Positions 1-64,000 of a DNA stretch of 64,000 nt are shown here, in pieces. Below the pieces are notes generated by a model, which searched no databases, was not told the DNA's origin, and was given only the letters and a program-made list of their open reading frames with translations. Origin of the DNA: Macrostomum hystrix. Its lineage: Eukaryota > Animalia > Platyhelminthes. The stretch's first letter is position 1; the number at the start of each line of letters is the position of its first letter. Made by a program: the position numbers and the translations under genes. Where the stretch lies: NCBI GenBank assembly GCA_950097015.1, contig CATNEN010000039.1:7130001-7194000 (forward strand). Reading direction: 5' to 3'.

Positions 1-99
1 CAATCAAATTCAAATGTTGAAGATTTGGCTTACTCATCTTTCAGTGAGCAGCGTATCTTGGCGAACGATTTCTTCCATTGGCCCTCGTTGCAAGAGACC

Positions 100-3000
100 A
101 TGGGGCGCGGACGTGGTCGTGGCACTGGTCGCAGTGCTTTCACTGATAAAAACTTAGATCACACGCATCAGCAGGGTTTCGATTATCAAGAGAGACCAAT
201 TGCAGTAAAAGACTACCAGTTCCAGTCTTCAGATGATGGAATCACTCAACACAGCTTCTTCGAAAGAGAATACGGCGAACAAGATATTCAAGGACATCAA
301 GATGCTCTGTTACTAGAAACAAAGGAAAAGGTACATAGCTTTGAAGAGCGTTCTGATTTAACCAAAAAACGAGACGGTTTGACTGGTGTCTCCGAAAAAC
401 GTGGCGGTGAATCCGGCTTTGCTGAAGAACAGGATCGCCACCCTGCCTTTACTGAAGGACGTGGCGGTGGACCTGGATTTTCTATGGGCCGTGGCAGTCG
501 ACCTGGATTTTCCATAGGCCGTGGCGGTGGACCCGGATTTTCTATTGGCCGAGGCGGTCGACCTGGAGTTACCGAAGGCCGTGGCGGTGGACCAGGATTG
601 TATGAAGGCCGTGGCAGTCGACCTGGATTTCCCGAAGCCCGTGGCGGTCGACCTGGATTTCCCGAAGCCCGTGGCGGTCGACCTGGATTTCCCGAAGGCC
701 GTGGTGGTAGACCTGGATTTACCGAAGGCCGTGGTGGTAGACCTGGATTTACCGAAGGCCGTGGTGGTGGACCAGGATTGTCTGAAGGCCGTGGCAGTCG
801 ACCTGGATTTCCTGAAGCCCGTGGCGGTCGACCTGGATTTCCTGAAGCCCGTGGCGGTCGACCTGGATTTCCTGAAGCCCGTGGCGGTCGACCTGGATTT
901 CATGAAGCCCGTGGCGGTCGACTTGGATTTAACGAAGGTCGTGGCGGACGACCTGGAATTTCCGAAGGTCGTGGTGGTCGAGCTGGTTTTACCGAAGGAC
1001 TGGGCGGTCGGCCTGGATTTAACGAAAGACGCGGTGGTCGGCCTGGCTTTACAGAAGGACGCGGCGGTCAACGTGGTACCATCGAAGCTCGTGGCGTTCG
1101 ACAAGGATTCAATGAAGGACAAGGCAAACAGTCAGGCTTCATTGAGGAAAAAGATAGCTTATTTCAGGAGCATGACCTTTTGTCTAGCCCTTTTGAAGGG
1201 CGAAGTGGTGGTGGAGAATCAAGTATTTTAGAAGAATCGGGCAGGCATGTGGACTTTCAGGAAAGCGGTCCTAGTCATGCAGACTTTAATGAGGGTGGAG
1301 GCGATAAAACTAGATTTCAAGGACGATCTAGCTTCTCTGATGAAATTGTTGGCGAGACTTGTCTTTTGAAACATCCTTACGAGCAACCTTTAGAATCTGG
1401 AGCTCTTTCTAAGTACGCATTCTCTGAACGAAAAGGCCATCTTTCTGGCTTTTCTGTGAGCCGAGATAGCGGTTCGAATCTCACTGAACAACATGTAACC
1501 CATGTCACGTCACAGAAAGGCAGCCACCCGTTTGGTTCTAAAGAATCCGGTGTTGCTAATAAGAGAATTTTTTCTGCTAGACAAAGCGGTGTTTCTGGCT
1601 TCTCTGAAAGTGGAGAAAATTTGTCCGATACCACCGAAAGGCGAGTCTCTCAGTCAAGCCTTCTGGATGGTCCTCCAGACCATCTTATTCGTTTTGATGG
1701 ACGAAGCCTATTATCTGCATCAGAAGTTCAATCTTCTGATTTCTCTATTGGCCAGGATGTTCGACACGAAGCTAGTTACTCTACTGGAAAGGGTGGACAG
1801 GCGATGCGGGGCATGTCTAGTGACCAAGCTACTCTGCCTGGCAGTTCAAATCGCTCGAATGAACACCGGTCTTCTGAACGGGATTTTCAAGCCTCGAATT
1901 GTCTACCTCTTACTCGCACATCACCACTGATGCTTCCGCCGACCAGACTTCCAGAAGAACCTCGTCCTTTGATGGAAAATGCACTTCAGCCAAGGCCTGA
2001 GTCATCTGGTATTTTTTCTAGTCAACGAATGGCACCTCCAAGACCAATCACGTCGAATGATTTGCTTCTAGCGCAGGCTCCTGCGTCACAGACCTCGACT
2101 GCTCAGTCCCCAAAGAAAGAATTAGAAGTCACAGCAGACGCTGTTGCGCCTTCTTCAAAACCAATTTCCGCGTCTGTCACCTCACGCGGTCGAGGTATAG
2201 GTTTTCGACGAAGCCGTTTTGACAACGTCAATGATAGCGCAAGTGTTGAGGTCAAATCCAATGATGGAGTTGAAATCGTATCGACGATTCCGTCGCAGCC
2301 ACCTGGAACTGGGCGTGGTATCGCTTTTGCATTGGCTCGTTCCCGGATGCCCGCGATTGGCGCTGTACTCAGATCACCTCAAGAGCCGCTACAAATGCAA
2401 CCCCAAAGGCAGTCACCGTTCCAACCACCGGAGCAGGATCCTATCTCTGCAATTCTTCGCAGCATCCGGAACAGCTGTGATTCTGGTGCATTATCTTCCG
2501 TGCCTCCACCCTATCGTCCCAGACCATGGCAGGTGTCTCAAACCGGGAGTAATGCTTCAACAATGTCAGTTCCTATGCTATCCATGCCTGAGACTGAGTC
2601 TGAGGCCAAACCTGACCAACCAGTTAATCAGCTTATTGTACCAACACCACAGTCACCAAAGCCGCTTGTAATTTCTCCTTCAAAAGTGGAGTCCTCTTGT
2701 AGTGCTATTATTTCATCCGAGGCTGCTTCCAAAGAAGCTGCGAAAACAGTTGCCAGTTTATTAACTGGTCCTAGTAAGTACATTCGTGGAAAAAACGACG
2801 TACACTACCTTGCTCTTCGTGACGTACCGCTTGATGCCCGGTATAACGATGTGATCGCCGCCCTACCGACTGGAGTTCGCCTCTCACACTCAAGCATTAA
2901 GTACGAAGCTGATGCGCTTCGACGCCGTACTGGCCATGCCTATATTCGCCTGATTAACCCAGCCGATCAGCGTCGTTGTCTTGACGCTCCCAAAGCATCG

Positions 3001-3963
3001 TCTAGTAAAATACATATTCGACAATCATGCGAGCACGAGTTTGTCAGCGCTAACGACCCAACACTGAGTAGTGAAAAACTTACGACGGAGACTAGTACAC
3101 CTCCGCTGAGTTATCCACCGTGTCCTTCACCCTACCACGATGATTGCTGCCTGGAGATTAGCGGTCTGCCGAAGCCTATTCTTCGCGAAGATATAGTATC
3201 TAATTTTGGCCAATCGGCTATCACTGATCCCGCAAATGATATTTTTATTGACCAAACAAAGTGCCTCTTAACGGCCACTGCTTATGTTCACTTCTCCTTA
3301 TATAGCGAATTCCAGTCTGCCCTCACTACCGATGCAGGGAAACTTTTTCCTGGAGCCTCAATGTGCGCCATATCAATGATTCAATTTCGAGAATATGCCA
3401 AAATCTCTCAAAAGGCGGCTGTTTCGCCACCAGGCGACATTAGTGTGGACTTCCGACTGACCCGTGAGCAACGTCTTGCTGCTAGTCGTGCTCAAAGCGG
3501 GGGTGATGTTAAGACTGACGATAGCAAAATGGTTTGCGTCGAGGTGCAGAACCTACCTCTAGATGCCACTACACAAGATCTACGCGACTTTTTCCATCCA
3601 TCTACTATCGAGCCAGACGCTATCCAGCTAATTGTGCGCGGCTCCTGTCTGCAGGCTTTCGTCCAATTCGTCGATGCCAAAGTAGCTTCCGAAGCCTTGA
3701 AAAACAACAAGCGCCGATTGCGCAGCGTGTCTCTCTCTCTGCGCTTGCGCTCTCTCGCTCAGCGAAGGGAGGCACTAGCTGTACTAGCTTCTAGCGCAAC
3801 AGCCGCCCTCCCAGAAATAGCAAAGGCATCCGACTCTAGTTGTAAGGAGGGCAGTGGCTCGCGACCACCTTTGCATAGGCAGTCGCCTTCATCTTCAGCC
3901 TCGAAATCTTCGACGAAGCGGTATAGGCGGCGTAGTCATGGCAAACGCAGCGACAAGCGCTAA
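100..3963 (+). CDS. RGG-repeat, three-RRM RNA-binding protein (RBM12/hnRNP F-H-like), single long coding exon
   Basis: The ORF track starts at TTG 25, but the first in-frame ATG is at 100, after an acceptor-like ctcatcttttcag (33-45). It has ~20 decapeptide GRGGRPGF(T/P)E repeats and a P/S/Q-rich linker. Three RRM-like units follow (YLALRDVPLDA..GHAYIRL; CLEISGLP..AYVHF; CVEVQNLPLDATTQDLRDFF..AFVQF), then a basic tail KRYRRRSHGKR. AATAAA lies at ~4123. Confidence 0.75.
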   Translation: MGRGRGRGTGRSAFTDKNLDHTHQQGFDYQERPIAVKDYQFQSSDDGITQHSFFEREYGEQDIQGHQDALLLETKEKVHSFEERSDLTKKRDGLTGVSEKRGGESGFAEEQDRHPAFTEGRGGGPGFSMGRGSRPGFSIGRGGGPGFSIGRGGRPGVTEGRGGGPGLYEGRGSRPGFPEARGGRPGFPEARGGRPGFPEGRGGRPGFTEGRGGRPGFTEGRGGGPGLSEGRGSRPGFPEARGGRPGFPEARGGRPGFPEARGGRPGFHEARGGRLGFNEGRGGRPGISEGRGGRAGFTEGLGGRPGFNERRGGRPGFTEGRGGQRGTIEARGVRQGFNEGQGKQSGFIEEKDSLFQEHDLLSSPFEGRSGGGESSILEESGRHVDFQESGPSHADFNEGGGDKTRFQGRSSFSDEIVGETCLLKHPYEQPLESGALSKYAFSERKGHLSGFSVSRDSGSNLTEQHVTHVTSQKGSHPFGSKESGVANKRIFSARQSGVSGFSESGENLSDTTERRVSQSSLLDGPPDHLIRFDGRSLLSASEVQSSDFSIGQDVRHEASYSTGKGGQAMRGMSSDQATLPGSSNRSNEHRSSERDFQASNCLPLTRTSPLMLPPTRLPEEPRPLMENALQPRPESSGIFSSQRMAPPRPITSNDLLLAQAPASQTSTAQSPKKELEVTADAVAPSSKPISASVTSRGRGIGFRRSRFDNVNDSASVEVKSNDGVEIVSTIPSQPPGTGRGIAFALARSRMPAIGAVLRSPQEPLQMQPQRQSPFQPPEQDPISAILRSIRNSCDSGALSSVPPPYRPRPWQVSQTGSNASTMSVPMLSMPETESEAKPDQPVNQLIVPTPQSPKPLVISPSKVESSCSAIISSEAASKEAAKTVASLLTGPSKYIRGKNDVHYLALRDVPLDARYNDVIAALPTGVRLSHSSIKYEADALRRRTGHAYIRLINPADQRRCLDAPKASSSKIHIRQSCEHEFVSANDPTLSSEKLTTETSTPPLSYPPCPSPYHDDCCLEISGLPKPILREDIVSNFGQSAITDPANDIFIDQTKCLLTATAYVHFSLYSEFQSALTTDAGKLFPGASMCAISMIQFREYAKISQKAAVSPPGDISVDFRLTREQRLAASRAQSGGDVKTDDSKMVCVEVQNLPLDATTQDLRDFFHPSTIEPDAIQLIVRGSCLQAFVQFVDAKVASEALKNNKRRLRSVSLSLRLRSLAQRREALAVLASSATAALPEIAKASDSSCKEGSGSRPPLHRQSPSSSASKSSTKRYRRRSHGKRSDKR
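454..1080 (+). repeat. Coding 30-bp tandem repeat (~20 copies) encoding the RGG/FG decapeptide
   Basis: The unit gaaggccgtggcggtcgacctggatttacc repeats in frame with variants. Confidence 0.9.
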
Positions 3964-5369
3964 GGGTGCATCAAAATATTACCCTTTGTTGATGTTGATC
4001 TAAGCATGGTGAGGCTCAGTCTTAAGACTGTTCGATTATTTTAATTTGGGTCTCAGGGAGTAAAAATACATTAAAAGGCAGATTTTTTAACTATGAATGA
4101 AAATGAAAATAATTTGTCGCTAAATAAAGAATTAACTTTCTTTCAGTAAGCTAGACACAGATTTTACGAATTCCCCTACATTTCTCTCTTCGATTCAAAG
4201 ACGCTTTTGATTGCAAGGAACTTGATTCAGTTAAAAGTATTTTAGCTAAAAATCCGGGCTGTTGCTATCAAGGTGTCATCGTCAGCTTCTTTCTGTCTGT
4301 TTGCTGCAACTGTGAAAATATTGACCATGACAGGGACCATGACATTGTCGGGGACAGGGACGGGGCCATTTCGCATTCCGACAATTAATCTTTCACTCAG
4401 TTTAATTCCTAAACCTAGTGCTACGCGCACTTAAGCCAAGATCTTAGCGGCACTCTAAATTCAGACCGAAAAAGCCATTGGTATGGGGGGTGAGTGGCAG
4501 AGCTGTCGATCCGTTTGCCTCTTGCACTCAGGTCCCTGAGCAGATTTCGCAGATTTCCGCACATTCTGAGGCGCTGCCGCAGAGAGAAGGCTTGGGGACC
4601 TATCGTGCAATTCAAGCCCTTAAGAGTCAGTCTCCAAGGCACAATGAAAGTGTACACTGACTGACGATGAGACAGTCAGGCAGATGTACACACCTTTTTG
4701 AGCGTATGCCAGCGTACAGTATCCGTGTCTGTGTGTGCTCAAGAGTCAGCGGAATGGGCAGAATTGCCTCTTATTTTCGGGCGTGCTCAGGTTGCCGCCC
4801 ACGGCACCGGGCATCAGAGGACGCCCGCCTTACCGAGGAGGAGAGTTCTAAGAATTGCCTCCTCGTTGGCTGTGGGTCTACTGTCACAAAATAATGTACA
4901 ATTGCCCGCAGCCCTCCTGCAATTGTTATTTTTATTTCGTTCGTTTCTAATGACATACTAACGTCGGTGAGACAGCGTCGAGAACCTTTGAAAGGAGCCT
5001 CGTGTTCGTTCACCTCCGTGTTCACTCAATTGCTCGGGCGCAAGTGTTAAACATCGTTGACTGTCTGCTGATAGTGTCATGTGGCGTTATGCCACTAAGT
5101 CTGGTCGCCCACAATCAGGCACAGGACATGGCCAAATGACTCACAATTTAGTGGATGATAAACCGTCTCTGAGTAGTGCTGAAAGCGGAGATAACCAGCA
5201 GTCAACCCATCGGTGGCAGAGCGGCACCCGGCGACGTAAAGCTAGACGCCATTTTCAGAATTAAAATGAGTCCGCCTGTCATTGCATAGCTCTAGGCACT
5301 CATCTAGAAGTCTTGGAATTAAAACCGACAAAATACTAAAATTTACTCATGAGTAACTAAAAACAAGCA

Positions 5370-5545
5370 GTGGGGGTCAGTTGCAGAGCGGCTAACGTGT
5401 TTGCCTGTCGCGACAACGTCCCTGAGCTTGATTCCGTGGCGATTCCACACCTTGACATAATACTCGTGGTAGTAAAAAAAACCCAAATGCAAAAGCGGAA
5501 CAGCAGCGTTATAGCATGAATAACCGGCGCTAGCCGTCCCTATAA
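5370..5545 (+). mobile_element. Possible degenerate tRNA-derived SINE (a family distinct from the 48.6-kb SINE)
   Basis: The head gggggtcagttgcagagcggctaacg resembles an A-box and gagcttgattcc resembles a B-box, at tRNA-like spacing. Only one copy is seen in the window. Confidence 0.3.
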
Positions 5546-8500
5546 TCTTCTGAGCATAAATTTATTTGACTTATTTGTTCAATTTGCCTGTCAAATTGAA
5601 TTTTGACTGGCATAATGAAGCAATGGTATTAGGGTGAAACGGGTAGAGTGAAAGTTAGAAGTTAAAAACGAGTAAGCAAGTCTACTCAATGTAACTACAA
5701 ATTGCCTTACGCTAATAACACTCATGGTTGGCCTTTTGTTTATGGAAACAGGCCATTTTTAACTTTTTACTGGGTCTTATATACCTAAGTTTAGTAAAAA
5801 ACTTTTTTCCTGAAGTTTTATCAGTAAAATCATGTGTTCAATCAAAGGCAGTGCGGATCGGAGTCTTCTTATTGTCGGATGTTGGCTCAGTTATCTTCAT
5901 TCGTTCATTTTCATGAGGCTCGTTCGAGCATCAGTTGTCTGCACTTTCTTGAAGTCCTTTAGGTGAGACAAAGCCACTAAAATGCAGTGATCTTAGCCCC
6001 TCTGTGATTATGATTTGTTGCAATCTCAACTCAATGCTCAGGAAATTTTACGAACCGGAAGAAGCTGGTCGAGCTGTCGAGTAACCAGTGGAGGTATCTG
6101 CCTCCCACATGTTTATGCAACATTTAGGCTTGATCTATTTTTCTAGTGGCTTTTGCTCATGCATTACAACTTTCATTTCCAAGAATCATCCGTGCCTACT
6201 GTCATGATCTGCATAAGAATATAATGAAGTAGGCGTAGGAACGAGGACTGGGCCACGGCCTGCCACTTTAATCGCTCTTCGCCTATGCTTATTGAATGAC
6301 AAAATCATCAATAAGCTAAAATGTCGCTCTGTAGTCATCTGGCCAGCAAGGTGTTCTGAAATTGTCCTAGTAGAAACGCGCGAAACCCTTACCTTCAAAT
6401 TTCGGGCCTTGCCTGCTGAATAGTTAAGGGGCTTCAATCTAGCTCGTATGCCTTAACCGCGGCCTGCTCAGTTGACGCAAACAACCAGAAAATCTTTAAG
6501 TTCGACAAACCGCATGTTGAGAAGCAAGTTATTTGTCTTCTGATCCTATAGTTCAGCTTGACACCGTCAGTTAATTGCTGACTGCTTGCAGATTTGTGCT
6601 GTAGCGTCCGGCAAATCGTCCTGAATGTTATAGCGCAAAGTGTATTGTCATACATTCTTTAAGTGGCTATAATCTTTATCAACTAACTTTACCAAAACAA
6701 TCCCGGTCTCTTTTTAAAATAATTAAAACGCTCAGTGCGATGTGGAGGGCATTGGCTGCCCAAAAGCTCGATTGAAGGGCACAGCTAAAATGAAAATCAA
6801 ATCAGCTTTGTGGTGACGAATGGTTCCTGTTCTGGCAGTCAAGTTTTCTGCCTACTAATAAAACTACTGTGGCAGTTAGGAGCCAAAACTTAAATATGCA
6901 TTTTTACGTTGAAGTGGTGGAAAGTTACATGTACCTATGCGATTGAAAAAACGAACATAATAATTCATCGAGGGTCGTAATGATAATTTAATTATTCCTA
7001 AGACAAGTCGCTGCATCTTACTGTTCTCCAAAACTTTCAGTCTAATTATCCTGGCACTCCAGCTCGTCACTAGAGCGCATTTAAGGCCATCAATCGTGCG
7101 GCAACAGAGAGAACAACGAATATTCCGCTGCTACGTGCCAATGTGTTGTCATAATATTTAATATATGTACGTCACTAACAATTGTCAGTGTTATTTTGAT
7201 CAGAGGCGCGTGTATGATTGTTGCGCCTCTGATTTATATGCGCCTTGAAATTTGAAATTTTGAAATTTAAAATGAAATTTTAAAAGCTCTAGCCTGTTCA
7301 GAATCAGAACTTGGGGTGCATTATCAAACATCAAAAGCTCGGGAACAAAGCTATGATCTATTTTTAGGACCAGAAACTGAATTTTTGAGGTATCATAAAA
7401 TAACTGACGTACTGTTAACGTTCTTCAAGCATTTACGCTTTTGCAAATTCAGTCCTACCGTTCACTCTGCTGGCACTTTGACAAGTTCTGCGAGGCGGAT
7501 GTTGACCATTGATCGCGTACAGCTGGTTCAAAGCAACATATGCCCACAGAGCTACTTATGGTAATATGATTGTGTCTAATGGAGAAGTTCGAGTTTTAAG
7601 AATTGAAATCGTGATTTCGCTTGATCCTAAATGAGTAGAATCGGCAACGATCTGAAAGTTAAGTTTAACTCCATATTAGCCTCTAGCTGTGGTAACGTAG
7701 AGTGGAGTTACTTTTTTAAAACTGGCAGTGCAAATCCATGGCTAGCTAAAAATCCCCAAAACAACTTTGATTAAGTATCAAACTACGGTAAGCGAATCAG
7801 AGCTGCGTACTCGTTGCTAGTTTCCCTGGTTAAAAGTACTATTTTGAAGGTACTTTTGGTTAGCTTTCATGTACTTTTGTGTGCACCAAATTGTGCTTTA
7901 GTAGGAATAGTAGCATGTCGAAAAGTGAGGTATAACAACTGCGAAAACCGCTTTTTTACGTCATCTATTTTTCTTACCGTTATTATCAGAACCTCGTTTA
8001 TTGCTTTGATCGGCAGTTTAACCATGAGCCCCCGAGGTCCTTCCGCCATTCTGTCCACCCATAGTGCCGATCATATGCTCTCCTTCCTAAAAATGTAATT
8101 CGGATCTTAATACTACTAATTTAACAGCTTACTTTCAGTAGTAAACTCGTAGATAAATCTGAATGAAAATTCATCAGTTTCGGAGGCAGTAGACTATTCC
8201 CTTCGCTTGTCAAAATTTCTTGTTACATCTAATAATTTATCGCAGTTTTTACTGACTAACCACGAGTTAGGTGCACTGTGAGCAGTTTAATTAAAATACA
8301 TCGTTTTGCATACTCTCGAGCAATTTCATTTTCCGTTAGTTTTTCATTATATTTGTCTGCTAGTTTACCTTGTTTGTTACTCTCTTACTTTTATGTTGTT
8401 GTGAGGTGTGCGTGTTAATTAATTAAAAAGGAGCTGTTACTTATGTATTGTTCTGTTTGTGCATGCTTTGTTTCTATCACAGTTTTTAAAAAATAAGATA

Positions 8501-9036
8501 ACACGATGCATTAAATACATGTTATTCATACGAATTCTTCATGTAATTCAAGTGCGCGGTGCTATTATAACAAGCTTGTGGATGTTAACATGTTCAATAT
8601 ATTGCGCAACTGTTTGTTGCATTAATTATAATACTAAAAGTATATTTGTTTCTAAGCTTCGGTTTTTTCTTTTGGCCGGCATTAAGTTTACATGTACATT
8701 GCATAACATGTGCGAAATTTTCCTCGCATAATGCGTAGCTAATACTGCCGGTGAGATGAAGTCAACTTATAAATATTCTGGCTGTAGATTAAGCATCGCA
8801 TAAGTAATATATATCATGGTTTTTAGGTCGGTATGTGTTTAAATCTCGAGAGCCGAAGGCTGAAATACCGACCATAAAAGACAATGACATTATCTATCTT
8901 TTACTACTTTCATTTCCAGGATTTATTCGAAAAAATCCCTGAAACTTATTACTTCCTTCCTTCCTTCGCTGATTTTGTCGAAGGCTGCGAGTAAATCAGT
9001 CTAACAGCCAGGCACAGCCTAAGGGACTCTACATGT

Positions 9037-9480
9037 AGCAGCACAGAGGTCTGCTCTTTAATTTTGTCTATGGCTGTGAGTCTGTGTATACCAGCCTGTA
9101 TAAGACTAGCAGCACAGAGGTCTGCTCTTTCATTTTGTCTATGGCTGTGAGTCTATGTATACCAGCCTGTATAAGACTAGCAGCACAGAGGTCTGCTCTT
9201 TCATTTTGTCTATGGCTGTGAGTCTGTGTATACCAGTCTGTATAAGACTAGCAGCACAGAGGTCTGCTCTTTCATTTTGTCTATGGCTGTGAGTCTGTGT
9301 ATACCAGTCTGTATAAGACTAACAGCACAGAGGTCTGCTCTTTCATTTTGTCTATGGCTGTGAGTCTGTGTATACCAGTCTGTATAAGACTAACAGCACA
9401 GAGGTCTGCTCTTTCATTTTGTCTATGGCTGTGAGTCTGTGTATACCAGTCTGTATAAGACTAACAGCACAGAGGTCTGG
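9037..9480. repeat. 71-bp minisatellite, ~6 copies
   Basis: gcacagaggt recurs at 9041, 9112 and onward with period 71. Confidence 0.95.
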
Positions 9481-12400
9481 TCTGGGCAATTATTTATTTC
9501 TTCTTTGCCATCAGTTGAACGCTTGAACGGCCCACTTGTTGCGTTTTAGAGTGTTTTGAGCCTTCGTGCTCCGATTGAGATTGCGAATTTCATCTAATAC
9601 TGCCTCAGAATTGCCACGGACTTCTCGTGGTATAAAGCTATACTACTTTTAAAGGCTTTTTCCGGTAGATTATTCAATTCTCAGTTGTATTTCTCAGTCC
9701 TTTCTACTTGAATTTCTAACAGTTGCGGGATTTAGTCGAAACAGTTATGACTTCATCAAACAGTTGTCTGATGAAGTGTGTATATTAACGACCTGTCTAA
9801 TAAATTGGTTTCAGAGAAGGCCCCCACGTTTTAAATACCCTTTATTTTCTTGGGTACTCTGACAAACGGAACTCGCTGGCGCTAGCCCTTCTATATTCAA
9901 CCTCCGAGCAGCTATAATGAGGGGACGTTAACTACTACCTTGATATCTGTGATGCGGGTCATTGCAACTGCATTAAGGTCCTGCCTTTCTGGTCTAACTC
10001 TTTGCATTGGGGGTTAACACTGGCAGGGATAGGAAGAGAGGCCCGCCTATCACTCTTGGATCTGGAAATGCTAAATGGTTAAGGCTTAACGAATCATAAT
10101 CAGATGTCCCGTGTAGGGGTTAGCAGAACCTCACCAACACTGACGAGATAGGAGGGCATGATAAATACATTCAAATACATCACAAATACATCATAAATAC
10201 ATCATAAGGTGGAATAAATTGGGGCTGAACGGGGCGTGGCGCAGGCAGCCAATCCGAGTGGGGATGAGGGTTAGAGGTAAGCGACGCAGTCAACAGGTAT
10301 GAAAATTAATCTATGGGGGGCAGGGATACAAAGGAATTGCAGGGCTAGAGCATATTAGCGATAAAACTGCCGCGCGCCTTTGGATAGGGAAGGATGTGCC
10401 ACTGGGCCCAAGCAAGTTGTTTTTGCTTCATCTTATGAATATGTCATAGCATGTTTTAGTTTATTGGAATTACTTTATGACTTTTCATAGCTATTATGCT
10501 CATTAGCTCATTATCTCACAGCTATAATTAGCTCAGGTAACAGTGCTGTAAGTGTGCTAACGGAATAATTTCGAAAACCCCTTCGAAATACGAGAGCTGT
10601 CGGTTGATAGCAGCAATTCTGTAAAATAATTGTATCCCATTCGTGTGTAGGGTATAAGTATTTATCAGCACATTTATCAGATTGCCAAAGCCCATACTCA
10701 CCCTGAGCCCTCTTATTTTCCACCTATCTCGGCTATAGTGCGGCAGAGTTGCATAAAGTCATACTACTCCGGAAGGTTCAGACGGAGAACAGCACGGAAC
10801 GGCATAGGTAGACGACGGGTTGGTTTGCTCGAACTGCGCGCCGCACCACTCGCTTAAATAGAGCCCAGAGTCGCGCTCACGCCTAAAGTGATCGCGTGAT
10901 CAGCCCGACCTTGACCGAAATGTTGGACAGCCAGATCACGTGCCTGGACTGCCGATCGGTGATTGGTTGGTAAGGGAGTGGGGTGGGTGCGGGTAAGTAA
11001 GTAAGTAAAAAAAATTTACGAGCCGGAGCGCTCACGCAGCACGCTCGAGAGAGCGTGAGCGCACAAATAAAAGTAGGGCCGACGCCGCCACCCCCAACCA
11101 AACCACCCCACCTGCCGGCCGGCACCAAGCACCCCACCTTGCGGCAGGGATGCACACGCGCGAGCCGCACGCACAGACAGGCGGAGGGTCGGCCCAGTCG
11201 GCTAAACACGATTAAAGAGCCAGTTAAAACCGACCCCGAAATCGCAACCTTATGACAGAAAAACAAAGAAAGAATTAGGGAGGTGGGTGTGTAAATTTCT
11301 AAAAATATGAAATGATTTATGACTATGCGCGCAATTGAAAAGGGAGGAGGGGTGGGTCGCATGACAGTTGGAAGAGTCATAAACCATTGGGAAGGGAGTG
11401 AGGTGGGCGCAATTAGACAGCGAAAAGATAATAAAAAGAACATATACGACAGGGAAGGGTTTTGACATCTCAAGGCCACCGACGATGAGTCATCGGGGAG
11501 AGAAGGGAAAGGGAAGTGAAGGGACGCAGAGAAAGCAGGGAAAGCAGGTAAGCTATCCTAAAAAATATTAATATGCCCCCTAAAGTCGCTGTTACATGAC
11601 ATGTTATAAATATGTGTAAGATTTGTTTATCGGTCATTACTGAAATCATTTGTTGTAATCTTCAACATCGTCCACTTGTTTAGACTCCGTTATCATTATA
11701 CCACTCACTGATCTTTAACATTTCGGGCTTGGGCTTAGTAGCCATGAGATCACATAAAGATTTTAGATTAGATTGATAATATTGATGATTGATGACAATA
11801 GAAAATTGTCGTTAGAGTAAGGTAACAGTCTGCTTGTCAGTCTATGGATTGACCAAAAAATATTTCGCGAAATTTGGAGTTCGCAGCTTAAACAAAAAAG
11901 TTCTAATCAAAATGAATGCAAAACGTATCAATGTAAAACAAGGAAATTAAAATATATAGTTTGCTAATTATATATAAATTATATATAAATTTGGCTATTT
12001 TTTCGTACTATATAGTGATTCGAAAAAATCGACAATAGAAAATATTATTTTGCAACAAAATAAATTACAGTGCTGCTAATTTCTTATTCAGTTTTTCGGA
12101 AACTAGAATCCGAAATGTACACTGTTGGTAACGACTACCCGCCCGTGGTAACGCAAAAAAGTAACGTTGCAAAAAGTAACGCTCGTTACCAAATTGGTAA
12201 CTAGCAACGAGTAACGCGCCAAACACTGGATTATACGAGTAGGTTTTAGTGAAGTTAGCTTTTTGTTTTTCTTCTTTAAGCACAGCTCATTAGCTAAAGC
12301 AGACAACTTGAAATACTAGAGTACGGAAATTGAGGTATAGCGTGGGGAGTAGTCTCGTTAGAATATATTACGGGCGTAATTATAACCAGAGCTTTATGAA

Positions 12401-12714
12401 ATGGAGCCTCCAACCAATCAAATCATCATGCCAGCTCTTTAGTGTCTACTTACATTCTGAAATTAGCCCCTATACGAATAAACCAATCACACTGCGAGTC
12501 AACAAAGTGCTCTACGCGCAAGCATTGTACTGCTGCCAATGGAGTTTACATTTTCTAACCGCTTTATGTCTAGGGGTCGGAAAGAAATTGCTTTGTATTT
12601 GTATGTGCTCAAAATCAGTTGCTAAGCGACACGGGAAGGGTGAATCTTAATTTTATGATATATAAAACATAAAAATCGTTCTATAAGTCGCTTCATCGTC
12701 GGAATACAGCTCTC

Positions 12715-14010
12715 ATGCCAACGTCAAGTCCTTCAACTCTCTGGTGGTTAGCCACGTGGCTGCTCGCCTACAGCTGCAGTTTTACTTTGGCCCAGCGAGA
12801 CTACGAAGCCGAACTTGTCAACTACCTGCGAAACAACATCACCAACTTCAGCCCATTGCTGCGCCCAGCTAAAACACCGAACAAAGTGATTGAAATCAGC
12901 GTCGGCAGTATGATTGGCGGCCTCGTGACAGTGGATAGCGCCAGACAGAGTGTGAAGCTCGCTGCATTCGTGCAGACCAGCTGGCCTGAAGAACGGCTCG
13001 TGTGGAACCCGGCAGCGTTCGGCAATGTGTCCGTGGTGAGCTGGGATGCCACTCAGACCTGGTTCCCGGTGATTATCATCTACAATGGCATTGGCGATAA
13101 TCAGCTACTGGCGCCCCAGATACCAGTTTACTTGAGATCGGTCTCGCCAAGTCTGTCAGTCACCACAGCGAGTTGGCGACGAGAGTTCGAGTTCATGTGC
13201 CAATTCGACATGACCAAATTTCCACTCGACAAACACGTCTGCAGTCTTGAGTTCTTCTTCAGCGACCAGGGTCACAACAATCAGCTCATTCGGCTAGTGG
13301 ACAGTGTGCCGCAATTCGACACTCTCGGTGTGTATAGAGAGAACGGCGAGTGGCAAATGATCAACGCAAGCTCGTTTGCACTTTACAAGAAGTACAAAGT
13401 CTTCGGGTCACTACCGGCTGTCACCCTACCGACTTATGTCTTGCGCATTGAAATACAGAGAGTTTCAACCTATTACTTTATGAACATCATAACGCCGCTG
13501 TTGCTGCTGACCATGCTACAAGTGCTCGTGTACTTTGTGCCTCTGGAATCCGGAGAGAAGCTGGGCTTCGGCATCACCATCATGCTCAGCTACACCGTGT
13601 TTCTGCTGCTGTTAGACGGCATAGTACCAAAGTCACAGGCAACGCCAGCCATCGCTTCGTTCATCACATCGGCCATGATTCTGTCAACCATCTCGCTGCT
13701 GCTGACGTCGCTGATAATGTGGTTTCATTTCACACCTGAATGCTCCCGAATGCCGGCTTGCATTCGAGCTGTTTTCGTCCGCTTTCTGGGCCGCCTGTTC
13801 TGTGTGAGCGGCGCAACTGCATGGCAGGTGGACCAGGCTCCCGGCGATGACGCCACCGTACGAAAGGCAGCCGGTGCAGCTACAGGAGCTCCAGTTGTTG
13901 CATCAGACTGGACGATTGCGGCCCACGCCTTGAACAGACTCATGGTTGCCTTGGGAGTGGCTGCCACCGCAGTTATTATCGGAGTTTTCATTCTGAAGCC
14001 GTACCTTTAG
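12715..14010 (+). CDS. Cys-loop ligand-gated ion channel subunit (nAChR/5-HT3-like, non-alpha, predicted cation-selective), intronless
   Basis: It has a signal peptide, LRP and W-x-E-x-R-L-x-W motifs, loop A WFPVIIIYN and the Cys-loop C-QFDMTKFPLDKHV-C. ENGEW and pre-M1 R...YY are present, followed by four TM helices with M1-M2 PLESGEK. Confidence 0.92.
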   Translation: MPTSSPSTLWWLATWLLAYSCSFTLAQRDYEAELVNYLRNNITNFSPLLRPAKTPNKVIEISVGSMIGGLVTVDSARQSVKLAAFVQTSWPEERLVWNPAAFGNVSVVSWDATQTWFPVIIIYNGIGDNQLLAPQIPVYLRSVSPSLSVTTASWRREFEFMCQFDMTKFPLDKHVCSLEFFFSDQGHNNQLIRLVDSVPQFDTLGVYRENGEWQMINASSFALYKKYKVFGSLPAVTLPTYVLRIEIQRVSTYYFMNIITPLLLLTMLQVLVYFVPLESGEKLGFGITIMLSYTVFLLLLDGIVPKSQATPAIASFITSAMILSTISLLLTSLIMWFHFTPECSRMPACIRAVFVRFLGRLFCVSGATAWQVDQAPGDDATVRKAAGAATGAPVVASDWTIAAHALNRLMVALGVAATAVIIGVFILKPYL

Positions 14011-14502
14011 ATGGAACTCAATCGCTTGCACGCTGCATTGAACACAATCGCTATAGATTTCAAATTCGTGGCATATCGATCAATAAGACATTCCCCTGAT
14101 TGGTGTAAATCCCGCTATCGAGGCTACTTCGATTAAGTTAAAAACACAGGAATAAAACACGGAGCGTGAAGTTAGTCACCAAGAAAGATTCACGCGTCGG
14201 GTAAACACAGCTGCGTTCCCCAAGTCTCATACACTAGCTGCCACCTGATCTGTCAGCAAATAGTCGAGGTTCCAAATTCAGAGAAAGCTTTTCGATATGA
14301 ATTCAATGTGTTTGCATTCACCAGACGATCAATAACGATTTACACATTTAGGTTTGAAGAAAATCGAGAGCTCCTACGGCTCGTATATTTAAATTAATCA
14401 TGTGAAATCTTGAGCATTTCAGAAATGAGAAACAATATTTAATAGGCGCTGTAAGAGACAGTCGTCACACAATTTCATCAAGTTTTCAAATTGGTGCTCA
14501 CA

Positions 14503-14690
14503 TGAAGGTCGGGGGTTCGATTACAGACTCCACTGGAAGTTTTTGTGACCAATAGCAAGACATTAGACATTACACTGCTTCAGTTAAGCTCGATGTTAAA
14601 TGGGTTCCAGCATAAGATTAAGTATTTGAGGGTGGGTGTGGCGTCCCGTCAGTGCTTGGACTGAAAAGCTACGCATCTGTTGCCACTGGA
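14503..14690 (+). mobile_element. Truncated, diverged copy of the tRNA-derived SINE
   Basis: gaaggtcgggggttcgatt..gactccac..agcaagaca..gttaaatgggt..gggtgggtgtggcgtc aligns with the reverse complement of 48640-48954. Confidence 0.8.
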
Positions 14691-15195
14691 TAAAGATCTG
14701 TGACAGGTGCCATGATGTTTTTTATTGAGCTTCTTCTAACAGGTAGGTCAGCATATCCATAAGATTAAGAACCTTAAATGTTTACTGGTCTTAAAACATT
14801 AAGACATTGAGCCTATTAATTAAGCCGCTCATCAGTGCTTCAGACTCGGTTAAAGACATTGCAAGCTGTCATGCATTCTGTCACAAAATTCAAACTTTTA
14901 TTGCTAAAGTTACACCTGCTTTCACGAAAAGTAATTTTCTGATGCCAAGGGGTTTTTACGGTAGCTCGTACTAGTAGTATGGAAAACATCCACATTGACT
15001 GGAGGTCGGAAAACGCGTTGGTATGAAACGCATTGGTATTAATTTTTTAATTAAGCTAATAAATTTTCTTTAAGAAAATAGAATGCAAACTGAAAAAAAC
15101 ATAAAAGCACCGTAAAAAGCCTACTGGGAAACATCCAAATGACTTTCAATCTTAAAGAACTGCATGTACACACTGAATGGATATAGTTAACCAAG

Positions 15196-18100
15196 TTAAA
15201 CTTGGCGAATCTCGCAGCTCAATTTGGAAAACAGAGACGCAAACAGAGCGGATATTTTTTCGTCAACTTCAGCGGTTGGTGGCGCCGTCAATTCGTTCGG
15301 CCGCATCTCATCGGCGATGCGCAGCAGGGCGGAGTACTGCGCCCGGGACAGGCAGAGGTACTGCAGGTTCTGCTGCGCCCTGGCCCAGTAGTCTGGCATG
15401 AAGGTTGGCAGTCGCAGCAGCTCTTTTGAGTCCGCCAAAGCCGAAGGGTTATTGCGATGAAGGTCGCGGACAGCTGTGTGCAGGTGCATGGCTCAGGTGA
15501 TACAGCAAAGTACGAGAAGTGCAAGAAAAATGGGTCTGCTGGACAGGAAAGGACAGGTCCTGAGGAGCGCAGAGGAATGGTCCTGCTGGGACTCGGAGTC
15601 CCTGCTCGGAGCGGCCCAGAAGGATACGGAGTGGCCCAGAAGGATACGGAGTGGTCCAGAAGGATACGGAGGGGTCCAGAAGGATACGGAGTGGTCCAGA
15701 AGGATACGGAGTGGTCCAGAAGGATACGGAGTGGTCCAGAAGGATACGGAGTGGTCCAGAAGGATACGGAGTGGTCCAGAAGGATACGGAGTGGTCCAGA
15801 AGGATACGGTTTAGTGGTCCAGAAGGATACGGAGGGGTCCAGTAGGATACGGAGCGGCCCAGAAGGATACGGAGTGGTCCAGAAGGATACGGTTTAGTGG
15901 TCCAGAAGGATACGGAGGGGTCCAGTAGGATACGGAGTGGCCCAGAAGGATACGGTGGAGTGGTCCACAAGGATACAGCGGAGGAATCCAGAAGGATACG
16001 GTGGAGTGGTATGTAGCATACGTTTTAACACTGTTGCGCCGAGTAGAGTTAATACGGTGGCCTCAAAGTTCAGATTTTCGACTCCGATGCTCAGTCGAAC
16101 TCGGCCCTCCAAGATGAGAATGGCAAAATCTGCCGGCACGCCGCGCCTGTAGATCGTATTGCGCTCATCGTCACCGTGACTGTGTGGGAGGGTGGGATCG
16201 CGCAGAGCAGTTATTGAGTAGTTGATTACCTAAAAGTTCGACTTTAGTTTGACTTTCGAAAAAGAAAATAGCTACAAAGAAGCACTCACATAAACAAGTG
16301 TTTTACTAGCACTTTTTCGTGAAACATTCGTTCCAGCACTATCTCTGGTATTGTTCGCTTGCCGAAGAGGTCCCCGTGCTCTGTGAAGTTTAGGTTTTGT
16401 ATGAAAGATATAGTTGCATCGCATTTCAGGATGACCTGAATCCGCTCTAGAGTCTGTGGATAAGGGAATGATGGTGCTTTAGTATGAGGCCAAGGTTAGG
16501 ATGGTGCTCTGTGGTATGAGGACAAGAGACTGATGGTACTCTGTGGTATAAATACACGGGAGGCTGGTACCGCGGAATACGAAAAACAACACCAAGTTGT
16601 AGTTTTGCAAAAAAGCAAAGCCAAAACAAGCGAAAACCGGCACTCTCTCGGTGCGCTCTCACGTATCGCCAGGCTGTGCACGGCTGCCAGGCGCAGCTGG
16701 GCCGGAACCTGAAGGCCGGTGCTGCCCGATAGTCTTAGCTCGCGCCAGTTTGCCCGGGAAGAGCGGAGCGTAAGGTGGCGCGATTGCTGACCTGCAGGGG
16801 TGAGTGTGAGAGCGGGCGGAAATTCAATAGCCAACATGACCTATAACCCAGTTTATAAAAATGAATACTGCACCGGACGAGATGTGATAGATCTTGATTC
16901 AGATGCCAAACAATTATTTCATTTTAAACGAATCCTTTGTAGCAGAATACAGATTAAAGCAGCGGTGTCTGTTTTATTTTGCAGCACTAACTCACCTGAC
17001 ACATCAGTCTCATCTTCGATCTCTTCTTGAATAATTTCTTCAAGGACGTCCTCAAGTGTCACCATACCGACGGTTGTCTCCTCAAAAACTTCAGCATCTC
17101 CGTCCAGCTGACGATGCCTGACGATGGCCATGTGCACGCGATTGCTCAGAAACATCTTCAGCGTGCTGTCCAGGGTGTCGGTGTCCATCACAGCATACAC
17201 CTTCCTGTTGAAGTATTCGCACACGAGGTCCACTCGCATTGGAGCGTCACGGCTAACAATGGTGAGATCCTTGAAGTTCAGCACACTAATTACGTTGCTG
17301 CGCTCTCTATCGTAGATTGGAATACGCGTGAAACCAGTCTCACGAATCTGTTCGATTGTGAACGAGTCGATTAGAGTCTCAGCAGGCAGCATGAAAACCT
17401 CGCTGAGACCGCGCATCACTTGTCGGATGGTTTTGTTCTGCAGTGAAAGAGCGCCCAGAATGATGTTGGCCTCAGTGGGCTCTAGGCCCTGAGTTGCTAT
17501 GAACTCTTTGAGCTTGTTTCGGTCGTAAACCTGTGAAAGACAAAGATTTGCAGAGGAGCTGTAGCTCTATAACGAAACCAACAACAAGGCAAGCCCAAAA
17601 AGTAAGATGTAGCAGGCATCAGATAGCGCGCTATAGTGCTAGCGAATGAATCAATTAATGGTAATGTTGATTTAATGCCACCCCGTTAGCAGTATCACGC
17701 GCTTAATTTGCATCACAAAATATCGTATTTGCATCACCAGTTGCGAGCCTGTCACTGAGCGCACTGGAAGCACTCGAGCCCGGCCCCGGATCCTCTGGCG
17801 TCACCGCGGTCGACAATGTCTGGGCCAGCCTGGCCTCATTGGCAGCAGCAGACGATCCAGTGGATCTGCAGTGGATCCCAGGCCTCGCGGGCATTCCAGG
17901 CAATGAGGCGGCCGACAACAGGAATGCCTATGGCGCAAGACGCCACCCACATCCCGATATCTGCTGCCTAGGCCTCTACTGTCGCTGGCATAGATCGCCA
18001 AGATCTTAGGCATCAGAGCCCGCCATCAGCATCGCTAGCTATCGAAAGATCCTCCAAAGGCAGCGAACGATCTCTCGCAGAGGCAAAAGCGGCTCATTTG

Positions 18101-20184
18101 TGAGCCACGCACCAACCGCTGCCCTGCCCTGCGGGCATCGGTCTCCAAGTGGCGCCAAAATATCGCCCTCTATGGCGAGGGCGAGAAGTCCGCGGCCCAC
18201 TTGCTGACTGCCTGCCCCGCCTCGACTCTACACTGCTGTCGCCTCTTAAACCCGCGCCCCGAGCCAGTGGCTATTTTTGATAATTGCACCACTGTGCCGG
18301 ACTTTTTTGGAAAGGTGGGCATCCTTTGACGCCTGGCGCAATGGGCATTTACCCGCTGTTGCCCGAAGAAGAATAAGTAAAGCCTGTGACTGCGTGAGCT
18401 GACCCTGCCATGTGATTGCAGTAGCTCTCGGCACGGATCACTTGGCCCGCCAGTTAATGCCACAGGTTAGATATATTAGACGGGCATTGCAATTAGGGTA
18501 TTGTTCCAGACGCTCTCTTGAGCTTGGAAGGGACTGCCTTAATTACAGTTGCCGCTGCAGCGTAACACAAAATAGCACAGAAGGCAGCACAAAGCAGTCG
18601 AACAAAAAGTTATCAACTGTAAACTTATGGGTAAATTATACAATATGGCTTTTACACTAGTATTTCGAAACCAATCGATTTTGCTAATGGAGAGCGGAGA
18701 GTATTTTCAAAGAAAGAGTAATGGTTTGTCGGATTTTAAAAACACACCTGTCGGAGATCCTGGCCGAGCACCTTATCCAGTACATAGGAAAGTGGAAAAC
18801 TAATAGGCGCCGTCAAGGTCATGAACAGGATGGTGACAGGCAGGGTGGCGGTACCGATTGCTAGACCGTGACGCGTGCACACGGCCTGAGGAATGATTTC
18901 ACCTAAAATCACAATGCCGAACGAGGCTGCAATCACCGAGGTGATGCCATCGCCAATCAGTGAGCTGAGTAAGATAGACAGGGTGGTGTTGACAACCACA
19001 TTGCCGAGCAGCAGGCTGCACAGTAGGAAGTTGCCCCGCTTGCGCACCGGAATGATTCGCTTGGCGTAAGATCGCTCGGCTGGCGAGCCGGCCCGGCAGA
19101 TGATCTTCAGCTCGGCAATGTCTAGCGCCATGAGGCCCAGGTTTAGGCCAGAAAATAGACCTGGGGCGAGGTAAGAGAGATGGATCTGTAGTCACTCTTG
19201 GCTTATCGGTAGTACTATGAAATTAAATTGGGGTTAGGGTTGTGCAGCGAGTTCTTCTTTATATTTTTTTATAAAGATATAAAAAACGGAAGAAGAAATT
19301 ATAGGAAATTATAGAAATACGGAAAAAGCAACTCCTGCTTAGTGAAGAAGACGGTGCAATTGTTTGTACTTGGATATTTAAAGCATGTATTGTCTGAGCA
19401 AGGTGGCTCTGACGCGCGTCAGACTTCTCAAACATTGCTTAACTGACAAGTCAATACTTTTGTGAATACCCACCCCAGAATCATCCGGCTACGGTGGTGG
19501 CGCGTTAGTGCAGGTTAACAATTCTCATTGCTGATTACAATCATGTTCGGCCAGAAAAATGCTTAAAAACACACGAGCACCTATTAAAGCCCAGTGAAAA
19601 AATTATTGGCGAGATGATTTGCTTTGCTACAACTCACCTGACAGCAGGAGCAAAGCTACGACCAGGCAGATTGTCACCCAAAACGGCAAGGTCGTTCTGG
19701 TGATGTACAACCGCAGACCGCCGTCGCCTGGAGATGGGTATCGCCATTGCGCCTGGCTACCAGATGTCCAGTTACCACGAAGACACAGCAGAATATATTC
19801 GCTGGATGACGTAAGCGAGCTACTCGGCACAGTTGCGATAGAATTGGCAGTTAGGCCATTTTGATCAACAATCAAATCGAAGCTGCCGGGAATTTTAGCG
19901 TCGAGGCACAGGCCATCGCTCTGGTAGCGATGAGCGAAGGCCAGCCGGTCCAGGCCATGAAGGTCCCGGCCATAAATCCTGATAGACAGGCGGGCGCCCA
20001 GTGAGACCTGCTGATTGTGAGTTTTGCCACCATTAGAAGCGCTAGAGCGCCATCCCAGGCTGTTGACTTCGCTAGCTGAGCCAGGAGATGCAACAGCATC
20101 CACAATAAGCACATCAGCTGTGGCCACTGATGTAAATAATGTGGCCAGAGTGCCAATCACTGATCTCACCAGGATCAGGGAAAA
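15196..20184 (-). CDS. CNNM: CNNM/ACDP metal (Mg2+) transporter, 7 coding exons: 20184-19638, 19160-18748, 17530-16996, 16791-16663, 16380-16290, 16179-16022, 15473-15196
   Basis: GT-AG junctions have consistent phases (1,0,1,1,2,1). DUF21 motifs are SGLFSGLNLGLM, LLCSLLLGNV and GEIIPQA. The CBS pair shows GFTRIPIY, HMAIV and GMVTLEDVLEEIIQEEIEDETD. The CNBH domain shows ADFAILILEGRV and FMPDY. No in-frame ATG exists in exon 1 (see findings). Confidence 0.9.
15613..16010. repeat. 20-bp minisatellite (ggtccagaaggatacggagt) in the last CNNM intron
   Basis: Direct tandem copies start ~10 bp after the minus-strand donor at 16021. Confidence 0.95.
17740..18380 (+). mobile_element. Decayed 3' fragment of an RNase H-containing non-LTR retrotransposon (LINE), antisense within CNNM intron 2
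   Basis: 17866-17916 translates LQWIPGLAGIPGNEAAD, the LINE RNase H motif. 18170-18220 gives GEGEKSAAHLLTACPA, a C-terminal Zn-knuckle remnant. A gaagaagaataag tail lies at ~18366. The fragment is frameshifted. Confidence 0.75.
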
Positions 20185-22222
20185 CTAAAATTTTTTGTGT
20201 GGCATTTTGTGTATGAGATGGCTAAATTCTTTGGAAGAGCTGCATAATCTTACGAAAAGCGTAATAAGAACATCATTATTATACTGAAAGTCGTGTTTAG
20301 TTCCTGTCATTTAAAACAAGTTTTAAAAATTTATCTGCACATGAAATCACAAGTCTATCTCGAGGTAATTTAGAAACCAAAGTAACTTAGAACAATAAGC
20401 ATTAAAATAATTAAAAAGCATAAAATTTGATTAACATTTTATTAAAAACACATATTTATATTTATTTTAAAAAATATCTTTTGTGTTTCATAATAAAAAT
20501 TATAAATCGAATTTTAAATTTATACACATAAATTAGCCAAATGCCACAATATTTTACATTCACAAGCCTTGTTGCCTAGCAATGTTTCAAATTCAAATCT
20601 TTTTGTCGGAATAAAACAATAATAGAACGGGGCCATATGGTAGCCTAAAATTATTTTATTACCACATTATGCATAAATTATGCATAAATTTTATTTTATG
20701 CAAAGTTTTCTTACCAAGGCAGAAAGATTATCTTATTTAACAGGCCAACTACTTTGAAACCAAAATATCACTATCACTTAACCATAAAAATACACTGAGA
20801 GTACTGAAATATTTTTCCTTTAGATTATATACACTTCGGCTTTGATTTTGGCATTAAAACAGAACTGCACTTCAATAAAAAAGTAAATACGTATATTTTT
20901 AAGCGCAATTTACAACTCTTAAACACTACTGCAAAGTGAAGTTTGCAGTCTCTTTTAATCGTAAATCAATTTAAAAAAGATTATCTCAAGAAACAAATTA
21001 AAATATGCCTATACCAAGCTATTTTTTCTATTATACTATAGATGTATACTTGTGATGAAGGAAGAAGAGACAAAAAACAGGAACTGCATTATGCTACACT
21101 TAGTGTCTACTATGGATTAATAGTTTCTCAGCAGCCAAATTTGTAGCAAACTTTTAACTTATGTGTAGTTACAAAGATAAAACCAGTCGCAGTCGCCGAC
21201 GCATTCACGTGTGAACGCCGTACAGGTGACGAAGGGAATTTGTAATTTGCCGTAACACCTTACCGCGGAAACTCTATTCCACATAAACAAAAATTCTTCG
21301 AACTGAATGCCATACGTTTTGTATATGCAATTGAGTTAAAAAGATTCGATAACTTTTGAAAGCAAATAACAATTTTAATTCATTCATGGACATATATTTA
21401 GAATTTTAAACGATGGCATCGACGGCATTTCAAAGAGCCAGGTCTAAAATCCATTTTAGTAATACTAATCGAGGACCTAAGAAGTATAAGCATATTATTA
21501 TTTGTGTTGTGGACTCTATTTATTGTAGTAGTATAACTTTTGCCTGCGAAAACAAAAAAACAAAAAGTAATGATGTGGAAGCATTTAATACGAGGTATAC
21601 TACGCGTACTTTAAGTGTTACTCATTAATTAACATTCTGCTGGTGAGCTGATCTGGCAAAATGATCCAGTGATCTGGTATTTCTGATAATTAGAAAAAAA
21701 TATTCTTGTTTTCAAACACAAAAATATTAGCTTATTGAACGGTATATTATATATGTTATATTAGTTGAATTAATTGTTAAATTTAATATTCGACTTAATC
21801 TAAATTGAATTACGTCTGGGCTAGGGCTATAGGGCTGCATTGAACTGATTGAACTAATTGAACTGCAGTCGGTCTTGCAGGGCATAGTAGCTGGAAAACT
21901 AAAATTATTTTTTAAGACGCTGTGTGCGTTGAGAAGAAGAAAATTTTTTTTATGCATTACATTATTTAAAAAAAGTAATAAAAATGTCAAATCAAAAATG
22001 TAAATTCTGTTAAACAAGCTCTAATTTGCACTGAAAACGCAAAAAATATTTAAAGGTAGATAGCAGAAAAAACTCACTCTCGTTATTTTAAAACCAAAAA
22101 AATTACAAAAAATTTTGCTGTTTGGGTCTTCATTGAAAAACTGAATTAATTCGTACTCTTAAAATGATCATATATCAGTTTCTTTTCGAGCAATGCAGAA
22201 GGAATAGGTATAAAAGCAGGAA

Positions 22223-23680
22223 TTAGAACTCAGTGGGCCTATCTCCCACAGACGGCCAGCATTGGCATGGGCATGGGCGGCTACGATTGTGCGAGCATGT
22301 CCAGCCTGGACAGCAGTCCCGAGCCGGCGGAAGATGCGCCCCGGGTCTCTCGCTCCCCAGATTCAACGCTGAGGCAAGAGCGTCTAAAAAATCCATAACG
22401 GGGGGCTGAAGGCGCCCAAAAGTCTCCACACCGACTCGGGCGGAAGTCGTGGTGGTCGTGTAGGTCAGTAAGTCAGTTTACTAGTTTATTGATTTGCGGG
22501 CCTCGGCCGAGGTGGCAGCTGCGCTGGGTGCGACGGCGGAGGCATGCAGTGCAGGTGACTTGTTGGGGCGCAGATGTGCGTGATATTCGCATCCCAAGCC
22601 AACGGCCGCCCGCGCTCGAGGGCCACTGCACCACCGTGGCGAATCAAAGCAGCTAGAGTCCTGCGCGGAGAGGTCGATTGTTTGGAGCACCGATGAAAAT
22701 CCAGCCTCCCCAGGATGTCCCGGAGCCGCGAGTTGAACTTTTCGCGTCGTCGGAAGCGCTCGATGCCATTGCAGGTGCGGGCCTGATCCCTCTAATGCAT
22801 CGAGGAGCTGGCGGCACTCGCACACTCCACAGGTGCTGCAGTTTGCAGACCGAGCCGCAGGCTAACTGCGATGGACAGCTCAATATCTGAAAGGCAAGTG
22901 CGCGCCCTCACGGCTAATCGGCACACCGGTAAAAAGGCAGCTGACTCTGGGGTGGCAGCAGAGTGCATCCTCGCCACGTCCCTGGGCTCCTTGAGGCTGG
23001 CGTGGCAGTCAGCGCCTGATGACGGGCATGAAAACGCGGTTTGTGTCAGGAGCGGGCCGTGGCGGGAGAGCCGCGGTTTCCGTGCTGCGCGAGCGCTCTG
23101 ACCACTCAGAGCGGACGAGTTCGATGAAGGGCATCAGGCTTTCGCCATGGCAGAGCTCATTGGCGAGAGTAGAGCTGTGGCATCTCGGAGGATAAAAAGG
23201 CTGGCAGGGCGAGGTCTGATGGTGCGCCGATTCCAATGCCTCCAAGACTTGTGATAAACAGGCCTGCAGCTAAGCTCGAGGATCAAGAAGGACGTTCAGG
23301 GGCCGCTCGGTGGTTTCGCACAGGGCCTAGTCATAGTCTTTCGGGTCCCTGAGCACGCAACGATCCTACCCAGCGCGCGGGTGGGCTTTTGTGAGACCTA
23401 CTAGTAGGCAATTCGTGCGCTTAGCCAGCGAGGAGGCGACAGCCGAGGTTCCGACGGCGAGACAGCCGCAAGGCACAGACCCCTATAGGCACGGGTTTCA
23501 GAATTCCAACAGGGCAATCTGCAAGAGTCCGGGGGCCGCGCCACTTTGTGGGCTCGTGAGTTGTTTCAGGTGAGCGGGTCGCAGACCGTCGGGGTGAGGC
23601 CTTGGGAGTCCGCCCGACTGCAGGGGTCTGGGCGACAGCATCCAGCAGCTGCTCCATGGTCAGCCAGAGGGGTTGCATTA
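22223..23680 (-). mobile_element. Decayed 3' part of a restriction-like-endonuclease non-LTR retrotransposon (CRE/NeSL/R2-type)
   Basis: This is a GC-rich island in AT-rich intergenic DNA. Broken frames read ..AVSLRLGL..C.., AAATSAEARK..Y and (V)ETFGRL..MDFLDALA, typical of the CCHC plus REL endonuclease C-terminus. There are many stops and frameshifts. Confidence 0.6.
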
Positions 23681-23793
23681 TGACCCTTAATTAGGGATCT
23701 TCTATAGTGGTCCTTCTTGAGTTTTCCGTACGTGCTGCTAACTACGAGTGGTCCTTTTCTAAATTTATCAAATAGCCCTTAAAGAAAAAATGA

Positions 23794-24128
23794 GTCAAAT
23801 TGGTGAGAAATTCTAGCCTGTTTCCGAACTCCTTAGTTTTATACTTGCATAAAAAACTCCTGTCAGTAAGACGCCGAATTAGCGCCGGTTATTATTACAA
23901 AGTGCCAGCGGCTTAATAAATCCATGAAAACAACTGTTTTGTCCTCTAATTTTTTCTTCATTTAAAAAATGGTCAAATCGATGCGAAATTCTAGCTTGTA
24001 CTAAGTCTAGTTTAGTTTTATACTTGCATGAAAACTACTCTCAGTAAAACGCTAAATTTGCACCGGTTATTATTTACAATGTGCTAGCGGCTTTAATTGA
24101 TTACATTAAAACGACAGGTTTGTTCTTT
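23794..24128. repeat. Diverged two-copy tandem duplication, ~178-bp unit
   Basis: gtcaaat..gaaattctagc..ttagttttatacttgcat..cagtaa.acgc..ccggttatta..agcggctt occurs at 23794 and 23972. Confidence 0.8.
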
Positions 24129-26437
24129 TTATATCATTATTTGTACATCACGTTGCACAAATTCATTTCAATACACTAGTTAAGAGAAATTGTATTATGA
24201 AACATTTTATTAGTTTTTTAAAAAGCCAATGCTCTATTTTAAATTTTGGATTTTCTGTATATTCTGCCCGGTGGCGTATCTAGGATTTTAAAATGGGGGG
24301 GATAAATTTGCTGTTTCAACTATCAGAGAAAATGAGCTGCTGCTGTAGTCCATTTGCAGACAACGATTTCGCTACCTTTTTAATTACTTAGTTTTACATT
24401 TATAGCTAAAATATCATGCAAAGTGTTTTGGCGTTTTGCATGAGTAAATTATATTAAATCAACAATTCTGTGGTTTTTAAGGCCTAGACTAAACTTATTT
24501 CAATACATAAATATTGTTTTTTATATAGAATTCACATTGTAATAGACACAGTTGCAGTTTAAATATTCAAATAAGTTTTAATATAATTTTAATCTACCCA
24601 TTCGAGAAAACTGAAGATTCTGTAAGCATAACTTGAAGATTGAAGAAATATGCAGCCTTTGATGTCTAAAGCAGTTAGGCCTAATGATCTTGATTATTGA
24701 TTGTTTTCGTCTGTTACATCTGCATTGTGATTGTAGTAGGCATAGGTGCTAACTGAAACGATTTGAAGTAATTAAAGTAAGTAGTGGATTCTCTATTTTA
24801 AGGGGAAAGCATCCCTAGACAAATGCTAAAAATAGACTGAATCTGTTAGTGTGCAGACAGCTATCAGCTTCTTAGTCAAAATATTCCCACATGCATGGCA
24901 CACCAAAGAGACTTGATAGGCTGCAAATGTATTTATGACTAGCTATCCTGGCCATTGAGAGAATATTTCCTAGAATTTTGTGTCAACAAGTTTACCACAA
25001 ACTATGCCAGAAAAACCAAACTGTAGATAGACAATCTTTTAACAAAAATGGAACTAATAGTCAAGTGATGCAATAGTTTAAAGATCATGCTTATTGTATG
25101 CCTGATTCCTGAATTCCCTGAAATAGTTACCTAATTACAATTTGACAACAATTTAATATATGATTGCAAGATTGTATTATTGTAAGGTATAATACAAACC
25201 AACAAGGGAAGACAAATATCTATAATAATAAACATATTTTTAGCAGTTATATGAAATATAGCATTGTTTGAAGACACATGAAAAAAGTGCAAAAGTTTTT
25301 TCTTCAAGATTGTATATATTAATATGCATTCTTCTGCAAGCTTCATGTTATAAAAACACAACACATAAAAATCCTACATGAAATAGATTAACAATGAAAC
25401 ATAAAAGAGAGTCAGCTACATTTCATACTTTGGTTCATGTTCTGCATATGCAAGAGTCATAAAAATTTTTAATGATCAGCTCCTTTTTATCTGCACAATG
25501 CTGTTGCTGAGGAAGATCTTGGTTATTACAAGTTGCAAGTTGCACTTTCCCAAAGTCCTCATGTTGCCCAGAATTGTGTTTTTACCATGATCTAGTAATT
25601 TCTAATTGTTTATAACTTTCAAATACACACATTACTATTTCATGACAATGTATAGACTATAGAATGATATAATAAGGTTTATAGATTCTTTTCAATTTTC
25701 AGCCAAATAGTATGTTATTAGGCTCAAGACAAGATAAAGTCCCAAAAGTATTGCAGCACAACTCACATATTATCATCAAGCAGCACAAGTTCCCATAATA
25801 TCAAGTACAGCCTTACTAGACTGGTAGCACATAAAACATAAAGTAGTTGATTTATTTACCAATATATAAAATCTAAAAAATACCTTTCTTTGACATTCCT
25901 AAATTATAAAACAATTAGCATAGATTTTGAGACTGAAAAATAGTTAGTAAAAAAGCTTATATACTATTTTGTAGCTATATTATTAATTGTATATTAGATT
26001 TCCCAAAACTTATCCTGACTCTCGACCATATCTTATTTATGCCACTCAATTAAGGATTTGTGATAAAAACTTTAGGTTATAATTACCAAATTGATTTGAA
26101 AACACCATATTTTATATTCTCTTTAAGTTTGTATTGTATATTAATTAAGATTTTTATAGTTTTGGTTTTTGTGTTTTGTTCCTTGCAAATAAAATCTTAT
26201 TTATACTACTTAGAGATTCTATCATTAAGATTTTTACGTGAAAATTTATCTTTGAGTTTATTTTCTAAAACACCTCTGTGCAATTTTGTCATCCTGTAAA
26301 AACTTTTTATAACAAAAACGGTATAATGTACTTTTGGTTTCAGAACTGGCAATCAGATTTAAAATTAAGCAACACAACCATAACATCTGCTGATTGAATT
26401 GATACTGATAATCGAAATTGATCTAAAAAGCCAAACA

Positions 26438-27952
26438 ATGTCTACTGATGACGAGCGATTTGCCAATTTGGCATCCGAAATTAGCCAGCTAGTCAGTGGG
26501 GTGCAGGGCAACACAAGTCAGATTCGCAACTTGGCTAATAAGATTGGCACTGACCGAGACTCAGAGGCTTTGCGCGCCCAGATTCACTCGCTTAGTCACA
26601 CCACAATGTCGCAGTGCCAGCGCGCTACGGAGCAATTGAGGCGCGATCTGACCCCGATGTGTCAGGGCATGGCAGCTGCTATGCGACGCGTGCAGAAGGA
26701 CAGACTGGTGGACCAGGTGACTTACATATTGGCTAATGGACTCTAATAAATAAGTGTCTAGGAGGATGTAAAATGGACACCCACTAATGAGATAAACATG
26801 GCGTGGTTTTACCTCTCGTTGTTTCGCGCAGGTGACGAAGGTGGCTGGCGACTTTCAAGAGGCCCAGCGCTTAGTCCAGGCCCGCGAGAAAGAGGCTGCT
26901 GCAAAACAACGCCGAGAGGCCGGCGCAGGCCTGGACTCGCTGTTCGATTCGCAGCAGCCGCAGCCTCAGCTAATCGATTCCGATAATCCGTTTAGGCTTG
27001 GTGGACAGCAGCAGCAGCAGCAGATGAGGCTAGATGTGGAAGCGGCTGAACAGCGAGAGACTCAGCTGCACCAGCTTGAGCAGGATATTGTTGGTCAGTT
27101 GCTTGTATAAAACCTACTGGCTGTGTATTTTTAATTGCTGAAAATCAATCACAAAGTCCCAGCTGAAGGTTGCGTACGGCTGTTCAGTCCATGGACTGCG
27201 GAGGGGGCGACGCACCCACCCTCAATTACTGCAGCAATTACCCCACTGATGCCTATTTAACAGCTGGGTGAACTGAAGCGCTGCAGAGTTAAGTGTATTG
27301 CTTAAGCACATAGATTGTTCCAGTGGAGTCGGAAATCGAACCTCCAACCTTTAAGTCATGAGTCCGACACTCTAACTCTCCGCTAGGTTACAACCATATG
27401 AAGAATATCTTCAAAGTTTTTTATAACTACCTGCTTCTTTAAATCCAAGTTCTCGATTTTGTTGCTAGGGCTATAACTCCTGTTTCTTAGAATCCACGTT
27501 TATACGAAAGTCTACTGCTATAACATGCAGTGACCTGTAGCTTCGTTCGTTTCTACTGTTTTTTACTAGAAAATAAAATCTCGGTCTCTAAGAATATCGA
27601 GCATTGACATAAATCCCATGTAGACGATAACTTATTATCCTAGTTTCTAAGAATAAAAATCCCAGGTGCTCAGTAGAGTATTAACTGATCTGCGCGCACT
27701 CAAACTCCAGGCATCAACGAGCTATTCAAAGACCTGGCCCACATGGTGCACGATCAGGGCGAGATGCTTGACAGCATTGAGGACCACGTCAGCGAGGCTG
27801 TCATGCACGTTGAGACTGGCAACAAGCAGCTTGGCAAAGCGGTCACCTATCAGAGGGCGGCTAGACGCAAGAAGATCATCATCGCCCTCATTGTCATTGT
27901 TATACTCATTGTTCTAGGCGTGGTTATCTACCTGTCAGTGCCTAAGAATTGA
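26438..27952 (+). CDS. STX7/STX12: Syntaxin-7/12 (endosomal Qa-SNARE), exons 26438-26716, 26832-27093, 27711-27952
   Basis: The Habc region has IGTDRDSEALR and QKDRL..DFQEAQR. The SNARE motif reads [31 protein letters not shown], followed by a C-terminal TM anchor. Junction phases 0 and 1 join in frame. Confidence 0.92.
27162..27395 (-). mobile_element. tRNA-derived SINE copy (3'-truncated) in syntaxin intron 2
   Basis: It is colinear with 48729-48950 (ctgaagg.tgcgtac.gctgttcagtcc..ttaacagctgggtgaactgaagc..gtggagtcgg.aatcgaacc..tagg.tacaacc). Confidence 0.85.
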
Positions 27953-28067
27953 ACTGTCACTTTTGCCCGAGTCTACTTTCTGCTTCTTAATCGATGTTGA
28001 TTTTATCGTGCATTGTGTTGTTGCGAAAGCTATTCATGTAAGACACCATTTTACCGCATTCCAACAG

Positions 28068-31000
28068 GAGACTTATCCCCTCGCCCAGCAATAGACTTAT
28101 CCGCTCGCCCAGCAATAGACTTCTTCCCTTGTCCAGCAATAGACTTCTCCCCTTGTCCAGCAATAGACTTCTCCCCTTGCCCAGCAATAGACTTCTCCCC
28201 TTGCCCAGCAATAGACTTCTCCCCTCGCACAGCAATAGACTTCTCCCCTTGCCCAGCAATAGACTTCTCCCCTTGCCCAGCAATAGACTTCTCCCCTTGT
28301 CCAGCAATAGACTTCTCCCCTTGCCCAGCAATAGACTTCTTCCCTTATCCAGCAATAGACTTCTCCCCTTATCCAGCAATAGACTTCTCCCCTTATCCAG
28401 CAATAGACTTCTCCCCTTATCCAGCAATAGACTTCTCCCCTTGTCCAGCAATAGACTTCTCCCCTTATCCAGCAATAGACTTCTCCCCTTGTCCAGCAAT
28501 AGACTTCTCCCCTTGTCCAGCAATAGACTTCTCCCCTTGTCCAGCAATAGACTTCTCCCCTTGTCCAGCAATAGACTTCTCCCCTTGTCCAGCAATAGAC
28601 TTCTCCCCTTGTCCAGCAATAGACTTCTCCCCTTGCCCAGCAATAGACTTCTCCCCTCGCCCAGCAATAGACTTCTCCCCTTGCCCAGCAATAGACTTCT
28701 CCCCTTGCCCAGCAATAGACTTCTCCCCTTGTCCAGCAATAGACTTCTCCCCTTGCCCAGCAATAGACTTCTTCCCTTATCCAGCAATAGACTTCTCCCC
28801 TTATCCAGCAATAGACTTCTCCCCTTATCCAGCAATAGACTTCTCCCCTTATCCAGCAATAGACTTCTCCCCTTGTCCAGCAATAGACTTCTCCCCTTAT
28901 CCAGCAATAGACTTCTCCCCTTGTCCAGCAATAGACTTCTCCCCTTGTCCAGCAATAGACTTCTCCCCTTGTCCAGCAATAGACTTCTCCCCTTGCCCAG
29001 CAATAGACTTCTTCCCTTATCCAGCAATAGACTTCTCCCCTTATCCAGCAATAGACTTCTCCCCTTGTCCAGCAATAGACTTCTCCCCTTATCCAGCAAT
29101 AGACTTCTCCCCTTGTCCAGCAATAGACTTCTCCCCTTGTCCAGCAATAGACTTCTCCCCTTGTCCAGCAATAGACTTCTCCCCTTGCCCAGCAAGAGAC
29201 TTCTTTCCCTTGCCCAGCAATAGACTTCTCCCCTTGTCCAGCAAGAGACTTCTCCCCTTGCCCAGCAAGAGACTTCTCTCCTTGCCCAGCAATAGACTTC
29301 TCCCCTTGCCCAGCAAGAGACTTCTCCCCTCGCCCAGCAATAGACTTCTTTCCCTTGCCCAGCAATAGACTTCTCCCCTTATCCAGCAATAGACTTCTCC
29401 CCTTGTCCAGCAATAGACTTCTCCCCTTATCCAGCAATAGACTTCTCCCCTTGTCCAGCAATAGACTTCTCCCCTTGTTCAGCAATAGACTTCTCCCCTT
29501 GTCCAGCAATAGACTTCTCCCCTTGCCCAGCAAGAGACTTCTTTCCCTTGCCCAGCAATAGACTTCTCCCCTTGTCCAGCAAGAGACTTCTCCCCTTGCC
29601 CAGCAAGAGACTTCTCTCCTTGCCCAGCAAGAGACTTCTCCCCTCGCCCAGCAATAGACTTCTCCCCTTGCCCAGCAATAGACTTCTCCCCTTGCCCAGC
29701 AATAGACTTCTCCCCTTGTCCAGCAATAGACTTCTCCCCTTGTCCAGCAATAGACTTCTCCCCTTGTCCAGCAATAGACTTCTCCCCTTGCCCAGCAATA
29801 GACTTCTCCCCTTGCCCAGCAAGAGACTTCTCCCCTTGCCCAGCAATAGACTTCTCCCCTCGCCCAGCAATAGACTTCTCCCCTTGCCCAGCAAGAGACT
29901 TCTCCCCTCGCCCAGCAATAGACTTCTTTCCCTTGCCCAGCAATAGACTTCTCCCCTTGCCCAGCAATAGACTTCTCCCCTTATCCAGCAATAGACTTCT
30001 CCCCTTGTCCAGCAATAGACTTCTCCCCTTATCCAGCAATAGACTTCTCCCCTTGTCCAGCAATAGACTTCTCCCCTTGTCCAGCAATAGACTTCTCCCC
30101 TTGTCCAGCAATAGACTTCTCCCCTTGCCCAGCAAGAGACTTCTTTCCCTTGCCCAGCAATAGACTTCTCCCCTTGTCCAGCAAGAGACTTCTCCCCTTG
30201 CCCAGCAAGAGACTTCTCTCCTTGCCCAGCAATAGACTTCTCCCCTTGTCCAGCAATAGACTTCTCCCCTTGTCCAGCAATAGACTTCTCCCCTTGTCCA
30301 GCAATAGACTTCTCCCCTTGCCCAGCAATAGACTTCTCCCCTTGCCCAGCAAGAGACTTCTCCCCTTGCCCAGCAATAGACTTCTCCCCTTGCCCAGCAA
30401 TAGACTTCTCCCCTTGCCCAGCAATAGACTTCTCCCCTTGTCCAGCAATAGACTTCTCCCCTTGCCCAGCAATTGACTTCTTCCCTTATCCAGCAATAGA
30501 CTTCTCCCCTTATCCAGCAATAGACTTCTCCCCTTATCCAGCAATAGACTTCTCCCCTTATCCAGCAATAGACTTCTCCCCTTGTCCAGCAATAGACTTC
30601 TCCCCTTATCCAGCAATAGACTTCTCCCCTTGTCCAGCAATAGACTTCTCCCCTTGTCCAGCAATAGACTTCTCCCCTTGTCCAGCAATAGACTTCTCCC
30701 CTTGCCCAGCAATAGACTTCTTCCCTTATCCAGCAAAAGACTTCTCCCCTTATCCAGCAATAGACTTCTCCCCTTATCCAGCAATAGACTTCTCCCCTTA
30801 TCCAGCAATAGACTTCTCCCCTTGTCCAGCAATAGACTTCTCCCCTTATCCAGCAATAGACTTCTCCCCTTGTCCAGCAATAGACTTCTCCCCTTGTTCA
30901 GCAATAGACTTCTCCCCTTGTCCAGCAATAGACTTCTCCCCTTGCCCAGCAAGAGACTTCTTTCCCTTGCCCAGCAATAGACTTCTCCCCTTGTCCAGCA

Positions 31001-32030
31001 AGAGACTTCTCCCCTTGCCCAGCAAGAGACTTCTCTCCTTGCCCAGCAAGAGACTTCTCCCCTCGCCCAGCAATAGACTTCTCCCCTTGCCCAGCAATAG
31101 ACTTCTCCCCTTGCCCAGCAATAGACTTCTCCCCTTGTCCAGCAATAGACTTCTCCCCTTGTCCAGCAATAGACTTCTCCCCTTGTCCAGCAATAGACTT
31201 CTCCCCTTGCCCAGCAATAGACTTCTCCCCTTGCCCAGCAAGAGACTTCTCCCCTTGCCCAGCAATAGACTTCTCCCCTTGCCCAGCAATAGACTTCTCC
31301 CCTTGCCCAGCAAGAGACTTCTCCCCTCGCCCAGCAATAGACTTCTTTCCCTTGCCCAGCAATAGACTTCTCCCCTTGCCCAGCAATAGACTTCTCCCCT
31401 TATCCAGCAATAGACTTCTCCCCTTGTCCAGCAATAGACTTCTCCCCTTATCCAGCAATAGACTTCTCCCCTTGTCCAGCAATAGACTTCTCCCCTTGTC
31501 CAGCAATAGACTTCTCCCCTTGTCCAGCAATAGACTTCTCCCCTTGCCCAGCAAGAGACTTCTTTCCCTTGCCCAGCAATAGACTTCTCCCCTTGTCCAG
31601 CAAGAGACTTCTCCCCTTGCCCAGCAAGAGACTTCTCTCCTTGCCCAGCAAGAGACTTCTCCCCTCGCCCAGCAATAGACTTCTCCCCTTGCCCAGCAAT
31701 AGACTTCTCCCCTTGCCCAGCAATAGACTTCTCCCCTTGTCCAGCAATAGACTTCTCCCCTTGTCCAGCAATAGACTTCTCCCCTTGTCCAGCAATAGAC
31801 TTCTCCCCTTGCCCAGCAATAGACTTCTCCCCTTGCCCAGCAAGAGACTTCTCCCCTTGCCCAGCAATAGACTTCTCCCCTTGCCCAGCAATAGACTTCT
31901 CCCCTTGCCCAGCAAGAGACTTCTCCCCTCGCCCAGCAATAGACTTCTTTCCCTTGCCCAGCAATAGACTTCTCCCCTTGCCCAGCAATAGACTTCTTTC
32001 CCTTGCTTAACAAGAGATTTCTCCCCCTTT
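28068..32030. repeat. ~4-kb 24-bp minisatellite (cccagcaatagacttctccccttg) with higher-order blocks (~602 bp)
   Basis: The period is 24, and recurring 25-bp variant units mark blocks (e.g. 30967 vs 31569). It begins ~115 bp after the syntaxin stop. Confidence 0.97.
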
Positions 32031-32505
32031 GCAAGCAAGAGCAATCTCCCCTTTGCCTCCTCCAATTGGCGAATTTAGTTTTAAAACGTTTTTAACGCTC
32101 AGTCAAAAACCTTCTTAGTCACTATTGAAAGCAGAACTAAAAATCAATTATTTACCGCACCTGTCGTAAGTTAATTTGAGTCAACAGGTGTTGCAATGCT
32201 GATTTCATTTGAACTAAAAAAAACTAACAATGCATAGTCAAAGCTAACAAAATCAGTTATATAAATGTCTTTGTTTCTGCAAAACGATTGTATATGAACT
32301 AAACAAAATTTGTTTTCACATTGTATTTCCCATGTTTAGCGAGAAATATAATTCTCAGTTAATATTATCCTGAAAAACTTATTCTACTTGTAGTACAATT
32401 TGCTGCTGTGCAATCATTTTAAGAATTCGATAGCGACGCTTAGTTTTATTTTTTCTCTCTCCACCCCTGCCTGTTGTCAAATAAGAGAAATCCACTGTTG
32501 TAAGG

Positions 32506-32851
32506 TTTACAGCCTGACAGTCGCTGACCTACAGACTGTTTACAGCCTGACAGTCGCTGACCTACAGACTGTTTACAGCCTGACAGTCACTGAACTACAG
32601 ACTGTTTACAGCCTGACAGTCACTGACCTACAGACTGTTTACAGCCTGACAGTCGCTGACCTACAGACTGTTTACAGCCTGACAGTCGCTGACCTACAGA
32701 CTGTTTACAGCCTGACAGTCGCTGACCTACAGACTGTTTACAGCCTGACAGTCGCTGACCTACAGACTTTTTACAGCCTGACAGTCACTGACCTACAGAC
32801 TGTTTACAGCCTGACAGTCGCTGACCTACAGACTGTTTACAGCCTGACAGT
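32506..32851. repeat. 33-bp minisatellite, ~10 copies
   Basis: gtttacagcctgacagtcgctgacctacagact occurs in tandem. Confidence 0.95.
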
Positions 32852-33556
32852 CCAAATCATTAAATAAACATGAAATTAGTATTTAAGATTGTTATGCGGG
32901 GCAAATCTCTTCCATTTCGATGTAAATTTCTGGTTTTCTGTCTGAATTGCGTACTTGTGTAAATTCGTGTCATTCGCACAGATCTCCCAAACAGAATCGT
33001 CGATATGTCCTGATTCTATTGAATGTGTCTATTAAATGTATGCGTAATAAATTCTCTTTTTGTGTTTAAAAATTTATAACAATCTTTGATTATTAATTCT
33101 GCGAATATACTTAAATGTATTTCTATTGAATGTGCATCGTTTAATTACCCTGAGTGAAATTGATTGTATGTGATAATATATTTCAGATTTTTAAATTGTT
33201 AAATAGAATCGCCTATTTACAGCTCGTGGTTTTGTCATTTCCTTCATTTTAGTATACTAGCTTTTCTCAGTGGGGTCACGTGATCCCTAAATCAATTAGT
33301 GTAGGTAGTCATCGATTTTCTCATTGTGAAGTGGTAGGTCCTTTTGAATAACTGCGGGGTGTGTTTCCAGGTAACAAGGGTCACGTGATACGATAAATGT
33401 ACTTTTTCATACTCTGAAGCAGTTTTTACTAAATCCCGTTAATTTTTTTCCAGCTTTAATCCACATTTTCGTCGATACTCTAAAAACAGAGCCAGCTGAA
33501 TTGCCTCGCCTCAACTCTGACATTCTTCGAATTGTTGACCTACAAGACAGTCAAGC

Positions 33557-36500
33557 ATGGCCGCTAGTTTAGCACTCATGACATCGCCACAAGCCATGGG
33601 CGGCGCAGGCGGCGGCGGTGGCGGGGCCTTCTCGCCGCTGACTCTGTTTGAATGCACCATCACCAATGCCACAATGCTGATTGACAGCATGGCGGCTCGC
33701 GACCTAATGGTGGCCTTTAAAATAGTCACCCAGCTGAATTCGCACCTAGTTGAAGCCATGGAGCCGCAGTTTGTTCGCATTGCCGATACGGCCGACGCTC
33801 ACGCGCACTGTCCTCCGCCACCGGCGCCGCCGCAGTCGACATTGTCAGCGGCAGCCGCGGCCGGCGGTCCAATGTCGTCCTCGCAGTCATCCTCTTCTGT
33901 GAAGCGGTCAATGATGCAACAGTCGGACTCCGGCGAGCATCTGTCATCAATGAAACGGGAATACAATTCTGACGACGACTGCCAAATTCTGGACGATGAC
34001 GCCAGCGGCAGCATGTTTGGCAGCTTCGACATTGTCAGCAACGTTCCCGGCGGCGGCGGCAGCGGAGCTTCTGGCTACGGCGCCAGTCCAGCCAAAATTT
34101 CACGAACTGGCGGCGCCACCGGTGGCGCCGATCTGAGCGACACCGGCGAGCTTTCGGCGGAATGGAAGGTGCGGAGACCATTACTGTATAATTGCACCAT
34201 CTCTGGATAGCCACACCATCTCTGGATAGCCACACCATCTCTGGACAGCCACACCATCTCTGGATAGCCACACCATCTCTGGATAGCCACACCATCTCTG
34301 GATAGCCACACAATCTCTGGACAGCCACACCATCTCTGGACAGCCACACCATCTCTGGATAGCCACACCATCTCTGGATAGCCACACAATCTCTGGATAG
34401 CCACACCATCTCTGGATAGCCACACCATCTCTGGACAGCCACACAATCTCTGGACAGCCACACCATCTCTGGATAGCCACACCATCTCTGGATAGCCACA
34501 CCATCTCTGGACAGCCACACCATCTCTGGACAGCCACACCATCTCTGGATAGCCACACCATCTCTGGATAGCCACACCATCTCTGGATAGCCACACCATC
34601 TCTCGATAGACACACCATCTATGGACAGCCACACCATCTCTCGATAGACACACCATCTCTGGATAGCCACACCATCTCTGGATAGCCACACCATCTCTGG
34701 ATAGCCACACCATCTCTGGATAGCCACACCATCTCTGGATAGCCACACCATCTCTGGATAGCCACACCATCTCTGGATAGCCACACCATCTCTGGACAGC
34801 CACACAATCTCTGGACAGCCACACCATCTCTCGATAGACACACCATCTCTGGACAGCCACACCATCTCTCGATAGACACACCATCTCTGGACAGCCACAC
34901 CATCTCTCGATAGACACACAATCTCTGGATAGCCACACCATCTCTGGACAGCCACACAATCTCTGGATAGCCACACCATCTCTGGACAGCCACACAATCT
35001 CTGGACAGCCACACCATCTCTGGACAGCCACAACATCTGACGATAAGCACAAAATATCTGAATATCTTCTGAGCTATAGCTATATCCATATATTACACCA
35101 CCAACCAAAAAAACCCGAATAAACCCATTTCTTCATATCACTTTGCTTCTGGAGTCACGACCCTAAAAAACAATACTTCTCTAAACATCCTCACCGAATC
35201 TGGGTTAACCGACCTCACACATGTTAGATATCTCATTAAACACGTGAAATAAACTGGCACACCTGTCGCATATCTCATTAAGCACGTGAATAAACTGGCA
35301 CACCTGTAGCATATCTCATTAAGCACGTGAATAAACTGGCACACCTGTAGCATATCTCATTAAGCACGTGAATAAACTGGCACACCTGTAGCATATCTCA
35401 TTAAGCACGTGAATAAACTGGCACACCTGTCGCATATCTCATTAAGCACGTGAATAAACTGGCACACCTGTAGCATATCTCATTAAGCACGTGAATAAAC
35501 TGGCACACCTGTAGCATATCTCATTAAGCATGTCATTAAAATCGCATTTCCCAGGGCATTCTGCGCAAAGCCTATCGCCAGCTAAAAGAGGAGACTGGCT
35601 CAAACGTATTCGATTTCGCCCTGCCCTATTCAGCCGGTGTTAACATGGAAGCAGCCAAGCTTGTCATCGACAAAGCCCTACAGATCACCAGATTTAAGCC
35701 CACTAACATCGCCGCCTGGACCAGTGAGTTCAATGAAAATTATCGAATAGGCATATAGCACTACTCATAGTATTAAATCTAAAAGTTTATTTAATATGTA
35801 CTTTAATATGCCTCAATTGTGAAAGGACGTTGCAGGGCTCTCATTGAGAAATGTTTTACAAAAATTACTTGTTTTTAATATATTTTTACAATTAAATTTC
35901 GCTAATTCGCCCACATTTCGTGGTTTAAAAACTAGTTTTCTTATGTTTTTCTAACCAAAAATTTTATGACCCACAAATTAAGTTGGTCAATCATGAATAT
36001 AAACTGAATTATGCATTAATTAACAAATTAATTTTTGTCTTTACAAATACAACTAGTTGTTCTACTAATAGTGTGTATTAAGAATCATTTTGATGGGACA
36101 ATGACAGCATGTTACAATGTGATCCATCTAAGCGCCCTGAAATGACTATATAATGAATGACTTATTCTACATTCTGCCTCTACCTACTGTGAGTAGCTAT
36201 CTTTGTTTCCGCCAACCGCTTCACCTAGGCATGGGAACTAAATACCTGAATACGTGGTTCTATGGCTTCTTGAAAGCCGACTATAATAGAAGCCTGGCTA
36301 AAAATCGCTTTCATCTCGTATTTGTAAGTATTTTCTCAAAACATTTAGCAATTGAGCCAGTTTTTACAACCGCCTGATAGTTAACAAAATATCTGTGTAC
36401 ACTGTGGCTATTGTAGCTCTGTCTACAAAGTATCTTAGGAATTATTATTCGACATTTTTGAAATATCGCCAAAAGACACTGGACGCCGGCGCCAGCGTTA

Positions 36501-39500
36501 TGAGACGGTTGCGTCAATCATTGGTGAGTTGGTTGACTTCTGCGTAGGCGAAATTGTTACTAGTTAACTGGGGGTGTAGTTTTCTCGGCTTCGTCCTTTG
36601 ATAATTAAAATCTCAACACCAAATTTGGACTCTTAGACTCAGACTGTAAATTCGATTGTTTAAAATCCCGCTGATAAGGTGCCGGCCAGAAATACCTGGC
36701 CATCTATTATAGAGATGTGAAATTTCGCAATAAGCAATCACTGGCAAGGATGAAAATGCAGCTAATCTTTGTAAATATTTTTTTTCTTTTGTTGCTATTA
36801 TTGTTAATTGTCTTTGGCATTATTGTTAATTATTGTTAATCTGCAACATTCTGCCTCACAAACAATCAAACATCCCTTAATTAGCTTCAATAGTTCCTTC
36901 TACATTACGTTACACATTTTGTTGCGTTTTAGAGCCAGCTTTAAAATATGTTCGATATCACTTTGATCACAATTTAAAGTGCAAATATCGATCTACGGAA
37001 CTTAACAAAAATTTAGCCTTGAATATGAAAAAAATATTTGTAAGTTTGGGTTTATAATTTTTCGAAACCTGCAGCATAATATCCATTCACAATGGGGGCA
37101 GTCGATATTTACAGTTACAATTAACAAAATTTAACTCGCTATAATATTTACCGACAGTCGCATGCCAAAAGTACACCGGGATGTACTACAGGGACACGCT
37201 AAGAAAGTCCTATTCGTTGGAGGCAAACAGATTAAAATCTAACAGGCTGATCAACACCTACTCAGTGCGTTCTATTGCTCAATTTAATTATGTTTAGGTG
37301 GAATTACTAGGAAAAGTTTTACCTGCATTGTCCTAACTATAGACAATCTCTGGATAGTATTTGCAATGTACCGCACGTAAAAACACAGATTACACAAATT
37401 ACAGACGCAACAAAGCGTTATTTCCAATACAACTTCTTCAAATCATTGAAGCAGTCACATTCGGCTATTGCTAGAGAGAAAAAGCTGCGTTCGCTGTTAA
37501 CTATGCACTCTGCGGCATTCACTGTGAGATACGAAGCCTTTAAAAATTATTGTCCTAAATTCGAATTCATTCAATGAGAGACCTCAGTCAGTGGTTTTGA
37601 TTGCTACACAATCCTGTTGTCATTGTACAAAATCAAAATCGTATTTTCTTACAGAGGCCAACCATGGCTATTTGCGTACAATTCTATTTAAAAATTCTCG
37701 TCGCAAATTTCAAGAGGACATGCGCCTGAGCAGCCTCAATACTTACATATCTAACGCCCGGCTTGTCCTTGCTGTAAGGCTTGTTCTTGCAACGGTTCCT
37801 TTAAAAAGCAAGCATTTCCTATCTTCCCTACTTATATAGTTAATAACAAATATTACAGGGCGTTTTCACGATTACTTTCGGCGCTATTATTCAATGAATT
37901 TAAAATTTTCGCACAAACAGAAGGAAACTTTTCGGTTTACAACACAGATTATCAGCCGAATAACGGTATTAATGAATCCTTTTTTATCTAACTTAATTAT
38001 ATAGCCAGGCCACTTTGATTTGACTAAAGAAGGCTTCTGTAATTAAGTGTTACCGCCATGATATATGGGCCAATGCTCACAGATTAAATTTAGGAAGAAA
38101 TAAAAATTCAAGAATTTATAATTTAGTGAAAAAATTAAGGAGGTCGCGCTTTTGCCTTCCGGACACAGAGTTCGATGCCACGTTACGGGCGCGGGTATGC
38201 CTGGGGCTTTTTGTAAAATTGACGATATTTGGGGTAACCTGTTTTACAAGTCAGGGGAGATGTTCAGTCAGGGCCTATGTTTGCTTATTCCTGACGATAG
38301 TGTGTGTTTTCATGAAATAGGCGGACTTGCCCTCGCGGAGTTTCGCTACTGTAAGATGATTTTTACTACCTGCAGCATCCAATTTAAATAATCAAATAAA
38401 TAATCCCCATACCGATACTCACATTATAATTTAAAAAATTAATAGAAATGAGTAACGCCTACTTACAAGACTACTTTAACGACACATTGAAGCGTTCCTA
38501 TGTTAGAAAACGTAGTAATTCACAATATAATAGAAGATTCGACTTTCAATTGCTGATAGTAAGTAATTTTGCTATAATAATAGTATTTGCCCAGAGACGT
38601 GTTGATTAAGGAACATTACTGTGACCACTTTTTAGTACAACGGTCTCTTCACTTAACTGACTCGTTAGACTAGAAACCGCCAAAGTGTTTATTCCTTTCT
38701 ATTCATTAATAAAAGGGAGATATGACAAAGAAATAAATACAGGGACGATTAGATGATTAAGAATATCTAAAGAATATAAAGTGCCACCACTTTATAGTAC
38801 AACGGTCGTTACGAATAAAACTGACTCGTTAGACTACAAAGCGCCACCGATATTGTTTAGAAATTGTGTTGGGATTGTAGATTTAGGAACGGTACTATGA
38901 CCGCATTGCAGCACAACGGTCTACACAGGACTATTACTGACTCGTTGGACTACAAAGCGCCACAAATCATTGTTCCAATACTGTGTATTGTTGAATCAGG
39001 AATTATTATATGACCGCTATGTAGGACAACGGTCATTTGGCAACAAGAAATTGCTATTAACCGACTCGTTGGACTACAAAGCGCCACAGACATTGTTCCA
39101 ACACTGTAATGGATAATGGATGAAGGGGTTGATGTATAAGGAACTGTACTATGCCCGCTATATAGCACAACGGTCATTTGGCAATTAGAATGCAATTAGC
39201 TGACTCGTTGGACTACAAAGCGCCACAGAAATTGTTCCAGCACTGTAATTTAAGGGATAAGGGGTTGATGAATAAGGAACTTTTCTATGCCCGCTATGTA
39301 GCACAACGGTCATTTGGCAATTAGAATGCAATTAGCTGACTCGTTGGACTACAAAGCGCCACAGAAATTGTTCCAGCACTGTAATTTAAGGGATAATTTA
39401 AGGGGTTGATGAATAAGGAACTTTTCTATGCCCGCTATGTAGCACAACGGTCATTTGGCAATTAGAATGCAATTAGCTGACTCGTTGGACTACAAAGCGC

Positions 39501-42500
39501 CACAAACTTTGTTCCATACTGTTTAAAAATGAGACAGATCTCATCTCAATAGTTCTAACTACAGAGGGTAGAACAAAGAACTGCACTATGACTACCATGT
39601 AGCACAACGGTCTTCGAGCACAGGGCTTATTACTGACTCATTGGACTACAAAGCGCCACAGATGCGGTTCCATGAGAAATATTGACAATAAAAGGACAAA
39701 AGTAGAACAAGAAACTGTTCTATGACCACCTTGTAACGGTCGATGGGTTTTGAATGAATAAAAAGGTTTAGTCGGTCAATGATCTGCATTGTGGCACTTT
39801 TTAGTACAACGGTCTTTTTAGTCAAAACTGACACGTTGGACTACAAAGCGCCACAGTACAAAGATCCAAACTAAAGGGTTAGATTTTAAAGGGTTAATTT
39901 TAAAGTAGAATGCAGAACTTCACAATGACCGCTCTTTAGTGCAACGGTCGACAAATCTGACTCGTCGGACTAAGAAGCGCCACTGTTGGATTGTCCATAC
40001 TAGAGACAGGGGAAGGAAGTGGATTTATCTGCTGATCAACGAGGGAATCTTTGACCACTTCACTAGCTCAACGAGTGGCTATCTCCGACTCGTTGGACTA
40101 GAAAGCGCCACTGTTGGATTGTCCATACTAGAGACAGGGGAAGGAAGTGGATTTATCTGCTGATCAACGAGGGAATCTTTGACCACTTCACTAGCTCAAC
40201 GAGTGGCTATCTCCGACTCGTTGGACTAGAAAGCGCCACTGTTGGATTGTCCATACTAGAGACAGGGGAAGGAAGTGGATTTATCTGCTGATCAACGAGG
40301 GAATCTTTGACCACTTCACTAGCTCAACGAGTGGCTATCTCCGACTCGTTGGACTAGAAAGCGCCACTGTTGGATTGTCCATACTAGAGACAGGGGAAGG
40401 AAGAGGATTTATCTGCTGATCAACGAGGGAATCTTTGACCACTTCACTAGCTCAACGAGTGGCTATCTCCGACTCGTTGGACTAGAAAGCGCCACTGTTG
40501 GATTGTCCATACTAGAGACAGGGGAAGGAAGTGGATTTATCTGCTGATCAACGAGGGAATCTTTGACCACTTCACTAGCTCAACGAGTGGCTATCTCCGA
40601 CTCGTTGGACTAGAAAGCGCCAAAGTAACTCTCATTACAATGAAGATGTGTGTTATGAGATGACAATCGGATATAGCCGTAGAATGCTTACTCTGTACAC
40701 ATGCTTAAATTAATGATTGCCTTCACGTGTCTCAGAGAAGCAAACTGCGGTTAAGAGAATCCGAAGCCCGGAAAGTCAGTGCCTAATGTTGATTACAGTG
40801 CTTAAACGGTAGGCTTCCTATGTACACCAACTGTACTCAGAGATCATTTGTCTGTGAACACAGCAAGCTCTACCGTCTAAATTGCACTACATAGACTATG
40901 TAAGGATGAGTACAGGTGCGTGATTCAACTCTTACCTTGTACACACATGTAATATAAGCATTGAGTGCACAAAATAAAAGCTGAAACAACGCTGTCGCCT
41001 GTGGACTATAAGGAATAGTAGTTTTTAAGTACAGATTTAGGAACCAAACTGTGGCCCACTTCTTAGTACAACGGTCTCACTGGCCACAAGAAAATAATCT
41101 TGTAGTAATAGTCATATCGGTTCGTTGGACTAGAAAGCGCCACAGTATTGTCTTCCAGTTTTAGGATAGCAGATTAAACATTAAAGATTGTACTTACCCC
41201 TACTAGGGAGCTGTTTTTCTTCTTCTGCTTCTGCTTTGTTGCTGCTGGATGACGACTGGTAGGACCAAAACTAGTTGGGAATATATAGGACTGCAGGACT
41301 GCTCTCATTGGCTAGCCAGGCCAGCTTACACTGGCTCTGTGTTCGCAATGTTCTACTCTCTAATTCTGGAGTCTGCTCGCTCTCCTATTGGCTGGCTGGG
41401 ATAGGGTACGGGGTTCAGGCTTGTCAAACCCGCCTGACCAATAGGAAAGTTTCAACTCTTTCTAATGCTAGTGAAACTGCGAATGCACTGACTGGTTAAG
41501 GTCACATGCGGTCACGTCCCTTAGGGCGCGAAAGCGCAGTATCTCAAACTTCCGTCTAAGTAAACTTTTTATAAACATTAGCAACACTTGCTCTATTATT
41601 ATTTCTTATATTAACTATATTATGAAGAACCTTCATACTGCATACAGAAAGCCTACAATCCGACTATGGTTTTCACTGTCAGCCTACTATACTCTATATC
41701 GATTCCTGTTTCATTCTATTGATTCCTAAAAACTCAATATCAACTTCAGCATCATTCTTGAATGATTCCATTCAAAACTACGCAATATCAATCACAGCTT
41801 CATTTCTTCCATTCCCAACTTCCTTATATCAATCACGACAAGGGACGACAACATTCCCGACAACTCATATCATTCCCAACTACTCTATATCAATCCCAGC
41901 TGCTCTATATCATTCCCAACTACTCTATATCATTCCCGACAACTCATATCATTCCCAGCTGCTCTATATCATTCCCAGCTGCTCTATATCATTCCCAGCT
42001 GCTCTATATCATTCCCAACTGCTCTATATCATTCCCAGCTGCTCTATATCATTCCCAACTGCTCTATATCATTCCCAACTGCTCTATATCATTCCCGACA
42101 ACTCATATCATTCCCAGCTGCTCTATATCATTCCCAGCTGCTCTATATCAATCCCAACTGCTCTATATCATTCCCAACTACTCTATATCATTCCCAGCTG
42201 CTCTATATCATTCCCAACTGCTCTATATCATTCCCAACTGCTCTATATCATTCCCGACAACTCATATCATTCCCAGCTGCTCTATATCATTCCCAGCTGC
42301 TCTATATCAATCCCAACTGTTCTATATCATTCCCAGCTGCTCTATATCATTCCCAGCTGCTCTATATCATTCCCAACTGCTCTATATCATTCCCAACTAC
42401 TCTATATCATTCCCAGCTGCTCTATATCATTCCCAGCTGCTCTATATCAATCCCAACTGCTCTATATCAATCCCAACTGCTCTATATCATTCCCAACTGC

Positions 42501-45500
42501 TCTATATCAATCCCAACTACTCTATTTTAATCCCAACTACTCTATATCAATCCCAACTGCTCTATATCAATCCCAACTGCTCTATATCATTCCCAACTGC
42601 TCTATATCATTCCCAACTACTCTATTTTAATCCCAACTACTCTATATCATTCCCAACTACTCTATATCAATCCCAACTGCTCTATATCATTCCCAACTGC
42701 TCTATATCATTCCCAACTGCTCTATATCATTCCCAACTGCTCTATATCATTCCCAACTACTCTATTTTAATCCCAACTACTCTATATCATTCCCAACTAC
42801 TCTATATCAATCCCAACTGCTCTATATCATTCCCAACTACTCTATATCAATCCCAACTGCTCTATATCATTCCCAACTACTCTATATCAATCCCAACTGC
42901 TCTATATCAATCCCAACTGCTCTATATCATTCCCAACTGCTCTATATCATTTCCAACTACTCTATTTTAATCCCAACTACTCTATATCATTCCCAACTAC
43001 TCTATATCAATCCCAACTGCTCTATATCAATCCCAACTGCTCTATATCAATCCCAACTGCTCTATATCATTCCCAACTGCTCTATATCATTCCCAACTAC
43101 TCTATTTTAATCCCAACTACTCTATATCATTCCCAACTACTCTATATCAATCCCAACTGCTCTATATCAATCCCAACTGCTCTATATCATTCCCAACTGC
43201 TCTATATCATTCCCAACTACTCTATTTTAATCCCAACTACTCTATATCATTCCCAACTACTCTATATCAATCCCAACTGCTCTATATCAATCCCAACTGC
43301 TCTATATCATTCCCAACTGCTCTATATCATTCCCAACTACTCTATTTTAATCCCAACTGCTCTATATCATTCCCAACTACTCTATATCAATCCCAACTGC
43401 TCTATATCAATCCCAACTGCTCTATATCATTCCCAACTGCTCTATATCATTCCCAACTGCTCTATTTTAATCCCAACTACTCTATATCATTCCCAACTGC
43501 TCTATATCATTCCCAACTGCTCTATATCATTCCCAGCTGCTCTATATCATTCCCAACTGCTCTATATCAATCCCAACTGCTCTATATCAATCCCAACTGC
43601 TCTATATCATTCCCAGCTGCTCTATATCATTCCCAACTACTCTATATCAATCCCAACTGCTCTATATCAATCCCAACTGCTCTATATCATTCCCAACTAC
43701 TCTATATCATTCCCAGCTGCTCTATATCATTCCCAACTGCTCTATATCATTCCCAACTGCTCTATATCATTCCCGACAACTCATATCATTCCCAGCTGCT
43801 CTATATCATTCCCAGCTGCTCTATATCAATCCCAACTGCTCTATATCATTCCCAACTGCTCTATATCATTCCCAACTACTCTATATCATTCCCAGCTGCT
43901 CTATATCATTCCCAGCTGCTCTATATCAATCCCAACTGCTCTATATCAATCCCAACTGCTCTATATCATTCCCAACTGCTCTATATCAATCCCAACTACT
44001 CTATTTTAATCCCAACTACTCTATATCATTCCCAACTACTCTATATCAATCCCAACTGCTCTATATCATTCCCAACTGCTCTATATCATTTCCAACTACT
44101 CTATTTTAATCCCAACTACTCTATATCATTCCCAACTACTCTATATCAATCCCAACTGCTCTATATCAATCCCAACTGCTCTATATCAATCCCAACTGCT
44201 CTATATCATTCCCAGCTGCTCTATATCATTCCCAACTGCTCTATATCATTCCCAACTGCTCTATATCATTCCCAACTACTCTATTTTAATCCCAACTGCT
44301 CTATATCATTCCCAACTGCTCTATATCATTCCCAGCTGCTCTATATCATTCCCAACTGCTCTATATCATTCCCAACTACTCTATATCAATCCCAACTGCT
44401 CTATATCATTCCCAACTACTCTATATCATTCCCAACTACTCTATATCATTCCCAACTGCTCTATATCATTCCCAACTACTCTATATCATTCCCAGCTGCT
44501 CTATATCATTCCCAACTGCTCTATATCATTCCCAACTGCTCTATATCATTCCCGACAACTCATATCATTCCCAGCTGCTCTATATCATTCCCAGCTGCTC
44601 TATATCAATCCCAACTGCTCTATATCAATCCCAACTGCTCTATATCATTCCCAACTGCTCTATATCAATCCCAACTACTCTATTTTAATCCCAACTACTC
44701 TATATCATTCCCAACTACTCTATATCAATCCCAACTGCTCTATATCATTCCCAACTGCTCTATATCATTTCCAACTACTCTATTTTAATCCCAACTACTC
44801 TATATCATTCCCAACTACTCTATATCAATCCCAACTGCTCTATATCAATCCCAACTGCTCTATATCAATCCCAACTGCTCTATATCATTCCCAGCTGCTC
44901 TATATCATTCCCAACTGCTCTATATCATTCCCAACTGCTCTATATCATTCCCAACTACTCTATTTTAATCCCAACTGCTCTATATCATTCCCAACTGCTC
45001 TATATCATTCCCAGCTGCTCTATATCATTCCCAACTGCTCTATATCATTCCCAACTACTCTATATCATTCCCAACTACTCTATATCATTCCCAACTGCTC
45101 TATATCATTCCCAGCTGCTCTATATCATTCCCAGCTGCTCTATATCATTCCCAACTACTCTATATCATTCCCAACTACTCTATATCATTCCCAACTGCTC
45201 TATATCATTCCCAACTACTCTATATCAATCCCAACTGCTCTATATCATTCCCAACTACTCTATATCAATCCCAACTGCTCTATATCAATCCCAACTGCTC
45301 TATATCATTCCCAACTACTCTATATCATTCCCAGCTGCTCTATATCATTCCCAACTACTCTATATCAATCCCAACTGCTCTATATCATTCCCAGCTGCAT
45401 CCATTCCGTTCCCAACTACTCCTATCATTCCTAGCTACATTCTATCAATCCCAACTACTCTATTTTAATCCCAACTACTCTATATCAATCCCAACTACTC

Positions 45501-48500
45501 TATATCAATCCCAACTGCTCTATATCATTCCCAGCTGCTCTATATCAATCCCAACTACTCTATATCAATCCCAACTGCTCTATATCATTCCCAGCTGCAT
45601 CCATTCCGTTCCCAACTACTCCTATCATTCCTAGCTACATTCTATCAATCCCAACTACTCTATTTTAATCCCAACTACTCTATATCAATCCCAACTACTC
45701 TATATCAATCCCAACTGCTCTATATCATTCCCAGCTGCTCTATATCAATCCCAACTACTCTATATCAATCCCAACTGCTCTATATCATTCCCAGCTGCAT
45801 CCATTCCGTTCCCAACTACTCCTATCATTCCTAGCTACATTCTATCAATCCCAACTACTCTATTTTAATCCCAACTACTCTATATCAATCCCAACTACTC
45901 TATATCAATCCCAACTGCTCTATATCAATCCGAACTGCTCTATATCAATCCCAGCTGCTCTATATCAATCCCAACTGCTCTATATCAATCCCAGCTGCTC
46001 TATATCAATCCCAGCTGCTCTATATCAATCCCAACTACTCTATATCAATCCCAACTGCTCTATATCATTCCCAGCTGCATCCATTCCGTTCCCAACTACT
46101 CCTATCATTCCTAGCTACATTCTATCAATCCCAACTACTCTATTTTAATCCCAACTACTCTATATCAATCCCAGCTGCTCTATATCAATCCCAACTACCC
46201 TATGGCAATCCCAACTACTGTCCATCAATCCTACTTTCTCACTATCCATCCAATTTACTTTAAATCAATCCAACGTTCTCTCCATTTATCTTACATTCTC
46301 TCCATTCGTCTTACATTCTCTCCATTCGTCTTACATTCTCTCCATTCGTCTTACATTCTCTCCATTCGTCTTACATTCTCTCCATTCGTCTTACATTCTC
46401 TCCATTCGTCTTACATTCTCTCCATTCGTCTTACATTCTCTCCATTCGTCTTACATTCTCTTTATTAATATTACAATATCTCCATTCGTCTTACATTCTC
46501 TATATTCATATTACACTCTCTCCATTCGTCTTACATTCTCTCCATTCGTCTTACATTCTCTATATTCATATTACACTCTTCTCCATTCATATTACACTCT
46601 CTCCATTCATATTACAGTCTCCATCTTACATTCTCTCCATTCATATTACACTCTGCATTCATCTTACATTCTCTCCATTCGTCCCACATTGTCTATCCAT
46701 CTGTTGTATTTTGAAGAAAAAATTATATGGGAAACTGCTGTTTTCATAGATTTCATTTCAACTAATTGAGTGCAAAAATGTGGTGTGATTCAGTCCGAGC
46801 TATAAAGTGTTGCTTCACTTCCTCTTTGAAGTGTACGATATTCGCCATCTCAGTAGCCCAGTAGTTAAGAGAAATGTGAAATTTCTAGTATTAGTGAGAG
46901 TATAATCTTCACACATTTGAGCATTATTAGCACATCGGGCCAGGCCTCCTGAATCCAGCTGTGAGCATTGTGAGAGTCATATGGAATCATTTGCCCATAG
47001 GCCTAGGTGCGATATTCACACAAAGGTCCCCACTGCCCCCACTGAGCTGTGAGAATGCCAACATTATATTAAAAGAATAACAAAACAATGATAAACTCGA
47101 GTCCAACTTTCTGTTTCTGACCCTGATTCTGGTCGCACGTTGGATGTTTTGTTGGTGTGTGTGTGTGTACCCTGATTGCGCAACTCGGGCATTGTGCCCC
47201 GCAGTCATTGTGCTGAGTGAGTCCCACTGTCTCCCCGCCCTATAGCCATATGCCATGGGTGTTAGCACATTTGCATTGTCCGCGCTCTACTGACCCTGTG
47301 GGGTTTTGTTCGTGGCTTCGCATTGTTTCTCATTTCCCTTTTTATTTCTCTAAAGCCTCCGATTCTCGCCTCGACTTTCCCTAGCTCACAAAATGGGTCA
47401 TTGTTTAGTGTGGAAATGCCATAGACAAGCCTAATACTAATCTTAGTAAAGCCTTATTGTATTATTGGGATGCAAATTGCTTCTATAGAGAATCATTAGC
47501 CTTTGTCACATTTTATTCTGCTTTAAGAATCCAGCAATCCGAAGTTTACTTTCGACGCCCCAGGGTGAAGGGGTTCGGTGGGCGGGCGGGTGTTTCTCCT
47601 TGTCTCCATGCGCGGATATTTTGAAGCTTCAGTGTGGATCAAAATAAAAATGTCACCTTTTTGTACAAAATTCTGCGTTAAGGCTTGAAATATATATTAG
47701 TAAGTCAAGATGATGAGACATTCTCATCATGAGATGAGACATACTTGTAATCTGTACCCACTGTACCCACTGCTCATTTTCTATTAACCATATCCGACCA
47801 ATATCTCATTACAATATAGCATGGTCCGTATCGCATGACCAATATTCCATGACCAATATCCCATTACAATATAGCCTGGTCTGTACCGCATGACCAATAT
47901 TCCATGAACAAAATCCCATTACAATATAGCCTGGTTCGTACCACATGACCAATATCCCATGACCAATATTCCATGACCAATTTAGCCTGGTCCGTATTGC
48001 ATGACCAATATCCGGTGATCAAATTCACATGACCAATCTCCCATGATCAATATGCAATGATCAGTATCGAGTGATTTTTATCTCATGACCAATATCCCAT
48101 GACCAATATCCCATGACCAATATCCCATGACCAATAGCCCATGACCAATATCCCATGACCAATATCCCATGACCAATATTCCATGACCAATTTAGCCTGG
48201 TCCGTATTGCATGACCAATATCCGGTGATCAAATTCACATGACCAATCTCCCATGATCAATATGCAATGATCAGTATCGAGTGATTTTTATCTCATGACC
48301 AATATCCCATGACCAATATCCCATGACCAATATCCCATGACCAATAGCCCATGACCAATATCCCATGACCAATATCCCATGACCAATATTCCATGACCAA
48401 TTTAGCCTGGTCCGTATTGCATGACCAATATCCGGTGATCAAATTCACATGACCAATCTCCCATGATCAATATGCAATGATCAGTATCGAGTGATTTTTA

Positions 48501-50396
48501 TCTCATGACCAATATCCCATGACCAATATCCCATGACCAATATTCCATGACTCGTTTATCATTACCCCTGACCAATAATCAAATGCAAGTATCATTTGTC
48601 CAATTTCCTATGACCAATACTCCTGACCGATACCACTTAATAATAATAATAATAATAATTGATTACACCTGCCCCAATTGGGTCAGATGTGCAGCCGACA
48701 GCCCAGCCGCAGCTAATGCGCGGCGCATCTGAAGGCTGCGTACAGCTGTTCAGTCCACGGACTGGGGGGACGCCACACCCACCTTCAATTATCCCAGCTG
48801 ATGCTGGTACCCATTTAACAGCTGGGTGAACTGAAGCAATGCAGAGTTAAGTGTCTTGCTAGAGGACGCAAATTGTTCGAGTGGAGTCGGGAATCGAACC
48901 CCCGACCTTCAAGTCGTGAGTCCGACGCCCTAACCACTAGGCTACAACCTCTGCTACCACTTAGCATTATTCAATGACCAATATACCCGTGATCAAAATA
49001 TCCTATGACCAAAATACATGACCAGTATCATCTGACCAAGGTCCCTTCGCCAATGTCAAGACAAGTACCTCAAAATGGCTCTATTTCTTACCCTAATATC
49101 CCATTAATAAATGCATCCTAACCTAAGCAATCAAGCGAATAATTGTTCCCCATCTTTAGTGCGTCAATTTCTGTCCATCATACCCCATGCTGCTTATCAA
49201 ATAATCCATTCAAGTCAAATTGCAAGTGAAACTTTGCTACTCAATCAAGCGTGTTACCAATGCTTGAAATTCTATTCGCATTCTGATTCTGATGAAGTTC
49301 CGATTGAATTCTTAATTGAATTAGGCAGATCTTTTCATGCATTTCAAGCTTTACATCCCACTGCGCATTCTGGGGGGCATCGCACATTGTGATTTTATTT
49401 CTGCCTAATTAATTCGAGGAAGGAATCTCAACTAGTTTACATGCAGGTGTTTTCATTTGACGAAATCATTGACACCTTTGCCTTTTGAAAGCAAGTGTTA
49501 GGAAAAGGTGTTGGCCCCATTGAGGTTGACTTTTATTTGAACAATATGGCTGCAGACTAATTTAATTTTTTAGTACTAGGGATGGAAGACTGAGGAAATG
49601 CTCAGGTGGGGAAGAACGTAGGAGAGATGCTCAGGTGAGGTTAGAAGGCAGGAGAGATGCTCAAGTGAGGTTAGAATGCAGGAGAGATGCTCAAGTGAGG
49701 GTAAAAGGCAGGAGAGATGCTCAAGTGAGGGTAGAATGCAGGAGAGATGCTCAAGTGAGGGTAGAAGGCAGAAGAGATGCTCAAGTGAGGGTAGAAGGCA
49801 GGAGAGATGCTCAGGTGAGGGTAGAATGCAGGAGAGATGCTCAAGTGAGGGTAGAAGGCAGGAGAGATGCTCAAGTGAGGGTAGAAGGCAGGAGAGATGC
49901 TCAAGTGAGGGTAGAAGGCAGGAGAGATGCTCAGGTGAGGTTAGAAGGCAGGAGAGATGGCGTGGTGAAGGTAGAAGACAGACTGACAATGTAGATTGTG
50001 GTTATTAAGTAGGCAACCGAGTTAAGGCTACGTTGCCATGGTAACCCCAAAACCCGCCAACGGCAGAAGCTGAACCGTCGCCAGAAGGCGTACGAGAGTC
50101 TGAAGCCGACCCTGGAAGTTGCCGCTCGCGAGCGCTACGAGTCTGTGCTGAACCGCGACTACACCTCATCCGATGAAGAGTGCGGCGCTGATCTAGATAG
50201 CGAGATGCGAGTCAAACAGCTGCCTTGGGAATCTGAAGAATTGCGCAGCATAAAGCACCAGCTGGATCGGATGTTTCACGACAGCCTGGCGGACGAGAAG
50301 CAGCGAGGCGAGATGACCAGACTAAGGCGAGATCCGGCCTGCCGAAGCTCCCGACCTCCGCCTGCTGACTGTCCCGCCTGGGCTAAAAAGGATTGA
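33557..50396 (+). CDS. Uncharacterised protein, paralog A (C14orf93-like C-terminal domain), exons 33557-34168, 35555-35723, 37655-37773, 50067-50396
   Basis: GT-AG junctions with phases 0,1,0 are identical to paralog B. The two share the N-terminal PLTLFECT..N.TMLID.M motif, exon-2 LR..Y..LK..F...LP, and last-exon KL.RRQKA..SS.E..RV..L.WES.E...K..LD..SSRPPPA...WA. Exon 3 is the least certain. Confidence 0.72.
34195..35038. repeat. 19-bp minisatellite (accatctctggatagccac), ~44 copies
   Basis: The period is 19, and it starts ~26 bp after the donor at 34169. Confidence 0.96.
35228..35535. repeat. 41-bp minisatellite, ~7 copies
   Basis: The unit is gcatatctcattaagcacgtgaataaactggcacacctgta, and the array ends ~20 bp before the acceptor at 35554. 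Confidence 0.95.
38600..41157 (-). ncRNA. Polycistronic microRNA cluster candidate: 16 pre-miRNA-like hairpins with predicted mature 5p consensus UGGCGCUUU(G/C)UAGUCCAACGAG. Predicted 5' ends are 41142, 40622, 40494, 40366, 40238, 40110, 39982, 39853, 39658, 39502, 39361, 39225, 39086, 38962, 38846 and 38682
   Basis: One arm is nearly invariant. The opposite arm varies mainly by changes that are G:U wobbles on the minus strand. Loops and spacers are divergent. Basal stems differ between units yet stay complementary. UG lies at -14 or -15 in most units and CNNC at +16 in 14 of 16 units. Confidence 0.85.
39975..40622. repeat. 128-bp x5 recent tandem amplification of one hairpin unit
   Basis: atctccgact occurs at 40081, 40209, 40337, 40465 and 40593 in near-identical copies. 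Confidence 0.97.
41192..41535 (-). promoter_or_regulatory. Putative Pol II promoter, short first exon and splice donor of the hairpin-cluster host transcript
   Basis: On the minus strand there is an E2F-like TTTCGCGCCC (41533-41524). CCAAT boxes lie at 41438-42 (on the + strand), 41391-87 and 41311-07. TATATAT is at 41287-81 and a consensus donor GGG|GTAAGT at 41197, just upstream of the first hairpin. Confidence 0.55.
41860..46215. repeat. ~4.3-kb 20-bp minisatellite (ctctatatcattcccaactg) with 200-bp higher-order units near its 3' end
   Basis: The period is 20. The variant block ccattccgtt recurs at 45401, 45601, 45801 and 46081. Confidence 0.97.
46275..46690. repeat. 20-bp minisatellite (tccattcgtcttacattctc)
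   Basis: Tandem copies decay toward the 3' end. Confidence 0.93.
47790..48550. repeat. 14-bp minisatellite (catgaccaatatcc) organised in 210-bp higher-order repeats x3
   Basis: atgaccaatatccggtgatc occurs at 48001, 48211 and 48421. Confidence 0.93.
48640..48954 (-). mobile_element. Full-length tRNA-derived SINE with (ATT)n tail and 9-bp target-site duplication
   Basis: The minus-strand head gcagaggttgTAGCCTAGTGG..GGTTCGATTCC carries A and B boxes. The central region is agcaagacacttaac..cacccagctgttaaatgggtacc, followed by an (ATT)n tail. The TSD taccactta is at 48631-48639 and 48955-48963. Confidence 0.9.
49595..49980. repeat. 30-bp minisatellite (ggagagatgctcaagtgagggtagaaggca)
   Basis: The period is 30, and the array ends ~85 bp before the acceptor at 50066. 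Confidence 0.95.
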
Positions 50397-50579
50397 CGCC
50401 GGCAAGTGTGTCACTGCAGTTCTTAACAATGCTTTCCGCCAGTAATCACAATTATTCTCTCTATTCGGCTGCTACTGTTGTGTCCGTTACTGTGTGGACT
50501 AAAAAACTACCGACTTCATCTATTCCTACCCTGTAAGCTTCATTTCCGGCCTGGGTCCTACCTGCTAAAGATTGAATGT

Positions 50580-52410
50580 CATTTAGGCTCCATTCAGCCT
50601 CTCCTTCAGTCTCTCCCTCAGGCTTCATTCAGCTTCTCCCTCAGGCTCGATTCAGCCCCTCCTTCAGACTGCATTCAGCCTCTCCTTCATGCTCCATTCA
50701 GCCCCTCCTTCATGCTCCATTCAGCCCCTCCTTCAGACTCCATTCAGCCTCTCCTTCAGGCTCCATTCAGCCCCTCCTTCAGGCTCCACTCAGCTTCTCC
50801 TTCAGGCTCCATTCAGCCCCTCCTTCAGGCTCCATTCAGCCCCTCCTTCAGGCTCCATTCAGCCTCTCCTTCAGGCTCTATTCAGCCCCTCCTTCAGGCT
50901 CCATTCAGCCTCTCCTTCAGGCTCTATTCAGCCCCTCCTTCAGGCTCCATTCAGCCTCTCCTTCAGGCTCCATTCAGGCCCTACTTCAGTCTCCATTCAG
51001 GCCCTACTTCAGGCTCCATTCAGGCCCTACTTCAGGCTCCATTCAGCCCCTCCTTCAGACTCCATTCAGCCTCTCCTTCAGGCTCCATTCAGCCCCTCCT
51101 TCAGGCTCCACTCAGCTTCTCCTTCAGGCTCCATTCAGCCCCTCCTTCAGGCTCCATTCAGCCCCTCCTTCAGGCTCCATTCAGCCTCTCCTTCAGGCTC
51201 TATTCAGCCCCTCCTTCAGGCTCCATTCAGCCTCTCCTTCAGGCTCTATTCAGCCCCTCCTTCAGGCTCCATTCAGCCTCTCCTTCAGGCTCCATTCAGG
51301 CCCTACTTCAGGCTCCATTCAGGCCCTACTTCAGGCTCCATTCAGGCCCTACTTCAGGCTCCATTCAGCCCCTCTTTCAGGCTCCACTCAGCTTCTCCTT
51401 CAGGCTCCATTCAGCCTCTCCTTCAGGCTCCATTCAGCCCCTCCTTCAGGCTCCATTCAGCCTCTCCTTCAGGCTCCATTCAGGCCCTACTTCAGGCTTC
51501 ATTCAGGCCCTACTTCAGGCTCCATTCAGGCCCTACTTCAGGCTCCATTCAGCCCCTCTTTCAGGCTCCATTCAGCCTCTCCTTCAGGCTCCATTCAGCC
51601 CCTCCTTCAGACTCCATTCAGCCTCTCCTTCAGGCTCCATTCAGCCCCTCCTTCAGGCTCCACTCAGCTTCTCCTTCAGGCTCCATTCAGCCTCTCCTTC
51701 AGGCTCCATTCAGCCCCTCCTTCAGGCTCCATTCAGCCTCTCCTTCAGGCTCTATTCAGCCCCTCCTTCAGGCTCCATTCAGCCTCTCCTTCAGGCTCCA
51801 TTCAGCCCCTCCTTCAGGCTCCACTCAGCTTCTCCTTCAGGCTCCATTCAGCCTCTCCTTCAGGCTCCATTCAGCCCCTCCTTCAGACTCCATTCAGCCT
51901 CTCCTTCAGGCTCCATTCAGCCCCTCCTTCAGACTCCATTCAGCCTCTCCTTCAGGCTCCATTCAGCCCCTCCTTCAGGCTCCATTCAGCCTCTCCTTCA
52001 GGCTCTATTCAGCCTCTCCTTCAGGCTCCATTCAGCCCCTCCTTCAGGCTCCACTCAGCTTCTCCTTCAGGCTCCATTCAGCCTCTCCTTCAGGCTCCAT
52101 TCAGCCCCTCCTTCAGACTCCATTCAGCCTCTTCTTCAGGCTCCATTCAGCCCCTCCTTCAGGCTCCACTCAGCTTCTCCTTCAGGCTCCATTCAGCCTC
52201 TCCTTCAGGCTCCATTCAGCCCCTCCTTCAGGCTCCATTCAGCCTCTCCTTCAGGCTCTATTCAGCCCCTCCTTCAGGCTCCATTCAGCCTCTCCTTCAG
52301 GCTCCATTCAGCCCCTCCTTCAGGCTCCACTCAGCTTCTCCTTCAGGCTCCATTCAGCCTCTCCTTCAGGCTCCATTCAGCCCCTCCTTCAGGCACTATT
52401 CAGCCTCTCT
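50580..52410. repeat. 23-bp minisatellite (caggctccattcagcccctcctt), ~1.8 kb
   Basis: The period is 23, downstream of the paralog A stop. Confidence 0.97.
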
Positions 52411-52945
52411 GTGGGGTGCACTGAGATTCAATCCCCTGATCTCTCACACACAATGATCCGCTCCTGTTGCCAATAGCAGTCCATAGTTTTAACTTCTGTA
52501 CGCTTTCATTGACTCATGTTCCCTTGTAATTTTTTTTATTCCCTGATTTGTTCCCCTTGTTCCCCTTTTTATGTGTGAATATTTAAGATTGTTCCTTGTC
52601 GCCACATCCTACAGTACTGTCACTCTAAGTGCTTGTCTGACTAACTATTAATGGCAGTTCATTTGTTTGTTGTCAACAAATCGTATTAAATATATTTCAG
52701 TTTTTCTAAGCTTACATTTTCGAATTCTCTTTTTTTAATTATTAAAATGCACCTGCCTGTCCTGTGCCCTCCGTTCTCTGTTCAGTGGCGCCGGAACTTT
52801 CTGTTAACTTAATGCGCAAGCCTTTCGCGGCCTAATATGTTTATATGAAGCCTCTCTCTTTACTAAAGTACCATTTGCAGTTATTGTTTTAGCAGTTATC
52901 TTGTTTAAAATATTTATAGTTAAAAAAATGGTTCAAGAATACCTT

Positions 52946-53390
52946 GGACACCCTTATCGCATCTGACAGACACCCTTTCGCATCTGACAGACACCCTTAT
53001 CGCATCTGACAGACACCCTTATCGCATCTGACAGACACCCTTATCGCATCTGACAGACACCCTTATCGCATCTGACAGACACCCTTATCCATTCTGACAG
53101 ACATCCTTATCCCATCGGGCAGACACCCTTCTCCCATCTGACAGACACCCTAATCCCATCGGACAGACACCCTAATCCCATCGGACAGACACCCTAATCC
53201 CATCGGACAGACACCCTAATCCCATCGGACAGATACCCTTATCTCATCTGACAGACACCCTTATCCCATCTGACAGACAACCTTATCCCATCTGACAGAC
53301 AACCTTATCCCATCTGACAGACAACCTTATCCCATCTGACAGACAACCTTATCCCATCTGACAGACAACCTTATCCCATCTGACAGACCC
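52946..53390. repeat. 22-bp minisatellite (gacacccttatcgcatctgaca)
   Basis: The period is 22 with clustered variants. Confidence 0.95.
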
Positions 53391-53909
53391 TGTTCGAGCA
53401 GACAGAGACCCTTGTTCTCACTCTAAGCATTGTCCCAGTAAATGTTTTCAATGAAGAAGCAGGTTAAAGCCTTGTTTCATATAAACGCTTCTATTTTTCA
53501 ATCGAACTGGCTTAGCAATACAAAGCTCCGGTTTTGTTGTTATGTTTTTAATTTAGTCAATTGAAACCAGTGAATGCATTAAGCTGGCAAAACAAAATAA
53601 AAACTTAAGTTCATATTAATCTGCAAAATTTTAGTTTACAGTATCATATTATCCTATTTTTTCGTGCAACGAAGACCCGTGATTGACAGTTAAGTTTCTT
53701 TGGTGTTTCATGCCTGTCACTTTTAATACATGCAACTGCAATGCCCATTTATTCACAATAGCAATTGCCTTGTCCGAATTCGTACTGTTAAAGCGTTGGT
53801 TTTTTAATAGCTGAAGTAATTCATTGTTTACATAGACCCTTCATAATCGTAGATTATCCTGCTTCAAACCCTTTTTCCTTTATCCCATTTCCACTTGTAC
53901 AAACCTTAT

Positions 53910-55395
53910 CTTACCACTCCCTTCCCAATGTCTTCCTATCCCATTCCCTTACCAATGTCATCCCATCCCACTCCCTTCCCAAAGTCTTCCTATCCCATTC
54001 CCTTCCCAATGTCTTCCTATCTCATTCCCTTCCCAATGTCTTCCTATCCTATTCCCTTACCAAAGTCTTCCTATCCCATTCCCTTCCCAATGTCTTCCTA
54101 TCCCATTCCCTTACCAATGTCTTCCTATCCCATTCCCTTCCCAATGTCTTCCTATCCTATTCCCTTACCAATGTCATCCCATCCCACTCCCTTCCCAATG
54201 TCTTCCTATCCCATTCCCTTCCCAATGTCTTCCTATCCCATTCCCTTACCAATGTCTTCCTATCCCATTCCCTTACCAATGTCTTCCTATCCCATTCCCT
54301 TACCAAAGTCTTCCTATCCCATTCCCTTACCAAAGTCTTCCTATCCCATTCCCTTCCCAAAGTCTTCCTATCCCATTCCCTTACCAAAGTCTTCCTATCC
54401 CATTCCCTTCCCAATGTCTTCCTATCCCATTCCCTTCCCAATGTCTTCCTATCCCATTCCCTTACCAATGTCTTCCTATCCCATTCCCTTACCAATGTCT
54501 TCCTATCCCATTCCCTTCCCAAAGTCTTCCTATCCCATTCCCTTCCCAATGTCTTCCTATCCCATTCCCTTACCAAAGTCTTCCTATCCCATTCCCTTAC
54601 CAAAGTCTTCCTATCCCATTCCCTTACCAAAGTCTTCCTATCCCATTCCCTTACCAAAGTCTTCCTATCCCATTCCCTTACCAATGTCTTCCTATCCCAT
54701 TCCCTTACCAATGTCTTCCTATCCCATTCCCTTCCCAATGTCTTCCTATCTCATTCCCTTCCCAATGTCTTCCTATCCTATTCCCTTACCAAAGTCTTCC
54801 TATCCCATTCCCTTCCCAATGTCTTCCTATCCCATTCCCTTACCAATGTCTTCCTATCCCATTCCCTTCCCAATGTCTTCCTATCCTATTCCCTTACCAA
54901 TGTCATCCCATCCCACTCCCTTCCCAATGTCTTCCTATCCCATTCCCTTCCCAATGTCTTCCTATCCCATTCCCTTCCCAATGTCTTCCTATCCCATTCC
55001 CTTCCCAATGTCTTCCTATCCCATTCCCTTACCAAAGTCTTCCTATCCCATTCCCTTCCCAATGTCTTCCTATCCCATTCCCTTCCCAATGTCTTCCTAT
55101 CCCATTCCCTTCCCAATGTCTTCCTATCCCATTCCCTTCCCAATGTCTTCCTATCCCATTCCCTTCCCAATGTCTTCCTATCCCATTCCCTTCCCAATGT
55201 CTTCCTATCCCATTCCCTTCCCAATGTCTTCCTATCCCATTCCCTTCCCAATGTCTTCCTATCCCATTCCCTTACCAAAGTCTTCCTATCCCATTCCCTT
55301 CCCAAAGTCTTCCTATCCCATTCCCTTCCCAATGTCTGCATATCTCATTCCTTTCCCATTCCTTTCCCATCATCATTAATGTCTTCTTATCCCAT
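53910..55395. repeat. 27-bp minisatellite (cccattcccttcccaatgtcttcctat), G-tract-rich on the minus strand
   Basis: The period is 27, and the array ends ~230 bp upstream of the paralog B ATG. Confidence 0.97.
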
Positions 55396-55623
55396 TTCGT
55401 TCCTTCCTTTCTGCTTTCTTTCGCAATGTCGTTTAAATTTTGCTAATTCAGTTTCGCGAACAGTCGCTACTTTGAGGATAAACCGATACTTATCTAAATT
55501 TTACTTGAATTCCTAAAAACACAGTTTCAGTCGATCAAACAGCCATCCGGCCCGCTGCTGCTTGCCTCTGCCGCGTCAGTCACTCATATATTCTCACTCT
55601 GAGCAGAGCCTGAACACTGCCCA

Positions 55624-58153
55624 ATGTCCTGCCAGGCCCTGCCGACCCTCCTGCCAGCCTCGTTGGCTCCCGGTCCGGGTAATTTATTGCCGCCCCTGAC
55701 ACTGTTCGAGTGCACCCTCAGCAACCTGACCATGCTGATCGATCGCATGCCTCTGAAAGATTATGTCACCTGTATGCGCCTAATTGGCCAGGTCTATATG
55801 CACGCCGTGGAAACCATGCGACCTTCATTTGACACCGTCTGCCAGTTCTACGAGATTCACAACGGGCCCTGTCCGACTGCCGCCTCCAGTGCCGCTGCTG
55901 CTGCCGCTGCTGCCGCCGCAGCCGCCGCTGCAGCTGTTAATTCATCTGCGGCAACCTCTTCAACTGCAGAAGGTACACTTCCGCTGCCTTCGCACCATCT
56001 TCAGCTGCATCGCCATCCGCAGCAGCAGCAGCAGCAGCAGCAGCTGTCTCCGTCCGTCATTGCCACGGCTACAAGCCTAAGCCAGCCAATCATGACTGTC
56101 ACAATGTCCTCCAGCAATTCAACTCCGCCGTCTACGCCTTCTCTGGCCTCGTCGCCCAGATCGCGGCCTTCCATCATTCCCATTGCTAAGCGACGCTGCA
56201 GGAAGCGACCGCATCGTCAGCAGCAGCAGCAGCAGCAAGATAATCAGGATGAGCTAGTCTACGAACAACACGCTGATGTAAAGGAGTCTCCAGATGCCGC
56301 ACTGTCAACATCCATCGGCCTGGACATCACTGGCGGCCTCGGCTGCCTGGCCATCGCCGCTGACCAGCTGCTGCACATTCAGCATCCCAAGCAGCGACAA
56401 CAGCGGCAGCTTCAGCAGCGCCAGATTCAGCTGACTGTGATGCCTCAAAGGCAGCAGCAGCCGACACCCCCGCCGCCGCCTCAGGCTCCGGTCTATGACA
56501 TTGTTCTCTGCGAAAACAACGACGACGACGTTGCTGAAGCCGACGATGCAAGCGACGGTGGCAATGGCGTCGCTGGCGCCAGATGCTTCGGCTCCATACT
56601 GAGTATGCCGACAACTGGTTCGACCATCTCTTCAACTGCCGGCTCTGCCGGAGGCGGTGGCAGCAGCGGCGGCGGTGGCAGCGGCTCAGCTAAGGCTGGC
56701 TTGCCGATGGATCCCGCCGAGTCCCGGGTTGGTTGATTGATCGTGCTTTCCAGCCTTCTTCCCTCACCCTTCAGGGCCGGTCTCTTCCCTCACCCTTCAG
56801 GGCCGGTCTCTTCCCTCACCCTTCAGGGCCGGCCTCTTCCCTCACCTTTCAGGGCCGGCCTCTTCCCTCACACTTCAGGGCCGGCCTCTTCCCTCACCCT
56901 TCAGGGCCGGCCTCTTCCCTCACCCTTCAGGGCCGGTCTCTTCCCTCACCCTTCAGGGCCGGCCTCTTCCCTCACCCTTCAGGGCCTCGTCCCTCAACCT
57001 TCAGGGCCTTTTCCCTCACCCTTCAGGACCTCGCCCCTCACCCTTCAGGGCCTCTTCCCTCACCCTTCAGGACCTCGCCCCTCACCATTCAGGGTCTCTT
57101 GTATTGTATGTACTGCATCAATGCGTCGCCTAGAATGGGCTGTTTTGCATTACTTTATATTCCATTAAAATAACGAAGCGCTGTCAACCAAAAAGTGCCG
57201 CAGTTAGCATGCTTCGAAGAAACCCTACTGCATAACCCGCAGGCCCTACTGCGCGAGTGCTACAAGGAGTTAAAAGGTGCTGGTCCGCATCTGTTCAAGC
57301 TGAACCTGCCATTCACGCACGCCCTGAATGTTGAAATTAGTCGCAAAGTGATTCGCGGCGCCATCGAGCGTATCGGCTGCTGCGATGACGATGGAAAAGG
57401 TGCGTCGTTTTGTTACAGTCAGTTACGTACCTTGACTAGCTTGCAGTGCCTGCTTTTATCTGCTTTTTTCAGAGGCCAGCTTAACAGACACTCTAATGAC
57501 TGCTATGAAGGATATTTTTCGCCGACTGAAGGACATTGGCAGCAACGAGCGAGCTCGCCGATTTACTTCTCGCATGAAGGTGCGTGCCTTAAAAGGGCCG
57601 TTTTAGGAATTTTTTACTGTCCTAAAAGGGGCTGTTTTATTACCTATAAGCGCAGTTTTACCTATTTGTTTTTGTGAAGCATATTCATATGTGAAATGAT
57701 TTATAATAAAAGAGGATATTTATCCCGTAAAAAATCCCACAGAAGCTGCGCCGCCGTCAGAAGGCCGCCAGCTATTTGTCGAGAACCCTGGATGCGCAGG
57801 ATGCGGCCAAACTCGAAGAGCTGCTCCAACGCGAATTCGTCAGCTCCGAAGACGAAGACGACGATAGGAAGCAGGTTCGAGTTCGCAGCCTGGCCTGGGA
57901 GAGCGGCGAGGCTCGGCAGCTCAAGCAGCTACTGGACGACTTCTATTTTCAGCGCATAGCCACCCCTGCCCAGCGGGAGAAATACCAGACCATGACAGTG
58001 CAGCGAGATGCCGACTATGTCAGCAGCAGGCCGCCTCCGGCTGGCGCCGGCGACTGGGCCAGGCGTGCAGCCGCGGCCGCTTCCGCCGTGTCCGCCGCGG
58101 CTGCCGCTGCTAATGCTGCCGCTGCAGCCGACGCTGGAGGGCTTGGCGAGTGA
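55624..58153 (+). CDS. Uncharacterised protein, paralog B (C14orf93-like C-terminal domain; polyA/polyQ tracts), exons 55624-56727, 57243-57399, 57473-57579, 57743-58153
   Basis: GT-AG junctions with phases 0,1,0 join in frame. It carries the same conserved blocks as paralog A (PLTLFECT..; FVSSEDED..VRVRSLAWESGE..LLDD..SSRPPPAGAGDWA). Confidence 0.8.
56755..57095. repeat. 26-bp minisatellite (cttccctcacccttcagggccggcct)
   Basis: It starts ~28 bp after the donor at 56728. Confidence 0.95.
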
Positions 58154-58163
58154 TTCTGCAGCA

Positions 58164-58562
58164 CTGATGGGTCAGGATATTATAGCTGATGGGTCAGGAT
58201 ATTCAGCTGATGGGTCAGGATATTCAGCTGATGGGTCAGGATATTATTGCTGATGGGTCAGGATATTATAGCTGATGGGTCAGGAAATTTAACTGATGGG
58301 TCAGGATATTATTGCTGATGGGTCAGGATATTATTGCTGATGGGTCAGGATATTATTGCTGATGGGTCAGGATTGATGGGTCAGGATATTTAAATGATGG
58401 GTCAGGATATTCAGCTGATGGGTCAGGATTGATGGGTCAGGATATTTAAATGATGGGTCAGGATATTCAGCTGATGGGTCAGGATTGATGGGTCAGGATA
58501 TTTAAATGATGGGTCAGGATATTCAGCTGATGGGTCAGGAAATTTAACTAATGGGTCAATGA
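58164..58562. repeat. ~21-23-bp minisatellite (ctgatgggtcaggatatt..)
   Basis: It starts ~10 bp after the paralog B stop. Confidence 0.93.
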
Positions 58563-59619
58563 TATAAAATCAGAATTCTCCGCATCTGAAGTTGCATCCA
58601 AAGCATGTGTTTCGCATCATCGATGTTTTCTAAAGGCGGCACCCGATTGAATTTATGTTTGGAAGATCTCACTTTCGAGCTTAATCTGGTATTCTAGAAT
58701 AGTTTTTTATTATTAGTTTCATATTAATCTACATATTTATATTTACAGTGTTGTCAAATCCAAGTCGCTTATCTTCTAAGCTCTTTCCTTGACTAACTTT
58801 AATCACTTCGTCTAGAACGTTATCTACGTTTAATATTTGCATTTCATACTACTTATTTAGTCTAGTTAAGTAGCGTGATTAGTAAATGGTGTGAACAATG
58901 CTGAAAAAGGTTGCACAGCAAATTGCGGAGAGGATTTCTATTGAACCACTCCGATTCTCATTCGCTTTTTCGATGTGTTTTTGTGGCACAAATATTTGGT
59001 TGTTTTCAATTATCATTGTATCCGATCTATTTTGCGATGATGCAATCATTTAGATAATGTTTTTACCATCTTTTATATAAATTACTTTTATTACTTCTTA
59101 TTATAATCATTCTATCATTGCGCTTTTGTCCCAATTCCCAATTATAAAACGCCATTCCATTGTAGCGTTTCTTTTACTATATTTTTCTTCAAAGAAATAT
59201 TAAATTAAATATTTGTCTGTTGCCTCTGTCAATAGTGCGCATGTTCTATGGTAGCCTTTGTACATTCCCAAAGCGGTGAATTATAGGCTAGGCATTGCTA
59301 GAAGCAAATATATCTGTGTTGCATTTGCCGCTCCTATATTTAAGAACAAAAATGAAGTGTTTTGTGTCAAGAATTAATAAAACACGTTCTAGTCGATTTG
59401 CTTTTGTTAGTGCTGCTAATTTACCTTACGTTGTTGACATGTAATAATTTTAACTGACTGATGCATCTGAACTATGCTTTAACAACGGTGGTCCGCAGGT
59501 AATGCTTTTGTCGAGAAACAATTTCTCTACTGATATAAATCTATTGGTTTATAGGCATTTAACTCTTGTTCTAATTCTTATTGTATTTTTTTCAAATCCT
59601 CTTCAGGTCTTTGTTCAGA

Positions 59620-60080
59620 ATCTTATTGCATCAGGTCTTTGTTCAGAATCTCATTCCTCCAGGTCTTTGTTCAGAATCTCATTCCATCAGGTCTTTGTTC
59701 ATAACCTCATTCCTCCAGGTATTTGTTTAGAATCTCATTCCATCAGGTCTTTGTTCATAACCTCATTCCTCCAGGTATTTGTTCAGAATCTCATTCCATC
59801 AGGTCTTTGTTCATAACCTCATTCCTCCAGGTATTTGTTTAGAATCTCATTCCATCAGGTCTTTGTTCATAACCTCATTCCTCCAGGTATTTGTTCAGAA
59901 TCTCATTCCATCAGGTCTTCGTTCATAACCTCATTCCTCCAGGTATTTGTTTAGAATCTCATTCCATCAGGTCTTTGTTCATAACCTCATTCCTCCAGGT
60001 ATTTGTTCAGAATCTCATTCCATCAGGTCTTCGTTCATAACCTCATTCCTCCAGGTATTTGTTCAGAATCTCATTCCTTT
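59620..60080. repeat. 28-bp minisatellite with an alternating 56-bp dimer
   Basis: gttcataacctcattcctccaggtattt alternates with gttcagaatctcattccatcaggtcttt. Confidence 0.93.
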
Positions 60081-61775
60081 CGAATCTTTATTTAAACATC
60101 ATTTTTAGGTATTTTTTGTTTATAATATATATTCTTCTCGTACTACAGATTTTTAACTACATTTAAAGAATAAAATTAAATAAATTCTCGATAAAAAATA
60201 ATTTTCCGCTGACCTTCGTTTTTTGTTGGAATGCATATGTACTTTAGCAAATTGCTGATGTCATCTAAATATCTCAACCAATCAAGTGAGCTTTACTGAT
60301 GCTTTAGATTTTTCGACTAAAAATTTTTACTTTTAATTAACCATTTCCATTTTTTCGTAGTCTCTCGGTTATTTTTTACCGATTGCAATTGCTTTTTGTT
60401 TGAAATACGACCAGACCAATGAGTGGTTGATTAATTCGACCATGCGTCATCTTGAAAGCGTCATAGTTACTCCGGCCGTTTACCATACAAAGAGCACATT
60501 ATCGATATTAATACTTTTTTGTTTCGACCATTGCGTTCCAGTTATTGTGCAGTTAAAAGTTTTGTTCAACATTGTCGTGCGTAACAGAACAGCTTCCCTG
60601 GCTCTTTTGCACTTTTTTCTAGCTGTTTTTTTTTTCATTTTCGATGAGTTTAATTTGGTATGAAATTTCTTCTAATGAGTGTCGCCTAAAGTACTTTATA
60701 AAAATATTATGAACCTTGGTTTTTTAACTGTGTGTTATTTAACTTCACAGATAATACGGTAGAAATTAGTGCATTAGCTGCAGGCAAAACGGTACTGTGC
60801 ACCATATGCACTTTTATTGTTTCCACAGTATGGACATCCGTGTACTTTGTGTGTACATCAGTGTACTTTAGGAATTGTCTAATCTCTTGGCTTGCATCCA
60901 AGTGTGCTTGAATAACCTTGCACTAGCTGTACATCTTTGTACTTTTATACCCTGGGACTAGAGAGAATTGAGCAGAGGTTCCAGTGTTTTTGTTCTTTCT
61001 TGAATTCACTTCTGTCTTTTATCATTAGGCACCGAACACATGCTGCTGCAATTCGCATATTAAGCCATTTTTATTCCAAATTACGCATATCAAATTTCTG
61101 CCACAGGTCTACAGCAGTTTTTTGTTGTTTATTTTGCTTTACTAATTATTTTTTTCGATATACATGATATCCTGTACAATAATTGTCTTCTTATCAGCTC
61201 GAAGTCTTCTTTGCGTTCCTTCTATCAGCGTCCGTAATGTAACATTTATTATTACGAATGCACTTATTGAATAATAATTTTAAGCTTTATTAGGGGCTGG
61301 CCGCCCATCGAGTATTGCGTGTTGTCTGTTTGTGTTCTCTTTTCATTCTTTATTTTTCGGTTTTTCTGTATGAAAAAACATGTCAGATACGTGAAAAGTA
61401 CTATAAGTAGTGTTTTACAAAATTCTTAAATTGCTACTATATACTCTGCTGCATACATGTCCTTCTCTTCTGTGTTCCTGTTTCAGTATATATTTTATCA
61501 TATATATATTCTGTGTAAGCGAATTATTTGCTTAAATAAAAACATAAATATACACACACTAAACTTCTATCAAAAGTGCAAAAAGCTAATCAAATAAAGT
61601 GCCGTTTGCCTTCCTGGTTAAAGTATATTTTTTTCAGACTAATCTGGTTGAATGGTTATTTTAAAAAACTTTAAGCAAAAGTGTTTTCGTTTCAAAGAAA
61701 CATTTTTGGTAGAAAATGTAGACTTTGCGAGAAACATATTTATTTCGTCTGTTTTCTAGAACCTGCTAGGAAACA

Positions 61776-62550
61776 GCTGGTCTGGTTTCTAAGAAACTGA
61801 TTGGATTGAACTGGTCTGGTTTCTAAGAAACTGATTGGATAGAACTGGTCTGGTTTCTAAGAAACTGATTGGATAGAACTGGTCTGGTTACTAAGAAACT
61901 GATTGGATAGAACTGGTCTGGTTTCTAAGAAACTGATTGGATAGAACTGGTCTGGCTTCTAAGAAACTGATTAGATAGAACTGGTCTGGTTTCTAAGAAA
62001 CTGACTGGATAGAACTGGTCTGGCTTCTAAGAAACTGATTTGATAGAACTGGTCTGGTTTCTAAGAAACTGATTAGATAGAACTGGTCTGGTTTCTAAGA
62101 AACTGATTAGATAGAACTGGTCTGGTTTCTAAGAAACTGATTAGATAGAACTGGTCTGGTTTCTAAGAAACTGATTGGATAGAACTGGTCTGGCTTCTAA
62201 GAAACTGATTAGATAGAACTGGTCTGGCTTCTAAGAAACTGATTAGATAGAACTGGTCTGGTTTCTAAGAAACTGATTAGATAGAACTGGTCTGGTTTCT
62301 AAGAAACTGATTAGATAGAACTGGTCTGGCTTCTAAGAAACTGATTAGACAGAACTGGTCTGGTTTCTAAGAAACTGATTGGATAGAACTGGTCTGGTTT
62401 CTAAGAAACTGATTAGATAGAACTGGTCTGGTTTCTAAGAAACTGATCGGATAGAACTGGTCAGGTTTCTAAGAAACTGATAGAATAGAACTGGTCTGGT
62501 TTCTAAGAAACTGGTTGGATGAATTAGTCTGGTTTCTAAGAAACAGATTT
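61776..62550. repeat. 34-bp minisatellite (ctggtctggtttctaagaaactgattggatagaa), ~22 copies
   Basis: The period is 34, with an internal palindrome GTTTCT-A-AGAAAC. Confidence 0.96.
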
Positions 62551-62978
62551 CTAATCTGGTATGATTTCTAATGCCAGATCATGTTTAAAAAGTTACAGAG
62601 CTACTGCAATTTGCTAGTAAGATTACTGAGCAGCTCACAAGTTTACCTGAGCTCTGTTTTACTGTCGGCTACGCACAAGTCCGGTTTTCTGAAGACAGCG
62701 AGAACTCGTATTGATTTTTGTGCGAAACTTGAGAATGTCCTCTCTGCTCCAATAAAACTGGATTACTGCCTATACCGATTGGTGTAAGAAAAGTTGAGCA
62801 TAGTTATAAAAATACAGCACTCTCACACACACTGCCGCATGTACTCGTGGATAGGTGCAACAGCTGGCTGCCGGGTGTTGGAATATGCAGTTCCGCTGCC
62901 CTAGATCTCCTTTGAAACCCGCATAGAAATAGGCATTTGCTTGTGAGGGGAGCCCATATTGATGCTTCCAATCGCCCC

Positions 62979-64000
62979 ATGGACATGCTAAGCTCAAGGC
63001 CAAGCACCAATGAATCGGCTGACCGGCCTGGACTGTCAGCCCAGGCGCTGCAAGAGACTCGCGTGGACATTGACCGCAGCCTTCCCTCCTGCCTGGTGGC
63101 CCTGGGTCGGGACGCCTTTCCTGTACTGCTGGCTGACGATAGAGTAGTGATCGCAGCCTCCAGGTACGGCCGGGGTCGGCTTGTGCACTTTGGTCACGAA
63201 GCATTTCTGACGGGATCGGCGGGATGCACCGGCTGGGACTCGGTGCTCCGGCCTTGCCTGGACTGGGCCCTCCGGCTGCCGCTGGCGGACGAAAGATCCG
63301 ACGGCAATGGCAATGGCGCCGAAATCTCGATTGGCACCGACGCCAGCCTTGATGAGAGTCACGCGTTCGCTGTGGAGCGGTACGAGCCTACTCTACCCTG
63401 CCACTCTACCCTGCCACTATACCCTGCCACTCTACCCTGCCACTCTACCCTGCCACTCTACCCTGCCACTCTACCCTGCCACTCTACCCTGCCACTCTAC
63501 CCTGCCACTCTACCCTGCCACTCTACCCTGCCACTCTACCCTGCCACTCTACCCTGCCACTCTACCCTGCCACTCTACCCTACCACTCTAACCTACCACT
63601 CTACCCTACCAATCTACTCTGCCACTCTACCCTGCCACTCTACTTGTCCCACTCTACTTGTCCCACTCTACTTGTCCCAATCTACCCAGCCCCACTCCAC
63701 TTGTCCCACTCTACCTGTCTGTTGTTGTTGACTGTGTTCTTCAGTCTTCACCCCCCAACCGCCAACACCCGCAGCTTCAAGCTGATGAGGCTGTCTCGCT
63801 CGGACTTGTCCATCAACCGCTGCCGTGTGTTCCTGACGCTGTCCTACAGCGACGCTGACGCTGAGCGCCTCGTGAGCTTCGTGGCCTCCGGTGGCTGCGT
63901 GCTGAGCGGCGGCCAGGCCTGGCACTGGAGCTACTCCAATGCGGGAAAGTCGGCCCTGCGGCATTACCCCGGCAACGCCTGGCTCTGCCCGATGGGCCTC
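62979..64000 (+). CDS. TCAF: TRPM8 channel-associated factor / FAM115 (peptidase M60-like family) N-terminal part, exons 62979-63379 and 63775->64000 (runs off window)
   Basis: Exon 1 reads PSCLVALGRDAFPVL..VIAASRYGRGRLVHFGHE. After a phase-2 intron it reads FVASGGCVLSGGQAWHW..YPGNAWL..MG. These are the signature TCAF N-terminal motifs. The start codon is uncertain. Confidence 0.85.
63388..63715. repeat. 13-bp minisatellite (ccctgccactcta) filling TCAF intron 1
   Basis: It starts ~8 bp after the donor at 63380. Confidence 0.95.

Follow-up and report, generated by a model that had tools for sequence, protein, structure and literature searches.

The question raised by this locus is whether the inverted repeats crowded into one intron of the flatworm Macrostomum hystrix are microRNA (miRNA) hairpins, and if so, on which strand they are read and to which family they belong. 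Within the window, i.e. the whole stretch of 64,000 nt that was analysed, an earlier note had proposed 16 such hairpins antisense to a 12-kb intron, and the intron itself could be delimited from two sources:

37774..50066, + strand: host-gene intron of 12.3 kb, defined by RNA-contig junctions and by tblastn with the M. lignano protein PAA91937.1

The two sources agree, and the RNA contigs join position 35723, via alternative exons, to 50067. Among its relatives, the host gene is closest to PAA91937.1, its M. lignano orthologue (68-89% identical per exon), in keeping with a flatworm host, while a Pfam search revealed no domain in the host protein, which is uncharacterised. The public data are Logan contigs, which are strandless and have a depth of 3-5; the runs are RNA-derived, because exon-exon junctions are present.

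If at most 3 mismatches are allowed, 16 copies of the 24-nt motif GACTCGTTGGACTASAAAGCGCCA are located between 38659 and 41142, always on the + strand, compared with no copies expected by chance, and the motif has zero matches elsewhere in the 220-Mb genome, where a covariance model of the units likewise finds these 16 only. That the units are hairpins would also suit the inverted-repeat ends of a dispersed MITE-like transposon, piled up here by chance, but this explanation is already contradicted by the motif search, the covariance model and the spacer BLAST, all of which match this locus alone, and we consider it extremely improbable. All 16 units fold into hairpins with predicted pre-miRNA lengths of 59-93 nt, and each has 18-22 paired positions among the first 24 nt of its 5' arm, where MirGeneDB-type annotation asks for at least 16 bp. 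The consensus of this arm on the minus strand is UGGCGCUUU(G/C)UAGUCCAACGAG. A hairpin scan within the intron revealed that strong hairpins cluster between 39.0 and 41.0 kb (13 intervals on the minus strand, 1 on the plus strand). Judged by its sequence, the locus is very probably a polycistronic array of miRNAs with the MIR-2160 seed, lying on the minus strand and antisense within the host intron. A search of Rfam gave zero matches above the gathering score of any family; the sub-threshold matches obtained at a permissive threshold (MIR814, mir-5014, mir-3613) are generic hairpins and carry no meaning. The predicted pre-miRNAs are listed below, with the offsets of CNNC and UG counted from the predicted 3' and 5' cuts, respectively:

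38620..38682, - strand: unit 1, 63 nt; 5' arm UGGCGGUUUCUAGUCUAACGAG; 11-bp lower stem; CAAC at +16
38780..38846, - strand: unit 2, 67 nt; 13-bp lower stem; CNNC absent at +16, nearest at +25
38896..38962, - strand: unit 3, 67 nt; CUAC at +16; U of UG at -15
39009..39086, - strand: unit 4, 78 nt; CAAC at +16; U of UG at -14
39150..39502, - strand: units 5, 6 and 7 (39150-39225, 39286-39361, 39427-39502), 76 nt each; CAUC at +16; U of UG at -14; lower stems of 8-12 bp; inside a 141-bp tandem repeat whose copies match at about 90%
39587..39658, - strand: unit 8, 72 nt; 13-bp lower stem; CUAC at +16
39712..39745, - strand: relic half unit, which consists of a 3' arm with its 3' flank and lacks the 5' arm (tgaccaccttgtaacggtc); no motif after it
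39790..39853, - strand: unit 9, 64 nt; the best-paired of the array (z = -8.0 in a 90-nt scan of the intron); CGAC at +16
39924..39982, - strand: unit 10, 59 nt; 5' arm UGGCGCUUCUUAGUCCGACGAG; 13-bp lower stem; CUAC at +16
40050..40494, - strand: units 11-14 (40050-40110, 40178-40238, 40306-40366, 40434-40494); 0 bp of lower stem
40562..40622, - strand: unit 15, 61 nt; 11-bp lower stem; CAGC at +16
41050..41142, - strand: unit 16, 93 nt, with a long loop; 11-bp lower stem; no CNNC at +16; presumed first hairpin of the transcript

The strand was assessed by folding every unit in both orientations. The minus-strand fold is the more stable in 16 of 16 units, the plus-strand hairpins being weaker by 2-13 kcal/mol, and among the 11 distinct units the minus folds comprise 254 Watson-Crick and 41 G:U pairs, with 2 A.C mismatches, as against 223, 16 and 8 in the plus folds, which bears out the earlier reading of the substitutions as marks of a minus-strand RNA. 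Could the plus-strand hairpins of the host intron nevertheless be the substrates, with a 3'-arm product such as ACUCGUUGGACUACAAAGCGCC, or could both strands be processed, as at bidirectional miRNA loci? Plus-strand hairpins are necessarily contained in the host pre-mRNA, unit 9 folds well on that strand too, and the RNA contigs run unspliced across the array as far as 41643, beyond the putative start on the minus strand. On the other hand, all plus hairpins are the weaker ones and 41 G:U pairs turn into mismatches in them, the conserved arm, when read from the minus strand, opens with precisely the seed of a known family and is the 5' arm, as it should be, and it is on the minus-strand reading alone that CNNC falls at the +16 typical of the species; we therefore regard processing from the plus strand as unlikely. 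Some form of transcription of the array is evident from contigs that carry no strand, end or small-RNA information, and the unspliced coverage could stem from host pre-mRNA alone.

Across the duplex 94.6% of cells pair, compared with 26-70% when the partners are slid; three pairs are altered on both sides, and the one-sided changes are mostly exchanges of G:C with G:U or of U:A with U:G. The divergent basal stems remain complementary, as had been claimed: next to the GGAAC/GUUCC type, units 2, 8, 9 and 15 differ, unit 2 having a stem unrelated in sequence (CUAAAC.AAUAU / AUAUU.CUUUAG), unit 8 GGAAC.GCA / UGC.AGUUC, and unit 15 one of its own (UAAUGAG / CUCGUUG). Mean pairwise identity among the 10 unit lineages amounts to 0.90 in the 5' arm, 0.69 in the 3' arm, 0.56-0.57 in the flanks and 0.52 in the loop (0.45 for shuffled 22-mers), which is the order of mature arm, star arm and loop expected of miRNAs, with the 5' arm as the predicted mature arm. 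Tandem repeats abound in the window, and within the array itself some segments of 128 bp and 141 bp were duplicated in tandem recently, which would fit a structured repeat or hairpin satellite without a small-RNA product, or a source of siRNAs or piRNAs fed by convergent host and antisense transcription. A neutral satellite would not be expected to hold one arm at 0.90 while its loops drop to 0.52, to maintain pairing via G:U-type changes and stem replacements, to have CNNC at the same offset as the conserved miRNAs of this genome, or to carry the MIR-2160 seed, and we judge such an origin to be improbable.

The basal UG and the SRSF3-bound CNNC at +16-18 are determinants of cleavage by Drosha/DGCR8. 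In M. lignano both Drosha and Pasha have been reported, and in the preferred reading, that of a minus-strand miRNA array, Drosha/Pasha would cut before the U of UGGCGC, after which Dicer would release 5'-arm miRNAs of about 22 nt in eight sequence variants. Counted from the predicted 3' cut, CNNC starts at +16 in 14 of the 16 units (CAAC, CUAC, CAUC, CGAC, CAGC; units 2 and 16 are the exceptions), exactly as the earlier note had it, and in 8 of 10 lineages, with any other offset found in at most 2 of 10; the units are paralogues, and the counts for CNNC and UG are thus not fully independent. Control hairpins from the same genome have CNNC at +16 to +18 in 8 of 8 cases (mir-71 x2, mir-124 x2, mir-2 x4), which suggests that the Microprocessor of this flatworm uses this cue; the pattern for a miR-10 control had no match in the genome and was dropped. 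The placement of UG is also as described, with its U at -14 in the five units 4-8 and at -15 in eight others (units 3, 9-14 and 16), and UG is absent from units 1, 2 and 15. To call it an exact determinant would overstate its role, as both mir-71 controls of this genome lack it, and it may be only part of the conserved UGGAAC stem. A canonical substrate has about 11-13 bp of lower stem below the cut; 12 units show a lower stem of 8-13 pairs, reaching -13 to -18, and it is missing from units 11-14. Hence the proposed Microprocessor anatomy holds in part: while all 16 units fold, the complete build, which combines such a lower stem with about 22 bp of upper stem and with CNNC at +16, is predicted for about 12.

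Units 11-14 are 128-bp tandem copies that are 99% identical, and they are chimeric, with the 5' flank from unit 10 and the body and 3' flank from unit 15, which is their parent. A very recent unequal crossover would have generated them, and recombination inside the conserved mature sequence would explain their mismatched flanks. Their covariance-model score is 45 bits, versus 55-89 for the other units, and because the flanks are mismatched they are doubtful and probably poor processing substrates; the assumption that all 16 units are good substrates is not supported for these four recent duplicates, which have no lower stem. The array would offer a clear example of miRNA array growth, with four fresh copies whose mismatched flanks predict them to be dead for processing.

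Between units 15 and 16 lie three further hairpins, which, like the promoter-like module described below, were missed in the first reading:

40662..40752, - strand (presumed): extra hairpin C; 3' arm UGUGUACAGAGUAAGCAUUCUA; plus -37.5, minus -35.6 kcal/mol
40790..40895, - strand: extra hairpin B; 3' arm GGUGUACAUAGGAAGCCUACCG; minus -44.5 vs plus -30.9 kcal/mol; z = -5.7
40915..41000, - strand: extra hairpin A; 3' arm UGUGUACAAGGUAAGAGUUGAA; minus -39.5 vs plus -26.7 kcal/mol; z of about -6

All three share GUGUACA in the 3' arm and probably represent a second, co-transcribed miRNA family. By eye, CNNC is located at +16 in A (CAUC) and in B (CAAC), and at +18 in C if a 22-nt 3' product is assumed; for C the folding energies do not decide the strand. 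A literature search with the exact mature sequences of both families returned nothing relevant.

Upstream of unit 16 the following elements were identified:

41192..41442, - strand: promoter-like module; CCAAT at 41391-41387 and 41311-41307, inverted CCAAT at 41442-41438
41287-41282, - strand: TATATA, part of the module
41198-41192, - strand: GGTAAGT donor-like site, part of the module

Three CCAAT boxes fall within 161 nt, compared with 0.42 expected, and the segment is single-copy in the genome. Lying about 110 nt ahead of unit 16, this CCAAT/TATA module would be the most likely start of transcription, a function that we infer. The RNA contigs contain no joint from the GGTAAGT site, and no AATAAA polyadenylation signal was found on the minus strand from 35800 to 38620.

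To which family does the array belong? The predicted mature sequence, on the conserved 5' arm of the minus strand, begins with U; in 15 of 16 units its positions 2-8 spell the seed GGCGCUU, which in unit 1 is mutated to GGCGGUU (hexamer GGCGGU), so that the units do form one family with the seed hexamer GGCGCU. A link to MIR-2160, suggested in the earlier note, is substantiated by the literature: published members start with UGGCGCUU (PMC3930507, PMC7878377) and their mature product is the 5' arm (PMC4156656). The family comprises sme-miR-2160, sma-miR-8437/n3, Fhe-Mir-2160-P1 and P2, and egr-new-7, 12, 15, 22, 24 and 61; the array matches sma-miR-n3/8437, Fhe-Mir-2160-P1, P2 and egr-new-7 in seed and arm. 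A genome search for the P1-type mature sequence (UGGCGCUUAGU...) stayed at chance level and found none. The genome-wide pattern of seed plus partner yielded 34 matches against 27 in the reversed control, none of them a convincing extra MIR-2160 hairpin, and one match outside the array is a GC-rich hairpin at chance level. The mature sequence had 0 matches in a metagenome scan, and GGCGCUU is absent from the supplements to a small-RNA study of M. lignano, in which only sequences identical to miRBase were retained. Macrostomum is absent from the flatworms named in MirGeneDB 3.0, and its miRNA genes are missing from the curated database; with its 16 copies, and as the one source of the seed that was detected, the array would place MIR-2160 in a lineage that the curated flatworm set lacks.

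Macrostomum is a model of regeneration and stem cells, and a compact single locus would suit knock-out or knock-down tests of a stem-cell role of MIR-2160. In planarians sme-miR-2160 is neoblast-enriched according to published data, the only link to a stem-cell role of the miR-430 type, and MIR-2160 is highly expressed in tapeworms. By analogy, perhaps the array could be the only GGCGCUU source of Macrostomum and a high-dosage battery for neoblasts or the early embryo, a flatworm counterpart of miR-430/miR-302 that has its own NF-Y/TATA-type promoter in the host intron and undergoes active birth and death, with unequal crossover at the mature sequence giving rise to dead chimeric hairpins; this extended scenario is speculative and, taken as a whole, rather doubtful.

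Comparison with known systems puts the locus into perspective. Echinococcus (4+2 copies) and Schmidtea are already known from the literature to have multi-copy clusters of MIR-2160 (PMC4156656), so that the array is neither hidden nor novel as a kind. The Echinococcus miRNA egr-new-7, a 5P product from a multi-copy cluster, is abundant (19,000 reads), and long loops have been reported as usual in platyhelminth pre-miRNAs. The first 12 nt of the array's mature sequence are identical to egr-new-7, and positions 2-10 to Fhe-Mir-2160-P2, whereas its 3' half (GUCCAACGAG) is not common to family members; with 16 tandem copies at one locus it exceeds any published case found and is the largest MIR-2160 array among those found described, in a family that is itself known. 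The mir-71/mir-2 cluster, present at two loci of this genome, resembles the array as a two-family polycistron with hairpins about 100-190 nt apart and CNNC at +16 to +18; unlike the array, which is family-restricted and still expanding, it is ancient, cross-phylum and composed of 2-4 hairpins. Zebrafish miR-430 and Xenopus miR-427 form arrays of the same seed with tens to hundreds of copies. The Macrostomum array, although it has far fewer copies (16) and an unrelated seed, is likewise a tandem series of many hairpins that share one seed family and, presumably, one transcript; it has grown by tandem duplication, and by analogy its build would imply a high dosage.

On the plus strand, positions 38659–41142 of the window contain 16 copies of the 24-nt motif that marks the hairpin units of the array (units 1–16, unit 16 being the first in the presumed transcript), against none expected by chance. 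Beyond the array, the motif gave a single doubtful two-mismatch match in the 220-Mb assembly, and a covariance model trained on the 11 distinct units matched all 16 units and nothing else in the genome, while the spacers and the segment upstream of the array are single-copy. Since motif, model and spacers all point to the array only, the units are not the ends of a dispersed transposon, and the possibility of genome-wide transposon termini, considered in the earlier note, is contradicted in this assembly. No Rfam model reached threshold, and a metagenome scan for the mature sequence returned zero matches.

All 16 units form hairpins, and in every one of them the fold of the minus-strand RNA is more stable than that of the plus strand. 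Over the 11 distinct units, the minus-strand folds comprise 254 Watson-Crick and 41 G:U pairs plus 2 A.C mismatches, versus 223, 16 and 8, respectively, for the plus-strand folds. With the structure fixed at 22 pairs, 94.6% of the cells are paired (26–70% with slid partners); both-sided changes occur at three pairs, and the one-sided changes are mainly G:C/G:U or U:A/U:G exchanges. Judged from the sequences, the strand seen by selection is the minus-strand RNA, and the claim to this effect is borne out by the stabilities as well as by the wobble and mismatch counts. In a scan of the whole host intron, hairpins of –30 kcal/mol or lower per 90 nt concentrate at 39.0–41.0 kb, with 13 minus-strand intervals and a single plus-strand one; outside this stretch, such hairpins occur just at 41.4 kb (plus strand, z –1.2, upstream) and in a G+C-rich patch at 48.6–49.0 kb.

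Among the 10 lineages of units, the mean pairwise identity is 0.90 in the 5' arm, 0.69 in the 3' arm, 0.56–0.57 in the flanks and 0.52 in the loop, with shuffled 22-mers giving a baseline of 0.45. The lower stems of units 2, 8, 9 and 15 differ in sequence from the common GGAAC/GUUCC, yet they are paired. The predicted pre-miRNAs range from 59 to 93 nt; according to MirGeneDB 3.0, the loops of platyhelminth miRNAs have no evident upper length limit. Units 11–14 are tandem copies of 128 bp, 99% alike, each joining the 5' flank of unit 10 to the unit 15 body and 3' flank. Their simplest origin would be unequal crossover at a point inside the conserved mature sequence. Their minimum-energy folds exhibit zero lower-stem pairs, with even UGG unpaired. 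Thus, of the 16 hairpins proposed to have Microprocessor anatomy all do fold, but the predicted structures indicate that about twelve are canonical. A relic of a seventeenth unit, comprising only the 3' arm and flank, was found between units 8 and 9 (39712–39745).

With the predicted 5' cut set before the U of UGGCGC, and the 3' cut two nucleotides beyond the base pairing with that U, CNNC starts at +16 in 14 of the 16 units, i.e. in 8/10 lineages (any other offset: at most 2/10). The flanks of the units are paralogous and neither the CNNC nor the UG counts are independent; therefore, conserved miRNAs of the same genome were taken as controls:

L069, L070, L075 and L076 (C7:9827234, C39:15963536, C39:6334119 and C41:2924745): mir-71/mir-2 clusters and mir-124, two loci each, CNNC at +16 to +18 relative to the predicted 3' cut

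CNNC is located at +16 in the two mir-71 and the two mir-124 loci and, assuming a 22-nt mature RNA, at +18 in the four mir-2 hairpins adjoining mir-71, i.e. at +16 to +18 in 8/8 conserved hairpins. The CNNC register noted earlier was reproduced in the array, and the controls show that this cue is typical of pri-miRNAs in Macrostomum hystrix, with the array in the same register. The two mir-124 loci show no simple hairpin in a 110-nt window and may have long loops. The basal UG was likewise recovered (in five units the U sits at –14, in eight at –15), but it is less convincing, as it is missing from both mir-71 controls; it may be no more than the first bases of the conserved UGGAAC stem.

Three further strong hairpins occupy the 400-nt "spacer" that separates unit 15 from unit 16:

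40915–41000, minus strand, hairpin A (–39.5 versus –26.7 kcal/mol on plus)
40790–40895, minus strand, hairpin B (–44.5 versus –30.9 kcal/mol on plus)
40662–40752, hairpin C (fold energy decides neither strand)

The first two are clearly minus-strand. The 3' arms of all three share (U/G)GUGUACA..G.AAG, while the 5' arms differ, and a by-eye reading assuming a 22-nt 3' product places CNNC at +16, +16 and +18, respectively. A literature search found no published miRNAs matching their sequences; they probably represent a second, co-transcribed family. Upstream of unit 16 (40–300 nt, minus strand) there are two CCAAT boxes, one inverted CCAAT, a TATATA box (41287–41282) and a donor-like GGTAAGT; the segment resembles a putative Pol II promoter followed by a short exon 1. 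Directly upstream of it lies a 20-bp tandem array (41852–42998, 57 copies, 90% matches); several other long minisatellites occur in the window at 28–32 kb, 34–35 kb and 50.5–52.4 kb.

The host gene is most closely related to Macrostomum lignano PAA91937.1, and the 68–89% identity per exon indicates a species of Macrostomum different from M. lignano. The tblastn exons are:

33557–34168, plus strand, host exon
~35552–35723, plus strand, host exon
37154–37264 or 37651–37782, plus strand, host exon
50031–50390, plus strand, host exon

Loose ends of contigs from four public runs (X1–X4) match 35694–35723 and 50067–50096 exactly. As these ends map to exon borders, the runs are RNA and the intron 37774–50066 (12.3 kb) is real, which together with tblastn confirms the antisense position of the array within it. 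The strandless contigs also run unspliced over the array at low depth; the region is transcribed, perhaps only as part of the host pre-mRNA. They further reveal six mutually exclusive alternative exons:

36229–~36323, plus strand
36417–36523, plus strand
36679–36770, plus strand
36933–37039, plus strand
37158–37264, plus strand
37655–37773, plus strand

Upstream, their starts connect to 35723; downstream, their mapped ends connect to 50067. The five with mapped ends have AG..GT borders in one common phase. The exons code for paralogous segments of 30–40 aa. The host protein family, for which Pfam gives no domain, comprises many Macrostomum paralogues, including a compact one 5 kb downstream (55642–58057, plus strand, 35–40% identity) that lacks both the long intron and the exon array. 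Elsewhere in the window, an apparently intron-less gene (12715–14010, plus strand) encodes a 431-aa Cys-loop ligand-gated ion channel (Neur_chan_LBD and Neur_chan_memb).

The 5' arm of the array, UGGCGCUUU(G/C)UAGUCCAACGAG in eight variants, can be compared with published MIR-2160 members, namely sma-miR-n3/8437 (UGGCGCUUAGUAGAAUGUCACCG; PMC3930507) and Fhe-Mir-2160-P1 (TGGCGCTTAGTTATATGTCATCG) and P2 (AGGCGCTTTGATTGTCCACACTGA; PMC7878377). These sequences show the proposed link to MIR-2160 to be correct, and the kind of locus is therefore already known: two clusters with the GGCGCUU seed, of four and two copies, have been reported for Echinococcus and multiple copies cited for Schmidtea (PMC4156656), which removes the novelty of the locus as a kind. 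sme-miR-2160 is listed as neoblast-enriched. In egr-new-7 (UGGCGCUUUCUAACUUUACUGA), which is annotated as 5P and ranks with the most abundant Echinococcus granulosus miRNAs (PMC4156656 supplement), the first 12 nt are identical to those of units 11–16. The reading of the locus as a predicted polycistron of miRNAs from MIR-2160, a known flatworm family, is well supported; the flatworms that MirGeneDB 3.0 names include no species of the genus Macrostomum, and the copy number of the array is unusually high for MIR-2160.
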